Source: a virus. Taken from it: 64,000 nt of DNA. The notes beneath the pieces were generated by a model. The model ran no database searches and was not told the origin of the DNA. It saw only the letters and a program-made list of their open reading frames with translations. Where the stretch lies: positions 1 through 64,000 of IMG/VR virus record IMGVR_UViG_3300042991_000201; one strand, given 5' to 3'. Below are positions 1 through 64,000 of this stretch, piece after piece. A program made the translations under genes and the position numbers. The first letter of the stretch is position 1. Each line of letters opens with the position of its first letter.

Positions 1-615
1 AACAAGGCTTTTGAGAAGGGTAAGGAATTTGATGCAGGGACATATTCTATGTCAGCACAAAAATTCATGTCTCAAGAATTCTTCCGTGGACTTTCTGCTA
101 AATTGGCACAAAAGAACGCCATGCTGTATCTTGTGAGTCAGGAACGCGACAATGTAGGTGCTGGGATGTATGCCGCAAAAAATCGTCTTGGTGGTGGCAG
201 AGCAGTACAGTTCTATGAGAGTGTTCGCATATATAGCAAGAAAAAGCAGACTATTGAAAAGAACAAAAAAGCTATCGGCGTTGTGATTGGCATTGAAGCA
301 CAGAAAACTAGGCATCCTCGTCCTTTCCGCGAATGCCTCATCCCTATTATGTTTACTACAGGAGCAGATAATACTGGTGCCAATATAGATTATCTATTTG
401 ATCTTCGTTCCGACAAAACTGGGGAATTACTAAAAAAGGCAGATGCTATTACTTGGTCAGACGATACAGAGTCTATGGATAGAGACACGCTCATTACTTA
501 TGTGGAAGAGAATCGACTACGTGGCGAATTGATTCGTAAAGTCATTGCCAAATGGGAAGAAGAAGAAGCGGCTATTGTAGTTACTCGTCGGCCAAAGTAC
601 GAGGATGACGAATAA
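1..615 (+). CDS. RecA/UvsX-like recombinase, C-terminal part (5' end outside window)
   Basis: Frame is open from base 1; SQERDNVG...GGRAVQFYESVRI...KTR matches the RecA L2 loop/GGxALxFY region. Confidence 0.85.
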   Translation, partial: NKAFEKGKEFDAGTYSMSAQKFMSQEFFRGLSAKLAQKNAMLYLVSQERDNVGAGMYAAKNRLGGGRAVQFYESVRIYSKKKQTIEKNKKAIGVVIGIEAQKTRHPRPFRECLIPIMFTTGADNTGANIDYLFDLRSDKTGELLKKADAITWSDDTESMDRDTLITYVEENRLRGELIRKVIAKWEEEEAAIVVTRRPKYEDDE

Positions 616-1007
616 TGGGCCGAGGTCAAAAAAAGAAAGACCCTGTACTTCCTGAGCATTGTCAAAATATAAAACAGTATGAATCATCAAAATTTTGGCA
701 TACCTATTCTTCCAACTTATTAGATAATAAAGAATGTGTATGTCATATTTGCGGTAGGAGAAGATGGAAATGGCTACCAAGAAAACAGCAGTGGAAACGT
801 GTTCTCAGATTTTCATGCCATCATGTTACATATAAACATGTCGGACATGAATTACCAGAAGACATAGTAACTCTTTGTAGTCTATGTCATACCACAGCCC
901 ACAAACTTGTACGCTATAGAGGCATATCTTCTATGTATAATAAATTGGCTGAGGTAGTAGATATTTATTTTCAGTATGAGGGTGCTAATACGTTTGTGCC
1001 ATGGTAG
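615..1007 (+). CDS. HNH endonuclease
   Basis: CHICG...CHHVTY...LCSLCH Zn/HNH pattern. Confidence 0.8.
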   Translation: MGRGQKKKDPVLPEHCQNIKQYESSKFWHTYSSNLLDNKECVCHICGRRRWKWLPRKQQWKRVLRFSCHHVTYKHVGHELPEDIVTLCSLCHTTAHKLVRYRGISSMYNKLAEVVDIYFQYEGANTFVPW

Positions 1008-1016
1008 GAGGTACCT

Positions 1017-1529
1017 ATGTTAGTTCCAGCAATTAGATACAAAGACGAACTTGCAAAATTCCATAGGGATGTAATATATGGTAATCCGTTATATCAATAT
1101 TGGAATTACAGTTCTTATTGGAAAGAATACGATCCCCCATGTTCCGATGATTGGAGTAGTATATGTAGGGTTTCCATAGACAGCTCTAAAAAACTTTTGG
1201 GATACCTGTCTGCTCATGTTTCAAGATCAGATACGTCTGTATCTTCTATTAGTATGTATAAAATGAATTTAGATACTATCGGTTTTACATTTGTTCGTGA
1301 TTTAGAGAAGTTTATTACGTCCTTATTTGAAGAACATAGGATGAAGAAAATATCATTCAGTGTAGTCATAGGCAATCCCGCTGAAAGATTATATGATGCT
1401 GGAATTTCTAAATTTGGAGGAAGGGTAGTAGGTACTAAATTACAAGAAGTTATATTGACAGACGGCAATACCTATGATGTTAAATTGTACGAAATTCTTA
1501 CGTATTGTATAAGTAGGAGGTGTAAATGA
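1017..1529 (+). CDS. GNAT (RimJ/RimL-like) acetyltransferase
   Basis: KISFSVVIGNPAERLY...GGRVVG resembles the GNAT C-terminal motifs; GGAGG SD. Confidence 0.6.
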   Translation: MLVPAIRYKDELAKFHRDVIYGNPLYQYWNYSSYWKEYDPPCSDDWSSICRVSIDSSKKLLGYLSAHVSRSDTSVSSISMYKMNLDTIGFTFVRDLEKFITSLFEEHRMKKISFSVVIGNPAERLYDAGISKFGGRVVGTKLQEVILTDGNTYDVKLYEILTYCISRRCK

Positions 1530-2590
1530 TAAAGACACTGGAGATTAAGAATTTCCAGTCCCACAAAGATACTGTTATAGAGTTTCATCCCGGTGTGAAC
1601 GTAATTCAAGGTTCTTCAAGGAATGGCAAGTCTGCCATCTTGAGGGCTTTGAATTATGTCATAAATAATAAACCATCCGGGATGAGGCACATATCCTTTT
1701 GGGCAAAGGAAAAAACAAAGATACTTGACCCTTGTAAAGTATCCATAACCTTCGGGGAAGGGCATACCGTATCCCGTATTCGTGGAGACATAAACGGATA
1801 CCAGATTGATGATGGAAAGCCCCTAGAGGCTATAGAACAATCTGTCCCTGATGCCGTTTCTCAGCTCTGCAACTTCTCTGAGATTAACATACAGAAGCAG
1901 ATGGATGCTCCATTCCTTCTAGCTACTTCTTCAGGGGAAGTATCCAAATTCTTCAACCGTGTCTTGCGGTTGGAAGATGCCGATGAATACCAGAGTCTTG
2001 TGGAAGGCAAACGTCGTAAGTGCAATGCAGATGTGAAGGCTGTGGAAGAGATTATCCCCTCCCTCCAGAAAGAGCTGGCAGAGTATTCATGGATAGAAGA
2101 AGCGGAATACATCCTATCCAAGATTGTCATACAGGAAGCGGTTGTACAAGGACTTGAAACACAGAATTCCAAGATACGTATTGCCATATCTGATATGGAT
2201 GATCTGGAATCCAAGTTGGAACGATATGCTGTGATAGGACAGGCAGAGGAGATTTGTACACAGATACTATTGTGTTTGGAGGAAGTCAAATCACTTAGGG
2301 TACAGACTGATGCTTTGGCTAGTGCGTGTGAAAAACTCACACAGTACAATAGTGTCTGTGAGCAAGGGTTGAAGATTTCAGGGGCAGAAAAGCTCATTGC
2401 CAAACTAGAAGTTGCTCTGGAATATATTATAGGGCTTGAGAGTGATATGGAAGCTCTTAGGGCTGCTATAGCTAAAGAATGTACTTTGGTAGTTCATATA
2501 AAGATGTATGAAGAGGATATAGCAAAACTTGAGAAAAGTTTACCTGCTGTCTGTCCTCTTTGTGGAAAGGAGCTAAATAAATGTATTTAG
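1526..2590 (+). CDS. SbcC/Rad50-like ATPase, N-terminal half (Walker A, coiled coil, CPLC zinc hook)
   Basis: IKNFQSH, GSSRNGKS, Q-loop-like IQKQ, coiled coil ending CPLCG; no Walker B. Confidence 0.9.
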   Translation: MIKTLEIKNFQSHKDTVIEFHPGVNVIQGSSRNGKSAILRALNYVINNKPSGMRHISFWAKEKTKILDPCKVSITFGEGHTVSRIRGDINGYQIDDGKPLEAIEQSVPDAVSQLCNFSEINIQKQMDAPFLLATSSGEVSKFFNRVLRLEDADEYQSLVEGKRRKCNADVKAVEEIIPSLQKELAEYSWIEEAEYILSKIVIQEAVVQGLETQNSKIRIAISDMDDLESKLERYAVIGQAEEICTQILLCLEEVKSLRVQTDALASACEKLTQYNSVCEQGLKISGAEKLIAKLEVALEYIIGLESDMEALRAAIAKECTLVVHIKMYEEDIAKLEKSLPAVCPLCGKELNKCI

Positions 2591-3291
2591 CAATTAACGC
2601 ATCGCAACAAGAGCCCCCTAGCATTATCCACGATGAATTGTGTATTCGTATGGGGAAGCGCATACCCTTTGGACTCATGGCCGCTATAGGACTTGAAACT
2701 GTGTTTGTTGGTGGTAACTCCTGTAACCGGGATACCCCTAACGATATAGATATGTTTCCTGTGGGAGAATATGACTTCAGACTATTGGATGCAACGTGTG
2801 CCGAACAGAATATAGAAATTCTAAGTAAGACTTCCAACGCTCTTACCATATCTTATCGTGGATTGGTGGTACAGTTCTGTAATTTTCATCACCCCAATCT
2901 TAAAACTCTAGTGGAGTCATTTGACTTCGCTCATATCCAGATTGGAGTACTTGCAGATAGCTCCGATAACAGCATCCTGAGTTCCTATGTTTCCCCTGCT
3001 TGGACGAAGTATCATCTTTTGCAGTCAACGGCTTATATAGGATCAAAGTACCCTGTATCCAGTCTCATACGTTCATACAAATACGTCAAGCGGGGAGACT
3101 TTAGTGGCAAGTCTTATCTTTTCTCTGTTATGGCTATACTAGCTGACATAGTAGAACGGGGATTTGAAAACTACAAGGATTTTAAGGATCAGTTGGATGC
3201 TGTGGATTTGGGGCTTCTTCCAGAAGAGTATTCAGCATTTGATCGTAGTGAGCTTCTGAGATTCTTCAATGCTCTAAGGAAGGACAAATAA
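2581..3291 (+). CDS. Pol-beta-type nucleotidyltransferase (CCA-adding/poly(A) polymerase head-like)
   Basis: VGG...DIDMF and ESFDF motifs. Confidence 0.6.
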   Translation: MYLAINASQQEPPSIIHDELCIRMGKRIPFGLMAAIGLETVFVGGNSCNRDTPNDIDMFPVGEYDFRLLDATCAEQNIEILSKTSNALTISYRGLVVQFCNFHHPNLKTLVESFDFAHIQIGVLADSSDNSILSSYVSPAWTKYHLLQSTAYIGSKYPVSSLIRSYKYVKRGDFSGKSYLFSVMAILADIVERGFENYKDFKDQLDAVDLGLLPEEYSAFDRSELLRFFNALRKDK

Positions 3292-4238
3292 TGTCTCGAT
3301 ACATAGTAACAGCAGACAATCACTTACGGTTTGATCCTCCTATATGCCGTCTCGATGACGATTGGCTTGCTTTTCAGCAGAAAGCTCTCCTTGACATAGT
3401 AAGCAAGGCCAATGAGTATGAATGTGATCTGATAATTGTAGGTGATCTTTTTGATTCGTATGCAGTTCATTCTGTTATAGTCTCCATGTTTATAGACTCT
3501 ATGTCTGCGCTTCTTGGTCGATGCCACATCATAGGAGGTAATCATACTCTCAAGTATCACCGTGAAGAAAACATAAGTGAATCCTCTATCGGCATCATCA
3601 AAGCCATTGCTGGAGATAACACAGGGAAGATTAGGTATTACACTTGTCAAGAAGAAAGTATAGAGGGGCGCTTTGAACATTCCTATCGACTGGATGATGA
3701 TATTACTCTTGTGCATACTCTTGTATTTCCCAACGAAGATGCCATTCCTTTTGGAGCTAAGGGGGTAGCACCTGAATATCTCTTAGAGAAGTTTGACACT
3801 CCGTGGATATTCACTGGAGACATGCACCACAACTTTGTCTATGAAAATGGGGGGCGTAGAGTTATCAATCCCGGATGTATGGCCATCCAGAATGCAGATG
3901 AGCTTGACTATATTCCCGGTGTATACTATGTAGATACGGGGGATAAGATTGATGTGTCTACGTTGGCAGATAAACATAAGCCGGTCTATCGTATTTCAAA
4001 TTTCGAGATTGCCTTCATCCCTATATTCAATGATACCACTATGGTGACACGAAACCACCTTGAGCGGAATCAGAAGCGGGATGCTAGGATGGAAGCATTT
4101 GTAGAATTGATTCAGCTTGGTAGGAATGTGAAGCTGTCGTTTATGGACAACCTTGCAGAAACTCTCAAAAAAACCTTGACAAGTGAAGAAGTTGATAGTA
4201 TATTTGATGAACTCAAGGAGGAATCACATGGCGTTTAG
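3291..4238 (+). CDS. SbcD/Mre11-like metallophosphoesterase nuclease
   Basis: ADNH, GDLFD, GNH, GDMH, NPG motifs. Confidence 0.9.
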   Translation: MSRYIVTADNHLRFDPPICRLDDDWLAFQQKALLDIVSKANEYECDLIIVGDLFDSYAVHSVIVSMFIDSMSALLGRCHIIGGNHTLKYHREENISESSIGIIKAIAGDNTGKIRYYTCQEESIEGRFEHSYRLDDDITLVHTLVFPNEDAIPFGAKGVAPEYLLEKFDTPWIFTGDMHHNFVYENGGRRVINPGCMAIQNADELDYIPGVYYVDTGDKIDVSTLADKHKPVYRISNFEIAFIPIFNDTTMVTRNHLERNQKRDARMEAFVELIQLGRNVKLSFMDNLAETLKKTLTSEEVDSIFDELKEESHGV

Positions 4239-4554
4239 AGTACGGATTGAAGATACGGAATTCAATATGCATGAGTTTATGGTCAATGATACAGACAGTA
4301 TTCAGGCATCTCTTAATTGTGATGGTCGGTTCAAGCCTATAGAACCAGATATTCCAGATTTGGAGATGGTAAAAGAAACGATTAAATATGAGGGCTGGAC
4401 TGCGGATGATCTAGGTCTTATCCTTGATGAGAAAGATATTGATGATTTTGATATGGACACGATATATGAATACATCATGGATAGAGACCATCGACGCAGA
4501 AAATTCATCAATAAGATGGAAGATGATGGCTATATCCCTACAAAGGAGGCATAA
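4228..4554 (+). CDS. acidic hypothetical protein
   Basis: ATG after GGAGG; about 27% D/E by hand count. Confidence 0.65.
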   Translation: MAFRVRIEDTEFNMHEFMVNDTDSIQASLNCDGRFKPIEPDIPDLEMVKETIKYEGWTADDLGLILDEKDIDDFDMDTIYEYIMDRDHRRRKFINKMEDDGYIPTKEA

Positions 4555-4555
4555 G

Positions 4556-4711
4556 ATGGAGAAAACTTCAATCACTAAATTCATTTCCGATGGTATTTCA
4601 GGATTTCTTGCTGGTGTACTTCTACTTGGAATGACAGCAGGGGCTCTCTGGTTCAGTCTTTGGAGCATACAAGGGCTTATTGATAAGATCACTTCTATTC
4701 TAGCGAGGTAG
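4556..4711 (+). CDS. small membrane protein
   Basis: ATG after GGAGG; one hydrophobic segment. Confidence 0.55.
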   Translation: MEKTSITKFISDGISGFLAGVLLLGMTAGALWFSLWSIQGLIDKITSILAR

Positions 4712-4715
4712 GAAT

Positions 4716-7046
4716 ATGGAAAACAACAAAGCATTTGTAGCCATATTGAAACACATTACACCAATAGAAGGTGCTGATAAAATCGTGCAAGCCCAAGTGT
4801 ATCTCAATGGTGTACCTATTACTCAAGTTATAGTCGGAGTAAATACCAAGGAAGATACTCCTGTTGTTTACTTTGATAGCAATGTATGTCTATCTGACAG
4901 ACTCGTTACGGACTATCCTGACCTTGCTACCTATCTTGCCAAAGATAATCGTGTGCGATGTATCAAATTACGTGGGGTAGTGTCTAATGGATTGTGCATA
5001 GATATTGTCAAATTTGCAAAGTACACTGCCGTAGAGATGCCTGAAGGTTACGCTTTTGACAAATTAGGGGATGTAGAGATTTGTCACAAGTTCATCCCCC
5101 TGAAGCTGGAGCCTACTGTGAAACATAAGAATCGGGAACGGAAAGCCAAAAAGCCTTCTCGTATCATTCCAGAGATGTTTCACTTTCATATCGATACGGA
5201 ACAGCTTCCAAGGAATATGCACAAACTTCATATTGATGATGTAGTATCTATTAGCAGAAAATACCATGGATGCTTCACGGGTAGAACACTGGTATCTATG
5301 GGAGACGGGACTAAAAAGAGAATAAAGGATATTGTCGTTGGGGATAGTATATTGGGATGCACAGAAGAAGGTGGAGTTGTACTTAGTAAAGTATTGAATA
5401 CTTTTATGAATGGGACTACTGACAAGTGGTATCGTATTAAATATAGAGGGAGAAAAATTCTACATGCCACAGGAACTCATCGCATATATACTCAACGTGG
5501 TTATGTAGAAGTACAAGACCTTACCCCACAGGATAAGATAATATATCCTACAACAGTTCCAATCCTAGATATAGATGCAAAGTCTGTGCTACTAGGTAAA
5601 GCATTGGGAGACGGATGCCTTCAGTCAAACGCAGACTCTTTAATGCTTCAGGTATCTCATAAAAATGACCATGAGCAATATTTAGATTATTGCATCTCTC
5701 TTCTACATCCTATTGACTGTGGTAGTAGTAAGACACACAAGACTTCCGGGTATGGCACAGATATGATTCGCTGGCATAGCTCACAAACACACGCAATAAA
5801 CCATACTTTGAAAGCCTATCTGTCAGATAAGAAGTTTAAGATAACTGAGGCACTTGTTAATGATTTAACCCCGCTCGCTTTAGCTATTTGGTACATGGAC
5901 GATGGTAGTTTAATACATTCCGAGTTACAACAGGATCGTGCTGGGCTTGCTATTTGCTCTTTTGGCCCAGAAGTATATCCCATCATAGGCAGAGCTTTAG
6001 CTCAGTATGGTATAGAAAATGTGACTTTCTATACTTCGCATAATAAGGGCAATCCCAAAGCACATTCCCGTATTCGATTTAATTTGGATGCCGCTTGTAA
6101 GCTATTTGAGTTAATAAAGGAGTATATACCTCCATGTATGCAATACAAACTTCCAGTAGAGTACAGAGGATACTATAAGTCTCCTACTATACGTACATCT
6201 ATAGAATATGAGCAAATACTGGTTCCTTATTCTGTTGTTTCTGTAGAACAGGTAATTGCAGATGGATACACGGGGAATGGTAAGTATGACATAGAGACTG
6301 AGACTCACAACTATATTGCAAATGGAATTGTAGTGCATAACTGTTCTGCCATTACTAGCCATACGCAGGTCAAGAAATCTCTATCTATATTTGAAAAAGT
6401 TTTGAAGGTTTTCAAGTTTCCCGTGGGGGATAGGGAATGGACATACTTGTATGCAAGTCGTAGCGTAGTGAAAAATGACGCTGTATCTACAGGATTTTAC
6501 AAGTATGATTTATGGACGGAGACAGGTAAGAAGTATTTTGATGGTAAACTGCATAAGGGCGAGACAGTATACTATGAAATTATTGGATATATCCCCGGTA
6601 CCAAGAGTTTTATCCAGAAGAACTACGATTATGCTAACCTTCCCGGAGATTGTTCCATTGTTGTGTATCGTATCACTTCCACTAATACTGACGGGGTAGT
6701 GTATGAATATTCTTGGGCGGCTATAAAAGACCGCTGTAAAGAGTTGGGTGTTCATATGGTACAAGAATATTATTACGGAACTATTCGTTCTCTACTCTTT
6801 GGATATTCTATAAGACCGAATCCAGAGTGGAATGCTGATCTACTTGCCCTACTTCAAAAGCGATACCTTGAACGAGATTGCCCCGACAATCTTTGCAAGA
6901 AGATGCCTGATGAAGGTATTGTACTTAGGGTAGAGGCAAAAGACATTCAGGTATACAAGTATAAGAGTGAAAAATTTTTGACTCAGGAATCTAAAGCCAA
7001 GGAAGATGAAGTTCCAGATATTGAAGAACAGGAAGGAGTACTCTAA
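4716..7046 (+). CDS. ATP-dependent RNA ligase (DRB0094/Rnl5-like) containing an intein
   Basis: N-terminal PIEGADKI domain; motif I KYHG|CS, YYEIIG, EGIVLR, YKYKSEKFL. Confidence 0.85.
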   Translation: MENNKAFVAILKHITPIEGADKIVQAQVYLNGVPITQVIVGVNTKEDTPVVYFDSNVCLSDRLVTDYPDLATYLAKDNRVRCIKLRGVVSNGLCIDIVKFAKYTAVEMPEGYAFDKLGDVEICHKFIPLKLEPTVKHKNRERKAKKPSRIIPEMFHFHIDTEQLPRNMHKLHIDDVVSISRKYHGCFTGRTLVSMGDGTKKRIKDIVVGDSILGCTEEGGVVLSKVLNTFMNGTTDKWYRIKYRGRKILHATGTHRIYTQRGYVEVQDLTPQDKIIYPTTVPILDIDAKSVLLGKALGDGCLQSNADSLMLQVSHKNDHEQYLDYCISLLHPIDCGSSKTHKTSGYGTDMIRWHSSQTHAINHTLKAYLSDKKFKITEALVNDLTPLALAIWYMDDGSLIHSELQQDRAGLAICSFGPEVYPIIGRALAQYGIENVTFYTSHNKGNPKAHSRIRFNLDAACKLFELIKEYIPPCMQYKLPVEYRGYYKSPTIRTSIEYEQILVPYSVVSVEQVIADGYTGNGKYDIETETHNYIANGIVVHNCSAITSHTQVKKSLSIFEKVLKVFKFPVGDREWTYLYASRSVVKNDAVSTGFYKYDLWTETGKKYFDGKLHKGETVYYEIIGYIPGTKSFIQKNYDYANLPGDCSIVVYRITSTNTDGVVYEYSWAAIKDRCKELGVHMVQEYYYGTIRSLLFGYSIRPNPEWNADLLALLQKRYLERDCPDNLCKKMPDEGIVLRVEAKDIQVYKYKSEKFLTQESKAKEDEVPDIEEQEGVL
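5271..6341 (+). mobile_element. intein (357 aa) with LAGLIDADG homing endonuclease
   Basis: Starts CFTGRTLV, block B ATGTHRIY, LLGKALGDG and LAIWYMDDGS, ends YDIETETHNYIANGIVVHN followed by Cys. Confidence 0.93.
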
Positions 7047-7288
7047 TGGATGCACGAGAATTTGAGACTATCAAGAATAAGGTATCTATCCTCAAGGAGA
7101 AGTTCACCAAGGCCCAAGGTGCTTTGGAGACTCTTCGTGAAACCAATTTGAAGGACTTCGGTACGAACGATGTTGCTGATATGCATAAAATGGTGAAAGA
7201 CAATGATACCGTCATCCTTCAGGTAGAAGCCAAGATAGATAGTTTGTACGAGGAATTGAAAGGACTCACAAATTGGAATCTGCTGTAG
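7046..7288 (+). CDS. small coiled-coil protein
   Basis: TAATG coupling to the ligase; helical heptads. Confidence 0.75.
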   Translation: MDAREFETIKNKVSILKEKFTKAQGALETLRETNLKDFGTNDVADMHKMVKDNDTVILQVEAKIDSLYEELKGLTNWNLL

Positions 7289-7905
7289 CTTTTCAGTCTC
7301 GTATAGACAGGGCTAAGGGAATGCGCTCCACAATATCCCGCAAGCTGGAGGAGGCAGAGACGAAAAAAGCTCTGCTCCTCAAGCGACAGATTGCTGTGGA
7401 ATTCGCACAAGCCATTATTCAACAAGTTGCACGTGAAACACAAGAGTCTGTACGTGTTCACTTAGAGGACATTGTGCAGAAGTGTCTTGACACTGTATTC
7501 CCTGATGAATACACATTCAAAATGGACTTTGCAATCTCTCGTGGTAAGACGGAGATTAAACTGCAATTCTTTGTGGATGGGGAAGAGACAGACCCAATGG
7601 AAGCAGAAGGTGGGGGGCTTGTAGACATAGCCGCCCTTGGACTTCGCATAGCTTCTTGGACTCTCTCTGGTACGAGGAATACCATGATCTTTGATGAGAA
7701 TATGAAGTTCTTGTCTAAAGACTTGCAACCACGGGGGGCAGAAGTAATCAAGGAGCTATCAAAGGGACTTGGACTACAATTTATCTTTGCCTCACATAGT
7801 CCAGACATTCTTGCTGTAGCTGATAAGATTATCGAAGTGAAGATTGCTAAAGAGATAATCAATGGCAAGGAATATCGAGTATCCAAAGTATCCATAGGAG
7901 AGTAA
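7273..7905 (+). CDS. SbcC/Rad50-like ATPase, C-terminal half (signature, Walker B, H-loop)
   Basis: EGGG signature-like, LGLRIA, MIFDE, FASH, ADKIIEV; TTG start after AAGGA. Confidence 0.88.
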   Translation: MESAVAFQSRIDRAKGMRSTISRKLEEAETKKALLLKRQIAVEFAQAIIQQVARETQESVRVHLEDIVQKCLDTVFPDEYTFKMDFAISRGKTEIKLQFFVDGEETDPMEAEGGGLVDIAALGLRIASWTLSGTRNTMIFDENMKFLSKDLQPRGAEVIKELSKGLGLQFIFASHSPDILAVADKIIEVKIAKEIINGKEYRVSKVSIGE

Positions 7906-7906
7906 C

Positions 7907-8113
7907 ATGAAGAGTATACTGGACAAGTTAGAAGGGGAGATATTTCCTTTCCCAAAACTAATGGAGACAGATGAAGGATTGATAGTGCTTATGCTATATG
8001 ATGGTCACGGAACTGTGGTACATTCCGATGTTGAATATTCAATGGGGCAGTATAGTGTATGGGATTTAGGATTATTCAAAGAATACAAGGGTTCTATAAC
8101 TCTACGGAATTGA
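7907..8113 (+). CDS. hypothetical protein
   Basis: GGAG SD; last gene of the operon. Confidence 0.7.
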   Translation: MKSILDKLEGEIFPFPKLMETDEGLIVLMLYDGHGTVVHSDVEYSMGQYSVWDLGLFKEYKGSITLRN

Positions 8114-8120
8114 GGAATAT

Positions 8121-8157
8121 AATAGCCGGTGAGATTCATCAAGTTTCACCGGCTATT
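8121..8157. terminator. hairpin between convergent operons
   Basis: AATAGCCGGTGA...TCACCGGCTATT perfect 12-bp arms. Confidence 0.75.
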
Positions 8158-8162
8158 GTACT

Positions 8163-8705
8163 TTAGAATACAACAAGAGCAAGTATCATGCCCAGAGTTA
8201 TGACCCCCGTCAGTGACGTAACTTTCACAGTATAATCCTGATCTGGTTCCAACTCTATAAATCCACCAACTTCAGCAGAAGCTGCTGCCTTGTAGGCTCC
8301 TTGCACCACCCCTGCCAAATATCTTGATGGGGCTGCAATGCCTCCAATGATAGTGGTAAGGGGTACTACGTTTGATACCCCAACTTTCAAATCTGTGAGG
8401 CCACTCGCTTGATTTTTGAAGCGTCTATTGGTATTCCACTCGGTAGTGGGGGTGCCTCCTGTATATGTTCCACCTTCAATGAGAGTTATGTTTCCATCTT
8501 CTCCTACCCTATCCAGCGTTGTATATGTATAGTATACTCCATGAGGGGAAGCGGGGGTATGAAAATGTAATGTAGAATATATTCCTGCCGCAGATAAAAC
8601 ATGCTTATTGAATCCTATTCGGTAGATTCTACCATTCATAACCTCCAATTCGTCTAAGCGGATATTGTTGATACGAGTAAATACACTATTGATAACAGGA
8701 TTCAT
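8163..8705 (-). CDS. hypothetical beta-rich protein, possibly virion-associated
   Basis: G/T-rich ORF at the end of the late operon. Confidence 0.6.
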   Translation of the reverse strand: MNPVINSVFTRINNIRLDELEVMNGRIYRIGFNKHVLSAAGIYSTLHFHTPASPHGVYYTYTTLDRVGEDGNITLIEGGTYTGGTPTTEWNTNRRFKNQASGLTDLKVGVSNVVPLTTIIGGIAAPSRYLAGVVQGAYKAAASAEVGGFIELEPDQDYTVKVTSLTGVITLGMILALVVF

Positions 8706-8717
8706 ACCACACCCCCT

Positions 8718-9056
8718 TTAGGAAGCATATAAAGTCTTTACCGTTACTCCAATGGTTACATCTCCTGTTAGTCTCTTGCATTTGAAAGCTGTGACACCGG
8801 GATTAACTTCTGCTATACCATCCCAAGAATACCACACAGCATTCTCGGTTTCTATATCTGTATAAGAAGAGGCAGTGAAATCCAATTTACCATCACCCAC
8901 CATAAACATTACAATATTGCCAATAGGCTGTAGGGGTAATAGATATGGGGTGGTGTAGTCTGTTCCAGACGTAGCAACAAATTTAGTGTGGAATACCCCA
9001 CCACTGTCTGTGTCATCTCGCGCAATCAGTTCCATTTGTAAAGGGGTTACTGCCAT
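8718..9056 (-). CDS. hypothetical protein, possibly virion-associated
   Basis: AAGGAGG SD. Confidence 0.65.
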   Translation of the reverse strand: MAVTPLQMELIARDDTDSGGVFHTKFVATSGTDYTTPYLLPLQPIGNIVMFMVGDGKLDFTASSYTDIETENAVWYSWDGIAEVNPGVTAFKCKRLTGDVTIGVTVKTLYAS

Positions 9057-9200
9057 AATGATGCCTCCTTATTTAGCGGAGATCGTCGTGCTATCTCGTG
9101 AGTTAATCTGGTACTAGTAGTCAATTACTCCAACAGCCGCATCGAAATTTTCATCTTTCCATTGTGCGTCCGGCGTATATCTGTAGATGGTTTGATTCAT

Positions 9201-9647
9201 CTATGCCCCTCCATTCGCTAGTATATATAGGGTCTCTCCAGTAACAATCACTCCAAGAACAAGCACAGTGATTTCATAAACTTTCAACCAGAATGATAAT
9301 CTCTGAAATTCCTTCAATAACGTCGTGTAGCTCTGTTCCTGCTCCCGTAAGGTCTGTTCCGATAGTCCCAAGAGTCGCTTTGATTCGATCAAGTTCTGCT
9401 CTATGAGCGATACTCTCTTTAAGTATATCTGCTCGGAGTCTTGCAACTGTTTTTCCAAGTTCTGTATTGAGGTTTGTAAGTCCATTATTGTATTCTTGGA
9501 GGACTCTATTTGCATCAATACTTGCGTCAAGTTCTCTTGATATTGTGTCAATCGATTTACGATAATTTCTTTGGCCGATTGCCCATGTGACAGCACTGGC
9601 ACAAAGAGAACCAAGTATAAAAGACACAATAATCGCTTTCCACACAT
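9201..9647 (-). CDS. putative second spanin component (signal peptide, coiled coil, C-terminal hydrophobic helix)
   Basis: Overlaps the i-spanin-like ORF in another frame, in the Rz1-like position. Confidence 0.6.
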   Translation of the reverse strand: MCGKRLLCLLYLVLFVPVLSHGQSAKEIIVNRLTQYQENLTQVLMQIESSKNTIMDLQTSIQNLEKQLQDSEQIYLKRVSLIEQNLIESKRLLGLSEQTLREQEQSYTTLLKEFQRLSFWLKVYEITVLVLGVIVTGETLYILANGGA

Positions 9648-9666
9648 CGCTACTCTTTTCGGCCAT
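9274..9666 (-). CDS. putative i-spanin (Rz-like)
   Basis: N-terminal TM helix then coiled coil; directly after the holin. Confidence 0.65.
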   Translation of the reverse strand: MAEKSSDVWKAIIVSFILGSLCASAVTWAIGQRNYRKSIDTISRELDASIDANRVLQEYNNGLTNLNTELGKTVARLRADILKESIAHRAELDRIKATLGTIGTDLTGAGTELHDVIEGISEIIILVESL

Positions 9667-9865
9667 TCTTTAGCTCTGATATTTTGTCCATCATAATAGA
9701 CAGATAGATTGGACTAAAAGCACCCGCAATAGTAACGCCAGACAGGATTATATCTGCCATAGGAATTCCATTTTTTGACAAGAAGGCATAGGAAGTCCAT
9801 CCCGCTACCCATAGGGCCATGACAATCTGCCCAAACAGTGAAATTCGTTTTGCTTTATTTGCCAT
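9650..9865 (-). CDS. putative holin (2 TM)
   Basis: MANKAK start after GGAG; two TM helices and a charged C-terminal tail. Confidence 0.65.
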   Translation of the reverse strand: MANKAKRISLFGQIVMALWVAGWTSYAFLSKNGIPMADIILSGVTIAGAFSPIYLSIMMDKISELKNGRKE

Positions 9866-9966
9866 ACATAATCTCCTCAGCGTTAGGTGTATTTGCAAAT
9901 GCCCCAAAGTATTCATCTAACCAGTGCACATCCTGTGCACCTATACCTACTTGCAATCCATTTAAT

Positions 9967-10938
9967 TCAATCTTCATAGTGAATATCCTCCCCTAGTGTA
10001 TAGAATGTAGGTTGAAATTTAAGTATTCTTCCATTACGAACAGTCATCTTAATAATCCAAAAGCCTGTATAAGCATCCATACGTCTACCTCTCATAAATC
10101 CTGTTTGTTTCTGTATACACCCCCCTGCAACTACATAGGAACCCTTATACTTAAAAGATATGGCTTTATGGTCATGTGCCGTTATCAATATACTAGGTCG
10201 ATCTGATATAGGTATTGAATCTAAGATTCTCTGTCCTCTATGAGATAATGCCGCACTCGCCCCAGCATCCGTACCATGGAATAATGTTATTTTAATATCA
10301 TTTACTACGATAGACCCATCGTTAGTACCTAGATATCTTAAATTGCCTACAGCATTGCACACCTCTTCTACTATATCAACTCCCATGCCTATTTTAGTAT
10401 TAAAGGATTCATCGTGATTTCCATTTATAACATACATAGGCAGTGGGCATTGTTTGAATATGCGGATAGCCTCATCTCTCTGTGCTTTATACCCAATAGA
10501 TGACAACTCATATACATGAGAGGGTCTATTCATCATACCTTCTACAACGTCACCAGCATGAACTACAAATGAACAGTTCTCAGTTTGAAACTCCCTAAAA
10601 GCTGATAAAATATCTTGAGGGTCAGTATCAATACTACCTATGTGGGTATCTGCTAATACGCCAAATGTAATGGTCTCCCCCGCATACGATACATCCGGGA
10701 CTTGCTTAGTTACAGGAGTTATTCTACTTGAAGATATAATCCCTTTCAACTCACTGTCTGTAAATCTCTTCTTGAGTGCTAGATATATTAAAGCCCCTTC
10801 TCCATAAATCTCTTTGTACTTTCTGCGATACCTTTCCAGTGTAGATATAGGTAATCCATATACTTCTGATGCTCGGGTATCCCCATGAGTCAGTGCATAG
10901 TCTATTACTTCAGTTACTCTTTCTTTACCAACTGGCAT
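9967..10938 (-). CDS. calcineurin-like metallophosphoesterase with N-terminal HTH
   Basis: ADTH, AGDVVEG, GNHD, FHG, AHDH. Confidence 0.85.
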   Translation of the reverse strand: MPVGKERVTEVIDYALTHGDTRASEVYGLPISTLERYRRKYKEIYGEGALIYLALKKRFTDSELKGIISSSRITPVTKQVPDVSYAGETITFGVLADTHIGSIDTDPQDILSAFREFQTENCSFVVHAGDVVEGMMNRPSHVYELSSIGYKAQRDEAIRIFKQCPLPMYVINGNHDESFNTKIGMGVDIVEEVCNAVGNLRYLGTNDGSIVVNDIKITLFHGTDAGASAALSHRGQRILDSIPISDRPSILITAHDHKAISFKYKGSYVVAGGCIQKQTGFMRGRRMDAYTGFWIIKMTVRNGRILKFQPTFYTLGEDIHYED

Positions 10939-10957
10939 CGTACAAACCCCTTGATGT

Positions 10958-11017
10958 AAAAAATAGACAGAGCTATATGCTCTGCCTCTATTATATAATA
11001 CCTACCTTATATGTCAA
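10958..11017 (-). promoter_or_regulatory. sigma70-type promoter overlapping an intrinsic terminator hairpin
   Basis: TTGACA-16-TATAAT then GGCAGAGC-ATATA-GCTCTGTC-TATTTTTT. Confidence 0.7.
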
Positions 11018-11023
11018 GTGTCC

Positions 11024-11362
11024 CTAGATTGGGTCACGTACTGTATCCCTACAACTGAAAGAAGCCTCTTCTCTATACGGTAGTCCTGTTCCGTATGTAC
11101 CTGTATACGTTCCTTCTACGGTAAATACTCTTCTACCTTTATCATTTGCGAATAACAAGTCATCTCCGCTCATTACAAACGAATATAAGGTTCCAGTTAT
11201 GGTTACTGCAATCCTGTCTCGTGCATTGATGACAAGTCCTTTGGTGTCTGTTAAACTCCATACACACGTTGTCGGTATAAATGCAGTTCCATTTAGATCA
11301 AGGAAATTAACTATGATGACGAAGGTGCTTCCTTCATTCGGCGATTCTGATAATACGGTCAT
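11024..11362 (-). CDS. putative tail/baseplate-associated protein (BppU-N-like)
   Basis: Beta-rich sequence and position; weak family resemblance. Confidence 0.5.
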   Translation of the reverse strand: MTVLSESPNEGSTFVIIVNFLDLNGTAFIPTTCVWSLTDTKGLVINARDRIAVTITGTLYSFVMSGDDLLFANDKGRRVFTVEGTYTGTYGTGLPYREEASFSCRDTVRDPI

Positions 11363-11493
11363 GCCTCCCCCTTAATAGATGTAGTATATGTCTTGGCAGT
11401 CAACCCTATTCTGTGGGTACTGCCTAGCATACTTATAGCTGACTTCTTTGCAGAAACCAATAAATTGAATACTCGTGATATGATAGTAGTCAT
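11359..11493 (-). CDS. small hypothetical protein (44 aa)
   Basis: GAGG SD; ATGA overlap with the next gene; not in the ORF track. Confidence 0.45.
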   Translation of the reverse strand: MTTIISRVFNLLVSAKKSAISMLGSTHRIGLTAKTYTTSIKGEA

Positions 11494-11525
11494 TTATGTC
11501 CTCTTTTCTTTCATGCAGTTCATCT

Positions 11526-11930
11526 CTATACTTTCCAGAATATTCTTTTAGAGACTAACCGTCCCGTTCTAACCGTCTTTGAATCCCCGTAAGGATCATA
11601 CTCTACTTTACCAGTACCATCTCCACATACAAAATGCCCTATTGTAGACCGCCCTTCTGTATATTCAAAACGAAGAATCTCATATTCATCTTTTTTGGTG
11701 ATATATGTATTAAGTCCTTTTGCCATTGCCCACTTTGTACCTGTCATCATCTCCATGAGTTTGACTGGCTCTTTCACGTAGCAATCAGCCTCTATATACC
11801 CCAATTCAAGTGCTTGCCTATATACGTCGAGAGCATCTACATTCTTACGTGTCACCTTCTCTGCAAGATATACAAGACTGAATATATAGCAACCGTCCTT
11901 GCCCATTATTTCTGCTATTTTCTGATACAT
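11526..11930 (-). CDS. DUF261-like papain-fold cysteine peptidase, candidate endolysin
   Basis: GCYIFSL (Cys), GHFV (His), YDP (Asp). Confidence 0.6.
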   Translation of the reverse strand: MYQKIAEIMGKDGCYIFSLVYLAEKVTRKNVDALDVYRQALELGYIEADCYVKEPVKLMEMMTGTKWAMAKGLNTYITKKDEYEILRFEYTEGRSTIGHFVCGDGTGKVEYDPYGDSKTVRTGRLVSKRIFWKV

Positions 11931-12661
11931 GAGTCCTCCTTACCGAGTGTATACTTTATATATGCGCTATAGTCTTTTTCCATGGCATCTAAATCTGCAT
12001 ATGTAGTACGTGCCAGCTTGAAGGCTCTGTTGAAGATGGTATTAACAGATTCTTCTAATATTGGCATATTCTCTTTGTGGATGGCATATAATTCTGGACG
12101 GGTCACGAGCCTTCCTCTCCAATACACGTTTAGTCCTTCAGTCACTTTCTGCATTACTACGCCACATTTCTTGTCTATGTATGCAATCTGTTCTTCCATA
12201 GATAACTCTGCATAGTGATTTGCTTTGAACGCGGTACGCACATACGATTTTATCTCCACAGCAATAGCCATAAGGGTAACTGTATATGCAGTATATTCTG
12301 GATGCTGAACGTATGAATCCACACCCTCTAATTTTTTACTAAGGATAGACAGGAAAAGATATTTCATAGTACCCTGTATCTCTTCTGCTGTCTCTTCGTA
12401 GAATCTCATCTGCTCTTCAAGAAGGATGTTTTTTCGCTCTTGTCGAGATTCAATATACTCTGTGGTACGGTATATCAGCTCCACGATATCTCCAGCGTAG
12501 GGGCATTTTGCGTGTGGTGAAACTTTTGGTAATGAAGATTTGCCTATAAGGATACCGGCCTTTGACAAAGACAGATATCCAACACGCCATATGATAACAA
12601 TAAGCGCCATAGATATGACCGAGATAGAAGCGAAACCCCAAGGGGTAGCAAGCATTTCCAT
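11915..12661 (-). CDS. N-terminally membrane-anchored helical protein
   Basis: TM helix at about residues 10-27; overlaps the peptidase gene. Confidence 0.7.
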   Translation of the reverse strand: MEMLATPWGFASISVISMALIVIIWRVGYLSLSKAGILIGKSSLPKVSPHAKCPYAGDIVELIYRTTEYIESRQERKNILLEEQMRFYEETAEEIQGTMKYLFLSILSKKLEGVDSYVQHPEYTAYTVTLMAIAVEIKSYVRTAFKANHYAELSMEEQIAYIDKKCGVVMQKVTEGLNVYWRGRLVTRPELYAIHKENMPILEESVNTIFNRAFKLARTTYADLDAMEKDYSAYIKYTLGKEDSCIRK

Positions 12662-12680
12662 TATGACAACTCCTTATGCC

Positions 12681-12908
12681 TCAGATTCTATAGATTTTTT
12701 GTGCTTCATGCAATTCCGAGATCCTGTCCCTTGACTGCTGTCTTGCCAGTATGACATCCTCCGGCACCGCCTTGCCCGTCTCCGCCTTTCTCACCGCATA
12801 CCAGTCGGTCGATGAGAGATATGCAGTCAGGGTGGCAATCTCGGTCAGCTTGTCGGCTTCAAGCTTTTCAGTATCCAGCGTGGCTTGCGTCTTCCCAGTC
12901 AAAAGCAT
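12681..12908 (-). CDS. putative tail-fibre assembly chaperone
   Basis: YLSSTDWY...R...R.RI pattern typical of small genes after fibre genes. Confidence 0.6.
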   Translation of the reverse strand: MLLTGKTQATLDTEKLEADKLTEIATLTAYLSSTDWYAVRKAETGKAVPEDVILARQQSRDRISELHEAQKIYRI

Positions 12909-13217
12909 TTAATCATCCCCTCCAAAAATCATTCCACCTACGCTATTGTTATAGTACTCGGGGTTTACATCCCAGTATTCGGTGGTGTCCCAGCCCGTGC
13001 AGGAACCAGAATAATATCTCCGCACCGTAACAAACAATTCGCCATTCTCACGGTGCGCTTCAAGGATTACACCTTCCGTCTGTTCATTTATTTCTGGCCA
13101 TGTTACTGATGCAAGGTCGAACTCGTAATCTTCGCCGTCGATACGGAGCGTGTTCTCTCCGGTTGCTTCGATGAGGGTATCTTTGGTGTCATGCACTGGT
13201 CTGTACTTCAGTTTCAT
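12909..13217 (-). CDS. tail-fibre-associated small protein
   Basis: LRIDGEDYEF...ELFVTV; follows the tail-tip gene. Confidence 0.55.
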   Translation of the reverse strand: MKLKYRPVHDTKDTLIEATGENTLRIDGEDYEFDLASVTWPEINEQTEGVILEAHRENGELFVTVRRYYSGSCTGWDTTEYWDVNPEYYNNSVGGMIFGGDD

Positions 13218-13230
13218 TGTTTCTCCTTTA

Positions 13231-16200
13231 TTACTTCCAGCGGCCTATTACGTGGATATATGCGGCCTGTGCATATTGACTACGGTATACTAACGTGTAC
13301 CCATTCACCTGCATCCAGACATCAAAATAACCCCCTGTCCCATTACTCGGAACCTGGGATTTACCTATCCCTATACTGTTGTCCGAAACGCCATAGCTCC
13401 CATCAAATATGAAGGTCACAGGTAATGTCACGGCTGTTGAAACCCCTCCGCCAACGCAAGCGTTGATGGTTTTCCAGCACTCCATCGTCCCGTCGCTGTA
13501 CTTTATCCATGAGCCGTTGGTGTTCGAGCCTGATTCGATGATCCCCGCGCCGATCTGGGCATAGCGCTGGAGGACTGCTAATCTTATGCTGTATACGACC
13601 CCTGCGATTTTTAGGTATACAATCGCTATTTCGCCATTGGTGGTTTGCACGGCATTAGGCTGGGCATTAACATCAGACGCGTCGATTGTGTTGTATGTAG
13701 ACTTCTCGGCCCCCGTGTAGTCTACCCACCCCAAATCGCCCGTAGAGTCGTGGTTGAAGTAGATCTGTATATTATCGCTAACATCAACGGTCACGCATGG
13801 TTGATTTATGTAATACGACGTTTCTACGCTTGGCCCGTAAAACCCAGAACTCCCGATATCCATATATATTTTTATAGTCGCTAATTTGGCATTGGAATTC
13901 TTATATGCCATGACAAAATGATTGTCGTGTAGATGTGCAAACGATATTGACGCACTCATGGTTGATGTTCCCACAGTCATCACATCAGCGATAGGTGTGG
14001 CGTCCCAATTATCTGCAACAAAATGATTGTACTGGTTTATTTTTAATTTTTTATTAGCACCATCAATATACTCCCACATTGCGAATAATCTGTTATCGGG
14101 AGTTTCAAATAGCGCGACGTTTTCATCGTTCGCTATGATTGAAGCAACTTTTTGCCTGCTGGTATACCCGGAGCCGTCCCACTTCGTGGATATGATAGCT
14201 GTGCCATACGTTGGGTCTGAAACAACCTCATACACCAACATCCTGTCGCCATTATTTCGCGAGAAATATTTCGGACAGTGCCCTTGCGCCATGGGCGATC
14301 CAAGAGTGTCTATCGTCACCGTACTCCCGGTTGCGCTACGATACTCCAGCAATTTATTACTAAGACTGTACGCAATTAAAAAGCTACCATCGTTCAAAAA
14401 TATTATGGCCGGGTGAGGATGAGGGCCCGCCCCGGTTGCCAGAATGATTGATAGTTCCGGCGACAGATCACACTTAGCCAGATGATCTCCGTCGTATAGT
14501 ATCGCGCCTACCCCAAGCCGTCCGATTCGAGCGCGTAACTGCTCATTAGAAGCGGGAACAGTATCAGGAATATCAACCCAGTCAATTTTCTCGTCATGGA
14601 GCCGCACCGCGCGTTTCTGGACGCCAGAGCCTGTCTCATATTGTATCCTTCCACCGTTAGGGACAACAATGGATTGAGCGAATAGCTCATTGACAAAAGC
14701 CGTAACTACGCCAAGAGTCTGAAATAAAGTAGCGATCCCGTAATCAGCCGCAACACCATAACTATTACTCTCGGCCCATGCCACATCCGTAAGTGCCTCA
14801 ACAAATTTAGCTTGTATTGATGTGCTTGAAGCTGTAGTTATTCTCTCGTATGTCCAATCATTGTTCCACCAAACTCCCCGTTGTGGGGCAGTATCATCAG
14901 TGTGATATACTGTCCACCAATCACCCAAATTTGGGGAAGCAGGGTGAGCATGATCGTACCGACCTTTGTATGATGGTGCGGTACTTGCAGTCACCCCGCC
15001 AGTGGTTATAAGTTTAGATACTCTTCTCAAAGCAATCCTATCTGCAAATCCCGCCCTACTTGCCGTGAATTGTACTGACCCCGTTAAAGTTGCATCACTA
15101 GCAAAGGCAGATACCGTCCACCTGTTAGCAAATTCTCCAGTACCGAATGAACCAGATATCCCATTCACACTTACAGTAATACTCCATCCGGGAGTATCAT
15201 CAACCCCATCACGTAATATAGACACATCAAAATACGCATTGGTCAATATAGGGCTTGATCCATCGACATTAGCGGATACATTGATATCACTCTGGGCAAC
15301 CGATATTGCTATCACTTCAGGCACAGGTGCAACAGGGTTAGCACTAAAGGTTTGGGCGGTTAGGGTACCCATATCTTCGCTGTATGCACGAACACGGTAT
15401 CTATATTGTTCTGTGGACTCATTCCAAGCCTTCTCAGTTACAATGCTCACTTGATCAGTACCATCACCAAGTAGCACCCTAACAAATTCTCCGACAGGTC
15501 GATTCTCTTCACTGATAAAACCATATTGGGTAGAGTTTATGAGATGTTGTGCGGCAAGTTTAATAGCAAGGACATCTGCTATAGTCTTAGAAAATATAAA
15601 TGTACTTACATACTTATCCAAGTCCTCTGCGGTTGTCACATTCTTTACTATGGCTTTACGCTCTGCTGTCTTATAGAGGACTTTACCGTAGACGTTAAGA
15701 TAATATAAACTTAGATATCCTGCTGTAGGATTATTGACTACCAGCTCTGCCCTACGATTCTCAAATACCGATTTAGTCAACGTAAGTCCTGCATCCCCAC
15801 GCCAATCCACACGATGTTCGGATGTAGCAACTATGGCGGAGAAATCGGAAGAAAACGCTTTGTAATTATAATCGAGTTTGTCAACTATAGCTTTATTTGT
15901 CCAATACTTTACGGCATTGTCATCATATTCTTGATATACGATCTGATTCAGTCCCGTAGTTTCGTCAATTACATTTGTTTCTGGGGGGTATGAGAATCCA
16001 TTGGGGATCGGGTATCCTGCAAAACTACCATCACTTGCATAGGGCAATTCTCCGTCTCTATAGAGGAGCATTTCATTATTGCCTTCTGTGGTTACTGCCG
16101 CACCTAACTCGTAATATATGACTTCAGCACCATCATACGATTTTAGTGTATCCCCAATATCTATCTGCTGGATTATGTTTGTCTCATTAAATTCAAAGGT

Positions 16201-16827
16201 CGTGGTGGCATTCTGTATCCAACGAAGTGGGCTTATTTGTCCACCAAGAGACATATTCAAGACCCACCCATACTCAAATAGAAGGGTATCAAGGAGGTCT
16301 TTACATAAATCGTTAGGATCAGGTGGAGTGAATGCTTCTATAACATCGCTGATAACTATATTAGAGTCAATCTGACTGTCAGACAATCCACACAGATAAC
16401 ATAATTGGTGAACTATGGATTGAGTCTTATTAGCAGGATTCATTATCTGATAATTCCTATAACAAATATCACCAGCGGCTTTGTCCAAGAGAGTCAATTC
16501 ATCTACAGCCTCTACATTGAAAAAAGTGTTGTCCAATATGCCATTATAGGTACGAGATTTAGTTGGGGGAATTCGACCATAGAATATAACATTGAACCCT
16601 ACATCGAGAACTTCTGTTATATGCACTATAACTTCTTTTTCATTATAGTGTAATAGTGGGAAGATTACTGAATCATATATAAGAGAGAAAGAAGCAGTGT
16701 TCTGTGCAAAATGCCAATTATCAGAGAAAGCCCTTGTGGAGATTTGCAGGGTATCGTATTTAACATACGAGGAAACATCACGGAATCCAGAGCCATCTTG
16801 AAAATCCAGATATACTTTGCGGTACAT
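13231..16827 (-). CDS. large tail-tip/central fibre (receptor-binding) protein
   Basis: 1198 aa downstream of TMP; propeller-like region; C-terminal GSNTNGSWIKYSDGTMECW...IG fibre-type domain. Confidence 0.8.
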   Translation of the reverse strand: MYRKVYLDFQDGSGFRDVSSYVKYDTLQISTRAFSDNWHFAQNTASFSLIYDSVIFPLLHYNEKEVIVHITEVLDVGFNVIFYGRIPPTKSRTYNGILDNTFFNVEAVDELTLLDKAAGDICYRNYQIMNPANKTQSIVHQLCYLCGLSDSQIDSNIVISDVIEAFTPPDPNDLCKDLLDTLLFEYGWVLNMSLGGQISPLRWIQNATTTFEFNETNIIQQIDIGDTLKSYDGAEVIYYELGAAVTTEGNNEMLLYRDGELPYASDGSFAGYPIPNGFSYPPETNVIDETTGLNQIVYQEYDDNAVKYWTNKAIVDKLDYNYKAFSSDFSAIVATSEHRVDWRGDAGLTLTKSVFENRRAELVVNNPTAGYLSLYYLNVYGKVLYKTAERKAIVKNVTTAEDLDKYVSTFIFSKTIADVLAIKLAAQHLINSTQYGFISEENRPVGEFVRVLLGDGTDQVSIVTEKAWNESTEQYRYRVRAYSEDMGTLTAQTFSANPVAPVPEVIAISVAQSDINVSANVDGSSPILTNAYFDVSILRDGVDDTPGWSITVSVNGISGSFGTGEFANRWTVSAFASDATLTGSVQFTASRAGFADRIALRRVSKLITTGGVTASTAPSYKGRYDHAHPASPNLGDWWTVYHTDDTAPQRGVWWNNDWTYERITTASSTSIQAKFVEALTDVAWAESNSYGVAADYGIATLFQTLGVVTAFVNELFAQSIVVPNGGRIQYETGSGVQKRAVRLHDEKIDWVDIPDTVPASNEQLRARIGRLGVGAILYDGDHLAKCDLSPELSIILATGAGPHPHPAIIFLNDGSFLIAYSLSNKLLEYRSATGSTVTIDTLGSPMAQGHCPKYFSRNNGDRMLVYEVVSDPTYGTAIISTKWDGSGYTSRQKVASIIANDENVALFETPDNRLFAMWEYIDGANKKLKINQYNHFVADNWDATPIADVMTVGTSTMSASISFAHLHDNHFVMAYKNSNAKLATIKIYMDIGSSGFYGPSVETSYYINQPCVTVDVSDNIQIYFNHDSTGDLGWVDYTGAEKSTYNTIDASDVNAQPNAVQTTNGEIAIVYLKIAGVVYSIRLAVLQRYAQIGAGIIESGSNTNGSWIKYSDGTMECWKTINACVGGGVSTAVTLPVTFIFDGSYGVSDNSIGIGKSQVPSNGTGGYFDVWMQVNGYTLVYRSQYAQAAYIHVIGRWK

Positions 16828-16893
16828 TCCTATGTCCTCCTATGGGGTCTACGTTATAGAAAATAAACTAGAATATACCGCTCTGTCAAGACC

Positions 16894-17646
16894 CTAGAGT
16901 ATTATAAATGTAAATACAATAAGAGATAGTACAATAGCAATGCCAAGATATATTCGTTTGAATATCTTGACAGCTATGGGATATAAATAATTGTTCTCTG
17001 CTGATTCAACTCTCGCATTGTCTAGGAACCCTCTATATGCTTCAGTATCATGGGCATACACAAGAGAAGACATTGGCAATAGAGAAGTCTTACCCTTCTT
17101 TATTGCTGGAACTATATGTGTATACAGCATCCAGACTGGCGCCAATTTTGGCACTATATCGTTTCCATTAACAAGACGCACAATGCCAGCACACCGTTGT
17201 TTAACTAACCTAGAACCAAGCAAGCCAAATACTCTTGGAGAACCTGTAACAAGACACGATACTGGAACGGTGACTGTACCTATCTCTTTCAGATACGCCA
17301 TATCCTCATAACACAGAGTTGCTATAGCGGCTCCGAGAGAATGGCCTGAGATATGAATTGAATCAAACTCTGATTTACGAGTAGATACAAACAAAAGAAT
17401 ATCATCTCGACAAATTTTATATATTTTCAGAAATCCAGCATGGACGAAGAATGTGCGTTTCATCTGTTTATATGGCTTTTTCCAGAACATAAAATTGTGA
17501 ATCCAGTCTTTCGCAGACACAGAACCTAGGAACCCTATATAGAGAGTACGGTCTTTAATCCCTATAGACAATTCCACATCTTTAGAAGGGTCTATTGTCT
17601 TGTAGGGGAAAGTGGGATTAAAGCATAAATCAATTTCTTTTTGCAT
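16894..17646 (-). CDS. class 3 lipase (alpha/beta hydrolase) with C-terminal TM anchor
   Basis: FLGS, VHAGF, GHSLGAA, GSPRV, DIVP, C-terminal His. Confidence 0.9.
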   Translation of the reverse strand: MQKEIDLCFNPTFPYKTIDPSKDVELSIGIKDRTLYIGFLGSVSAKDWIHNFMFWKKPYKQMKRTFFVHAGFLKIYKICRDDILLFVSTRKSEFDSIHISGHSLGAAIATLCYEDMAYLKEIGTVTVPVSCLVTGSPRVFGLLGSRLVKQRCAGIVRLVNGNDIVPKLAPVWMLYTHIVPAIKKGKTSLLPMSSLVYAHDTEAYRGFLDNARVESAENNYLYPIAVKIFKRIYLGIAIVLSLIVFTFIIL

Positions 17647-17781
17647 TTATACAGTCTCCAATTCATTTAGTGTCAGACGAGCTTCTTCCCTTTTAGTCAA
17701 TTTATCAACATACTTCCCAAGCAAAGCTATGATGTTTCTCCTATACACTATAACTTCGCTTATCTGTACACTATCAGCCAT
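17647..17781 (-). CDS. small hypothetical protein (44 aa)
   Basis: AAGGAG SD; abuts the lipase start; not in the ORF track. Confidence 0.5.
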   Translation of the reverse strand: MADSVQISEVIVYRRNIIALLGKYVDKLTKREEARLTLNELETV

Positions 17782-17796
17782 ATTAGTGTGTCTCCT

Positions 17797-20700
17797 TTAT
17801 ACCGTGAGTAATCCACGGCTCCTTTGGGTATGTATGCGCTTTGCTATTGCGGATGCAAGATCGTTTTCAGCTGTGACGGAACCCGAAACTTGCACGGTTA
17901 TATAAGTATCACCGGAAGAAGTGTTTGCACCCTTTCCAGACAGGGTTAATTCTCCACCACGGATACCTTCAGCAAAAGTCTTGGGGATGATAGCTTCACC
18001 TTTATGTACCATACCCATCTGATCTGCTTTTATGTTTGGAGAACCTACATCCCACCAACCAAAAAGATCACCAAGACCACCACCAATAGCTCCGATAGCC
18101 CCACCAACTGCGGCACCAATGGCGGTACCAACTATGGGGATAAACGAACCTATACCTGCACCTATAGCCGCACCAGCAAGTCCACCAGAGGCGGCATCTG
18201 ATAACATACTTGTAGTATCTGGAGCTACAGTAGTATTCGATATTGGTTCCGGTACCGGAGAAGGTACGGGTGTTACATAAGGAACCTGTTGGTTTGTGGA
18301 CACAAGGCCAAGTCCAGATAATAGTGTTATTTTTTCTGCATCAGTCAATTCAGTATTACCCATTATTTTTTGTGCGTCAAGGAGAGCATCGAGTCTAAGA
18401 GCAATAGCACCTTGATCCCCAAGCGCAGCAAGCTGTTTATCCGCAATGTTTACCAAATCATCATCAGCAGAACGACGAGTAGCATTCGCGGCATCGACCA
18501 TAGCCCCATATTGAGTACCAGATATAGCACCGACTTCATATAAATCTTGAGCAGACTGTATCTGTGCGTCTGCAAGATCATCGAGGGTCTTTATGAGAAA
18601 TGCAATGGTGGAATTGAGAGCGTCTGTCAATCCTGTTGCACGTAACTCTTCTACTTTTTTAGACAATTCTTGATTATAAGCTTCTTCCGATGTGAGTAAG
18701 TGGTTCAATGTGGCAATTAGTCGTATATGAGTTCCTAGATATGTATTGAGAAATTTAAAGACTGCATTCATCGCGCCTATAAGTCCGTTTAATATATCAA
18801 TTATAACATTACCAATAGGTACCAATACTTTATCACTTAGCCATATAAATACTGTACTAAATATCTTAACAACTCCTGTGACCAACTTCATTACACCAGC
18901 AAATATTTGCATAACGATGCCTAGTAATGTAAATACCGGGAGCAATATCTGTGCTATAGTATCTCCCATTTCCATAAGAGCAGAAACGAATCCCGAGAAT
19001 ACTGTATTCAAAACAGGCTCTAATAAAGCTCTCATGCCTTCAAAGATAGTCCCTATAAAGTTTAGAGATTTGGATACATTCTCTATAGATGATAGGAATT
19101 GAGCGGCGCTCGCGGCGATCATAGTTAAAGGATTAGCCTTCATAGCTAGTTTACCCACATCCGTACCGGACATTTCGATCCCCATAGTAGCCCCAGCACC
19201 TGACAACCCACCCTTACCCGCGGTAGCCTTTAACCCTGCTAACTTAGCGGCACTGCCATTTTTCATGTCCTCATATCGCATCTTAGCTACATCCTTATAG
19301 TATTTTTTATCTATAGCCGTAAGAGCATTAGCTAACTGTTCTGCTGATATAATTTTAGCTTTATTTTTATCAAATGCATCAACAATATCTTTGTCACGTT
19401 GTAGGGCTATATCATCATACGCGGATTCTGTAGCCTTTACCATTAGATCAAGGTCAAACCACTGATCCAGTTTTACATGGTCTTCAGCGGCACCTTTATC
19501 TAGGAAACTAGAAGCCTCATTCATCAATTTAACAAGCTCTGCCTTCAATGCGGCTTTATCTGCTTTATTTGGAAATAATAACTGTATAGCAGAGAATGCG
19601 GTCTGTAGCTTATCAAACCTTTCCTGATAAACCCTAGCATAAGCATTCTCCACAATATCCGCTGTAGCACCAGCGGCTTTAAGTGCTTGAGGTAGTGTTG
19701 TTTGAGGTAGAGTCCCTTCCATAGCAGATACATACTGTTTAGCACTTGGTTCTACCGAACCCCCAACAGTAGCAGGGTCCACACCAAGTGCTGTCAATGT
19801 CTTGGAAAATTCACGCTTGTCTATGAACTCTATGTACTTCTCAAGCATACCAGCTTGAACAGCGGCCATTCTCTTAGCTTCAGCCGTAGCGCGTTCTTGG
19901 TATGACAACGCTCTCTGTGACAATCGCAATGCATCGGCTTTTGCTTTAATGTCATACCCAGCTTGTAAGGCTATCTCTGCTGTTATAAATTTGTTCTCAT
20001 ACAATATCTTAGCTACTACATCAGAAGTAGTTTTATATATGCTAGCATACGCTGTTATGTCTCTTAGTTGTTCTTTTGAGGACATGCCAGACATTGAAGT
20101 CCCTAGTCCTTCAAATCGAGCTGATTCTTTTTCAAGAATAGTCTTAGAAAGTCCTTCCTGACTTCCCCTAGCTTTAGCTAATTCTGCCGCCTGACCTTGT
20201 ATTGCTTTAGTTACTAAATATACACTTCCAGCGATACCAGCAAACGTAACACCGAGTGTTAAAATAATCCCACCAGCAGAAGTGGCAAAAAAAGCACCCA
20301 ACTGCCCAAAGGCAGTAGTAAGCGAAGATACTCCCGTAGCCATTGTTATAAATTTTCCAGTAGCTAGTGCTGCACCAAAGGCCATAACTCCATCTGCCGC
20401 CATAAACAGTGCTTTAGGGATTCCCATGAGAGCTTTTGCACCCATTATAGCTATAAATATGGGAATCAACTTAGTGAGTATGGGGGTAATCTTTATAAGA
20501 CCTATACCTAATTGCAAAGCACCTTCAGCCACTTTACCCATAGTAGCACCCATATCTGCAATATACTCTTGGATATCAGCTTGCCCAAGAATAGTAGTTA
20601 AACTTTCAATGCCTTTTTTCAGTCCATCAAACAGGGACGCTGTAAAAACACCACTACTCTTTTCAGCTATGTCTTTCAACATAGACAATTTACCACTGAA

Positions 20701-21402
20701 AGTTTTCATATACTCATCCAGTAATCCACCAAAACGTCCACCTTCACTGGTCATATTCTTAAATGCCTGTTCTACTTCCTTGAATCCAACTTTACCTTCT
20801 TCTGTCAATTTCTTGAGTGCTTTCTGATCTACACCCATTACCTTTGCTAACTCTTCATATATCGGAATACCACGCATACCAAACTGCATCAAGTCACGAG
20901 TGTATGCCCTGCCCTGTGATTTTAGTGTTCCATATACATAAGATATATCGTCAAGCGAATGGCCTGTAGCTTTTGCCACAGTACCAAGTGTTTTCATTGT
21001 TGGAACTAATTCTTCAGCCGCAAAACCATAAGCCATAAGTTGTTTAGAAGCACTTACAGTTTCTTTGAAGGTTAGTGGAGAGTTTACTGCAAATTTATAT
21101 AATTCATCTAACTTAGCTTTTGCCAAGTCAGCAGATTTCATCATCACGGTAAACGCCATAGTCTGCTCTTCTACGAATCTATTGAAGTTTACGCCGCTGG
21201 TGATTGCTTTGCTTGCCATTTGAATTCCCTTGGCAAGACCGAGATAGGAAACCGCCATTCTAGCTAGATTCCTCTCTGTAGAGGAACCTGCCTTAGACAT
21301 CTCCTTCTCGGTCGTCATGCCAAAAGAACGCATCAACCTTTCAGCTTGTGCAGTACCTTGAACTTCAACCTTTAGAACCGCCTTTTCTTGTGTCATGCCC
21401 AT
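17797..21402 (-). CDS. tape measure protein
   Basis: 1201 aa helical A/G-rich protein; N-terminal tape-measure domain (SPLTF...QLMAYG...GIPIYEELAK). Confidence 0.92.
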   Translation of the reverse strand: MGMTQEKAVLKVEVQGTAQAERLMRSFGMTTEKEMSKAGSSTERNLARMAVSYLGLAKGIQMASKAITSGVNFNRFVEEQTMAFTVMMKSADLAKAKLDELYKFAVNSPLTFKETVSASKQLMAYGFAAEELVPTMKTLGTVAKATGHSLDDISYVYGTLKSQGRAYTRDLMQFGMRGIPIYEELAKVMGVDQKALKKLTEEGKVGFKEVEQAFKNMTSEGGRFGGLLDEYMKTFSGKLSMLKDIAEKSSGVFTASLFDGLKKGIESLTTILGQADIQEYIADMGATMGKVAEGALQLGIGLIKITPILTKLIPIFIAIMGAKALMGIPKALFMAADGVMAFGAALATGKFITMATGVSSLTTAFGQLGAFFATSAGGIILTLGVTFAGIAGSVYLVTKAIQGQAAELAKARGSQEGLSKTILEKESARFEGLGTSMSGMSSKEQLRDITAYASIYKTTSDVVAKILYENKFITAEIALQAGYDIKAKADALRLSQRALSYQERATAEAKRMAAVQAGMLEKYIEFIDKREFSKTLTALGVDPATVGGSVEPSAKQYVSAMEGTLPQTTLPQALKAAGATADIVENAYARVYQERFDKLQTAFSAIQLLFPNKADKAALKAELVKLMNEASSFLDKGAAEDHVKLDQWFDLDLMVKATESAYDDIALQRDKDIVDAFDKNKAKIISAEQLANALTAIDKKYYKDVAKMRYEDMKNGSAAKLAGLKATAGKGGLSGAGATMGIEMSGTDVGKLAMKANPLTMIAASAAQFLSSIENVSKSLNFIGTIFEGMRALLEPVLNTVFSGFVSALMEMGDTIAQILLPVFTLLGIVMQIFAGVMKLVTGVVKIFSTVFIWLSDKVLVPIGNVIIDILNGLIGAMNAVFKFLNTYLGTHIRLIATLNHLLTSEEAYNQELSKKVEELRATGLTDALNSTIAFLIKTLDDLADAQIQSAQDLYEVGAISGTQYGAMVDAANATRRSADDDLVNIADKQLAALGDQGAIALRLDALLDAQKIMGNTELTDAEKITLLSGLGLVSTNQQVPYVTPVPSPVPEPISNTTVAPDTTSMLSDAASGGLAGAAIGAGIGSFIPIVGTAIGAAVGGAIGAIGGGLGDLFGWWDVGSPNIKADQMGMVHKGEAIIPKTFAEGIRGGELTLSGKGANTSSGDTYITVQVSGSVTAENDLASAIAKRIHTQRSRGLLTV

Positions 21403-21710
21403 GTTTTTCCAAAGCCTCCTGTTCTATCGCTTTAGCTTCCAGTTCAAGGGCAGTAATGGCATCAAGCACATCACACGGTTCATTCGCCCAGCCTTGTCCA
21501 TTCGGCAATCCCCACAGCTTAGTATAATTGTAGTATTCAAGTGCTACAATAAACTCTGGATTTTCTAAATATGTTTTTACATCTTTTCGTAATACAATCG
21601 TCGTCTCATCGTTAAACTTTCTTGCATATACAGGAACATCACCTTTGTCCTTCCTGTACTTTTCATTAGAGCGCCTACCATCATAAAGAAGATGATAGGC
21701 AATTCTTAGT
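21365..21710 (-). CDS. tail assembly chaperone GT extension (-1 frameshift product)
   Basis: -1 frame is open for about 115 codons after A-AAA-AAC; GLPNGQGW motif; not in the ORF track. Confidence 0.85.
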
Positions 21711-22098
21711 TTTTTTCGTTCACCTTACCGTTCAAGACTTCATTCAGGAACGTAAAGATTTCTTCTACAAGAGCATCGAATTCCACAGAAGCACTGAAAA
21801 GTTGTTCAACCGTAACAATCTTTTTCTCTTCAACCTTGCCATCTGCCTCTTCAATAGCGTATGAAAGATTCTCAATGCCTGTGACAAGCTCTTTGAGTAG
21901 TTTCACACGATCAATGGCAATGCTAATTTGCGGCTTACCATCGATGTAATCAATCTGCCTCGGGAAGAGCTTTTCCTTCATGGAGATAGTTGGGGCCTTG
22001 TATTTAACCCTTATCTGCTCTCCAGAAGGAAGGTCTTTGTTGTCATCAAACTCAGGTACAAAAATACGATTGCTAGAAACGGAAAGAATCTTCATCAT
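21706..22098 (-). CDS. tail assembly chaperone (gpG-like)
   Basis: Lies between tail tube and TMP; ends GAA AAA AAC TAA. Confidence 0.85.
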   Translation of the reverse strand: MMKILSVSSNRIFVPEFDDNKDLPSGEQIRVKYKAPTISMKEKLFPRQIDYIDGKPQISIAIDRVKLLKELVTGIENLSYAIEEADGKVEEKKIVTVEQLFSASVEFDALVEEIFTFLNEVLNGKVNEKN

Positions 22099-22141
22099 AG
22101 TGGTATCTCCTATCTATGTATTGTTGTGACTATAGCCGATA

Positions 22142-22795
22142 TTAGTTAGCTATAACGTAAACGATTGGGTCAGCGCCAATAAAACGCAGACCCGATTCCC
22201 ATGCCTGAGCAGAACCCATATCGGCACCGAGAGAGTAGCCAAAGAGTTCAACTTCACCGAAGAGGAATACTGCGTCTTCACCTGTGGTGACATCATCATC
22301 CTGAAGCATGGCTTTGATATAGTAGGAATCACCGGCTACAGTGTTCATAATGGCATCGGCAGTACTGAGTTTGTCACCAGTAACTACACGAAGGAATCTA
22401 TTCAGGAGAGAGCCCGCCTTCTTCATCTCGGATACCATGTTGATACCACGAACAGTCCCAGAAAGGTCTGTCTTGCCCTTACGATACTTCTTTACACCAT
22501 CTACAAGAACGGTTACTTCTATCTCATCCGCACTGAACTGCATGTCGAAAGAAGAACAATCTGCGACAGTGGTGAAAGTAGCAAGAGCGCCAGAATTGGT
22601 AGCGGAGAAGGTAACAGTTCCGTCACCCTGCCAGAGATCACCAACAATATATCCAGCGGGGAATACAGTGTCTCCAGTTTTAATTGCGATCTTGTACCAA
22701 GCTCCAGCGACTGCGGTACCTGTAGTGAGAGGAGCGGCAAAAGACGCCTTTGCCAACGATGCGTCTGATCCAACCAATTTATCAAGTCGTGCCAT
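22142..22795 (-). CDS. major tail tube protein
   Basis: EIEVT...KKYRKGKTD pattern; position; strong SD. Confidence 0.8.
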   Translation of the reverse strand: MARLDKLVGSDASLAKASFAAPLTTGTAVAGAWYKIAIKTGDTVFPAGYIVGDLWQGDGTVTFSATNSGALATFTTVADCSSFDMQFSADEIEVTVLVDGVKKYRKGKTDLSGTVRGINMVSEMKKAGSLLNRFLRVVTGDKLSTADAIMNTVAGDSYYIKAMLQDDDVTTGEDAVFLFGEVELFGYSLGADMGSAQAWESGLRFIGADPIVYVIAN

Positions 22796-22803
22796 TTCAT
22801 AGC

Positions 22804-22880
22804 CTCCTATATAAGATGTAATCTATATATGCTTATACATATATGCCTTTACTTATATAGGAGAATTACTATTTTGTCAA
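22804..22880 (-). promoter_or_regulatory. promoter with an inverted repeat pairing the -10 region to the SD of the tail tube gene
   Basis: TTGACA-17-TATAAG; CTCCTATATAAG/CTTATATAGGAG arms. Confidence 0.6.
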
Positions 22881-22885
22881 GAGGG

Positions 22886-23746
22886 TTAAGTTATATTGTT
22901 ATATTTTTTTGCATTATCTTCCCACCATAAGGGCTGTAAATTAGTATAATGAAAACATTTAAGAATTTGCTCGGGGTCAGATAAATCAAAAGAGGATACA
23001 GGCACTATATGATCGATCTGCCACGCTGATATGCCTCGTCTAGCATTTCCATAATTTTCCCAAGTCATGCCTTCCTTCCACAAAGCTTTTATGTATTCTC
23101 TAAAAAATTCTGCTGAACACCCAACCAACTTATCGTTTTTTGAATGGGGCTTAGTACCAAATAAAATACCACGTACCTTAATTCGTAGTTTATTAGGAAG
23201 TAGAGCTAAAGCGTTGCCTATATGAGAAGCATGTTTCTTTCGACTATACTCCAAATACTGTTCGATGTGTTCCCTGTAATACTCTTTTCCCTTATGCCTA
23301 TAGTAGTCGTGGTTCGCATAATAGTGCCGCTTTTTCCCTTCAAGTAGCATATCTCTATTTTCTTCTCTATACGCCTTATTCTTTTCCTTGTATTCATCTC
23401 CTCCATCTTTAACCCACTTACTTTTGTATGCTCTAGCACAAGTCTTACACCTAAAAGTATGACCCAACTCCTTCCGCTTATCTATCTCGAATTCATCCAA
23501 AGGTTTCTCTTCTCCACATAAAGTGCATACTCTATATCCTTCTTTTGAAGCTATGGGGGAATCTAAAGTATGTCGTTTCACAGTTTCGGTCTTATTCATC
23601 TTTTTTAGATAAGCCAGATGTGCTTTTTCCCTAACACAATCAGAACAAGTCCCTTGTCTACCATCAGATACTGTGCTACAGACATAGAACTCTGTAAGTG
23701 GTTTGACTGCACCACACCGATTGCACCGTTTCATTCCTTCTTCCAT
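22886..23746 (-). CDS. free-standing HNH-type homing endonuclease
   Basis: Four CxxC motifs; MTWENYG...WQIDHIVP...HYTNLQPLW..N. Confidence 0.85.
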   Translation of the reverse strand: MEEGMKRCNRCGAVKPLTEFYVCSTVSDGRQGTCSDCVREKAHLAYLKKMNKTETVKRHTLDSPIASKEGYRVCTLCGEEKPLDEFEIDKRKELGHTFRCKTCARAYKSKWVKDGGDEYKEKNKAYREENRDMLLEGKKRHYYANHDYYRHKGKEYYREHIEQYLEYSRKKHASHIGNALALLPNKLRIKVRGILFGTKPHSKNDKLVGCSAEFFREYIKALWKEGMTWENYGNARRGISAWQIDHIVPVSSFDLSDPEQILKCFHYTNLQPLWWEDNAKKYNNIT

Positions 23747-23761
23747 GAACCCTCCAAATAC

Positions 23762-23807
23762 AAAAAAGAGATGCTAAGAATATAGCATCTCTTCTAAAAT
23801 ATGTCAA
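23762..23807 (-). promoter_or_regulatory. promoter/terminator composite upstream of the endonuclease
   Basis: TTGACA-17-TATATT with a TG extension; 11-bp perfect hairpin followed by a T-run. Confidence 0.7.
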
Positions 23808-23817
23808 GTGACTCTTG

Positions 23818-24231
23818 TTACGGTTTCTGTAAAGTCTCTATCCAACGTATGCGGCATTCAAACTGGTATCGATATGTACTTATGACACCAGCATAGCTTC
23901 GTATAGACGAACAAGTAATATACAGATCATTTGCATCACCAAGTAATCCCCTGTAATGCTCTAATTCATGTAGAGCTATTTCTGCTATCTCTCGACCTAA
24001 AACCCATTGAGCGGGGCCAGCATCTACAGAGATACGGACGTTGGCAACTTCTTCAATAAGGCCACTAGTTATCTGTGTTCTAGTACCCCCTGAATTTTCT
24101 ATAACTAGCCAAGGCAGTTTGAAGTTCTCAGCAATAGGGGCTTGGACAATAACTATCTTGTTATCACCACCAAGAGGAGTTGTGAGAGCGGCTTGTCCTT
24201 GTAGGTATGTAAGTAAGTCTTTCTCTATCAT
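23818..24231 (-). CDS. tail completion/terminator protein
   Basis: Position; AP...PWLVI pattern. Confidence 0.7.
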   Translation of the reverse strand: MIEKDLLTYLQGQAALTTPLGGDNKIVIVQAPIAENFKLPWLVIENSGGTRTQITSGLIEEVANVRISVDAGPAQWVLGREIAEIALHELEHYRGLLGDANDLYITCSSIRSYAGVISTYRYQFECRIRWIETLQKP

Positions 24232-24812
24232 TATTGTCTCCCCTTTACTTTCTTGAAGGCTCTGATGGATTGTCTAATTGCTGTTTCCCACGCCTTCGTC
24301 ATTACAGGGCCAACTTCTTGTATCATAGGTGATACGAAGGGGTGTGCATCGTATGTTCTTGTACGGATACTATTGATTATCCACCAGAAATGTTGTTGTT
24401 CTGCGGGACTGCCATCAGCATCTATATTTAGTTCTCGCTGTACCCATTCTTTCATATTTTTTATGAATTCGTCTGTACCCTTATCGGTCTTATGTGGGCC
24501 TTGTGGGTATTCTCGGGCAACAGCAGAAGGAGCCTCAGAACCTATCCATACTTCATCTGAAGATGCAGGGGCAGATATACGGTCACTGGATATAGCCGGA
24601 GCGGATATATTACTACCTGTTTTCTTGGTTCTCCATGTAATAGAGTTTGTAGTTCTACCAGAAGAATCGTATGGAGTGGTCAATTCTCGCATCTTGTCTC
24701 GGATTATAGCGCCAGTAGTATTGAGACAACCCTGCTTGGCAATATCAAAGGTTGTTGCCCAATCCCGGTTTGTTATTTCTCCCGATAAGGTGTAGGCGGA
24801 TTTCCTAGCCAT
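24231..24812 (-). CDS. neck protein (HK97 gp10-like)
   Basis: PYDSSGRTTNSI...HPFVSP; position. Confidence 0.65.
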   Translation of the reverse strand: MARKSAYTLSGEITNRDWATTFDIAKQGCLNTTGAIIRDKMRELTTPYDSSGRTTNSITWRTKKTGSNISAPAISSDRISAPASSDEVWIGSEAPSAVAREYPQGPHKTDKGTDEFIKNMKEWVQRELNIDADGSPAEQQHFWWIINSIRTRTYDAHPFVSPMIQEVGPVMTKAWETAIRQSIRAFKKVKGRQ

Positions 24813-24813
24813 A

Positions 24814-25149
24814 TCATCCTATATCCCATTGAGCGCGTTCAAGCATGAACATGGCGTATGGATTGATGTTGCGCCATATTTCGGGGGAACCTATGACTTT
24901 ACGTTTTATCCCGTATGAATCAATAAAACCATCTCCGGGAAGTACAACAGAAGCGGCACTTACTGGAGAGAAACATACTTCAGTCACGTTCTGGAATATC
25001 TGCTGGTTACGTAAATTCTCATCCGCCGCTACAGGCTCTATACGTCCAGATATAGTAGCAATAAGCACCCAAGCACTATCACTCCAACCCGTAGTCGGAG
25101 TAAGACGGTATACTTTAATTTCTGCATCTTGGTATTCTGGAAATATCAT
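24814..25149 (-). CDS. head closure/stopper protein
   Basis: Position and size. Confidence 0.6.
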   Translation of the reverse strand: MIFPEYQDAEIKVYRLTPTTGWSDSAWVLIATISGRIEPVAADENLRNQQIFQNVTEVCFSPVSAASVVLPGDGFIDSYGIKRKVIGSPEIWRNINPYAMFMLERAQWDIG

Positions 25150-25524
25150 TTATGCCCCCGCTAGGAAAGTGTTATACACATCCTCAGAGGTTGTGGTTAT
25201 TCCAACTCTAGTATTCTGTATGAGCTTTTTTAACTGCCGTCCATAATTAGTCAGTTCCCATTCATCACGGATAACACCAGTACCACCATAAGACACTGCA
25301 AGACGACCCTCCATCTTGTAAGTAACGGCCCCCGTTTCACTTCCACTTCTAACAGTGAGCAATGCCCACGTATGTGCAACTCTAAGCGCTACAGCCAAAC
25401 TATACTTATCGCCGAAGAAGCTGGCGCTTGTCTCTGCCTGTGCCATTGTTATACGAGTATCCACGTTAGCTAACAATAACACATCTGGGGCTATTACGCC
25501 AAGAACTTCTTCGACTGATAACAT
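25150..25524 (-). CDS. head-tail adaptor (DUF4054-like)
   Basis: L.VAH...G.LAVSY...T.YG.Q pattern. Confidence 0.75.
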   Translation of the reverse strand: MLSVEEVLGVIAPDVLLLANVDTRITMAQAETSASFFGDKYSLAVALRVAHTWALLTVRSGSETGAVTYKMEGRLAVSYGGTGVIRDEWELTNYGRQLKKLIQNTRVGITTTSEDVYNTFLAGA

Positions 25525-25528
25525 GGTA

Positions 25529-25969
25529 TTACCCCTTTATGCTTCCATCGTTGATACCTTTGACCTGCTTTTCAATCTCAAGACGCACATCCTGTCGGCC
25601 TTCTGGATCACTACCATTAAGCCAAGCGTCAAGGCATTTCAGATCATAAGTATTACGAACAATTTCAAATACACGATTACCCTTACGGTCACAGTCCTTG
25701 AGCCTTGCAGGGACACGCACCTTAGCAGTCTCACGGGCATCATCAGACTCAATAGCAAAAGCATATTGACTTGCTTCTGCTTTATCTACTTTCTTGAATT
25801 CTTCTACAAGTATGCCAGCGGCAATCTTGTCTGATACATAATCACGAGCGCCCTTCCAATTCTCATCTGCCACTTCGGTATATCCGGGAGGAAGATCAAT
25901 GAAGAGTGACACTTCAAAACCCTTAACAGGAATTCCGATTGAACCACGATTCTTGTTCTGTACTATCAT
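25529..25969 (-). CDS. hypothetical protein following the capsid gene
   Basis: AGGAG SD. Confidence 0.7.
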   Translation of the reverse strand: MIVQNKNRGSIGIPVKGFEVSLFIDLPPGYTEVADENWKGARDYVSDKIAAGILVEEFKKVDKAEASQYAFAIESDDARETAKVRVPARLKDCDRKGNRVFEIVRNTYDLKCLDAWLNGSDPEGRQDVRLEIEKQVKGINDGSIKG

Positions 25970-25990
25970 AGGTATCTCCTTGTTGATAGA

Positions 25991-26021
25991 AAAATCCCTC
26001 CCCCGATTAAGAGGGAGGAGG
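25991..26021 (-). terminator. intrinsic terminator after the major capsid gene
   Basis: CCTCCCTC-TTAATC-GGGGGAGG followed by GATTTTT. Confidence 0.7.
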
Positions 26022-26034
26022 TTACTAGATCAGC

Positions 26035-26964
26035 TTACGAAAAAACTCCAAATGCTACACTCTTAGGATAGAAAACCGTTACACCCGCAGTCTTTGCACG
26101 GCAGGGAACCACATAGCGAAGGCCATCACGGTCAATATCTTCCTGAGTAAAGGGAAGGGGCATATCGAACACGAGGTGGTCACTATCATTCTTCCAAGCC
26201 ACCATCATAAGACCACCAGTGGAGCTGGCAGTTGCGAGCTGTGCGAACCACTCCACACGCTTCACATACTGTGATACACGAAGGAAGTAGGAAAGGACAG
26301 TCTCTTCAGAGTCAGCATCAAGGCGCTTGGTGGCGATGAGGTTGAAATACTCAAGGGGCAGAGCCAGAACATCGGGAACCTCAATACCATTAGTGGCATT
26401 GACGATGTAATTCTGAATACCAAACAGATCAGTCAGAATCTGGTCAGAAGTCTTGTTTGTCCAGAGCTTGCTGGTGCCCGTGCCGGTAGCAGGAACGGCG
26501 TACTCGGAAATGCCGGGATAATTGAATAGACCATACAGGCCCGTAGCAGTTTCACCACTACGAGCTATTTCATCGAGCTTCATATCCATAGCCTTACGAG
26601 CAGCATTAGCCCTCATTGACTCAAGGGGCTTGCCCACGCGCATAGCGGCCATAATCTCGTCCTTGTTGTAGCCGTAACTGTTATGCACGGGCTTAACCTT
26701 GACCGAGATTTCAGTACCATATACATCGACAGGAGGAAAATCAGTTGCATACATAGTGCCGCCCATCTTGGCAATACCAACACGGGTATACACACGATGG
26801 GTAATGGTATCTACGGTAGGATCACCTTCCATAGAAATTGGAAGAATGTTCAGGAGTTTAGGTTCCTGAAACTTCACATCATAAGTCTTTGCACGGATGG
26901 TTTCAAGCTCTCGGTCAAAAAAAACCGACTCGCCAGAATCCAGCTTTAGGTAATTATCACTCAC
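26035..26964 (-). CDS. major capsid protein (DUF2184/HK97 fold)
   Basis: RELE.I, GLYGLFNYP, GV.VFYP; GTG start after AAGGAG. Confidence 0.9.
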   Translation of the reverse strand: MSDNYLKLDSGESVFFDRELETIRAKTYDVKFQEPKLLNILPISMEGDPTVDTITHRVYTRVGIAKMGGTMYATDFPPVDVYGTEISVKVKPVHNSYGYNKDEIMAAMRVGKPLESMRANAARKAMDMKLDEIARSGETATGLYGLFNYPGISEYAVPATGTGTSKLWTNKTSDQILTDLFGIQNYIVNATNGIEVPDVLALPLEYFNLIATKRLDADSEETVLSYFLRVSQYVKRVEWFAQLATASSTGGLMMVAWKNDSDHLVFDMPLPFTQEDIDRDGLRYVVPCRAKTAGVTVFYPKSVAFGVFS

Positions 26965-26979
26965 GGTATTTCTCCTTTG

Positions 26980-27720
26980 TTACTTCAGGCCACGGACTTC
27001 AAGTACCGCAAGGCCACCAGAAATGGTGCTACGGAAATATCCACCGATATCATAGTTAGCGGTAGAAACATCAGAGAACTTACCAAGAGTACCAGTGCCG
27101 ATAGACACATAAGCGGCATCCTTGTCAGCAACGGTGGATTCAGCAAGAACCCAAATCTTACCATCACGGAGAATAGAAACAGAGTCCTTGTTCTTCCAGC
27201 TAGATGTACCAGCTCCAAAGTTATTGCCACCAGTCTGAATGAAACAAGCGGCACCAAGGAATTTACCATTGGTACCATAGGTGATGGTTGCAGTAGCCTG
27301 ACTAGCACCGAGAGTAACAACCTGAGTCATGGTAAGGTCTAGCCCAGCAGGGCCGGAGATCACGATGCCCCGGTTAGTACCACCAACAACAGCAGAAATG
27401 CCGAGAGTTATAAGTTCAGCCTTGGCATTGATAGCTGCGATATGTGCGGCCATCGTGGTGGCATGGTCGGTAGCAAAAGTATTAGCAACCGAAATACCAT
27501 TGATAACCGAAGTGATTACGTTGGAAGCTACAAGGTCAGCACTGAGAAGGGTAGTGATCTTGTCCTTGTGAGGGCCGTAACACTTATTCTCAGAACCGAC
27601 GAAACCGAACACTGGAGCGCCAAAGGCAATGTCCTCCTGTGCAATAGCAGATTCTACATCATGGTTATAGCCATAAAGCAGACCCGCAAGAGCGATATCC
27701 ATAGTACCGTATTCAGCCAT
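26980..27720 (-). CDS. head decoration/cement protein
   Basis: IAFGAPV...VSILRDGKIWV; immediately upstream of MCP. Confidence 0.75.
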   Translation of the reverse strand: MAEYGTMDIALAGLLYGYNHDVESAIAQEDIAFGAPVFGFVGSENKCYGPHKDKITTLLSADLVASNVITSVINGISVANTFATDHATTMAAHIAAINAKAELITLGISAVVGGTNRGIVISGPAGLDLTMTQVVTLGASQATATITYGTNGKFLGAACFIQTGGNNFGAGTSSWKNKDSVSILRDGKIWVLAESTVADKDAAYVSIGTGTLGKFSDVSTANYDIGGYFRSTISGGLAVLEVRGLK

Positions 27721-27734
27721 TATAATCCTCCCTT

Positions 27735-28898
27735 TTACTTTTCAGCCTTGTGCTGATTCTTGAGACGTTCAATCATATTGCCACGAGCAGACTTAGCAGT
27801 AAGAGCCTCATCTACTTTGACAGTACTAGTACCGGCGGCGCGAACCGTAGCATCGGCCTTGCTATCAAGGAATTCCAGAGCACCATCAAAACGACCAGTA
27901 AGATAAACCCCATCATGGCCATCGAGCTTGGCATTGGGGAAAACCTTCATAATGACAGCCTTCTGAATGTCAACATCTGCTTCATCACCCTTCAGTTCTA
28001 TCTCGGCCTTCTCAGCGGCTTTGATGAGGGCAATCTTCTTCTCTACACCGGCATTGATAGCGGCGATATCAAGATGACTAGCCTTGACTTCAGCCAGTTC
28101 CTTCTCCAGAGCATCAACACGATCCTTGAAAGTATCACGAGCGGCTTCAACCGACTGCATATCAGCCTTAGAACTCGCAATAACTTTCTCGGCAGCATCT
28201 GCTCTTGACTTCTCAGCGTTGAGAGCCTTGATTACTGCCTCTTCAGCTTCGTAATCAATACCATCAAGCACTATCTTCTTGAGAGTAGGCATGTTAGCCT
28301 CCTTAGTGTCTATATTTTTCTCATCCTCTTTAACAAGAGGAGGTTCAACCATAATTGCATCAGCAGAATCAAATCTAATCCTAGCCGCTTCACCGGCACG
28401 GGCATTGTCTACAATAGCTACATGATTATAGCGTATATTCTTCTGGCGCTTATCATAAGGGACACCAAGCCATGCACCAGCCTCATCTACAAGATCACAA
28501 GAATACCCACAAGACAATTCTCGCTTACCAGAAAGCACATTAGCTATGGCATCATTATCTTGCACAACCATATCTATAGTAAGATGAATGTTATCCCCAT
28601 TAAAGGGGTTGTCTCCAAGATTACCAACCTGATATTCCTTGACATTTGTAGCATCTACAAATACAGCAGGATGATCATTGGTAAGTGGTTTCAGACGGAG
28701 AGAGTCCATAGACACATCAGCAAATACATCGTCTGGATGCCGAAGTTCCCATTCGATAGTACCATCGGCTTTCTGATAAGGAAACACACCTATGCTAGTA
28801 ACACAAGCACGGCCCTTCAGAAATCCTTCAGGGGTAGTTGTGAAAATATCAGTCATCCAACTAGGAGCATCTATTCGATCAAGTCTATTTACACTCAT
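27735..28898 (-). CDS. prohead protease-scaffold (DUF2213)
   Basis: TPEGFL, PLTNDHP, ELSCGY, NHVAIV..ARAG plus a coiled-coil tail. Confidence 0.92.
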   Translation of the reverse strand: MSVNRLDRIDAPSWMTDIFTTTPEGFLKGRACVTSIGVFPYQKADGTIEWELRHPDDVFADVSMDSLRLKPLTNDHPAVFVDATNVKEYQVGNLGDNPFNGDNIHLTIDMVVQDNDAIANVLSGKRELSCGYSCDLVDEAGAWLGVPYDKRQKNIRYNHVAIVDNARAGEAARIRFDSADAIMVEPPLVKEDEKNIDTKEANMPTLKKIVLDGIDYEAEEAVIKALNAEKSRADAAEKVIASSKADMQSVEAARDTFKDRVDALEKELAEVKASHLDIAAINAGVEKKIALIKAAEKAEIELKGDEADVDIQKAVIMKVFPNAKLDGHDGVYLTGRFDGALEFLDSKADATVRAAGTSTVKVDEALTAKSARGNMIERLKNQHKAEK

Positions 28899-29037
28899 TA
28901 TTTCTCCTTTGGCTTTTTCTTATCTATAGGTTTCTTTTAGTTGGCTTTGTTCCACATGACATATTGAGCCTCCTATATATAGTAAAACTCTAATGTATAT
29001 ACTCTATAACATAAGAATGTAATCTTGTCAAGTGGGA

Positions 29038-29199
29038 CTAGCCTCTATGGTAATCCTCTGATTTATTGACACGTCGTTTATCTTTTACTATGATTTCGAC
29101 GTAATTACCCTTCTCGGCAAGAGTAATTTCCACACTGCCATATTCCACACTCTCTATTGCCCGTTTAAGGGCTGTCAACATCTCTGGCGTACATCGCAT
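29038..29199 (-). CDS. small DUF2292/YezD-like protein
   Basis: AIESVEYGSVEI pattern; start after AAGGAG. Confidence 0.55.
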   Translation of the reverse strand: MRCTPEMLTALKRAIESVEYGSVEITLAEKGNYVEIIVKDKRRVNKSEDYHRG

Positions 29200-29204
29200 A
29201 GGGG

Positions 29205-30179
29205 TTACTCCTTTATCTCGTCGTCTAAATCTTTGGCATATATATTCCAGACCGGCTCCGCACTGCAACGACAGGCAATTGGGCGACCCGGATGATCATG
29301 TTCCATTAACTGTGTACGGGGTTTCCATGTTTTACCACTATCTGAAGAATAGACATTGAAGTCATTCCAAGTACAAAATAGATCATCCATAATATAGTGA
29401 CTTGGGATGGCTTTGGGAAATTTGCCAAGGGGATTACCACGCACACGCTCATCTTGTGCTGTACGCCATATATAAAATTCCATACCTATATTACGGAATT
29501 GACGTTCTGCCACGTAGCTATTAAGTTTACCAACTTGATCCCGTGCTATGAGTCTAGCTCTATATCCCATAATCTTATCCGATAACTTCTGTATCTCTGT
29601 AGCGAATTCCTCTATAGTCCAACCAGACTGAAGCCCATTCGTAATTAGAGTATTGAGTTTTGTTACATACTCGGTTGAAAGACTTTTTATCAATCGATAG
29701 TTTTCGTTGGCCCATACCTTAGATACTTCAGGGAACCAATTAGAAGAAGTATCAAGAGGAATTCCTGCAAGCACTTCTATCTTCTTCTCGAATTGAACTT
29801 TATATCTATTGAATATCTTCTCGGCTACAGCAGTCAATTCGCGGAATAGAATAGAAGAAGGTATGAGTTTTGCTCCATAAACTATTGCAAGTTCTTCCTG
29901 TAATTCAGACATGAGTTGTTCTATATCATCATTAAGATCATCGTATCTGGTATCTACGCGACTCTTTGTCATCATTCTTGGGAGATATGTATTAAGCCTG
30001 TCCATTGTAAACTGCACGAAATCTACTTGATATTTTCGTATGAGACGAGCATACTCCCGCTCTGCCCCTAGAGGGTATAAAATGGGTTTATGCCCTATAT
30101 GGTATATTTTTTTTCGTTGTACTGAAGTCATAAGACTCCTATACATTTTTATAGCATTACGAAATTCAGTTGGTGCCAT
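29205..30179 (-). CDS. minor head protein (SPP1 gp7/Mu F-like)
   Basis: RARLIARDQ, W.TAQDERVR, HPG..IACRC. Confidence 0.92.
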   Translation of the reverse strand: MAPTEFRNAIKMYRSLMTSVQRKKIYHIGHKPILYPLGAEREYARLIRKYQVDFVQFTMDRLNTYLPRMMTKSRVDTRYDDLNDDIEQLMSELQEELAIVYGAKLIPSSILFRELTAVAEKIFNRYKVQFEKKIEVLAGIPLDTSSNWFPEVSKVWANENYRLIKSLSTEYVTKLNTLITNGLQSGWTIEEFATEIQKLSDKIMGYRARLIARDQVGKLNSYVAERQFRNIGMEFYIWRTAQDERVRGNPLGKFPKAIPSHYIMDDLFCTWNDFNVYSSDSGKTWKPRTQLMEHDHPGRPIACRCSAEPVWNIYAKDLDDEIKE

Positions 30180-31623
30180 TTACAGGTTCCTCCACAGACT
30201 TCTCAAGTGGGGTGGCATTTTCTGGTATTTCATCTTCGGGTGGTTCCCATCCATGTTCCCTAGACAATTCAGCACTATCACGAATTCCAGATTCAACATA
30301 TAACAATTCGGTCTCGGCAAGGAGTTTTTCTGTCTCAGCAGTTCGCTTGTCAATCTCGGATTTCTCGGTTTCAGTAAGCTGGTAGAGTGAATTGAAAGTT
30401 ATATCTAATTTAGATGTAACCCCCTTCCACTGCATAATCATATCTATAAGTTTACGAAGTGCTGGCATAAGTCTATTGCGCTGTGATGCTTCTACAAGAT
30501 CATAATAGTTACGAAGGTCATTCTCACCCGTGGCATTTAGACCAGCAGGACTTCGACCGAATAGACGAGTTACAGGGATTGAAGTAGAACCAGAGAGTTT
30601 AAGCATGAAACGATCAATTACTTCAGGAAGTCCAGCAAGGGTAGCATACTGCCGAGTATACTCCTCTTCCTTGTCCAATACAATACCATTTAATATTGAC
30701 TTGGAAACATTTATAGCATTAAGGCGTTCCACAAGAAGAGACTGCCCCGTCTTTCCGTCTTTATCTGGAACAGAAGCAAGTAGTTCCGAGAGTCCTTCAA
30801 ACTTGTATGTACCAATCATAAATTCATAGAGAAGATTTACTGTAGATTGAGTTACACCACCAAGATCACGCACATCTTCGTATATACGCTGTATAGATGA
30901 CATCCCCCAATAACGAATATCAGGCGGTAGTGTGGTGTATAACTTGTTTGGGATAGGATCATTGAAGAAAGGAATTACACGGGAGTAATGCACGTACTGT
31001 TCTATGATAGCTGTACCTACATACAATCGAATCTTATATAAAAGTATCTGGCCGAAAGTAGGTGACATTAAATTCTCATCAAATTTGCACTCTGTCACGT
31101 TAATAGCAGTACGGTCTATTGGACGAAGATACTCTATCGTCTTTATGGACTTGAGCTTCAAAGGCTTATCCATAGTCTGTCCATCCATAGCGCCTATAAG
31201 AAGTATAGAACCACCAAAAAGTCTCTGCCAACGAATAGCGGTGTTAAACTTCTCTTCTGCATCAAGACGAATCAACTCATCCATTACAATTTGTGATGGC
31301 GCATCCAAGGGGGATTCATCCAGAGGCTTCTTTTTGATCTCGTCCGATTTATCGTCTAGGTATATCCACTCCCGAGTCATATCGTCAGCTATAATGTCAA
31401 CGATACGAGAAGCAAGACCATCACCCAAATACATTTCAGCAAGTGTCGCATCGTCGAGGACGGTGGCCGTGCCATATTTAGTATACTGAGATTTGTCCTG
31501 TTTTTGGTTCAGACCAATTAAAGCGTTACTCCAACTGTCAGTACGAACGGCATTAAGACGCTCTAGGGGCTTTGGAATTTCTTGTGCTGGAGTGGATATT
31601 TTTCTCGGACGACCTCTTGGCAT
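30166..31623 (-). CDS. portal protein (DUF1073-like)
   Basis: IPVTRLFGRSPAGLNATGENDLRNYYD. Confidence 0.92.
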   Translation of the reverse strand: MPRGRPRKISTPAQEIPKPLERLNAVRTDSWSNALIGLNQKQDKSQYTKYGTATVLDDATLAEMYLGDGLASRIVDIIADDMTREWIYLDDKSDEIKKKPLDESPLDAPSQIVMDELIRLDAEEKFNTAIRWQRLFGGSILLIGAMDGQTMDKPLKLKSIKTIEYLRPIDRTAINVTECKFDENLMSPTFGQILLYKIRLYVGTAIIEQYVHYSRVIPFFNDPIPNKLYTTLPPDIRYWGMSSIQRIYEDVRDLGGVTQSTVNLLYEFMIGTYKFEGLSELLASVPDKDGKTGQSLLVERLNAINVSKSILNGIVLDKEEEYTRQYATLAGLPEVIDRFMLKLSGSTSIPVTRLFGRSPAGLNATGENDLRNYYDLVEASQRNRLMPALRKLIDMIMQWKGVTSKLDITFNSLYQLTETEKSEIDKRTAETEKLLAETELLYVESGIRDSAELSREHGWEPPEDEIPENATPLEKSVEEPVNGTN

Positions 31624-31722
31624 ATATAAATCCCCCTATATTACAAATAGAATATGTAAAAAATACTATACATAACCTATTTCGTCAAGGGGGATTAGTT
31701 TATTATAACAAGAAATACTTAT

Positions 31723-33036
31723 TTACCAGCGATACAAGTCTTTGATGTTCCTTGTCTGTATGAATTTACCTTGCCTCAGGCAGGAAGCCGCAGAATCTGG
31801 TGCGTCATCATGTACGTCTGCATCTACTGACCAATCCTTTATCTGCTCCAAATAAAATAAGTCAGTCTCCTTTGCCCAAGATATACGGGGCCATGCCTCA
31901 TATAGATATTTGGAGATTTTCAATTCCTTCTTCATCGACTCAGTGTATGGTCTAGGCCAAACTCCATTAGATACAGCTAGTGGAGTAGAGGTAATGGCTT
32001 CAAGAGAGAATCCCCTGTCACTATTATCCTCCATAAAAAGTTTCTTAGCTCTATACAGAACCATCTTTTCAACAACAAAAGGTATCCAGTCCTTTATGTG
32101 TGTTTTTGCGAGGAATCCAATAGCACAAATACGGCCATTAGCAAGGGGCTTCATTATCGTGAGAGCGCAACTATCCTTACCTCCATAAGCGGCATCTATG
32201 TGTGCTATAGGTTCAGAACGATATGCGTAATCCCATTCACCAATTTCAGGTTCTTGGAATAAGTTATCCTCTTCATTTTGGAATTCAAGATCATAGTTAA
32301 TAGCATAGATGGTTGCGGGTAGTTCTGATTTCTTACTTGCTATTTGCTCATCTGTCAATAGTCCAGTAACCGCTACGGGAAATTTCAATGCTGTAGGCAT
32401 GACCGAGAATAGTCCATCTCTAGCCCAAGGAGTGCCTACTATTCTAAAGCGTCCACCCGGATCAAGGATATTTACTTGCATTTCCTTCATAATCATTTTT
32501 GTCTTTTCACGCTCTGCGGAAGATATGCGGTCTATAAGAGCTTCACAATCGTCTCCAAGAATTTCGGTAAAGTGACTTCCCGTCATACTTGAATCAAGAC
32601 CATATGCAGTTAGAGAACCTTCTTTAGTCTTGGTTTTCTTTACGGAGAATTCAATCTTACCGGCTTTACGAGTTGTGAACGACCACTCCTCCCCCCATAC
32701 GAGGGTGAGAAGATCGTGCACATTATCAAGCATACATATATTGGATATGTTTCTAAGCATTTCACTTGCTTCTGTGAACGTTTTACGCACTATAGCAATA
32801 CGAGCATCTGGGTTCTGCATGAGATACCATATTGTACCTATCTCAGTTATCGCTGTACTTTTGTAGCTACCACGATGCCCCATAAGGGTTCTAACTTCTG
32901 TTGCCCCGTCTTTACCCCAGATATAGTGTATCCATTGAGAGTGCATTTTGGTTAGTTTGTCTTTACCAGCTAGATGTCCAAGCAGATGTGGGTATTTTGC
33001 TATCTTCTTTACATCATCCCAAGTGTAATTTGCCAT
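31723..33036 (-). CDS. terL: terminase large subunit
   Basis: RGSYKS Walker A, GDD, VGTPW, IDAAY, HDDAPDS nuclease. Confidence 0.93.
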   Translation of the reverse strand: MANYTWDDVKKIAKYPHLLGHLAGKDKLTKMHSQWIHYIWGKDGATEVRTLMGHRGSYKSTAITEIGTIWYLMQNPDARIAIVRKTFTEASEMLRNISNICMLDNVHDLLTLVWGEEWSFTTRKAGKIEFSVKKTKTKEGSLTAYGLDSSMTGSHFTEILGDDCEALIDRISSAEREKTKMIMKEMQVNILDPGGRFRIVGTPWARDGLFSVMPTALKFPVAVTGLLTDEQIASKKSELPATIYAINYDLEFQNEEDNLFQEPEIGEWDYAYRSEPIAHIDAAYGGKDSCALTIMKPLANGRICAIGFLAKTHIKDWIPFVVEKMVLYRAKKLFMEDNSDRGFSLEAITSTPLAVSNGVWPRPYTESMKKELKISKYLYEAWPRISWAKETDLFYLEQIKDWSVDADVHDDAPDSAASCLRQGKFIQTRNIKDLYRW

Positions 33037-33113
33037 GTGGCCTCCCTATATGAAATTTGCCCCATATAGTGAATATACTATATAGGGTACATCTCTGTCA
33101 AGGAGGGTATGAA

Positions 33114-33329
33114 TTATGCTTTATTTTTCCATTCATCAAAGTATGCTTTAATGGTGGCATCGGCATGGACACCGTTCTGATTGAAGTAGGTATCCTGTGC
33201 CATAGCAAGGATGAAGTGTTCTGGTACCTTCAACATCTTGCCCGTATCAAATGCTTTGAACATCAGTTGTCGTGCCACATCCCAAGCCATCTTAGTCTCT
33301 GCTTCATCAAAAGCCTTCTGTATGTCCAT
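33114..33329 (-). CDS. hypothetical protein
   Basis: AGGAG SD. Confidence 0.65.
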   Translation of the reverse strand: MDIQKAFDEAETKMAWDVARQLMFKAFDTGKMLKVPEHFILAMAQDTYFNQNGVHADATIKAYFDEWKNKA

Positions 33330-33362
33330 CTTGTGTTCTCCTATAGGTACTATAGTAATGAA

Positions 33363-33875
33363 TTACCTCTTATCAGTCAAGTAGGAAAACACGAAAGTTG
33401 TCATATTCTTTGTGGGCTGTGGCAATGTACGCTTTCCACGAGCAAAAGCCATATACGCACTAAGCCCCATATTATATGCCGCAACCATGCCCCATTGTGT
33501 CCCTGTATGTCTTTTCAGCACGGCAAGATGCTTAATCCCGACCTCCATACTGGCTTTCCAGTCATATGGATCGAATGGAACTCCACCACGATACTTATAT
33601 GTGAACTCATCGATATAAGCACTATTGAGTTGCATAAGACCTATATCAAGGGTACCATTTGGATTTACATTCAGGGCATTTGCATCCCAAGCTGATTCCC
33701 ACTCAATGAGTTTCGCTATCGTATACGGAGAAAGATCATACTCCTTGCATAGTAGCAGCAGTTCCAGTACATACTTCTTTGGTACAGGGGTTACTTGAGC
33801 GTTCACATATATACTAGGAGCCGTCGTGAATATCCACAATAGAATAATTGACTTTATGAACGAAGAACGAAACAT
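33363..33875 (-). CDS. lytic transglycosylase (SLT) with signal peptide
   Basis: ES, GLMQLN, AAYN.G motifs; likely start MFRSS after GGAG. Confidence 0.88.
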   Translation of the reverse strand: MFRSSFIKSIILLWIFTTAPSIYVNAQVTPVPKKYVLELLLLCKEYDLSPYTIAKLIEWESAWDANALNVNPNGTLDIGLMQLNSAYIDEFTYKYRGGVPFDPYDWKASMEVGIKHLAVLKRHTGTQWGMVAAYNMGLSAYMAFARGKRTLPQPTKNMTTFVFSYLTDKR

Positions 33876-34081
33876 GATGGTACTCCTGCAAATTCGCATA
33901 TAGGGGGATTATCTTTTCCCCACCATTCTCGGGCCTCTTTAAGTACTTTTGGTGTCAGCGCCCTCTTACATTCTTCTGGATGATGTGCACACTGCTCATA
34001 GTAGCGACAAAATGTAGAATCTCTGAAACACAACACTATATCATCCCTCCATTCGGTTTCTTCCACTTCTAATCCTCCCAC
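33854..34081 (-). CDS. small Cys-rich protein
   Basis: CFRDSTFC...C...CKRAL; start uncertain. Confidence 0.55.
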   Translation of the reverse strand: MGGLEVEETEWRDDIVLCFRDSTFCRYYEQCAHHPEECKRALTPKVLKEAREWWGKDNPPICEFAGVPSCFVLRS

Positions 34082-34209
34082 TGCCGTTCCAATACCCGTA
34101 TACGTTCCAACAGATCAAGAAGATCATCGTCTAAAGTAGACACTGTATTTTCAAGGTCATGCACTCTGCACTCTAGGGTGCTTATTCTATTGAAATCATC
34201 CCTCATAAT

Positions 34210-34602
34210 TCAATCCTCCTTATATAAAATCAGTTCTCCTGACTTTCCCGTGTAGTATACTACATTTATCCGGGCTTCGGCAATAGCCATAGCGCATATT
34301 TCACATGGTTTTGCCATAGCCCATGAACCATCTTTCAGAAGTCGCCCCACAATAAGGGTTTTAGCCTGTCCACGTGCTTTAAGGATGCACGAAACTTCAG
34401 CATGAAGATATTGTTTTGCGCCTCGACCAACTTTCTCAGCAAGCTCTTTCATACGTGGATGGGTTTTGACGTAGGAATTACATCCCATAGCTATTATATT
34501 GTCGTTGTCATCCAAAGCCACAGCCCCAACAAGGTAAGCACCTAGATGTTCCATAGGGAGTAAGTACGTACAGAGTTTATCAAGAGCGATGTAAGGAGTC
34601 AT
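34210..34602 (-). CDS. cytidine/dCMP deaminase-family protein
   Basis: HAE and PCEIC zinc motifs. Confidence 0.88.
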   Translation of the reverse strand: MTPYIALDKLCTYLLPMEHLGAYLVGAVALDDNDNIIAMGCNSYVKTHPRMKELAEKVGRGAKQYLHAEVSCILKARGQAKTLIVGRLLKDGSWAMAKPCEICAMAIAEARINVVYYTGKSGELILYKED

Positions 34603-34926
34603 ACGCCTGTATACCCTTTAAGAATAAATTCCAACACAGCCTCAGTAGCCTGAATAGCATCTAGGAGATTTTCCGGCACTTCATCCATAGGTATGATCCG
34701 CAGTGCATCTTTCATGGCCTCCAAATTCTGTTCAAGCAGTTCTATTACGTCTTTCATATCTCTTTCTCCTTCACTATAAGCATTTCTCCAGTTAGTGACT
34801 CTATGTACCGTATAACCTCCATAGAGAGCAAGAGAGCATCTATTTCACCACATGATAGCGTCTCTTTCTCAGCGTACCAGTTATACACACCCAAAGCCCG
34901 TTTTGTCAGGATGGGTATTTTATCCA

Positions 34927-35154
34927 TTACACAATCCCCTTTGGTGGCTCAGGAAGGGGCATCCAGTGAGTTGCATCACGTATACAAGAATATCCACTAT
35001 GATAGGGACTAAAGAAACTATTGCCTTTGTTACCTTTATAGTCTTGTTCATATACATAGTCACAACAGATTTCTCCATAGACAGGGACATATAGAATAAC
35101 CCTCTGTCTCGATTTGGGCATCCTTTCTCTACATGGTATCCACTTATCCAACAT
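34927..35154 (-). CDS. DUF551-like protein
   Basis: WIPC.ERMP...THWMPLPEPP. Confidence 0.8.
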   Translation of the reverse strand: MLDKWIPCRERMPKSRQRVILYVPVYGEICCDYVYEQDYKGNKGNSFFSPYHSGYSCIRDATHWMPLPEPPKGIV

Positions 35155-35631
35155 TTTTCACCCCCCAGATATAGCGATACACAAGAATATACTACATTTC
35201 ACGATAAAAGGCAAGCCATAATCGCCTATAAGGGTCAAAATTCCTGAAAATTTCTAGTTGCCTTCAATACCCCTATATACGTTTTTGTCCTATATAGCAT
35301 CTTGTATACCCGATCTGGCACAATAGGGATCATTTAGATGCTATTGGTATGTAAGAGGGGGTATAAACCCATATATAGAGAAAAATATATATGAGAAACT
35401 TCGATAAGAGAAATTTGGAGTACTAGCTTGGCATCATTCGGGAGATGTAGACTATCAACTAAGGGTGCCTATAGGCCACTACCCTCCCCCCTCTGTTAAA
35501 AATAATTATTCCTAACATAAAAACTTATATAACATAATAATATATATGCTACATAATATACATACTAATAGCTCCCATAAAACATTAACCTAGATAGTAC
35601 TGCTCTATGCTATGCTCTATGGTAGCAATAC

Positions 35632-35674
35632 GAGCCACTGCATAGGTATCTATGGGAGCCACTGCATAGGTATC
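35632..35674. repeat. 19-bp direct repeat, two copies
   Basis: GAGCCACTGCATAGGTATC twice, 24 bp apart. Confidence 0.8.
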
Positions 35675-35996
35675 CTATATAAACAAAAATATATGCACTA
35701 TAACCAGTATCTGGTACTTGTTGAACCTATACTAGGAATATCTGTATGGCACGATAGAACAATAGTATATGCTCATTGACAGGTATGAATACTATAAATG
35801 TATGAAAAAGTATACAGATATAGGAACCTTACTGTATGCTATATGTACTATTCTATCTAATAATATATATATAACTATGTATCTTATTGTGGTATTGTAG
35901 TACCAGAATACCTACTAGACTTACTATAATCATACCTATAAACCATGCAAGAAAACAAAAATAAGAAACAAAAAAACTACCATAATCGGAAACTAT

Positions 35997-36030
35997 AAAA
36001 AAAACTACCATAGCTCAATACTATGGTAGT
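35997..36030 (-). terminator. intrinsic terminator of the leftward early block
   Basis: ACTACCATAG-7nt-CTATGGTAGT plus a T-run on the minus strand. Confidence 0.8.
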
Positions 36031-36066
36031 AAGTAGACAATATATATATTTGGAATTACATTATTA

Positions 36067-36324
36067 CTATAATATATTCCAGACTATACCGCCACGTTTA
36101 CCACGTGTAATTTCATAATCAGGGTATATGCCTTGAATATCCAATAGATTGCCCTTCCATGCCAACAATGTGGCGTCATTGGAGTCTGAGCCTACTTTAT
36201 TATGTTCACGCTCCCAGAAATATAAAATACTATCAGCACTTTTTTTAGTACCGTACAATATATCGGTACTGCATGGTGGACTAAAACTACCGCTAGCACT
36301 AATTGTTTGGTACGAAATAACCAT
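36067..36324 (-). CDS. early-block hypothetical protein
   Basis: AGGCGG SD. Confidence 0.65.
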   Translation of the reverse strand: MVISYQTISASGSFSPPCSTDILYGTKKSADSILYFWEREHNKVGSDSNDATLLAWKGNLLDIQGIYPDYEITRGKRGGIVWNIL

Positions 36325-36336
36325 GATTTACCGCCT

Positions 36337-36669
36337 CTAATAAGTAGAAATACAACCTATATATAATCCAGTATCTTCATCAAAACTAGGATATTGCTCA
36401 TCATTCTGCATATCAAAGGCATTGCCGGCCGCGAGCCAGAGAATGTATTGGTATACAGTATCATTTTTCATTAAATTTATATCGTTAATGCCATAGGATA
36501 CTAAAACTTTACAAGCATTGTTAATAGGTATAGTCGATAGTAACTCACGATTGATTGACTGTATATATCTAGTACCACTATCGCAAGTACCACTATGGTA
36601 GCAAGTAATCATTTCATCATGAGTGAAATAAATAGAAATGTCACTACTAGCAGCGTCAAGTATTTTCAT
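36337..36669 (-). CDS. early-block hypothetical protein
   Basis: HSG.CD...LW.AAG; GGAG SD. Confidence 0.7.
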   Translation of the reverse strand: MKILDAASSDISIYFTHDEMITCYHSGTCDSGTRYIQSINRELLSTIPINNACKVLVSYGINDINLMKNDTVYQYILWLAAGNAFDMQNDEQYPSFDEDTGLYIGCISTY

Positions 36670-36673
36670 ACAA

Positions 36674-37051
36674 TTATCTCTCCTTATATTCTATGCTCAG
36701 ATTTCCGTCAAGAGTAAATATTCTCCTGTCAGTGTATAGCATACCATCAGTCCAGTACCATATATGATTTTCTTGATATATTCCAGATACACTATAATAT
36801 TTAGCTATAGCATTTATTCTATGTTTAGTAGTTATCGTTCTCCATGCGCCATCAATTACACCTAAAAATAACTCACTATCATGCACAGAGGCAAGCAATG
36901 TACCATGTAAAAAATAATCCATTGCTTTAGTGACATCATTATACTGTACCGTATCTCTGTTCCATTTAGTCCACGAATTCAATGGCTTGCCTATTGATAG
37001 TGATTTCTTATTAACCAGAGCGTCAAGAATTTGTGTTTCAATAACTCGCAT
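36674..37051 (-). CDS. early-block hypothetical protein
   Basis: LHG..LA...W.T.TTK.R.NA pattern recalled from phage early genes. Confidence 0.7.
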   Translation of the reverse strand: MRVIETQILDALVNKKSLSIGKPLNSWTKWNRDTVQYNDVTKAMDYFLHGTLLASVHDSELFLGVIDGAWRTITTKHRINAIAKYYSVSGIYQENHIWYWTDGMLYTDRRIFTLDGNLSIEYKER

Positions 37052-37054
37052 AGT

Positions 37055-37198
37055 TTACCGCCCTTCCTTAAAAACTATGCTCAGATTTCCGTCGAGAGCA
37101 TAATTAGAACAATAGAATTTTCGAGCCTTACATGCCTTGACATACGACACAAATTTTCCAAGAACTACGCCGGTAAAATCATCTATAAGAATAAACAT
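37055..37198 (-). CDS. early-block small protein
   Basis: Start MFILIDD after GGTG. Confidence 0.45.
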   Translation of the reverse strand: MFILIDDFTGVVLGKFVSYVKACKARKFYCSNYALDGNLSIVFKEGR

Positions 37199-37202
37199 AA
37201 TA

Positions 37203-37463
37203 TCACCTGTACTTTCGTGGCATATCCGCCAGCATGACGATATTCTGAAGTGTGTCAATGGAAACACTCTCACCATTATGGAAATATTGTATTGTTACAT
37301 ATACTCCATGACCTATAGACTGCTCGACCGTAGACAAAAACTCACTGGCCTTACGTACCGACATAGTATCAACACTCCACGTGGATTTCTGGCCATCATA
37401 GCCAAAATTTGCTGGATTTGTCGTCCAAAATACCTTAATTTTTGACCGCATAGATAGAGACAT
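37203..37463 (-). CDS. early-block hypothetical protein
   Basis: AGGCGG SD. Confidence 0.6.
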   Translation of the reverse strand: MSLSMRSKIKVFWTTNPANFGYDGQKSTWSVDTMSVRKASEFLSTVEQSIGHGVYVTIQYFHNGESVSIDTLQNIVMLADMPRKYR

Positions 37464-37507
37464 AGTATACCGCCTTCAAAAATGATACTGTATACGAAAG
37501 TATACAG

Positions 37508-37648
37508 TTAGTTTCCTCGCCTTACAATCAGCAATGTCTTGCCTTTATTGTATATTTTGTCTTTTTTTGGCTCCGGCTTGCTTGCCTGCATAGCACGTGC
37601 TAAAGCGGCGCAAGCATCATTCAACTGGCTCGTATAAGCATTGCTCAT
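37508..37648 (-). CDS. small basic protein with its own promoter
   Basis: TTGACA-17-TATTGT upstream; GAGG SD; not in the ORF track. Confidence 0.5.
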   Translation of the reverse strand: MSNAYTSQLNDACAALARAMQASKPEPKKDKIYNKGKTLLIVRRGN

Positions 37649-37891
37649 CTCTCATACCTCTTGATACCACAATAGTCGATTATTGCCATACTGTCAACCA
37701 CTATTTTACATTATTACTAGTTTTTTGACGATTTCTTGACGATTTCTGTTCTAAATTTTGCCAAATAGATATAAAAATCATAAAAAGAATGAATTCTGGT
37801 ATGTTTCATAGTTTTATCTCCTTGCCTGTAATTACACAATATAGCATCATAATAGTCAATATAAGCAATGGTATGCAAAAAATATATACCA

Positions 37892-38299
37892 TTATAGATA
37901 CGCTCCAATATTGTCACTGTCTTGCATTGTGCGAGTTAAACTGTAGTTATACAAATCTAGCAAATAATCTTTTAGTCCGTAACTTTTAGGCTTTATGCCA
38001 TGAAAATTTATCGATATTGAAAAAGTAGATAGCAAAGAAGAAGTAACCACAATAGTAAACTCATTCCAGCCACAATAACTGTCATTATCCATGCTATGAT
38101 ATGCAGAATTTATCACTATTCTACTGGAATTCGATTTAACCATATCAATAGAATTTCCGCTATCAATGCCGCTTCCACTAGGCAAATAATTTTTAACTAT
38201 ATCGTCAAGATAATCCATCCAGTCAATACTGTGGCTTCCGATATAATTTTTAGACTCGATGCACTGAGCAATTTCTCTGTAGACTTTCCTGTCAATCAT
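37892..38299 (-). CDS. early-block hypothetical protein
   Basis: LPSGSGIDSG...YH.M...Y.GW pattern. Confidence 0.75.
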   Translation of the reverse strand: MIDRKVYREIAQCIESKNYIGSHSIDWMDYLDDIVKNYLPSGSGIDSGNSIDMVKSNSSRIVINSAYHSMDNDSYCGWNEFTIVVTSSLLSTFSISINFHGIKPKSYGLKDYLLDLYNYSLTRTMQDSDNIGAYL

Positions 38300-38312
38300 T
38301 GTGTTTCCCTTC

Positions 38313-38549
38313 CTATTCGACAAAAAATAGCGCCTTCAATTCGGCAAGCGCCGATTCAGCTTCCATTATACTTTCTATACAAGACAGTATAATTCCATGA
38401 CCATTGTATACGATATTGTAACAGCCTGAATTTGCTATAGATTTTTCGATAGTCAACGAAAAAATTGTAATCGGTAGACAACGATAGTTATTGTCAGTGT
38501 GCACCATTGTTACACGATTTCCCAAAATTTCAACCGTTCTACTCCTCAT
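38313..38549 (-). CDS. early-block hypothetical protein
   Basis: ORF in the operon; start uncertain. Confidence 0.5.
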   Translation of the reverse strand: MRSRTVEILGNRVTMVHTDNNYRCLPITIFSLTIEKSIANSGCYNIVYNGHGIILSCIESIMEAESALAELKALFFVE

Positions 38550-39142
38550 ATTATGTTTCCATCAATATAAAATTCATAATTACTTGCTTTAATTGTTTCT
38601 ATAATACTTTCTTCACTGGACAAATAATCGTATTCTTCCGACAATTTGCTATAAAATTCTTGCATAATTGAACGGAAAATTTCTGTCATGTCATTATCCA
38701 ATTCAACCGAAAAACTTGCACTATACCTGTCACAGTCAAATTTGACAGTCTGCTCATGGCAATAATGGTGGGAATATCGGTATAAATCGCCTTCAATTCT
38801 ATAAAAATTTCGACGCTGAATTGCTTGCAAATCTTTTATACTTGAGTGCAGGTCCACCCATGTAGGAAATTCCGCTATAATTTTATGTAAAGAATTCTTT
38901 GCATAGCTATAATGTCCAGTAAATGATAGGCCAGCTCCTTGACTGCCAAATCCACAAAATTGGATATCTTTTGATCGAGTGTCGAATCCTATTATATGCA
39001 AAATTTCCACAAATTCATCAAGAATACTTTCGTACCAAAATTCGTCCGATATATTTATATCATATAAAATATCTAGGACATTTTGTTGCACTTTTCCTGA
39101 CAATTCCGCAAAACTATAAACTGTTGTTTCAATTTTCCGCAT
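38546..39142 (-). CDS. early-block acidic protein
   Basis: VYSF.EL...F.GF.SQG.G...EYDYL.S.E.I.E.I..N.YEF..DG. Confidence 0.75.
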   Translation of the reverse strand: MRKIETTVYSFAELSGKVQQNVLDILYDINISDEFWYESILDEFVEILHIIGFDTRSKDIQFCGFGSQGAGLSFTGHYSYAKNSLHKIIAEFPTWVDLHSSIKDLQAIQRRNFYRIEGDLYRYSHHYCHEQTVKFDCDRYSASFSVELDNDMTEIFRSIMQEFYSKLSEEYDYLSSEESIIETIKASNYEFYIDGNII

Positions 39143-39156
39143 GTTCTGCCCCTTTA

Positions 39157-39495
39157 TCAAAATTCTGAATTAAAAACTACGATTTCGTCATCATAGCCGC
39201 AAATTGTAGTACAATCACTCAACCAATCTATAATCGCGGAATTTCGATCATCTATATCGACATACTCCGCGGAGTTAATACCAGTATCATACTCTCGCAA
39301 AATATCATCATAGGTACATTCGACAAATTCGCAACAGAGACTTATAGCGTCAAGCTCCATTTCTTTTCCAGTATCCTCTTCGTATTGTTCCAAATAGTCA
39401 AACAAGTATCCTAGTCCAGAAAATGAAAATTGATTTGCCCTATTAGCAGCAACAAAGGCCGTTCGAAATTCATTAAAATTAACTGTTACATACAT
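39157..39495 (-). CDS. highly acidic first gene of the early block (candidate DNA mimic)
   Basis: About 25 D/E versus 5 K/R in 112 aa. Confidence 0.75.
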   Translation of the reverse strand: MYVTVNFNEFRTAFVAANRANQFSFSGLGYLFDYLEQYEEDTGKEMELDAISLCCEFVECTYDDILREYDTGINSAEYVDIDDRNSAIIDWLSDCTTICGYDDEIVVFNSEF

Positions 39496-39647
39496 TGTGT
39501 ACCTGCCTACAATAATCAGTTGAGGACACTATATTTGTCCTATGCAAGTATACTAAGCATAGTTCGAGTTTTAGTCAAGCGAATTCGAATTATTTTAGTT
39601 CAATATGAACTAGATATAAATTTTATGTATTATATAGAAGATTTCAG

Positions 39648-39743
39648 TTATCCACAGGTTTATGCACAATAGCCTTGACTTATGCACAGGAAACATTTAT
39701 ATTATCCACAGGTTAAACACAATTTGAATCGGCCTGTGTATAA
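39648..39743. promoter_or_regulatory. cluster of five DnaA boxes
   Basis: TTATNCACA at 39648, 39660, 39680, 39702 and inverted at 39735. Confidence 0.75.
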
Positions 39744-40699
39744 GTCTACAAAACAGCCGAAAAGAAAAGATAAATTTATTATGTTATTAAACTATATAAT
39801 TTTTTATACCATGAATTTATTATTCATGTTTAGAATATATTATGTGAATAAAGTTTTTTGTGGCATGAAGAATTTATTATGTAGTTAAAAATTCATTATG
39901 TTAATAAATATTTTGTTATATGGTAACTTATTCTTGGCATAAATTGTTTATAGCCTCAGTTTGGCACTATGCCCACTGCCCTGAAGAACCAACAAGTACA
40001 CCTTAGAAAAATTTGAAGAAACTTTAGAAAAATTCACCAGTACACTTTTGAAAAAAATTGCTCTCATACATATAGGGAAATTCGTTTTTCCAATTTTCCC
40101 TATATACATTATTTTCCCTTTACTGTATAATTATTTTTCTCTTTTGCATAGAATTATTTTTGTCTCTTATATATAATTACTTTTCTCGCCCGTGCATAAT
40201 TACTTTTCTGATTTTACAGAAATTATTTTTTTGTCTTTCATATTATTGATTTATTTTGTATATAATCTTTATATATTTTTATATCTATTAAGTCTTTTTA
40301 TCAATATCAATTCATTATAGTATATATAATTAACTATGTTTTATGTTTTATATTATTTATTTATTGTATATTTAATTTATTTAATCTCAAGTAATTATCT
40401 TAATATCTTTTCATGTATATTAGTCTTTCATATTGCATGATATTTTATTTCATACTGTTATTCATGTATATTTTATTCTCTTTCTCGCTTCATATTCTTA
40501 TTGTATATTTATAATTATATTATTCTCTCTTACTACTCTCTTATATACATTCCCGTTCGTCTCTCCCTTACTACCCTATTCCCGTGCATTAGATTAGTTT
40601 TCTGAATTTCTGGATGAACTTTTTTTCAATTCAATACCCCAGCAGGGACACTCTGTAAGGATATGTAGTATTCTATGCTAGTTTGGCCTGTACGAGAAG

Positions 40700-40927
40700 C
40701 TACTTTTTTTCGGAAGCTCTCATATAATCAATATCCTCTACAAAGGTATTCTTTTCATCCTCATCAAGTCTGTCAGCAGTGTGAGTTATACCCCTGACAG
40801 CCGTATCTCTACAAAAATCCGCTACATGTTTACAATATATAACTTTATCCCGACCCGTCGTCTGTACGGGGTAGGGAATAATTCCCAAAACATCCCGGAC
40901 TTCTTTAGATTGATGTAGCCTATGCAT
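40700..40927 (-). CDS. hypothetical protein
   Basis: ORF continuing the terS operon; start uncertain. Confidence 0.5.
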   Translation of the reverse strand: MHRLHQSKEVRDVLGIIPYPVQTTGRDKVIYCKHVADFCRDTAVRGITHTADRLDEDEKNTFVEDIDYMRASEKK

Positions 40928-40953
40928 ACCATAGGCTCTTGTTATCTATCACC

Positions 40954-41193
40954 TTATATACCATGACAACCTTCGTAAGACTCCAAATAAATGAAGGGCT
41001 TAGGAAGTTGTGCCTCTTCCCTGATTCTTTTATTCAAGGTAAGAAAATACTTAACAAAGTGAGCAGACGAGTATAAGAATTCCCATCCGCTCTTCTTATA
41101 CATATACACATCCTCTATGTATCCATGATTATCAAAACACACTTTGAAAGTGTTGCCAGTAGAAGTATCACGTAATAGCCTAACAATTCCCAT
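40954..41193 (-). CDS. hypothetical protein
   Basis: AGGAG SD. Confidence 0.6.
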   Translation of the reverse strand: MGIVRLLRDTSTGNTFKVCFDNHGYIEDVYMYKKSGWEFLYSSAHFVKYFLTLNKRIREEAQLPKPFIYLESYEGCHGI

Positions 41194-41234
41194 ATCTATT
41201 TCTCCTACAATAGTTCTGACTTGTATCTAATATA

Positions 41235-41909
41235 CTAAATTCTATCCAGATTGTCAACTCTTTTCATATCAGAATCGTCAAAGTCCACAGACCCGAATAT
41301 CTCTCGGCGCTTCTTCTCTGCATCAATGTCATTTCCCTTAGTGCTATCTCCACCAATCTCACCATGCAGTTTAATCAAAGCAAGTAGAGCCGCCAATGCC
41401 TTCTCTTTTGTGGGGAGGACATAGCGGGTAAACGTTGCGCCCGTCTTGCTATTGATGACGTACTCGATATTCTCTATGAGTTGTCTATGTTGCTTAGGTA
41501 TCTCAGATAAAGGACGAGCATAGTTATCGTCCGTGTAATAATTCCCTATATCGAGATTCACTATTGCTTCGTACTGAGCCATAACCCTATGAGGGAGCCT
41601 GACTACGGCACTACGCCAGACCTCCCCAAGTATCCTCTGATATGCCTGTTGTACGTTTGGTTTATCAATGAGTTTCTTTGCCGCTAATTTAGCATATTGC
41701 TTATTTACAGTATCAAATGCCTTCATATATGCGGCGGCACCATCGAAAGACGATTCAATATAATAATATACAAAAATTATCTCAGCAGGAGACAACCCCA
41801 AGCCCTCCACCAGAGCATTACTATACTCTGGGAGGACTGCCTGTATCTCTTTCTCGTTCTCAAGGGCTATCTCTTCCATAACTTCGTGGTCAAGTTTATG
41901 TTCTTTCAT
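41235..41909 (-). CDS. terS: terminase small subunit
   Basis: LSPAEIIFV.YY....GAAAY.KA...A.KL..KPNV HTH and KEKAL..L pattern. Confidence 0.75.
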   Translation of the reverse strand: MKEHKLDHEVMEEIALENEKEIQAVLPEYSNALVEGLGLSPAEIIFVYYYIESSFDGAAAYMKAFDTVNKQYAKLAAKKLIDKPNVQQAYQRILGEVWRSAVVRLPHRVMAQYEAIVNLDIGNYYTDDNYARPLSEIPKQHRQLIENIEYVINSKTGATFTRYVLPTKEKALAALLALIKLHGEIGGDSTKGNDIDAEKKRREIFGSVDFDDSDMKRVDNLDRI

Positions 41910-42360
41910 GTGTATACTCCTGTAACTGTGCGATTTTCTTGGTATATTCTACACACAGAGTAAGGAGTTTGTCAATAGAGAAGTATACCCTATTACTACG
42001 AGTTGCCATATCACGAAGATTCCGTAAATCCTCTACACTGTAGTGTTCCCGCATCCAGTCAGGGTATAACTCTGGATCACCCCCAGAACACAGAGCTTGT
42101 GCGGCAAGACCCATGGTATGAGCATTACGTTCATCCCATCTCAGAGCGGGAGCGTATGAAGGGGGGTAATAGTATACCAGCACAAGGCGCTTGGTTATCC
42201 CAGAGATAACACATTTTCTATCTCGGAGACGTATATACTTCTTGAACAACTTATCAAGACCTCGCTCCAGCTTTTCCCGATTGGCTTCTGCTGGATCATT
42301 CTTACCCCTCACCCCCCGAGCATTAGTTTTAGGGGTGAGGGTAATAGACTTATAGTTCAT
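41896..42360 (-). CDS. NinG/Rap-like protein (degenerate)
   Basis: LDKLFKKYIRLRD..C.ISG...LRWDERN. Confidence 0.65.
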   Translation of the reverse strand: MNYKSITLTPKTNARGVRGKNDPAEANREKLERGLDKLFKKYIRLRDRKCVISGITKRLVLVYYYPPSYAPALRWDERNAHTMGLAAQALCSGGDPELYPDWMREHYSVEDLRNLRDMATRSNRVYFSIDKLLTLCVEYTKKIAQLQEYTHERT

Positions 42361-42707
42361 CGCCCCCTCTCTAGCATTATCTCCTCTGCCCTCGCTATGG
42401 CTGTAGCTTCCATGCTATGCCTGTTATTGGTGTTTAGAACCTTCACATAACAGATATCATTTTCCTCATCATATCCTTCTACCAGATCAGCACCAGTCAC
42501 ACGATAATTCTCGTCTACACAAAACCATACAGAATCAGGTATGACATAAGGCACATCCACATTACCCTTGTCGATATGGAAATCCCCATCTACACTAGAT
42601 GACATATCCGCTACGAATTTATCTGCTTTCTCTTGGGTTGAAAAATAGAATGCACCCATGTCCTCTTCGTAAGAGTATAGCGTAACTATATAGATTTTAT
42701 CAATCAT
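42357..42707 (-). CDS. hypothetical acidic protein
   Basis: Start after GGAGG; TTGACA-17-TATGAT promoter upstream. Confidence 0.65.
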   Translation of the reverse strand: MIDKIYIVTLYSYEEDMGAFYFSTQEKADKFVADMSSSVDGDFHIDKGNVDVPYVIPDSVWFCVDENYRVTGADLVEGYDEENDICYVKVLNTNNRHSMEATAIARAEEIMLERGR

Positions 42708-42953
42708 GCATAACCTCCTTTGCGTTTGGCCCCGTAACCCACTTCTAATAAACACTCTTAGCATCATAGTTCATTTCGGGTATCATGTCAAATACTTTAT
42801 GATAGTAGTTACCTCCTTGACATTGCCTATGAAATTTAGCCGCTTTGACTGCATCATCTTCTGATGAATCTATCCCAACTGGAAAACTGTATACATTAGT
42901 TCCATATCGATATGCCATTACTAGATATACACGCTATGACTGGGGTATATCAC

Positions 42954-43565
42954 TCATACTTCTGTTTTCTTTTTTTGTGCTTCAACGAATTCCTGTCTCA
43001 TTGCCTCTTTACGTTCTCTAGCTTGCTGATGGAAGTATGTATACATTTCTATCCGCATCCTCCGGCGCTCATCTCTTGGTATCTCCATGTATGTAGGGAT
43101 ATCTACACCCCAATAGTTCAAGAGCTTATCCTCAAACAGATCATAGCTTTCCTGCTTGTAATTCCTTGGCTCTATGAAGTACATCCTCTTGGCATCTTTC
43201 ATGTGCCTTACCAGATCACTATGGTTCTGACCCATATACCTATTCATTCGGGTCTTGAGCCTCCAGCGCCACTTCTGTCTACGTCTATGCACTTCTGGCG
43301 CTCTGTCTCGATGCTCTAGATACTCACTATCAATACGACCAAATCCGGGAATTATGACATTACGTTTACCAAAGTACAAGGCGAAAGACAGGGCATAAAG
43401 GATGGCCTTGGTCATCTTTTTGTAATCGACACGAGATGCCAGTTCTGGTTCACACAGAAAAGCGAGATTGGCAAGATGTGTATACTCATAATCCTTTGTG
43501 GAAATGGAGTCCATGTAAGCATCAAGTCGTTGTGCCCTGTTGCCGTCCTTGTAATACTGAAGCAT
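42954..43565 (-). CDS. hypothetical basic protein
   Basis: Likely start MLQYYK by TAATG coupling. Confidence 0.65.
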   Translation of the reverse strand: MLQYYKDGNRAQRLDAYMDSISTKDYEYTHLANLAFLCEPELASRVDYKKMTKAILYALSFALYFGKRNVIIPGFGRIDSEYLEHRDRAPEVHRRRQKWRWRLKTRMNRYMGQNHSDLVRHMKDAKRMYFIEPRNYKQESYDLFEDKLLNYWGVDIPTYMEIPRDERRRMRIEMYTYFHQQARERKEAMRQEFVEAQKKKTEV

Positions 43566-43675
43566 TAGTTGTGTCCTATGTAATACTTGAAGTATTTCTG
43601 GACAAGTACGGTAACACATACTCCAGCAAAGAAGCAACAGGCAAAGCAGATATACATTCGATCTATGAGACTCAT
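43565..43675 (-). CDS. 36-aa membrane peptide
   Basis: ATGA and TAATG coupling at its two ends; one TM. Confidence 0.5.
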   Translation of the reverse strand: MSLIDRMYICFACCFFAGVCVTVLVQKYFKYYIGHN

Positions 43676-44001
43676 TTTGATTCCTTATTTGTGGGTATAC
43701 GACCAAAGGCATCACACTCCGTTAAGTATTCATCTTCAGTCAATACTTGAGATTCCTTCTGTCTGATTGCATCTGGGGCGATGGTGGAGAGAGCTTTCTT
43801 CAGCCTGTTAAGTTCGTATACTATAGATTTCAGATCGCGGAAGAATGTTCTGTCCTCTGGCTCTGTTAAAACACAAGTAAACCCTTCTGGCCCTATAAGC
43901 AACTCGTAGTATTCACACACCCCAAACAGTTCTCGTTCGTCTGGTGTAGCAACTCGGTATTCAACAAGGGACTCGCGGATCATATCGATGTTGGATTTCA
44001 T
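43672..44001 (-). CDS. hypothetical protein
   Basis: GGAG SD. Confidence 0.65.
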   Translation of the reverse strand: MKSNIDMIRESLVEYRVATPDERELFGVCEYYELLIGPEGFTCVLTEPEDRTFFRDLKSIVYELNRLKKALSTIAPDAIRQKESQVLTEDEYLTECDAFGRIPTNKESK

Positions 44002-44006
44002 ATCGA

Positions 44007-44240
44007 CTACTCCCTAAATCCATTGTAAATTTCAATGGTGTTTTTATTCAGAACGACACGACCATATCGTTTGATGAAAGTTTGCAGTTCTTCAATGGTG
44101 CTAATCTCTACATAGAGGGGGGTATACAATTCATCCCATTCATCTATAAGCTCTTCATTCTCGTCAAAATCGAATCCAAGAGCAATCTGCTGTTCCTTAT
44201 CCAAACTAAACGCATTAGTAACTGTCAACCTGTATTGCAT
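44007..44240 (-). CDS. hypothetical protein
   Basis: GGAGG SD; TTGACA-17-TATCTT promoter upstream. Confidence 0.7.
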   Translation of the reverse strand: MQYRLTVTNAFSLDKEQQIALGFDFDENEELIDEWDELYTPLYVEISTIEELQTFIKRYGRVVLNKNTIEIYNGFRE

Positions 44241-44651
44241 GTGTGCCTCCATGCAATAGAAGATACCACAATACTTATAAAATGTCAAGAAGAAAAACGT
44301 GGGGCGGCGAGGATATCGATAAGATGCTAGGAGCGAGTGCAAGCGCACTGAACAAGGATAGTGCGCCATTGCGTTTATTACGTCCATTTGACGGAAAGTA
44401 CGCACTACCTATAACAAATGTCACCACAGCCCGCCTCGTTAAACTGGTGGGATATTTGCCTGAAGTATATGGGGTAAAATCTTTGCATACTCCCAGCATA
44501 GCCAAAAAACGGAAACAGTAGCGAAAGCATAAAGCTAGGTAGACCAATAGGACAAGGCAGAAAAGTGCCGGAAGCGGCGGCGGCGGGGCAATCCTCCTAT
44601 AATTTTTCCTATTTAGGAGAATAGTAGGATTTATACTTACATAGGGAACTA

Positions 44652-44741
44652 TATAGCACTCTATTTTATAGCACTCTATTCTATAGCACTCTATTTTATA
44701 GCACTCTATTCTATAGCACTCTATTCTATAGCACTCTATTT
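44652..44741. repeat. tandem repeat, 6 x 15 bp TATAGCACTCTATT(T/C)
   Basis: Counted directly. Confidence 0.95.
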
Positions 44742-44938
44742 ATATTATATCTATAGTCTATTCTAAGTATCCTAGTTTCTCAAGTATTCAAATCTCAAAT
44801 TTATATTATATAGTTTTTATTAGGAATTTATGACCATGAACGAAGTGAATGGTCTAGGACAAAGATAAATACGAAGTATTTTCTGAAGTCCTATATTCTC
44901 TTATATTCTCTTCTCTTATATTATATTATATTAGTTAG

Positions 44939-45073
44939 ATGCATTTTCTGCACGGGTCTACATGGAAAAATTCATCAAAATCCCTAAAAAGCTATGCACT
45001 TTCTGCATACCCATGCACTTTCTGCACGGCTTTTGGGTAAGTCCTTATTAGATGCACTTTCTGCACGGGTCTA
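44939..45073. repeat. four iteron-like repeats ATGCAYTTTCTGCA (putative replication origin)
   Basis: Copies at 44939, 44994, 45013, 45052 next to an AT-rich tract. Confidence 0.7.
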
Positions 45074-45260
45074 GTAGATTGGAATTTGTTTCCGTCTATC
45101 TCTATTGTATATAGGTTCATATAAGTCAGTACCCCCCTTGACATTTTATATGTACTTCATTATTGGGATTTCAGGCTCCACATATAGTGGCCGGAAAATT
45201 GGAAGAGAATGAGCGAAGTCAGGTTTCGATCATGTATCTTCTATATTATTCTAGTGCCCA

Positions 45261-45344
45261 TTGACAGATTTTCAAGAATCTGTTATTTTTATTCGCGTTA
45301 AGTGGCTGCAACCCCTTGACAATGCTTTCTTGTGACGGCATAAT
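45261..45344 (+). promoter_or_regulatory. tandem sigma70-type promoters
   Basis: TTGACA-17-TATTTT and TTGACA-17-CATAAT. Confidence 0.65.
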
Positions 45345-45347
45345 GAT

Positions 45348-45420
45348 AGAGCGTTATTTGATTCTAAAGGAAGTCGTCACCTTCCTTGAACCTTTGCAGA
45401 GGGGAATCAAATAGCGCTTT
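45348..45420 (+). ncRNA. C4/CI-like structured antisense RNA candidate
   Basis: 17-bp closing stem enclosing two hairpins whose loops complement upstream sites. Confidence 0.55.
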
Positions 45421-45440
45421 TCTATTTAGAGGGGTCAGAT

Positions 45441-46046
45441 ATGGACAATGACATGAGTGTCTATGGAGACAAGAGGATGACAGTTAAGGAAGTAGCAGAT
45501 ATCCTTGGTTATGAGTATGATACCATACGAAAAAAGATCAAGGAACTATTTCCAGAGAACGTAGAACAGGGTAAGTCTACGTTGCTCACAGAAGTACAGG
45601 TGGTTGAATTGAAGAAACGCCTAGTTCCACGCACTGCGGCATTGAAATCCGGGGTTGATTCTGCATCTACTGAACTCGAAATGAAGCAGAAAACCGTTGA
45701 AGTAATGGCTTGGCTTATGGGACAAGTAGAACAAGAAAAAGCCGCTCGTATGGAAGCAGAGCGTAAACATGCCATATTGATGCACGTTTCAAAGACGTAT
45801 ACCGCTACTGAGATTGCTAAAGAGCTTAATCTGAAGTCAGCACAGGAGTTGAACAGACTCCTTGTGGATAGGAAAATTCAGTATAAACAGAATAATACTT
45901 GGGTGCTGTATTCAGACTATTCCGATTTAGGTTATACTGAAATAAAGCAGAAGGTATTAGATACAGGGCGCATCGTATATGATCGACATTTTACTCAGGA
46001 TGGTCGTGCATTCCTTCTAGGTCTATTTTCTAAGGAATTGGTATGA
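45441..46046 (+). CDS. antirepressor-like protein (HTH + KilA-C)
   Basis: MTVKEVADILG; T.TEIAKEL...LN..L....QYK....W.LY...T..GR.F. Confidence 0.85.
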   Translation: MDNDMSVYGDKRMTVKEVADILGYEYDTIRKKIKELFPENVEQGKSTLLTEVQVVELKKRLVPRTAALKSGVDSASTELEMKQKTVEVMAWLMGQVEQEKAARMEAERKHAILMHVSKTYTATEIAKELNLKSAQELNRLLVDRKIQYKQNNTWVLYSDYSDLGYTEIKQKVLDTGRIVYDRHFTQDGRAFLLGLFSKELV

Positions 46047-46618
46047 AATCTTCGGATTATGAAATGATAGAATATAATGGAATAAAAGTAAATGCCATTT
46101 ATTATGGAGAAGGGCAACTGGCCCTTATATGCCTTACAGATATATGTAAGTATTTCGGTAGACGTATTGATAAATATGTTTCTACTAATTATTGTGATCG
46201 AAGTTCATGGGAAGCCTATAGGGGGAAAGGAGGAGGTACTTATGGGTCTAGGGAGGATGCTGATGCAATTATAGCTTGGTGTACATACAAACCAGCATCT
46301 AAATTTCGCAGATTGGAGTTAGACTTTTTAGATGTGGTAGAAGCAATCCTTCCTAGTATGCCTCAACGCCCTTTAACTCTGTTACGTCAATATGAAGTTG
46401 TTTCCTATCGTTTGGATGGGTACATTCCCGAATGGCAGATCGCTATTGAGTATGATGAGGCATATCATAAGAATAAGTGGCAACAACGGTTGGATGAGGA
46501 TAGACAAAAAGCAATTATTAAAGCATTACATGGTAAAGTGCATTTTGTGCGGATAGCAGAAGGAGAGGAAGCAGAAGGCTTGGCAGAAATTATAAAACTT
46601 CTGTTGGGGAAGGAGTAG
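46043..46618 (+). CDS. KilA-N-like domain fused to a PD-(D/E)xK (DUF559-like) endonuclease
   Basis: ICLTDI...GKGGGTY; YRLDGY...IAIEYDE.YH. Confidence 0.7.
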   Translation: MKSSDYEMIEYNGIKVNAIYYGEGQLALICLTDICKYFGRRIDKYVSTNYCDRSSWEAYRGKGGGTYGSREDADAIIAWCTYKPASKFRRLELDFLDVVEAILPSMPQRPLTLLRQYEVVSYRLDGYIPEWQIAIEYDEAYHKNKWQQRLDEDRQKAIIKALHGKVHFVRIAEGEEAEGLAEIIKLLLGKE

Positions 46619-46671
46619 TCCTATGATAAAAGGAGAATTGGAAAATAGTTTTTATTGAAGGGTGTCTGGCA

Positions 46672-46813
46672 GATCGACACCCTTGGGGGCAAGTAAGAAG
46701 TAACTATCATCAATGAATTTGGATTATATTTTGTCATATTTTGCTATAGCAAGGAGTAAATATGAGTAATAAGCTACAACTTTTCGGTTTTGAAGCTCAA
46801 GATATTAGGGTAT
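46672..46813 (+). pseudogene. degenerate fragments of a Bro-N gene
   Basis: Near-copies of 47237-47295 and 47061-47121; the first carries an in-frame TAA. Confidence 0.7.
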
Positions 46814-46921
46814 TCGTCAGAGGGATGTCTTGTGGGGTACTTAAAGTAACTCATTCTATAATGACGAGAGCCAAAAAATTGGCCGTTCTCCTAAATTCTG
46901 GGGAAAAGTAACTAAACCCCC

Positions 46922-47054
46922 TTGACTTTTCTGTGACTATGTATTATATTCATGGGCGTACCATAGATTGATTACGCGAGAGTGACAGCTTACGCAATCA
47001 ATTAGTCGCTTTTACCCCTCTAAGCCGTCTGTCACCGGCAAGGAGGGGTTTTTT
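46922..47054 (+). promoter_or_regulatory. promoter plus a two-hairpin leader (attenuator candidate)
   Basis: TTGACT-17-TATATT; complementary loops GTGACAG/CTGTCAC; T-run. Confidence 0.55.
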
Positions 47055-47069
47055 ATATAAGGAGTCTCT

Positions 47070-47819
47070 ATGAATAATGAACTGCAACTTTTCGGTTTTG
47101 ATGGTCAGGACATTAGGGTATCCATGCAGAATGGAGAGCCGTGGTTTGTACTCAAGGATGTGTGTGGAGTGCTTGGGGTGGGTAATTCTAGGGATGTGTC
47201 TGCTAGACTTGCTGATGATGAGAAGGGGGTAGATTTGATCGACACCCTTGGGGGTAAACAAGAAGTAACTATCATCAATGAGTTTGGGCTATATTCTGTT
47301 CTAAGTCGTTCGGATAAGCCAGAAGCAAAACGATTCCAGCGATGGGTCAACCACGAAGTTCTTCCATCTATTCGTAAGCATGGCGGCTATATTGTAGGTC
47401 AGAGTGAGATGAGTAGGGAGGAATTTCTAGCTAAAGCTCTTCGTATATCTGATGATATTCTCAAAGAAAAAGACGTTCTCATTGCTAAACAGGGTCAAGA
47501 ACTTATAGTGGCACAACCAAAGATAGAGAGCTTTGATGCTCTTATGCGTAGTACAGATCACATGAGTATTACAGAATGCGCCAAGCATTTCAATCTTCAT
47601 CCAAAAGTTTATGTATTCCCTTATCTTAGGGAGCATGGCTATCTAACTTCTAAAGAGCTTCCTAGCCAGAAGGCGCTTGATGGGGGTTATATGGTACTTC
47701 GCCAAAATCCTATTCCCGGAACAGATAGATTCAACTCCCAAGCTATTGTACTTAAAAAACACTTGGAGGTTTGGAGGACTAAACTGGTTCCTAAAATTAT
47801 GAAAGAGTTTGATCTATGA
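47070..47819 (+). CDS. Bro-N/KilA-C antirepressor-like protein
   Basis: EPWFVLKDVC...INE.GLY...S.KPEAK.F.RWV..EVLPSIRKHGGY. Confidence 0.92.
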   Translation: MNNELQLFGFDGQDIRVSMQNGEPWFVLKDVCGVLGVGNSRDVSARLADDEKGVDLIDTLGGKQEVTIINEFGLYSVLSRSDKPEAKRFQRWVNHEVLPSIRKHGGYIVGQSEMSREEFLAKALRISDDILKEKDVLIAKQGQELIVAQPKIESFDALMRSTDHMSITECAKHFNLHPKVYVFPYLREHGYLTSKELPSQKALDGGYMVLRQNPIPGTDRFNSQAIVLKKHLEVWRTKLVPKIMKEFDL

Positions 47820-49132
47820 TCCCTGAACACACTCCAGACTATAATACTTTCGACATTCATCTAAATATCATTGACAAAAAGAAGATGAAGGAATTGAATC
47901 TTGATATTACCGATCTTCTTATTGTCCGATGGTTTTATAATTGGTACACTTACCATAAGATGTTGAAAGAAATAGAAGGCGGGGTACCTTATTATTGGGT
48001 GAATTATAGTGCGGTTGTCAGGGAATTCGACATAGCTGGTATCACATCCGTGTCGGGGGCAAGACGAAGGTTATTGAGGCTATGTGGAGAAGAAGGTAAT
48101 GACATAGCTACTCCTCTACTAAAACGTATAACTCGTAATTACAAAGCATACTCATCACAAGTATTCTTTCACCTAGATGAAGCTCTATTTTTCTCTATAG
48201 TCTCTTATGGACATATAGGGAGTGGGGTTTTACCCCTTGAGATAGAAGAAGAGCTAGGGACTACCCAGCAAGACAAAGCCATTGAAGTCCCGGTAGAGGC
48301 CCTTGCTAACCTCATCACCCCCGAAACTATTGCTTTCATTGACAAAGGTTTATCCTTTAATTCCCAATTCTCTAAGCCACGAATCAATCTTACAGAGCCA
48401 TCTAAAGCCCTTATGAATATCCAGACGTATCGTGAAGAGTTGTTGGATGGGACTTTCGTACAGAAGCATCAGAATCAGTTACCATCTAATCTACGTTCTG
48501 TGGTATTACCTTCATTGACAGAAGATGACATATTATCTCGTATGGCGGGGGTGAAACTGGCTAATAAAATTGGCATTGGAGATTATTTTTTGTCATATAA
48601 TCACAATACTAAATCGTATAGCTCTATGTTTATTTCATATATGTCGAAAGCTACCAAGGACAACGCCCCTGCACCAGCACCAAAAGCGGTTGTCACAGAA
48701 GTCAAGACATCCGGGATGCATCCAAAAGCCATAGTGTATATGTCAGATGGCCAAAAGGAAGCACATAGGAAATTAGGGGTTACAGATATGAACACTGTAG
48801 CTCGTGTTGCAGATATCGTGTATACTTGGTACGATTCATACCCTAATATAGTAAAGACTTGGTACGAACAGAATACGGGTAAGAAACTCATGTATAATAT
48901 GAAGAATTTCATGGAGGCTTGGAAAGAGCGTGTCGGTAAAACTGCTGATGAATTTTACAAGAATGTGGTGCCGTTTGATACAAATAACTATCAATGGTTA
49001 CTTTTTGCTAGATATATGTGGAAACATTCAAATGTCCTCTTGCATAATAAACTAAGTTGTGCTATCATTCAATCCAACGATGGTGCTTGGTATTGGGTGG
49101 ACTACAATTCGTTACGCAAAGACATAGGATGA
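47816..49132 (+). CDS. putative replication initiator (N-terminal winged helix)
   Basis: LDITDLLIVRWF...YYWVNY...RRRLLRL resembles phage replisome-organizer wHTH domains. Confidence 0.55.
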   Translation: MIPEHTPDYNTFDIHLNIIDKKKMKELNLDITDLLIVRWFYNWYTYHKMLKEIEGGVPYYWVNYSAVVREFDIAGITSVSGARRRLLRLCGEEGNDIATPLLKRITRNYKAYSSQVFFHLDEALFFSIVSYGHIGSGVLPLEIEEELGTTQQDKAIEVPVEALANLITPETIAFIDKGLSFNSQFSKPRINLTEPSKALMNIQTYREELLDGTFVQKHQNQLPSNLRSVVLPSLTEDDILSRMAGVKLANKIGIGDYFLSYNHNTKSYSSMFISYMSKATKDNAPAPAPKAVVTEVKTSGMHPKAIVYMSDGQKEAHRKLGVTDMNTVARVADIVYTWYDSYPNIVKTWYEQNTGKKLMYNMKNFMEAWKERVGKTADEFYKNVVPFDTNNYQWLLFARYMWKHSNVLLHNKLSCAIIQSNDGAWYWVDYNSLRKDIG

Positions 49133-49324
49133 GGGGGTAAGATGACTTATCTGAAAACCATAATGAGGGAATACGGGATGTCTCGCAGGGAGGCCCGTAA
49201 AGCCATTAAAGCTGATAGGTGGTACGCAAGATTTATTGTGAAGATTACAAGAAAGTATCACAATAATATTACTTGACATTTTCGAGATTCTATGGTATTG
49301 TCTTTATAAAGGTGGTAACCAGAT

Positions 49325-49564
49325 ATGAACATGGACTTATCGAATAAGTATTCCAAAGCAATGGAAGTGTGCGTACAGAATTCGGATCATGCAGTGGCAG
49401 ATGCCCTCCTGTGTGAATTGCTTACGATACTTGGTTATCGTAGTGTATGTGAGATATATAATAGAGTCAGCAAGTATCCCCAGCTCAGTACTCCTTTTGA
49501 AGAGGAGTCAGAGATAGCAAAAGCTATAGAGACTGTGACACACAATAGGAAGTCAAAGAAATGA
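49325..49564 (+). CDS. hypothetical protein
   Basis: TTGACA-17-TATTGT upstream; H..AD.LLC.LL..LGY. Confidence 0.65.
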   Translation: MNMDLSNKYSKAMEVCVQNSDHAVADALLCELLTILGYRSVCEIYNRVSKYPQLSTPFEEESEIAKAIETVTHNRKSKK

Positions 49565-49618
49565 AGTATGGAGACTTTGTAGTATATAGATGCCCATTAT
49601 AAAATGGGAGGCTATAAC

Positions 49619-50365
49619 ATGGAAGATAGAAACGGGACAATTTACATGTATACATCTCCATCAGGGAAGTGTTACATAGGACAAACATGGAAACCCAATA
49701 AGCGCAAAGCGGCTCATCGCGCTATGAGTGGTAATTCTGTTGCATTTTTTAATGCTATTAAATCCTATGGTTTTGAAAACATGACGTACTCCATCCTACA
49801 TTCAGAGGTGAAAACACAAGATGAAATGAATAGACTTGAATCCCTTGAGATAAAAAATAGGGACACACTAAGTCCAAATGGTTATAATCTGAATGGAGGA
49901 GGGGGTGCACAGGGAGTTCGTAGTGCTGAGACTAGAGCGCGGTTAAGCGCGGCACGGCTAGGGAAACACATGAGTCCAGAATCAAGAGAAAAAATCGGGA
50001 GGGCGGGTAGAGGTCTAAAAAGAAGTCCCGAAACACTAGAAAGAATGAGGGCGGCTAATATAGGTAGAAAGCATAGTCTAGAGACAAGAGAACAGATGAG
50101 TATATCTAGACGGGGTAGAAAGCTAAGTCAAGAAGCAAAAGATAATATTGGTAAAGCAGTGCGAGGTAGGAAGGCAAGTCCAGAAACAAAAGAAAAGCAA
50201 AGGAAATGGAATACAGGTAGAAAAATGAGTCCAGAGGCGATAGAAAAAACGCGGATAGCTAATATTGGCCGGAAGGCGTCTCCTGAGACAAGAGAAAAGA
50301 TACGCCAAGCTGGTCTAATTCGTTGGCAGAAGATACGAGATGCAAAAAATTCTAAATCTGAATAA
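49619..50365 (+). CDS. GIY-YIG homing endonuclease with NUMOD3 repeats
   Basis: TIY...GKCYIGQT, PNGYN, repeated G(R/K)x.SxET motifs. Confidence 0.92.
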   Translation: MEDRNGTIYMYTSPSGKCYIGQTWKPNKRKAAHRAMSGNSVAFFNAIKSYGFENMTYSILHSEVKTQDEMNRLESLEIKNRDTLSPNGYNLNGGGGAQGVRSAETRARLSAARLGKHMSPESREKIGRAGRGLKRSPETLERMRAANIGRKHSLETREQMSISRRGRKLSQEAKDNIGKAVRGRKASPETKEKQRKWNTGRKMSPEAIEKTRIANIGRKASPETREKIRQAGLIRWQKIRDAKNSKSE

Positions 50366-50445
50366 GACGCATTATTTTAGTATGTGGGAGGGGTTGATTT
50401 TGTATATGGTGTTGAGTAGTGCATGTACTTCAGGAGGATTAACCT

Positions 50446-50925
50446 ATGAAACGTGGTGATTTAGTGGAATGGGCAACAACTAATTCTAATATGCGAATAA
50501 CAGAACGGGCGGGGCGTATTATAGCTACTATCCCTGCTTATGAGCATCCTAACAACATACTGGGGGAGGCTATATTCTCCCCCACACAAGATATACGCAC
50601 TGATGAGAGTTATGTGGTTCTCATCCCCAAATATGGTGTGTATATGTGGCCTAGTTCCAAGGCTCTGAAGATTCTGACCAAAGACAGGGATCATCTCCTT
50701 GAGAGCCAGACAAAGCCTAGCCTCCATGTCAAAGCAGCTATAGATAGAAGTGACCGTAAGAAGATCAAAGCGTTGGCATTGAAACTGGGGGATGAATTCA
50801 TGGAATCAGATGACTTCCTATCCATTCCAGCTTGGAGAAGGCGCTTTACTTTCGAGACCGATCGTGGGGTGGAATTCATATCCAAGGTAGATTATCTTCT
50901 GGAAACAGAATCCGAATTGGCTTGA
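50446..50925 (+). CDS. hypothetical protein (SH3/KOW-like N-terminus)
   Basis: MKRGDLVEW; AGGAGG SD. Confidence 0.65.
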   Translation: MKRGDLVEWATTNSNMRITERAGRIIATIPAYEHPNNILGEAIFSPTQDIRTDESYVVLIPKYGVYMWPSSKALKILTKDRDHLLESQTKPSLHVKAAIDRSDRKKIKALALKLGDEFMESDDFLSIPAWRRRFTFETDRGVEFISKVDYLLETESELA

Positions 50926-50970
50926 CTTTAATCACGATCTTTATTATATTCTTTGCAGGAGGATGAAGCA

Positions 50971-51117
50971 ATGGGGCGGTCATACAGGATGAAGGCTCTT
51001 GTATCTAGGCGAAACACTTACTTGAAGGAAGAGTTTGACAAGGTACAAGAAGAGGAAGTTGAAAAGGTCATGGAAGAAGCGGAAATCAACTTTGAATCAA
51101 TCGCAGAAGAAGACTAA
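50971..51117 (+). CDS. small acidic protein
   Basis: TTGACT-17-TATATT promoter, GGAGG SD; not in the ORF track. Confidence 0.55.
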   Translation: MGRSYRMKALVSRRNTYLKEEFDKVQEEEVEKVMEEAEINFESIAEED

Positions 51118-51131
51118 GGAGTTAGCATATT

Positions 51132-51440
51132 ATGGATGGACTTAATGATCTCAACCTTGTAGTTATGGAAGGCATGGTTTCTTCTGCCAGTGAAATTAAA
51201 GATGGCTCCGGTGTAGCATTTCAGGATTTTACCCTTGAAACTACTCGGAAACATTCAAATGGTATAGGACATTACAAATTTCCTTGTGTACTTTCAGACA
51301 AAGTTCTAGCATCTGTTGAATGTCTTGAAGTGGGGGATAGGATTCGTATTCGTGGACATCTTCAGGAGTCTACATACATGATTGACGAGAATCACAAATT
51401 CACTTATGGAAAAGTCCGAGTGGACTTCATTGAGATATGA
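51132..51440 (+). CDS. ssb: single-stranded DNA-binding protein (OB fold, no acidic tail)
   Basis: LNLVVMEG...L.VGDRIRIRG.LQ. Confidence 0.75.
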   Translation: MDGLNDLNLVVMEGMVSSASEIKDGSGVAFQDFTLETTRKHSNGIGHYKFPCVLSDKVLASVECLEVGDRIRIRGHLQESTYMIDENHKFTYGKVRVDFIEI

Positions 51441-51603
51441 TTTTTGATACGGAATTTGCGGCTATAGAATTGATTATGGATGAGCTTGCATCTATCAATC
51501 TATATAGTAACTGGACTCAGGATGAACGGGATAAAAGAATTATAGAACAGGAAATCCTTGAAGCCCGTGGGTGCCTAGAGAAGCTAAGAAGGAGGGTCGA
51601 TCT

Positions 51604-51843
51604 ATGAACAAAACATCTGATACTGTAATGGCTATTGTAGGTATGATTTTAAGTATTTTTCTTGCCGCGAGTATAGAAGGGGTCATCCTCTTCTTCGTGT
51701 GGCCTGTAGTTATTCCAGCGACTTTTCCCGGTCTGGTGTCTATGGGGATTCTTGCTCCAAAGTTGTCTATATGGGTGAGTATATGCCTTACATGGGTATT
51801 CAATATCCTATTCAAGCCTATAAAAGCACAGTCAAAGAAGTAA
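51604..51843 (+). CDS. small membrane protein
   Basis: Hydrophobic segments; GGAGG SD. Confidence 0.65.
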   Translation: MNKTSDTVMAIVGMILSIFLAASIEGVILFFVWPVVIPATFPGLVSMGILAPKLSIWVSICLTWVFNILFKPIKAQSKK

Positions 51844-51871
51844 ATTCGCAATAAAGTGTAGGAGTTTTATC

Positions 51872-52762
51872 GTGTTTGATGTGCCGTCTTTCTTATCTGA
51901 TAATCACATTCAGTTTTGGACACATGGTAAGAACTGTCAAGATGGATGGGCTAACATTCAATGCCCCCATGGTTGTGGAGACCACAGTAATCATGGGGGC
52001 TTTAATTTAGCCGAAGGTAGGTATTATTGCTGGAAGTGTGGTGGGCATAGTCTATGGAGTACCATCAAGGCTCTCTTACCTCAAAGTGACCCAACTGCAA
52101 TCATTGAAGAATATGAAGATGCCCCGAGATACTTCATCAAGAAGCGTAGGGCAGAAGCAGTTTCGCTTGAAATGCCGGGAGAACCCCTTAATAAACAGTG
52201 CAAAAAATATCTGATTAAACGAGGATTTGATCCTGATGAATTAGAATTTCGGTATGGATTGAAATTTGGTGGTATCATAGGGGAATGGAAATACCGTATC
52301 CTCATACCTATTTATGATGCCACTGGGAGACTTGTTACTTGGCAAGGTAGAGATATCACAGGGCAACAGGAAGAGCGATATAAGACCCTCTCTATAGAAA
52401 AGAGTGTGGTAAATCCTAAGCATACTCTATATGGGATTGACAAATGTAAGGGGGGTACTGTTGGGGTGGTTGAAGGTCCATTTGATAAAATTCGACTGGG
52501 TGACGGAATACTCTGTACCCTAGGTACTTCTATGACACAACAGCAAATCCGTCTCTTGAGTGCATATTCCAAAATTGTCTTTGTATTTGATCCAGAAGAA
52601 GAAGCACAGCGTAGGGCTATGAAGTATGCACAGATGGTTGCGGCTATGGGGGTTGAAGTAGAAATACTTGATACGGGCTTGACTTATGATGCAGGGGATA
52701 GTACTATAGAGGATGTAGAGATGATTCGTAAAGAAATTTTTGGAGGGGGAGCAAACACATGA
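51872..52762 (+). CDS. DNA primase (Zn finger + TOPRIM)
   Basis: CPHGC...CWKC, QGR, VEGPFD, FDP, DAGD. Confidence 0.92.
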   Translation: MFDVPSFLSDNHIQFWTHGKNCQDGWANIQCPHGCGDHSNHGGFNLAEGRYYCWKCGGHSLWSTIKALLPQSDPTAIIEEYEDAPRYFIKKRRAEAVSLEMPGEPLNKQCKKYLIKRGFDPDELEFRYGLKFGGIIGEWKYRILIPIYDATGRLVTWQGRDITGQQEERYKTLSIEKSVVNPKHTLYGIDKCKGGTVGVVEGPFDKIRLGDGILCTLGTSMTQQQIRLLSAYSKIVFVFDPEEEAQRRAMKYAQMVAAMGVEVEILDTGLTYDAGDSTIEDVEMIRKEIFGGGANT

Positions 52763-52968
52763 CGACTATTACCGTTGGAGAACTTATGGACTTTCTGAGA
52801 GATTACCCAGAAGATATGGCAGTCATGTCTTTTGCTGAAGGTAGGGTGTATCCAGCACTCAGCGTAGATATGGTACCCAAGGATGATAATATTCCGTTTG
52901 ATAGTATCGAGATAGGGTGTGGATGGGTACCATGTAATATGTATGACGATGATGAGTGGGAAGAGTAA
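52759..52968 (+). CDS. hypothetical protein
   Basis: TVGELMDFL.DYPEDM.V. Confidence 0.65.
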   Translation: MTTITVGELMDFLRDYPEDMAVMSFAEGRVYPALSVDMVPKDDNIPFDSIEIGCGWVPCNMYDDDEWEE

Positions 52969-52974
52969 ACAGAC

Positions 52975-53589
52975 ATGGCACAAGGTAAAGCATACGCCAA
53001 TAGAAAACCAATAGATCAGCGCCCTGAAGCTGACTTTTATGAAACCCCATATTCACTTACTTGGGAACTAATTAAACTGAATGTGTTTGATATTTCAATT
53101 CCTGTATACGAACCTGCTATGGGTAACGGTGCTATTTCTTCCCAACTAATCAAAGCAGGATTCACTGTGACTGGTGATGATCTTCTGACAACGGGTAAAG
53201 ATTTTCTAATGCACACTGATGAGCACTACCAACAGATGTGTATGAATCCTCCATTTTCATTGTTTGATGAATTTATAATTCAAGCTAAAAAGTGTTCCGA
53301 TAAATTTGCTTCTATTATGAAAACTAACTTCCTTGGAGCGCATAGTCGGACAAAGAAGGGTGTGTGGAAGAATCTCAGGTGTTTATATGTATTTGATCGT
53401 CAGATAGATTATCGTACTCCTATTCTTGAATCTGGAGAGCTTTGCATAGGAAATCTTATAACGGGATGGGGCGTATGGGATATGTCATGGGAAGAGGATT
53501 ACTTTGAGACACGAGTGCTAGATATACAGAAATATTGTACTCTTGGTAGTTTTGAACGATATATTGCATTACAATCAGTAGTATCTTGA
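52975..53589 (+). CDS. DNA amino-methyltransferase (NPPF type)
   Basis: DFYETP, EPAMGNG, MNPPF. Confidence 0.85.
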   Translation: MAQGKAYANRKPIDQRPEADFYETPYSLTWELIKLNVFDISIPVYEPAMGNGAISSQLIKAGFTVTGDDLLTTGKDFLMHTDEHYQQMCMNPPFSLFDEFIIQAKKCSDKFASIMKTNFLGAHSRTKKGVWKNLRCLYVFDRQIDYRTPILESGELCIGNLITGWGVWDMSWEEDYFETRVLDIQKYCTLGSFERYIALQSVVS

Positions 53590-53604
53590 TGCAAGGAGGG
53601 GGAT

Positions 53605-53946
53605 ATGAACAACGACAAAGAGTTTCCCACCACCGTGGCCAGCGTCTGTTTGGTCACATTTGTTATCATTCTTTCACTGGCAATAACATTCGATATTGGG
53701 TTGGCAAAGGGTAAAGCTGAAGCGATTCGGCCCATAGTGAGACAAGGCGAGTTGCCCTATAACACCCCTGTCATAGTCTACACGATCCGCGAAGACGGCA
53801 CCATTGATGGTGAGTCTGCCATACGCATCGATTATACTGAGGTGCTACCGTACTCGACGACTGGGCACAGTATACCGTTTGATAGGTTTGAAGGGTGGGA
53901 TTACTGGACAGAGCTTGACGTTACGTTCGCCGGATGGAAGCCATAA
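53605..53946 (+). CDS. membrane-anchored hypothetical protein
   Basis: N-terminal TM; GGAGG SD. Confidence 0.65.
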   Translation: MNNDKEFPTTVASVCLVTFVIILSLAITFDIGLAKGKAEAIRPIVRQGELPYNTPVIVYTIREDGTIDGESAIRIDYTEVLPYSTTGHSIPFDRFEGWDYWTELDVTFAGWKP

Positions 53947-53996
53947 CCACTGGCCGCGACGCGCGGAGGGCAGATATTGGTGTGAGGAGTAGTTGA

Positions 53997-54455
53997 ATGA
54001 AAAAGATGGTAGTTGTTTTTGCGGCGTTGTGGTTATCAGGGTGTACTATCATGTTTATGTTTCCAGACGTGAAGTACGATGACATATTTCATGGTCTTCC
54101 TGTTGTGGAAACTATAGGCGATGCATGGCATATCGCGTCCAACGTAGAATACGTGTCCGATGGCTCTCAGGAGATATTCAAGGAGCCTAGAGATACATAT
54201 GCTAGTATGGAAGGTGACTGCGAGGATATTGCGGCGCTTATGCTTGCTATCATAATCAATTCAGGATTAGGTGACGGGTATGTTTCAGTTATACAGTCTA
54301 GTGGGAATACATATCATGCGGTTGTCGAAGTAGGCGGGAGACTGTACGAGGCTCAGGTTCTTGGATATATCTATCCAGTAAATACACGAGTAATCAAGCG
54401 TTATACGCTGTTGGAGTATGTCAAGCATCGCGGTATTATGGTGACTACAAAATAA
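53997..54455 (+). CDS. lipoprotein with transglutaminase-like cysteine protease domain
   Basis: LSGC lipobox; GDCED, HAV. Confidence 0.75.
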   Translation: MKKMVVVFAALWLSGCTIMFMFPDVKYDDIFHGLPVVETIGDAWHIASNVEYVSDGSQEIFKEPRDTYASMEGDCEDIAALMLAIIINSGLGDGYVSVIQSSGNTYHAVVEVGGRLYEAQVLGYIYPVNTRVIKRYTLLEYVKHRGIMVTTK

Positions 54456-54648
54456 AATATCTAGACAAAACATTTAGGGAGAACGAAGAGACTAAGGGAG
54501 GAGCGACCATGACCTATAAATCCTACAAGGAAAGGCTGGAGGCCGAACTCATAGAGCGGGCGACTGGAGCCGCAGACTTATATTTGTACCGCCAGCCAAA
54601 AGAGCCGGTGATCAGGGAGATCCTTAGCCCACCGGAAGGAGACGACGA

Positions 54649-54882
54649 ATGACCGATAAAGAACGTGTGCTGGAATTGCTTACCGCCGTCGACAACGTGA
54701 ACTTCGATATTGCCCGTGTCGAGGAATATGTCAAAAAGAATAAGTATAGCTATTTCAGGGAAAAATGTCAGAAGCAAACCCTTCCGCTTCTTCGCAGCAA
54801 GCGTCAATTGATCATCATGGAGATCGCTGAGGAGATCGACAACGGCGAGGTGGTCAGATTATCAATGGAGGTGAATAAATGA
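54649..54882 (+). CDS. hypothetical protein
   Basis: AAGGAG SD. Confidence 0.6.
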   Translation: MTDKERVLELLTAVDNVNFDIARVEEYVKKNKYSYFREKCQKQTLPLLRSKRQLIIMEIAEEIDNGEVVRLSMEVNK

Positions 54883-55508
54883 GTGACACTACTATACTTG
54901 CATGGTATTTTTCGGATGAATCACGGACATTGCGACATGGTGACGGTCGGAAAATTGAACTTGGTTGCTCACACGAAGTCGAAGGCAACCCAGTTCTATG
55001 CGAACATGGACTCCATGCCTCAGTAAAACTACTTGATGCCCTCAGATATGCACCGGGGCCTGTTGTATATCGCGTCGAGCTGTCGGGAGAAATTGCTATT
55101 GGCGATGATAAAATCGTTGCGCAAAAACGGACGTATCTGGCAGGAGGCATCGATGTATCCGACGTGCTTATGGCGTTTGCCAGAAAACAGGCATTGTCTG
55201 TAGCGCACCTGTGGGATATGCCTGATGTTGTCAAGGAATATCTGGAAACTGGTAATGAATCCTTAAACACAGAGGCACAGGACGCTGCAAGGGCCGCTAC
55301 GTGGAACGCCGCAAGGGTTACCACAGGGAACGCGGTAGGTGCTGCATGGGCCACTGCAAATGCCGCAAATGCCGCAAATACCGTATGGGATTTAAGGGCT
55401 ACTGCGTGGGCCGACGCAGAGAAAATGTTGACCGATATGATCAATGAAGCGATCGAGGCGGCAAAGAAACAAGGATACATCGGGTTTGAAAAGAAGGAGG
55501 AATTATGA
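54879..55508 (+). CDS. hypothetical phage protein (CxxGLH family, Ala-rich tail)
   Basis: CEHGLHAS...DAL.YA...DKIVA. Confidence 0.75.
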   Translation: MSDTTILAWYFSDESRTLRHGDGRKIELGCSHEVEGNPVLCEHGLHASVKLLDALRYAPGPVVYRVELSGEIAIGDDKIVAQKRTYLAGGIDVSDVLMAFARKQALSVAHLWDMPDVVKEYLETGNESLNTEAQDAARAATWNAARVTTGNAVGAAWATANAANAANTVWDLRATAWADAEKMLTDMINEAIEAAKKQGYIGFEKKEEL

Positions 55509-55991
55509 AGTCAATTCTCGGCAAAATGGGTGGGCGATGGGGCAAGTGGTATAGGACTCCGGGGAAAGAGTTCCATTTTATAAAGATACATCGTCCCGAT
55601 GATATTGCACGAGACGTTTATACCATACGATTTTTATGGTGGACAAGGCACTTCCTCTCCGGGATCAAATTATGAAGATATGACCCACTGCCACCATCGA
55701 TCCTGATACAAAGCCAGTGCGGGAAAAGTCCTGCGAAACCTGCATACACGACGGCAGTCAGATGAGTTTCAGGTCTGGTTGTACTGGGTGCGGATCGTTC
55801 GACGAGTATAAAAACTACGATCCAGTGCAGAAGGACTTATAATGAAATGCGAATATAGTACAAATACAGGATTCATTCCGCGTAAATGCTTGTGTGGGGG
55901 TTAATTCTATTGCAGAAGTTGGGTATATATAAAGATGGGTGCCCCTAGCTTACTATAAGAGCTATTACCTTATTGTATACTACAGGAATGG

Positions 55992-56195
55992 TTGTTGAGG
56001 AGGATGCCACTGATGAACTTTGAAACTCCAGATGAAGCAGAGATAGTCCTTGAACGCTCTGGATGGATCATCTATAAAAGATTCATGCGATCTCCAATCT
56101 TCTTTGAGATCGTTCTGTATACTGTAGAAGAGCAGATGGATGCTATGAATTATCTTATCAGAGAATGGGATTACACTATCGAGGCACAGGGATGA
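55992..56195 (+). CDS. hypothetical protein
   Basis: ORF with SD; start uncertain. Confidence 0.5.
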   Translation: MLRRMPLMNFETPDEAEIVLERSGWIIYKRFMRSPIFFEIVLYTVEEQMDAMNYLIREWDYTIEAQG

Positions 56196-56386
56196 CTCCG
56201 GCTATCATTGATGGTTATGGCCCCGTAATAAATCCAGACGATGCTTGTCCTTTCGGGGGAGGGCATAAGTGGGTATTCTATAGGATATTTTATAGTCCTG
56301 TTACTGCTCAATGGTATCAGGATTTGATACGTGAAAAGTGTGGATTCATCTCTCGTGGATGGTCACTAGCTAAACTGGAGTATTGA

Positions 56387-57991
56387 TTGAAAAGTGTAGA
56401 GAAAATAGATGATACTCTCGTAGTCAAATTCTACGTCCCTAATGCACAATTCTCATTTGAATTAGGATACATTAAGGGATTCAAGGGGAGAAAATTCGAC
56501 GCTGAAAAAAAGTGTTGGGTGATTCCCTACTCTTACGAAACTATTTGTGACTTGAAGAGTCATGGCTATACGCTTTCGCATACCCTGCAAGGGCTTATGG
56601 AAGATGCTACTAAACAAGAATATGACTACACGACCCCAAGCGAAGAGATTGATCCCACAAAGATGCTATCATCGCTACGTGAGTATCAGCAAGAAGGACT
56701 GGAATTTCTTGAAGCGGTCAATGGTCGCGGCATCGTATCTTTTTCTATGCGTATGGGGAAATCCCTCACGGCTCTCGCTTGGTGCCTCTATAAAGACATC
56801 AGGCGTATCCTCATCATTTGTCCTGCCATTGCCAAACCCGTATGGGAACAGGAAATAAAGAAGTGGACAGATTTGAGATATTTTGCGGCAAAGGGGAGGA
56901 CTGCACATTCTATAGACAAACGAGTAGAAGTGATCATCATAAATTATGACATCCTCTCTGATTGGCTACCTATCCTCGAATTTTGGGATGCAAAAGCATT
57001 GATCGTTGACGAGTCTCATTATGCCGCCAATAAGACTCGTATGGTGTCAAAGAAACAACCAGACGGTACAAACAAGTCTGTAAAAGAACCCGTAAAACGC
57101 ACCGTAGCGGTGACTAGCCTTGGACGAAAAATACAGCATACGATCTGTCTATCTGGCACTCCAATTACGAGTTACCCTAGTCAGTTTTTCCCTGTTTTGA
57201 ATATGCTCTACCCCAATATGTTCCCGAATGAATGGAAGTATCTCCATCGTTATTGTGATCCTGTACGCACACAATGGGGTTGGGAATTCAAAGGGGCTTC
57301 CAATGTCAATGAGTTGCGTTCTAAGTTATCCAAGATTATGATACGCAAGACGAAGCAGGATGCTTTCAATGAATTGCCAGATGAAGAACGTATTGTTCTT
57401 CCCATAGAAATTGACATGAAAGCGTATGAACGGGAATGGGGTGCATTTCAAGAATGGTATAAAGAACATCGTGGTCTTTCTGATGAAGAATTAGATCAGA
57501 AGATAGCTCATCTTGAATCCATAGCCTATCCAAAAAAGAGAGCAACAATACTTGAGTGGGTACAGGAATTCCTGAAAAGCGGGGAACAGCTTATCATATT
57601 CGCATGGTTTAGAGAGACCTGTTTTGACTTGCACACAGCTTTCAAAAAGGAATCTGTACTTGTCTATGGCGGAACTAAAGATAGAGACGCCCAAGTACAG
57701 AAATTCCAGAAAGGGGATGCTCGAATATTCATAGGGCAGATATCAGCAGTGAAGGAGGCCATCACACTAGCCAATGCGAATACGGCTCTCTATGTGGAGT
57801 TGCCATGGTCAGCAGGGGATTTACGGCAATCTGAAGAAAGATTATTTTTGCCGGGGAATTTGCAAAAGAACGCTTATTTCTATGCTATAGCACAAGATAC
57901 GATAGATGAAGAGCGTTACCACAAGCTACAAGAAAGAGTAGAAAATCTTGATAGGGTACTTGACGGTAAGTCCAATGCAGTAGTATCTTAG
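56387..57991 (+). CDS. SNF2-family helicase with HARP-like N-terminus
   Basis: LREYQ, MRMGKS, DESH, LSGTP, QSEER. Confidence 0.9.
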   Translation: MKSVEKIDDTLVVKFYVPNAQFSFELGYIKGFKGRKFDAEKKCWVIPYSYETICDLKSHGYTLSHTLQGLMEDATKQEYDYTTPSEEIDPTKMLSSLREYQQEGLEFLEAVNGRGIVSFSMRMGKSLTALAWCLYKDIRRILIICPAIAKPVWEQEIKKWTDLRYFAAKGRTAHSIDKRVEVIIINYDILSDWLPILEFWDAKALIVDESHYAANKTRMVSKKQPDGTNKSVKEPVKRTVAVTSLGRKIQHTICLSGTPITSYPSQFFPVLNMLYPNMFPNEWKYLHRYCDPVRTQWGWEFKGASNVNELRSKLSKIMIRKTKQDAFNELPDEERIVLPIEIDMKAYEREWGAFQEWYKEHRGLSDEELDQKIAHLESIAYPKKRATILEWVQEFLKSGEQLIIFAWFRETCFDLHTAFKKESVLVYGGTKDRDAQVQKFQKGDARIFIGQISAVKEAITLANANTALYVELPWSAGDLRQSEERLFLPGNLQKNAYFYAIAQDTIDEERYHKLQERVENLDRVLDGKSNAVVS

Positions 57992-58095
57992 GGATATAGC
58001 ATAAGGGGGTATAGATATGCCAAAGATGTAATTGATAAAGAAGATCATAAATCAAGTATGTAGCAATAAAGTGGCTTGAAACCAAGGAGGTTCCC

Positions 58096-58458
58096 GTGGG
58101 TAATGACAAGATACTTGAGAAGATTGAGAAACTTGAACACGAATTGGCAGAATTGAAGGGGGGCCTGAAGCAGAAGAATACAATAATTTTTGACCGAAAT
58201 CATTCTTATGTAGCTATAGATGCTGAAGGATTGCCTTACTATCTCATGGCTTCTGCCGATGACGTTTACTCATATGCTTGGCACAGTTTGATAGAAAGCA
58301 ACCATACCACGTGGGATGGGTTACATGATGATGGACAGGAAGCTCTTAATAGTATAATGGAAGAGGATATTTCTTCTCCATGGACAATACACGAGTTCAA
58401 TAGTGGGGTAGATGCTTTGGAATTCTATCTGTATTGTGCACATATTTATGTAGAATAA
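58096..58458 (+). CDS. hypothetical protein
   Basis: GTG start after GGAGG. Confidence 0.65.
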   Translation: MGNDKILEKIEKLEHELAELKGGLKQKNTIIFDRNHSYVAIDAEGLPYYLMASADDVYSYAWHSLIESNHTTWDGLHDDGQEALNSIMEEDISSPWTIHEFNSGVDALEFYLYCAHIYVE

Positions 58459-58526
58459 TATACTAGACTATTCCTCAATAGTTAAGTATAATATAAACAT
58501 CACTAGATTACGTGGAGGAATATAAT

Positions 58527-58592
58527 ATGGCACACATGATGGAAGAGAATGCCACAATGTTTTCAACACAGGAATTCCTGATGGCGGCATAG
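58527..58592 (+). pseudogene. truncated gene remnant (DUF932-like N-terminus)
   Basis: Promoter, GGAGG, MAHMMEENATMFS..., then stop and terminator. Confidence 0.45.
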
Positions 58593-58609
58593 AGTATTAC
58601 GAGTTTAAT

Positions 58610-58631
58610 AGGCTCTCCATACGGGGAGCCT
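58610..58631 (+). terminator. hairpin terminator
   Basis: AGGCTCTCC-ATAC-GGGGAGCCT. Confidence 0.65.
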
Positions 58632-58691
58632 TAATATATAGCAATTAGAAGCTCTTTATTTCCAATCTATATCTAGGAGGACTCCACAAAT

Positions 58692-60113
58692 ATGCAGAAG
58701 ATTAAGGTGGATATGTCTATTGAGCGAAAATTCATTACCCTTTTCGTGATGAATGATGAATTTATACAAAAGATGTATCCAATAGTCAATCCCTCCAATC
58801 TCTCCACTCAGTATGCAAAAGAGGTTGCGACATGGTGTGCTGAATTTTATGCTTCGTATCAGAAAGCTCCCGGTGCCGCCATACAGGACATATTCATCTC
58901 CAAGCGTGAATATCTTCAGGACGATGACACTATCAAATCCATAGGGGAATTCCTTTCTAAAGCTCTTGCAGAGTATGATCCCGCTGATTATAGTAATTTG
59001 CATTATTACATTGATGCTTCTGAAAAACACCTGAGACGAAATAGTATCAATGACATGACCGAGAAATTGACAGGATATCTTACTGTAGGTGATGTGGATA
59101 AGTGTGAACAGCTCATTGCCAATTACACTCGTATCGCTATTCCTGCAACTCAAGGTGTGTCTATCATAAGCGACACCCAATCTATCAAAGAGGCTTTCTT
59201 GAATGAACAGGAAGTGGCTTTCAGATTCCCCGGCGATCTTGGAATAGTAATAGGAAACGTGTATCGGGGTGATCTGGTTGGTTGGGTAGCCCCGTTCAAA
59301 GCGGGTAAGACTTGGGCTTTGCTATATTCTGCGGAACAGGCCATGCTCAGTGGAAGGCGAGTCCTCGTGGTGTCACTAGAAATGCGTATGGATCAGCTCC
59401 TTAAACGTGCTTGGCAAGCTATAACGGCTTCTCCTACAAAGTCTGGGGTATATCAAATTCCATACTTCTATAAAGAAGAGTCTGTGGAAACAGATGGTGA
59501 ATACACCGTAGCTATGAAGGATGTGAGAAAAGAAGCTGTAGACCTTGAAGGCATTGAAGGTATCCAGAAGCGTATTAGACTTACAAGTCGTGGTGGGGAT
59601 ATTCGTTTTATGTGTATGCCGAGTAAAGTTACAACGGTAGCTAGTATAGAGGCTGTACTTGACAACCTTATGTATTATGAAAATTATGCGGCAGACGTAG
59701 TGGTACTTGACTATGCTGATATCCTTGGGGCGGCTAAAGGATTCAAGGGTGGGGAGTATCGTCATCTTATGGATGATATCTGGTCGAATCTACGCCGTGT
59801 GGCACAGGAAAGGAATATATCCATTCTGACAGCATCTCAGGTGAATCGAGCTGGTATCGAGCAAGAAGAATTGTCCTCAGCTAACCTTGCAGAAGATATT
59901 CGTAAGGCCGGACACGTATCCAAATTGATTGGGCTCTCAAGACCCAAGGCATACGTCAAAAAGAATATGGCAAGAGTTAGTATGCTCTTTGAACGTGATG
60001 AACCTGAGACGTTTGAACCGGCTGTGATACTTCAGCAATATGCTTTTGGACGTTTCTGTATTGATAGTAAATTCGCATCAAAGATTGACATGGATGAGGT
60101 GACAAATGAATAA
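58692..60113 (+). CDS. dnaB: DnaB-like replicative helicase
   Basis: APFKAGKT, SLEM, LDYAD, TASQVNR. Confidence 0.9.
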   Translation: MQKIKVDMSIERKFITLFVMNDEFIQKMYPIVNPSNLSTQYAKEVATWCAEFYASYQKAPGAAIQDIFISKREYLQDDDTIKSIGEFLSKALAEYDPADYSNLHYYIDASEKHLRRNSINDMTEKLTGYLTVGDVDKCEQLIANYTRIAIPATQGVSIISDTQSIKEAFLNEQEVAFRFPGDLGIVIGNVYRGDLVGWVAPFKAGKTWALLYSAEQAMLSGRRVLVVSLEMRMDQLLKRAWQAITASPTKSGVYQIPYFYKEESVETDGEYTVAMKDVRKEAVDLEGIEGIQKRIRLTSRGGDIRFMCMPSKVTTVASIEAVLDNLMYYENYAADVVVLDYADILGAAKGFKGGEYRHLMDDIWSNLRRVAQERNISILTASQVNRAGIEQEELSSANLAEDIRKAGHVSKLIGLSRPKAYVKKNMARVSMLFERDEPETFEPAVILQQYAFGRFCIDSKFASKIDMDEVTNE

Positions 60114-61056
60114 TGCAGAATTGCTTTCAATCCTTTCAGGTATTGCCTCCCCTACTTGTGACATTCATTTCATAGGGCAGAAAATATATGCTTTAGGGGC
60201 TTCCATGACTTTTTGTTTACCCAATCCTTTTCCTGAAATAGACGGAATGGCTTTCAAGTCTCTCGACATTGTGAACGCACTCAAAAAGTTTCCAGAGTGT
60301 AAAGCGACCCGTAAAGAAGAAACAGTAGTATTTTCTTATAAACGCTCCAAGTTGACTCTTGTGTCTCTTGCATCCAAGTACAGTCCTATTTTATTCCAGA
60401 CGGAAAAGACGCCTCTTACCGTACCAGCATCGTTCCGTACAGGGTTGGAAATCTGTTATACTTCAGGTAATCGCTCCCCCTATTCTGGTGTGTATGTAGA
60501 CGACACAAGGATGATAGCAACCGATGGACAACGTATGTCTTTTTATGATCTTGACACACCTATGGAGACTTTCTGGATCAATGATTCTTGTGTCAAGACG
60601 CTCTTGAAGTATTCTTTTACAGAACACGTTATGCTCCCTGAATATATACTATTCTACACTAAAGAATTCACGATAGCTGTCAAGAGACTCCGAGACACTA
60701 TATATCCTGTATCTAAATTGGAAGCTGTATATAAGACGATGGTCGAATCAGGTACGTTCAATATCCCCAAGGGATTTACAGAGGCCGTAGAGAAGGCGGC
60801 ATCCATGGGTGTGGAGGATGGAATTTGCAAGATATTCTTGACTTTTGAATCTGATTACAGTATCATTACTGGAGACAAGAGAACGGGAACATACGAAGAA
60901 GAAATTGAAGGCGCGGCTATATCGGGAAAATTCATTGGTCTATATAAGCATCTTTCCAGCATAGCAGATGGAGATGAGGCTGGTCTTTGTGGGGGATACC
61001 TTTTTGTGCGGAGACAAGACAGTCTCGTATGTATGGCAGGCTTGCGGGAGGAATAG
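60106..61056 (+). CDS. sliding clamp (Pol III beta-like)
   Basis: YSGVY.....IATDGQRM; size and position. Confidence 0.7.
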   Translation: MNNAELLSILSGIASPTCDIHFIGQKIYALGASMTFCLPNPFPEIDGMAFKSLDIVNALKKFPECKATRKEETVVFSYKRSKLTLVSLASKYSPILFQTEKTPLTVPASFRTGLEICYTSGNRSPYSGVYVDDTRMIATDGQRMSFYDLDTPMETFWINDSCVKTLLKYSFTEHVMLPEYILFYTKEFTIAVKRLRDTIYPVSKLEAVYKTMVESGTFNIPKGFTEAVEKAASMGVEDGICKIFLTFESDYSIITGDKRTGTYEEEIEGAAISGKFIGLYKHLSSIADGDEAGLCGGYLFVRRQDSLVCMAGLREE

Positions 61057-61059
61057 AGG

Positions 61060-61293
61060 ATGTCACGTTCCCATAAGAAAGTATCACGTTGGGGTTTATT
61101 CCATGAAAGATTCTACAAGCGTCTCGTTCATACTCGTAACAGGATGCTTGCTAGATGTGGTATTTATTTAGAATCTAATCAATACAAACGTACTGTGGAT
61201 GATTATGATATATGTGATTATGATATATGTGATTATAATGGTGTGGAATGGGACAAAGACAGCGAGTGGTATGAAAAAGGATTGAGAAAATGA
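61060..61293 (+). CDS. small basic hypothetical protein
   Basis: MSRSHKK...YDICDY...RK. Confidence 0.7.
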   Translation: MSRSHKKVSRWGLFHERFYKRLVHTRNRMLARCGIYLESNQYKRTVDDYDICDYDICDYNGVEWDKDSEWYEKGLRK

Positions 61294-62003
61294 AATTGAT
61301 ACATGGAGATTGTTTAGAGAAGATGGAAAACCTTCCTGATGGTAGTGTAGATATGGTTTTGTGTGACCCTCCTTATGGTTCAACCAAATGTCGTTGGGAT
61401 ACTGTCATTCCCCTTGAACCTATGTGGATAGAGCTTAAAAGGATCATTAAACCTAAAGGTGCTATTGTATTAACAGCTAGTCAGCCCTTCACTAGCGCTC
61501 TTATTATGAGTAATCCCGATGATTTTAAGTATATTTGGTATTGGAAGAAGCGTCCTGTAAATTTCCTAAATGCCAAGAAACAGCCTCTAAGAAACATAGA
61601 GGATATTCTAGTGTTCAATAGTGGAATATACTATCCACAGGGGCTCATACCTTGTAAGAAAGTCCATAAACGCTCCAATAGCACTGAGACAGTTGGGGTA
61701 CATGGCTTAAAGAATATTTCGGAATTTACAAACTATCCTACTCAAATACTTGAAGTTATGGACGGAGAACGTGGATTGCATCCAACTCAAAAGCCTGTAG
61801 CTCTTTTAGAGTACCTTATAAAGACATACACTTTAGAAGGTGAGACAGTTTTGGATTTTACTATGGGTAGTGGTAGTACGGGGGTAGCCGCGCTAAATAC
61901 AGGGAGAGATTTCATAGGAATAGAGTTAGATGACAAGTATTTTGACGTAGCAATGGATAGAATATCAGACGTAAAGATGGATTTGAAGTCTAAGGAGTTG
62001 TGA
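61290..62003 (+). CDS. DNA N6-adenine/N4-cytosine methyltransferase (beta class)
   Basis: DPPY, HPTQKP, DFTMGSG. Confidence 0.93.
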   Translation: MKLIHGDCLEKMENLPDGSVDMVLCDPPYGSTKCRWDTVIPLEPMWIELKRIIKPKGAIVLTASQPFTSALIMSNPDDFKYIWYWKKRPVNFLNAKKQPLRNIEDILVFNSGIYYPQGLIPCKKVHKRSNSTETVGVHGLKNISEFTNYPTQILEVMDGERGLHPTQKPVALLEYLIKTYTLEGETVLDFTMGSGSTGVAALNTGRDFIGIELDDKYFDVAMDRISDVKMDLKSKEL

Positions 62004-62007
62004 CATA

Positions 62008-64000
62008 ATGGCATGGAAATTCCAAACTGACATATTCGCAGATGATGCTCCTATCGTCCGTGGGGATGAAGAAATGTCGCACCAGAGCGACAAACATCCA
62101 AAGGCACTCTCTTGTGGTGATTGCCCTCTCAATCTCTCTTGTAAATCTCCAAAGCTCTCCTTTATAGGAGAAGGTGCCAAAGGTGTCCTCATCCTTGGTT
62201 CACATCCTTCCAAAGATGAAGATATGGCGGGAGAACTTGGACACGGTAAAGCATACGAATTCTTATCTGATACACTCAAAAGTGATGGCATAGATATACT
62301 TAAAGATTGTTATTATATGACAGCCGTATCCTGTCGTACCCCAAAAGAACGAGAGCCCACTCTCCGTGAAGTACAGTGTTGTTCCTCTCGTGTCCAAAGG
62401 GTTATAGCAAAATTGAACCCGAAATCCATCATCTTGCTTGGTCAGGGTGCTTTCAACTCCATCATATATCCTAAACTCACTGGACGTATTGGCGGCACAG
62501 GATGGGAGAAATTCTGTGGGGATGTTATTCCAGATCAGGAATATGAAAAGTATCTTATCCCCACTTGGGACTCTCGACACTTCCTTGAGAAGAAAAAGTA
62601 CGATGATGGTAGTGAAGGAAAGCCTCTCTTTGAACAGGACAAGGCTTGGTATAATCTCTGGCGTAAACACATTCTGTCTGCCTTTAATTGTGGAAGAGTA
62701 GTCAAGAATAATTATGCACATGATTGCTTCACAACGACAAAAATAGAACAGGCTATAGCGTGGATACTTGATGCTATGGATTGGAAATTTGTCTCGTTTG
62801 ACTATGAGACGAATAGTATTAAGAGTCAGCGTAAAGGGGCAAAGATACTTGCTATATCTATAAGCAATGGGCTGTTCTCTTTTGCTTTCCCTGTGTTTGA
62901 GGATGAAGCATTTCGTAAGGTATTAAAGAAACTATTAACCTCGAAGATAAAGAAGATCGCACATAACGCTTCCTTTGAGTGGGCATGGACTTATAGTATT
63001 CTAGGGTATTACCCATCCAATCTCCATTGGGATACTATGCTTGGTCAGCACTGCCTAGCGAATACAAAGCCTACAGGATTGAAGTATTGTACCTATGTAT
63101 CGTGTGGAGATATTGGTTATGACGATGCCGTGGATCAATACATTAAATCAGATGAAAGGGAATCTGATATTCATGGCAGTAATGCGTTTAACAAGCTGGA
63201 TCAAGCCCCTATAGCTTCTATGTTGGAATATAATGCTCTTGACTCTCTCTATACGGCAAAGATATATGAACAACAGAAAGCCCGGATGATTGATATGCAG
63301 ATGGCTGGATTCCAGTTATTCTTGGATTCGACTCTTTCTTTTGTCAAGATGCACAATACTGGCGTCCATATTAACATGGAGAAATTCGGGGAAGTCAAAG
63401 CAGAGTTGGAAGCTAAATTGACAGAAGCAGACAGAGTTATTATGGAGTCCTCTGAAGTAGCTCAGTGGGATGGAACTACTTTTAACCATAAATCCTCTAC
63501 ACAGTTAGCACATCTACTTTTTGACATCCTCAAGGTAAAGTCTGTAGTCCTTACGGCAAGTGGAAAACCGGCAGTAGACAAGGATACTCTTCCAAAATTA
63601 CAGCATCCTCTAGTCCCTAAGATTCTCGCATATAGGGAGTTGGACAAGATGCTTGGAACGTATGTAGGACAATATAGTCGAGAGATTGTGAATGGGAAAA
63701 TTCATAGCTTTACAAATCTCAATAGAGTAGAAACTTTTAGAACAAGTATGGACTCCGTAAACTGGCAGAATCAGATAAAGCGCAATAAAGAGGCCAAAAA
63801 GTATTTACGTTCCTATGTACAACCTTCTCTCGGAAATCGAATTATTGAATGTGACCACTCACAATTGGAGGTCAGACTAAATTGTTGTTATTCTGGTGAC
63901 AAGAATTTAATTAAGTTTATAGAGCAGGGGTTAGATATGCACACCCTCACTACACAAGAGACGTTTCTATTGACACCAGAACAGATGAAGAAGGAGTATC
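62008..64000 (+). CDS. polA: family A DNA polymerase with N-terminal family-4 UDG-like domain (runs off the window)
   Basis: Translated by hand: CGDCPL...CRTP...CC; exonuclease FDYET, AHNASFE, YNALD; motif A CDHSQLEVR, DMH; absent from the ORF track. Confidence 0.92.
   Translation, partial: MAWKFQTDIFADDAPIVRGDEEMSHQSDKHPKALSCGDCPLNLSCKSPKLSFIGEGAKGVLILGSHPSKDEDMAGELGHGKAYEFLSDTLKSDGIDILKDCYYMTAVSCRTPKEREPTLREVQCCSSRVQRVIAKLNPKSIILLGQGAFNSIIYPKLTGRIGGTGWEKFCGDVIPDQEYEKYLIPTWDSRHFLEKKKYDDGSEGKPLFEQDKAWYNLWRKHILSAFNCGRVVKNNYAHDCFTTTKIEQAIAWILDAMDWKFVSFDYETNSIKSQRKGAKILAISISNGLFSFAFPVFEDEAFRKVLKKLLTSKIKKIAHNASFEWAWTYSILGYYPSNLHWDTMLGQHCLANTKPTGLKYCTYVSCGDIGYDDAVDQYIKSDERESDIHGSNAFNKLDQAPIASMLEYNALDSLYTAKIYEQQKARMIDMQMAGFQLFLDSTLSFVKMHNTGVHINMEKFGEVKAELEAKLTEADRVIMESSEVAQWDGTTFNHKSSTQLAHLLFDILKVKSVVLTASGKPAVDKDTLPKLQHPLVPKILAYRELDKMLGTYVGQYSREIVNGKIHSFTNLNRVETFRTSMDSVNWQNQIKRNKEAKKYLRSYVQPSLGNRIIECDHSQLEVRLNCCYSGDKNLIKFIEQGLDMHTLTTQETFLLTPEQMKKEY

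Follow-up and report, generated by a model that had tools for sequence, protein, structure and literature searches.

One and the same stretch of DNA in the lysis region of a tailed phage (73.7 kb) very probably encodes two proteins. The two genes, which we call A and B, lie on one strand behind a holin-like gene and overlap in different reading frames, and each is predicted to place a long coiled-coil rod outside the cytoplasm and to be anchored in the cytoplasmic membrane. It is possible, with a likelihood that we put a little below even, that this dual-coding pair, with both rods standing on the cytoplasmic membrane, is the equivalent of a spanin system that works without a lipoprotein. Such a function is proposed by analogy, from gene position and architecture. 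More tentatively, the pair may represent a new class of envelope-disruption system, in which two rods, translated in two frames from twin starts, anchored in the cytoplasmic membrane and paired in an antiparallel fashion, would break through the outer membrane of a host that is probably a spirochaete, or fuse this membrane, with no lipoprotein involved.

The window, by which we mean the whole stretch of DNA that was analysed, comprises 64 kb from the beginning of an IMG/VR virus record of 73.7 kb. The late genes of the record (portal, capsid, tape measure) are on the minus strand, as are the features considered here:

9650-9865, minus strand: holin-like gene, 71 aa, two transmembrane (TM) segments, charged C-terminal tail
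9274-9666, minus strand: gene A, 130 aa, predicted N-terminal TM segment at about residues 9-31, coiled coil of about 99 aa
9201-9647, minus strand: gene B, 148 aa, predicted signal peptide, long helix, predicted C-terminal TM segment at about residues 121-143
9274-9647, minus strand: dual-coding zone of A and B, 374 nt, two reading frames
9643-9658, minus strand: putative shared translation-start region with the Shine-Dalgarno (SD)-like AAAGAG, the ATG of B and the A-frame GTG
11526-11930, minus strand: DUF261 protein, candidate endolysin, 134 aa; context, outside the pair

Two reading frames in one stretch of DNA

The holin-like gene, which has a GAGGAG SD sequence 7 nt upstream of its ATG at 9865, is located directly upstream of the A/B pair. 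The frame of B is +1 relative to that of A, and the overlap spans 95% of gene A. An initial annotation of this DNA had described two same-strand open reading frames (ORFs) after the holin that overlap for 374 nt in different frames and both encode coiled coils, and the coordinates as well as the heptad scores given below agree with this description. An SD-like AAAGAG (9658-9653) is followed after 5 nt by the ATG of B (9647-9645). The upstream ATG of A (9666) overlaps the end of the holin-like gene, and an alternative start for A is provided by a GTG in the A frame (9645-9643), two bases past the start of the B ATG. The TAG stop codon of the holin-like gene (9652-9650) falls between the SD-like sequence and the ATG of B, 2 nt before the latter, and translational coupling of B to the holin-like gene is plausible.

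Conservation of the overlap at the DNA level comes from a single distant locus, on a metagenome phage contig from JGI (L003). Here, the counterpart of B (B', protein P0012, 6001-6456) is about 30% identical to B, and a 126-aa ORF (A', 5997-6377) is 27% identical to A (E 6e-5) and overlaps B' in the same frame relation and to the same extent as in the window. A' has an N-terminal TM segment, a heptad z of 5.5 and a C-terminal motif like that of A. In the window as in L003, the genes thus overlap on one strand, in different frames and within a lysis cassette. The starts are also disposed alike, with GAGGAG preceding the ATG codons of A' (5997) and B' (6001) in L003, and they are 2-4 nt apart behind one SD in both loci when the A-frame GTG is taken for the window. 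Moreover, 18 of the 22 N-termini of the B family begin with [M/V][C/W], that is (A/G)TG-TG in nucleotides, and the best explanation for this enrichment of Cys and Trp at position 2 would be that a GTG start of the other frame overlaps here. If this use of GTG and of twin starts is right, one ribosome-binding site would feed both frames and fix their ratio.

The open second frame is not explained by chance. One frame was synonymously resampled with the phage's own codon usage, in 20,000 trials per direction. The B frame was open across the window overlap in 0 of 20,000 resamplings of A and the A frame in 0 of 20,000 resamplings of B, and by codon permutation a second frame is open in the window at 1.5e-4. 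In L003, whichever of the two proteins is given, the other frame would be open by chance at <= 5e-5 (at most 1 of 20,000 resamplings). To judge from the alignments, both frames are under selection, since an unselected frame at about 30% identity would fill with stops. Conservation of the two frames had been named in the initial annotation as the check to make, and both are kept in L003 at about 30% identity, which supports that both are real coding sequence. The pair is an unusually long same-strand dual-coding region whose frames both survive such divergence, and it offers a natural case for how two structured proteins share codons. Gene callers pick one frame per contig, A in the window and on the contig of the A homolog P0002 and B elsewhere. 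Annotation calls one of the two genes, and the pair is therefore systematically missed.

The two products and their relatives

In the A protein, a hydrophobic stretch (about residues 9-31) precedes 99 heptad-rich residues (heptad z = 4.8 versus shuffles) and a conserved, hydrophobic C-terminal end. The sole Cys of A (C22) resides within the TM segment, and a periplasmic Cys for disulfide bonds is absent. From its sequence, A thus has the type II N-terminal TM segment and the periplasmic coiled coil of an i-spanin, in line with the earlier view of A as an Rz-like protein with an N-terminal TM segment. A was called as protein P0001 and has two known relatives, the 82% identical homolog P0002, from an ENA contig, and the ORF in L003. 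A profile of the three A sequences returned no additional called proteins, and no relatives of A were found in viral, metagenome and genome contigs. A match to one contig (L002), 17 residues long, was discarded as spurious.

In P0002, the stop codon of A is lost and the protein reads on for 20 residues across the stretch that encodes the TM helix of B, indicating that the C-terminus of A tolerates extension. In these 20 extra codons, the A frame is scrambled relative to the window and bears little resemblance to the window's A-frame reading. When P0002 is back-translated, the forced changes in the B-frame TM helix are I/V/L exchanges and synonymous changes alone. Taken from the protein alone, codon 105 of B would be a stop in this relative if its Val codon is GTA or GTG. 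At the P0002 locus, the overlap would cover nearly all of B.

The B protein begins with MCGKR and a hydrophobic stretch that ends in VLSHG-QSAKE, with no Cys after the stretch. About 100 heptad-rich residues follow (ectodomain heptad z = 3.0 versus shuffles), mature B has no Cys, and the protein ends in a predicted C-terminal TM segment, the cytoplasmic membrane anchor expected of a u-spanin. The initial annotation had likewise read a signal peptide ending in VLSHG-Q without a following Cys, together with a C-terminal hydrophobic helix. In the AlphaFold2 (AF2) model of B (pLDDT 89), a signal helix (residues 4-20) and a break (21-24) precede one uninterrupted helix (25-146), and the predicted ectodomain is all helical, not rich in beta-strands as that of a u-spanin.

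A full HMMER search of 1.84 billion representatives returned 24 representative homologs of B (E 4.6e-24 to 7e-4; 110-168 aa) that align end to end, and by these alignments B belongs to a real protein family. B itself is absent from the word-indexed protein collection because gene callers chose A on this contig. Throughout the family, a signal peptide leads to a putative processing site of the signal-peptidase-I type, with small residues at -3/-1 and then QS.K[D/E].I[I/V]..L..YQ, and then to leucine heptads, in which a hinge that tolerates indels comes after an invariant Ser. Every full-length member has a hydrophobic segment near its C-terminus, in most cases with K, R or W behind it. In about half of the members, the signal contains no Cys past position 2, and a lipobox-like Cys is seen in 3-5 members (for example, P0026 with LLAC-S, P0006 with VAVC-T and P0010 with LFAC-L). 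Lipidation through a lipobox Cys therefore does not appear to be a feature of the family, and B itself has neither the lipobox of an o-spanin nor the lipoprotein signal of a u-spanin. The initial annotation had also claimed that the pair lacks a lipoprotein, and this claim is borne out: the signal of B has no lipobox, and when the window was scanned for lipoboxes in all six frames, no credible lipoprotein ORF came up near the cassette.

The B family corresponds to no family in Pfam, NCBIfam or PHROGs. Its members match 18 PHROG families with 1-2 members each, scattered matches that look like coiled-coil noise, and 1 of 25 members matches the 'Rz-like spanin' phrog_739 at 6e-5. For A and B, no Rz-type family was found in Pfam, PHROG or NCBIfam and no match to Pfam XhlA (PF10779), in each case at E <= 0.01. 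The B-family members P0012, P0035 and P0014 have no relatives in the viral or genome contigs searched, blastn and tblastn searches of GenBank phages with the region, A, B and P0014 returned nothing, and neither did a search of plasmids with B.

Neighbourhood and host

The A/B pair sits in a lysis-type neighbourhood, at the place where spanin genes normally sit. The holin-like protein belongs to no Pfam, PHROG or NCBIfam family, including any holin family. It is homologous (E 3e-14) to a 102-aa protein with two TM segments that is encoded directly after the DUF261 gene in L007, an unrelated GC-rich phage contig. In another contig (L008), DUF261 is followed by another protein with two TM segments. 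In L003, DUF261 is followed by a multi-TM holin-like gene, and then come a 113-aa gene and A'/B', after which the operon ends and the strand switches.

The DUF261 gene of the window (11526-11930; Pfam DUF261, E 1.9e-16) encodes a protein that is 32% identical to that of L003. Its AF2 model (pLDDT 89.6) resembles prostaphopain B (Z 8.7, 120 residues aligned), a C39 peptidase domain (Z 8.6) and the pseudomurein endoisopeptidase PeiR (Z 7.7), and Foldseek relates it to staphopain with a probability of 0.99. Cys14, His99 and Asp104/Asp112 are invariant in 5 sequences. From predicted structure and alignment, DUF261 thus appears to combine a papain-like fold with a Cys-His(-Asp) triad. A PDB profile search with DUF261 and an alignment search of viral contigs returned nothing. 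By Pfam, none of 38 ORFs of the window and record contains a recognised endolysin or muralytic domain, and since no other muralytic domain was found in the record, the modelled DUF261 protein is a candidate endolysin. DUF261 may more generally be an unrecognised endolysin family, which would bear on phage-derived Borrelia plasmids such as lp54.

Several further observations concern this region. DUF261 adjoins holin-like genes in four unrelated phage contigs, and outside the window it is encoded at 4813-5238 in L003, 1590-2024 in L007, 6705-7100 in L008 and 3986-4417 in L009. In four contigs, the gene directly upstream of DUF261 encodes one N-terminal TM segment and then a helical or coiled-coil domain:

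11915-12661, minus strand, in the window: gene upstream of DUF261
4427-4816 in L003: gene upstream of DUF261
2021-2314 in L007: gene upstream of DUF261
7103-7624 in L008: gene upstream of DUF261

Judging from these predicted features, its product would be a second conserved membrane component of the lysis module. Between DUF261 and the holin-like gene, the window carries a gene for a 323-aa calcineurin-like metallophosphoesterase (9967-10938, minus strand; PHROG 'DNA repair exonuclease'), an odd enzyme for this place, whose relatives were not found in viral contigs. Two genes of the minus strand follow the A/B pair and close the late operon, one for 180 aa (8163-8705) and one for 112 aa (8718-9056). 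The larger of the two products, 180 aa long, is hydrophobic at its C-terminal end and weakly matches PHROG 5335. Farther away, between the tape-measure gene and a 1198-aa tail-type gene, a class-3 lipase is encoded (16894-17646, minus strand; Pfam Lipase_3, E 1.8e-21). It could be a virion-borne or lysis-associated enzyme that cleaves lipids of the host outer membrane.

The initial annotation had proposed an atypical, spirochaete-like envelope, and the data provide weak hints of a spirochaete host. Within PLSDB, DUF261 occurs only on Borrelia and Borreliella plasmids (including lp54), and language-model look-alikes of B fall into clusters with few labelled members, mostly Spirochaetota. The portal protein is about 30% identical to those of phages of many hosts and gives no host clue, and a search for tRNAs found none. 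For a monoderm host, a spanin role would be meaningless, and the mechanism considered below presupposes a diderm, possibly a spirochaete.

Proposed mechanism, rival explanations and known systems

How could two rods on the same membrane act on another one? In the scenario that we favour, one stretch of mRNA would be translated in two frames, from start codons a few bases apart and from one ribosome-binding site. A would be a type-II membrane protein, N-in/C-out like Rz, with its coiled coil of about 99 residues outside the cytoplasm. B would be exported and lose its signal to signal peptidase I. What remains would be a helix of about 100 residues on the outer side of the membrane, which stays anchored by the C-terminal TM segment, and a short tail in the cytoplasm. 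The rods of A and B, with a length of about 15 nm each, would rise from the cytoplasmic membrane and, since both stand on it, would pair side by side and antiparallel in chain direction. Their distal tip would then bring together the conserved hydrophobic C-terminus of A and the conserved mature N-terminus of B. After holin and endolysin have acted, this tip would engage the outer membrane and destabilise or fuse it, without the need for a lipoprotein anchor. The initial annotation had envisaged a SNARE-like pair of oppositely anchored coiled coils. This picture finds no support: both TM anchors are predicted to be in the cytoplasmic membrane, and nothing puts either protein in the outer membrane. 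A complex prediction with the ectodomains of A and B gave a score of 0.23, the mark being 0.32, which speaks neither for nor against binding.

Could one frame be functional and the other an open but meaningless by-product? Gene callers do take a single frame per contig, A has just two known relatives, and coiled-coil coding is repetitive and tolerant of overprinting. However, resampling left the other frame open in none of the 20,000 trials for the window and in at most one for L003, A' keeps its TM segment, heptads and C-terminal motif at about 30% identity, the B family, with 24 members, has conserved its cleavage site and TM segment, and the tail past the A stop varies as a B-frame TM helix would. 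We consider this explanation quite improbable. Even less credence is due to the idea that a lipoprotein signal was overlooked and that the pair is a two-component or unimolecular spanin of the ordinary kind. In window B, Cys8 comes after only two hydrophobic residues and the stretch continues beyond it; about half of the family lacks a signal Cys beyond position 2, and the signal-peptidase-I-type site is found family-wide. Moreover, the lipobox scan revealed no other lipoprotein ORF in the window, and the B ectodomain is all helical, unlike the beta-rich T1 gp11. What speaks for a missed signal is that the few family members with a lipobox-like Cys would, together with their C-terminal TM segment, have the exact topology of a u-spanin.

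The other rival explanations accept the pair as real and assign it another task. It may regulate or assist the holin-endolysin step, as an antiholin-like protein, an XhlA-like accessory or a periplasmic sensor of the T4 RI type. This appears unlikely to us. In its favour, both anchors are predicted in the very membrane in which the holin acts, the start of B may be coupled to the stop of the holin-like gene, and mature B would consist of a coiled coil and a C-terminal TM segment, like XhlA. Single members of the B family weakly match PHROG 'hemolysin' (XhlA-type) families, but these belong to the scattered matches that resemble coiled-coil noise, and B itself matches neither XhlA nor any antiholin family in Pfam or PHROG. 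Moreover, known antiholins are isoforms of the holin or small proteins and do not consist of two exported rods with about 100 residues each, and in L003 another gene intervenes between the holin-like gene and the pair. It is somewhat less likely still that A and B, encoded at the end of the late operon, have nothing to do with lysis and are envelope proteins that act in superinfection exclusion, in the remodelling of membranes or in virion assembly. No proven endolysin adjoins the pair in the window, the downstream genes (8163-9056) have no assigned function, one of them with a hydrophobic C-terminal end, and PADLOC yielded weak coiled-coil matches only. A reading as a defence system was dropped on account of those PADLOC matches. 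Against a non-lysis role stand the recurrence of the pair together with a DUF261 peptidase and a holin-like gene in two phages that have diverged widely, the plausible translational coupling to the holin-like gene and an architecture that mirrors the spanin gene overlap.

If the pair is indeed a new class of envelope-disruption system, it would provide a mechanism for some 'spanin-less' phages. No spanin was found in 91 of 677 phages of Gram-negative hosts, and the question of another route across the outer membrane has been raised (Kongari et al., 2018; PMC6139136). By copying the spanin gene overlap and swapping the lipoprotein for a second membrane-anchored coiled coil, the pair would represent a testable candidate for such a route. 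Our literature search, which covered spirochaete spanins, spanins that lack a lipobox and dual-coding spanins, yielded no published account of such a pair.

Among known systems, the overlapped or embedded two-component spanins and the u-spanin gp11 of T1 come closest to the pair. With the former, represented by Rz/Rz1 of lambda and LysB/LysC of P2 (PMC6139136), it shares an arrangement in which both lysis-cassette genes are on the same strand and the second is in the +1 frame of the first. It also shares with this type the place after the holin and a first product that is predicted to be a type-II protein with a periplasmic coiled coil. However, the second product of the Rz1 type is a short proline-rich outer-membrane lipoprotein, whereas B is a 148-aa coiled coil with a signal of the signal-peptidase-I type and a C-terminal TM segment. 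The pair further differs in that the overlap takes up 95% of A with the starts a few bases apart behind one SD, in that there is no ectodomain Cys for disulfides, and in that there is no sequence match to Rz families. With the u-spanin gp11 of T1, for which the lipobox variants AWAC and LSGC have been tested (PMC6139136), B has in common an export signal and a C-terminal TM segment, a similar length and a place in the lysis cassette. Yet gp11 needs a lipobox Cys and B has none, the periplasmic domain of gp11 is predicted to be beta-rich whereas that of B is a single long helix in the AF2 model, and B is obligatorily co-encoded with a partner.

As an analogy of layout only, class I viral fusion proteins have the same order of signal peptide, helical heptads and C-terminal TM segment, and the predicted rod of B is likewise of membrane-bridging length, but B lacks a fusion peptide at its mature N-terminus and no hairpin is predicted. 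XhlA from the lysis cassette of the Bacillus prophage PBSX is a small coiled-coil protein with a C-terminal TM segment, encoded next to the holin. It has no signal peptide, such that its coil is cytoplasmic, its host is a monoderm, and it has no overlapping partner. B shares with XhlA the coiled coil and the C-terminal TM segment near a holin, and differs from it by the N-terminal signal. The A/B pair thus resembles a spanin system in its layout and stands outside the known spanin families.

Follow-up and report, generated by a model that had tools for sequence, protein, structure and literature searches.

What decides whether transcription enters the antirepressor and replication genes of a phage that has no visible repressor? 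For RNA-only immunity or attenuation switches (P1 c4, P4 CI, N15, IsrK), the known examples come from a few proteobacterial phages, and database finds rely mostly on the Rfam models for C4 and IsrK. The question is raised here by an uncultured virus, probably from a cave metagenome, whose IMG/VR record (IMGVR_UViG_3300042991_000201) is 73.7 kb long and rated complete. The window analyzed comprises positions 1 to 64,000 of this record, and coordinates refer to it unless another locus is named. The minus-strand arm encodes siphovirus-type structural proteins (terminase, portal, protease, tape measure) and the plus-strand arm encodes a primase, helicases and a DnaB-like protein. The divergent arms are separated by an 890-bp non-coding region (44548–45440), and the RNA module that is the subject of this report occupies its right end. 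The rightward early/replication arm opens with a gene (45429–46046, plus strand, with the RBS GAGGGG at 45429–45434) that starts with the ATG at 45441 and encodes a 201-residue HTH-KilAC (ANT) protein, its HTH at the N terminus. In relatives, a replication organiser and a DnaB/DnaC-like gene come directly after the Ant-like gene.

The portal protein is at most 31% identical to those of cultured phages, there is no close cultured relative, and blastn against 50,697 phage records returned no cultured-phage match to the intergenic region. The original prediction, made from the letters alone, had described a phage lacking a visible repressor or integrase, and this holds for the complete record, in which no integrase, serine recombinase, Cro/CI-type HTH or ParB was found. 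The genome looks virulent.

Fold of the small RNA and its leader targets

The module centers on a Y-shaped small RNA (45348–45428, plus strand), ~74 nt long when transcribed from the predicted promoter P2; the RNA was delineated by folding, by a repeat finder and by the same architecture in relatives. In the minimum free energy (MFE) fold of 45346–45424, an outer stem of 18 pairs, three G·U among them (45348–45365/45403–45420), encloses two hairpins. Hairpin 1 has a stem at 45367–45373/45381–45387 and the loop UCGUCAC (45374–45380), and hairpin 2 has a stem at 45391–45394/45399–45402 and the loop UGCA (45395–45398). The loop originally assigned to hairpin 2, TTGCAG (45394–45399), corresponds to the pairing 6-mer UUGCAG, but in the fold it is a 4-nt loop with its closing U·G pair. 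The fold energy is −32.3 kcal/mol (z = −5.8), equaled by none of 200 shuffled sequences, and the repeat finder independently returned the outer-stem arms at 45350–45364/45404–45418.

A T-run (45418–45428) ends the RNA, and the RBS of the HTH-KilAC gene lies 8 nt further on. The T-run of the window is short (UUUUCUAUUU), which counts against the switch proposed below. There is no promoter between the terminator and the HTH-KilAC gene, and thus the gene would be expressed only by read-through. The minus-strand fold of the window is 8.4 kcal/mol weaker than that of the plus strand, and in four homologues the plus-strand fold is better by 7–8 kcal/mol. A U·G pair occupies the identical stem position in the window and in the related loci L095 and L096, the three sequences with a GAGSG stem foot, and the outer stems covary. 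Because the plus strand folds better in all four homologues and the U·G position is kept, the structure is interpreted as an RNA on the plus strand. In contigs from four sequencing runs, which span only the flanks or the RNA's 3′ end, no informative variants were seen.

Two tandem sigma-70 promoters, 55 nt apart, precede the RNA on the same strand. P1 (45261–45289) comprises TTGACA at 45261, a 17-nt spacer and TATTTT with an upstream TG, and its transcript includes both target hairpins, adding a 50-nt two-hairpin leader. P2 (45316–45344) comprises TTGACA at 45316, a 17-nt spacer and CATAAT, an 11/12 match, and its predicted start (~45350–45351) coincides with the foot of the outer stem. Leader hairpin B (45297–45320) has the stem GUUAAG/CUUGAC and a 12-nt loop that contains site B, CUGCAA (45306–45311). 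Leader hairpin A (45322–45341) has the stem AUGCU/GGCAU and the loop UUCUUGUGAC that contains site A, GUGACG (45332–45337). The corresponding CTGCAA and GTGACG are exact antiparallel complements of the loops of hairpin 2 and hairpin 1, respectively, so that A pairs with hairpin 1 and B with hairpin 2 in antiparallel order and at equal spacing. With GGC, the pairing between site A and hairpin 1 extends to 8 bp (GUGACGGC/GUCGUCAC), and the site A duplex, at −13.5 kcal/mol, was matched by none of ~300 control windows.

The −35 box of P2 is the 3′ stem half of leader hairpin B, and site A lies inside the P2 spacer; therefore only P1 transcripts carry the targets. Against dinucleotide shuffles of the 100 nt upstream, two loop-directed 6-mers have a probability of 0.008 in the window alone, and leaving aside the trivial antisense copy of the RNA, this is the sole Watson–Crick bipartite CTGCAA...GTGACG site in the 73.7-kb genome. 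Folding and the promoter scan thus place the stem, the two inner hairpins, the two upstream complements and the two promoters where the original prediction had placed them. Also supported, by the predicted P2 start at the stem foot, the end at the T-run and the overlap of both target sites with P2 elements, are a separate small RNA gene that has a promoter and a terminator of its own and a bipartite upstream target present only in the P1 transcript.

P2 carries a CCCCTTGAC signature common to other promoters of the same phage. In an extended form, CCC(C/A)TTGAC, the signature occurs at promoters 45135, 45258, 45313 and 46919 on the plus strand and 31691 on the minus strand, which, judged by this shared motif, may belong to one temporal class.

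Covariation and cassette exchange in related loci

Many full-length homologues of the Ant-like protein occur in metagenomes; the comparison covers a few metagenomic loci, with ~40 closer homologues of the gene outside it. Covariation was analyzed by script, because MAFFT alignments of the RNAs were structurally wrong. A Y-shaped RNA followed by a T-run lies upstream of the homologous gene in L095/L097, L096 and L094. P1 is found at 2302–2330 of L095 and 1918–1946 of L096, and P2 is found at the equivalent position (2355–2383 and 1972–2001, respectively), ending 3–5 nt ahead of the outer stem. The P2 −10 boxes of the relatives match at only 4 of 6 positions. An equivalent of leader hairpin B is present in both L095 and L096 with a different loop sequence.

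Loop–target covariation had been set beforehand as one of the tests of the original prediction, and complements of the loops do occur at conserved offsets in L095/L097, L096 and L094. Site A precedes the RNA by 17, 21, 20 and 16 nt in the window, L095, L096 and L094, where the respective loops are CGUCAC, CGUACA, CCAUAA and UUUCUAUGC. Site B lies 43, 42 and 44 nt upstream in the window, L095 and L096, with the loops UUGCAG, CUGACCAG and GCCGGCAG, respectively. The loop letters are unrelated among the relatives, and the pairing, the positions and the promoters are kept. By a rough estimate, a perfect 6-mer complement in a 7-nt positional window has a chance of ~0.002, and five independent events of this kind were seen. 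For at least one loop, the upstream duplex energies surpass every control window in 6/6 relatives. A search for a downstream target or RBS complement gave energies like those of random windows within 120 nt downstream in six relatives. Because the relatives retain the pairing with entirely different letters, the lock-and-key RNA is, on this comparative sequence evidence, real and uncatalogued.

YUNR U-turn motifs accelerate the pairing of antisense RNAs. Each of the four two-loop modules has a YUNR-like tetranucleotide immediately 5′ of site A: CUUG in the window (45328–45331), UUUG in L095, CUUA in L096 and UUUG in L094.

The flanks of L096 and L097 are 97–100% identical over ~960 nt upstream and ~640 nt downstream, and over the ~235-nt module, from upstream of P1 to the T-run, the identity falls to 28–62%. 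The difference between the two loci looks like a swap of a specificity cassette. Predicted loop–leader energies of the two alleles are −22.4 and −24.7 kcal/mol for the cognate pairs and approximately −10 kcal/mol for the non-cognate pairs. Orthogonal swapped alleles are the pattern expected of a trans-acting specificity determinant, and they are hard to reconcile with a purely cis helix. The swap is reminiscent of the heteroimmunity of P1 and P7, in which allelic c4 differences give specificity (PMC12197685). With covariation and a bounded cassette swap, the comparative support is unusually clean.

At L094, the 3′ half of the RNA, the T-run and the RBS are duplicated (41–126 and 393–442) around an inserted 90-aa ORF, an arrangement suggesting that recombination at the terminator brought in a gene. 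No clear module was found in L087 and L167, and L168 holds only a weak 6-bp version. Searches of IMG/VR added no further examples: the exact 17-mer of hairpin 1 gave five matches, all in unrelated GC-rich coding DNA; a single-protein locus search and two architecture/flank patterns gave no match; and an alignment-based search returned mostly Bro-N/KilAC genes of ~77-kb gut phages with dissimilar intergenic regions.

Simpler modules with one promoter

A second module of the window (46922–47069, plus strand) has one promoter, TTGACT-17-TATATT, and precedes the RBS (47070) of a Bro-N/KilAC gene. Its leader hairpin exposes GUGACAG (46982–46988), and its terminator has the apical loop CUGUCAC (47029–47035) and a T-run. 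The same 7-mer pair, GUGACAG/CUGUCAC, occurs in the L090 group (L090/L091/L092/L007) with the leader and terminator roles exchanged. Other one-promoter modules of relatives pair GUAAGACC with GGUCUUAC (L093), UGAACCC with GGGUUCA (first module of L088) and UCGUACC with GGUACGA (second module of L088, within an operon).

The kissing modules thus comprise modules 1 (two kisses) and 2 (one kiss) of the window, two in L088, and those of L093, L094, L095/L097, L096 and the L090 group. The kissing partner is upstream of the terminator in 9/9 modules, and a promoter, a kiss between leader and terminator loop, a terminator abutting the RBS of an Ant, KilAC or Bro gene, and covariation were all found. 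According to the predicted folds, all modules share a kiss between a leader loop and a loop of an intrinsic terminator that is unusually long or branched and adjoins an RBS. Among 1,837 terminator-like hairpins from all loci, complements of at least 7 nt are barely enriched upstream (2.7%) relative to downstream (1.8%); thus, the kiss is specific to these modules and not a general property of terminators. In one-promoter modules, both partners are on one transcript with no evident source of free RNA, and thus the ancestral role may be purely cis. Between modules 1 and 2 of the window, predicted energies would permit cross-talk through a shared GUGAC/GUCAC core, at −10.4 and −8.8 kcal/mol versus −10.8 and −13.5 kcal/mol for the cognate pairs.

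Proposed switch, competing explanations and known systems

The reading that we prefer, with a probability of roughly 0.55, is a self-contained RNA lock-and-key at the antirepressor/replication arm, in which a kiss in cis modulates the terminator and free P2 RNA competes in trans. The module probably decides whether transcription continues into the antirepressor and replication genes. On a P1 transcript, the leader loops would kiss the loops of the nascent RNA while the 3′ half of the 17–20-bp outer stem is still to be made, and since the arcs cross, the kiss and the terminator stem would together form a pseudoknot. If the kiss came first, the 5′ stem strand would be enclosed in a closed ring with the 3′ strand still tethered to the RNA polymerase. 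A stem longer than one helical turn, such as the 17–20 bp of Y-type modules, could then not wind in time, and read-through would leave the genes ON, so that the kiss in cis would act as a built-in antiterminator. The RNA made from P2 would have the loops without the targets; on accumulating, it would occupy the leader loops of nascent P1 transcripts, either of its own genome or of an incoming homoimmune genome. With the leader loops occupied, the terminator would fold and the ant/early genes would be shut off. The outcome would be a copy-number- or time-dependent shut-off of the ant/early genes and allele-specific interference with related incoming phages, the same outcome as with P4 CI RNA, with "addresses" that are specific to each allele.

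The direction (sign) of the regulation is purely a matter of inference. RNAfold, which is unable to represent the kiss, returns the terminator as the MFE structure of full-length P1 transcripts. Since the genome looks virulent, "immunity" may mean temporal shut-off or competition with a co-infecting phage and not lysogeny; temporal control or inter-phage competition is at least as likely as lysogenic immunity. The carrier state or superinfection immunity that the original prediction had proposed is a conceivable role. We suggest only tentatively that an intrinsic terminator with a built-in kissing antiterminator, a trans decoy from a hidden promoter that restores termination, and swapped 6–9-nt addresses constitute a new class of RNA immunity. 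If this is true, the kisses would topologically lock a stem of more than one helical turn, and cassette addresses would create heteroimmune or incompatibility types without a protein repressor.

The strongest competing explanation is purely cis, with a tertiary contact between leader and terminator that sets the efficiency of the terminator or shields the leader from decay, and with P2 merely a second promoter. The cis partner would always be nearer and kinetically favored, and one-promoter kissing modules do exist inside operons or before other genes (46922–47069 of the window, 4630–4745 of L088, L093 and the L090 group). However, a purely cis contact gives no obvious reason for orthogonal alleles or for the wholesale replacement of the module between flanks of 97–100% identity, nor for a consensus −35 box placed exactly in the target hairpin and a −10 box ending 3–5 nt before the RNA in three diverged alleles. 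For these reasons we regard it as a minority possibility, to be taken seriously. An activation like that of IsrK, in which the terminated short RNA binds the read-through isoform and opens the first gene for translation, has a precedent (PMC4825925), and the MFE fold of the P1 transcript of the window does pair CUGCAACCCCUUG with the RBS region UAGAGGGGUCAG. This sequestration of the RBS by the leader was rejected as a feature of the module because it is confined to the window fold: in the full-length folds of L095 and L096 the RBS is free. The lack of conservation argues against IsrK-like activation, as does the lack of an Rfam IsrK match, and we consider such activation improbable.

Even less probable is translational repression of the genuine c4 type, or a target elsewhere, in another phage gene or in the host, the upstream sites then serving only as a cis mask. 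The layout and the Y shape are analogous to those of P1 immI, but complementarity within 120 nt downstream does not exceed chance in six relatives, the 73.7-kb genome has no other bipartite site, and the C4 covariance model does not match. Finally, the nested inverted repeats could be binding sites for a protein at the DNA level, or chance matches, and not an RNA at all; the sites do overlap P2, and other repeated boxes, probably protein sites, lie nearby. Such sites would not explain why G·U pairs make the structure strand-specific or why 6–9-mers covary in loops at fixed offsets within unrelated sequences, and half-sites 36–82 bp apart whose sequence changes freely misfit a DNA-binding protein, so that we give this explanation hardly any credence.

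Rfam models were searched at the gathering score across the 64-kb window and at E ≤ 10 for 44800–45700 and seven related loci. At these thresholds, neither C4 (RF01695), c4-a1b1 nor IsrK (RF01394) matched, and the matches obtained (CPEB3, MIR5048, snoRNAs) were noise. The C4 and c4-a1b1 models that the original prediction had named as a check gave no support for family membership. A pair of loops addressing a bipartite upstream target, as in its C4/CI-like switch, is supported; membership of the family and a target at the downstream RBS are not. Judged by sequence and predicted structure, the module resembles the logic of c4 and CI and is a member of neither family. The literature search found no paper on a kissing-loop terminator small RNA before a phage antirepressor.

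The immI region of P1 has an a1/b1-c4-ant layout with a Y-shaped c4 RNA, which is cut out of a longer precursor by RNase P. The likeness to c4 of P1/P7 (immI: a1 b1 – c4 – a2 b2 – icd – ant) lies in an RNA of ~75 nt just upstream of the antirepressor gene and in two exposed sequences (a′, b′) complementary to a pair of upstream, same-strand sites (a1, b1). However, an a2/b2-type target over the ribosome site is absent from the module and from six relatives, and the RNA of the window has its own near-consensus promoter (P2) embedded in the target and finishes with an intrinsic terminator directly before the RBS of the gene. Since neither an a2/b2 (P1) nor a seqC (P4) equivalent exists downstream in six relatives, the RNA could not repress by masking the RBS. 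The function of c4 is summarized in PMC12197685 and PMC8198154. In P4, seqB of the CI RNA pairs with seqA upstream and seqC downstream, which results in premature termination (PMC4825925). The module shares with P4 a complementary site upstream on the same transcript and what would be an RNA-only control of replication genes through premature termination, but it has no downstream seqC equivalent and no similarity in sequence or model, and CI is made by processing whereas the Y-shaped RNA would come from its own promoter.

In IsrK of the Salmonella Gifsy-1 prophage (RF01394), the short isoform activates the long isoform upstream of an antirepressor-like gene (PMC4825925). As in IsrK, a leader RNA and a terminator lie upstream of an antirepressor-like gene, and short (terminated) and long (read-through) isoforms are able to pair mutually. 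Unlike IsrK, which activates translation via an upstream ORF, the module has neither such an ORF nor conserved RBS sequestration, and it lacks an Rfam match. Replication genes of plasmids pT181 and pIP501/pAMbeta1 are attenuated by opposite-strand antisense RNAs of full complementarity. There too, loop–loop kissing with a nascent leader decides whether a terminator forms before a replication gene, and the effect depends on copy number. By contrast, the Y-shaped RNA is a same-strand copy of the terminator with only 6–9 nt of loop complementarity.

The module would thus bring the logic of the P1 c4, P4 CI and IsrK switches, sequence-unrelated and wired differently, to an uncultured phage. Its pair of 6–9-nt addresses over a terminator is compact, orthogonal and apparently programmable, which makes it a possible part for synthetic biology. 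The set of modules suggests that, in many uncultured phages, leader RNAs of an unannotated class gate the antirepressor/replication modules.

Several other features of the record were observed. Between the divergent arms, six tandem 15-bp repeats (TATAGCACTCTATTY) and four ATGCAYTTTCTGCA boxes (44649–44740 and 44939–45065) are candidate origin iterons or operator sites. A 776-aa RNA-ligase/helicase-like ORF (4716–7046) includes a LAGLIDADG homing-endonuclease segment, and a separate homing-endonuclease gene with GIY-YIG-type matches lies in the early arm (49604–50365). The record is classed as linear, and ~77 nt at its ends (~126–205 and ~73674–73750, the latter beyond the window) are near-identical, with three mismatches, which suggests terminal redundancy or an imperfectly closed circle.
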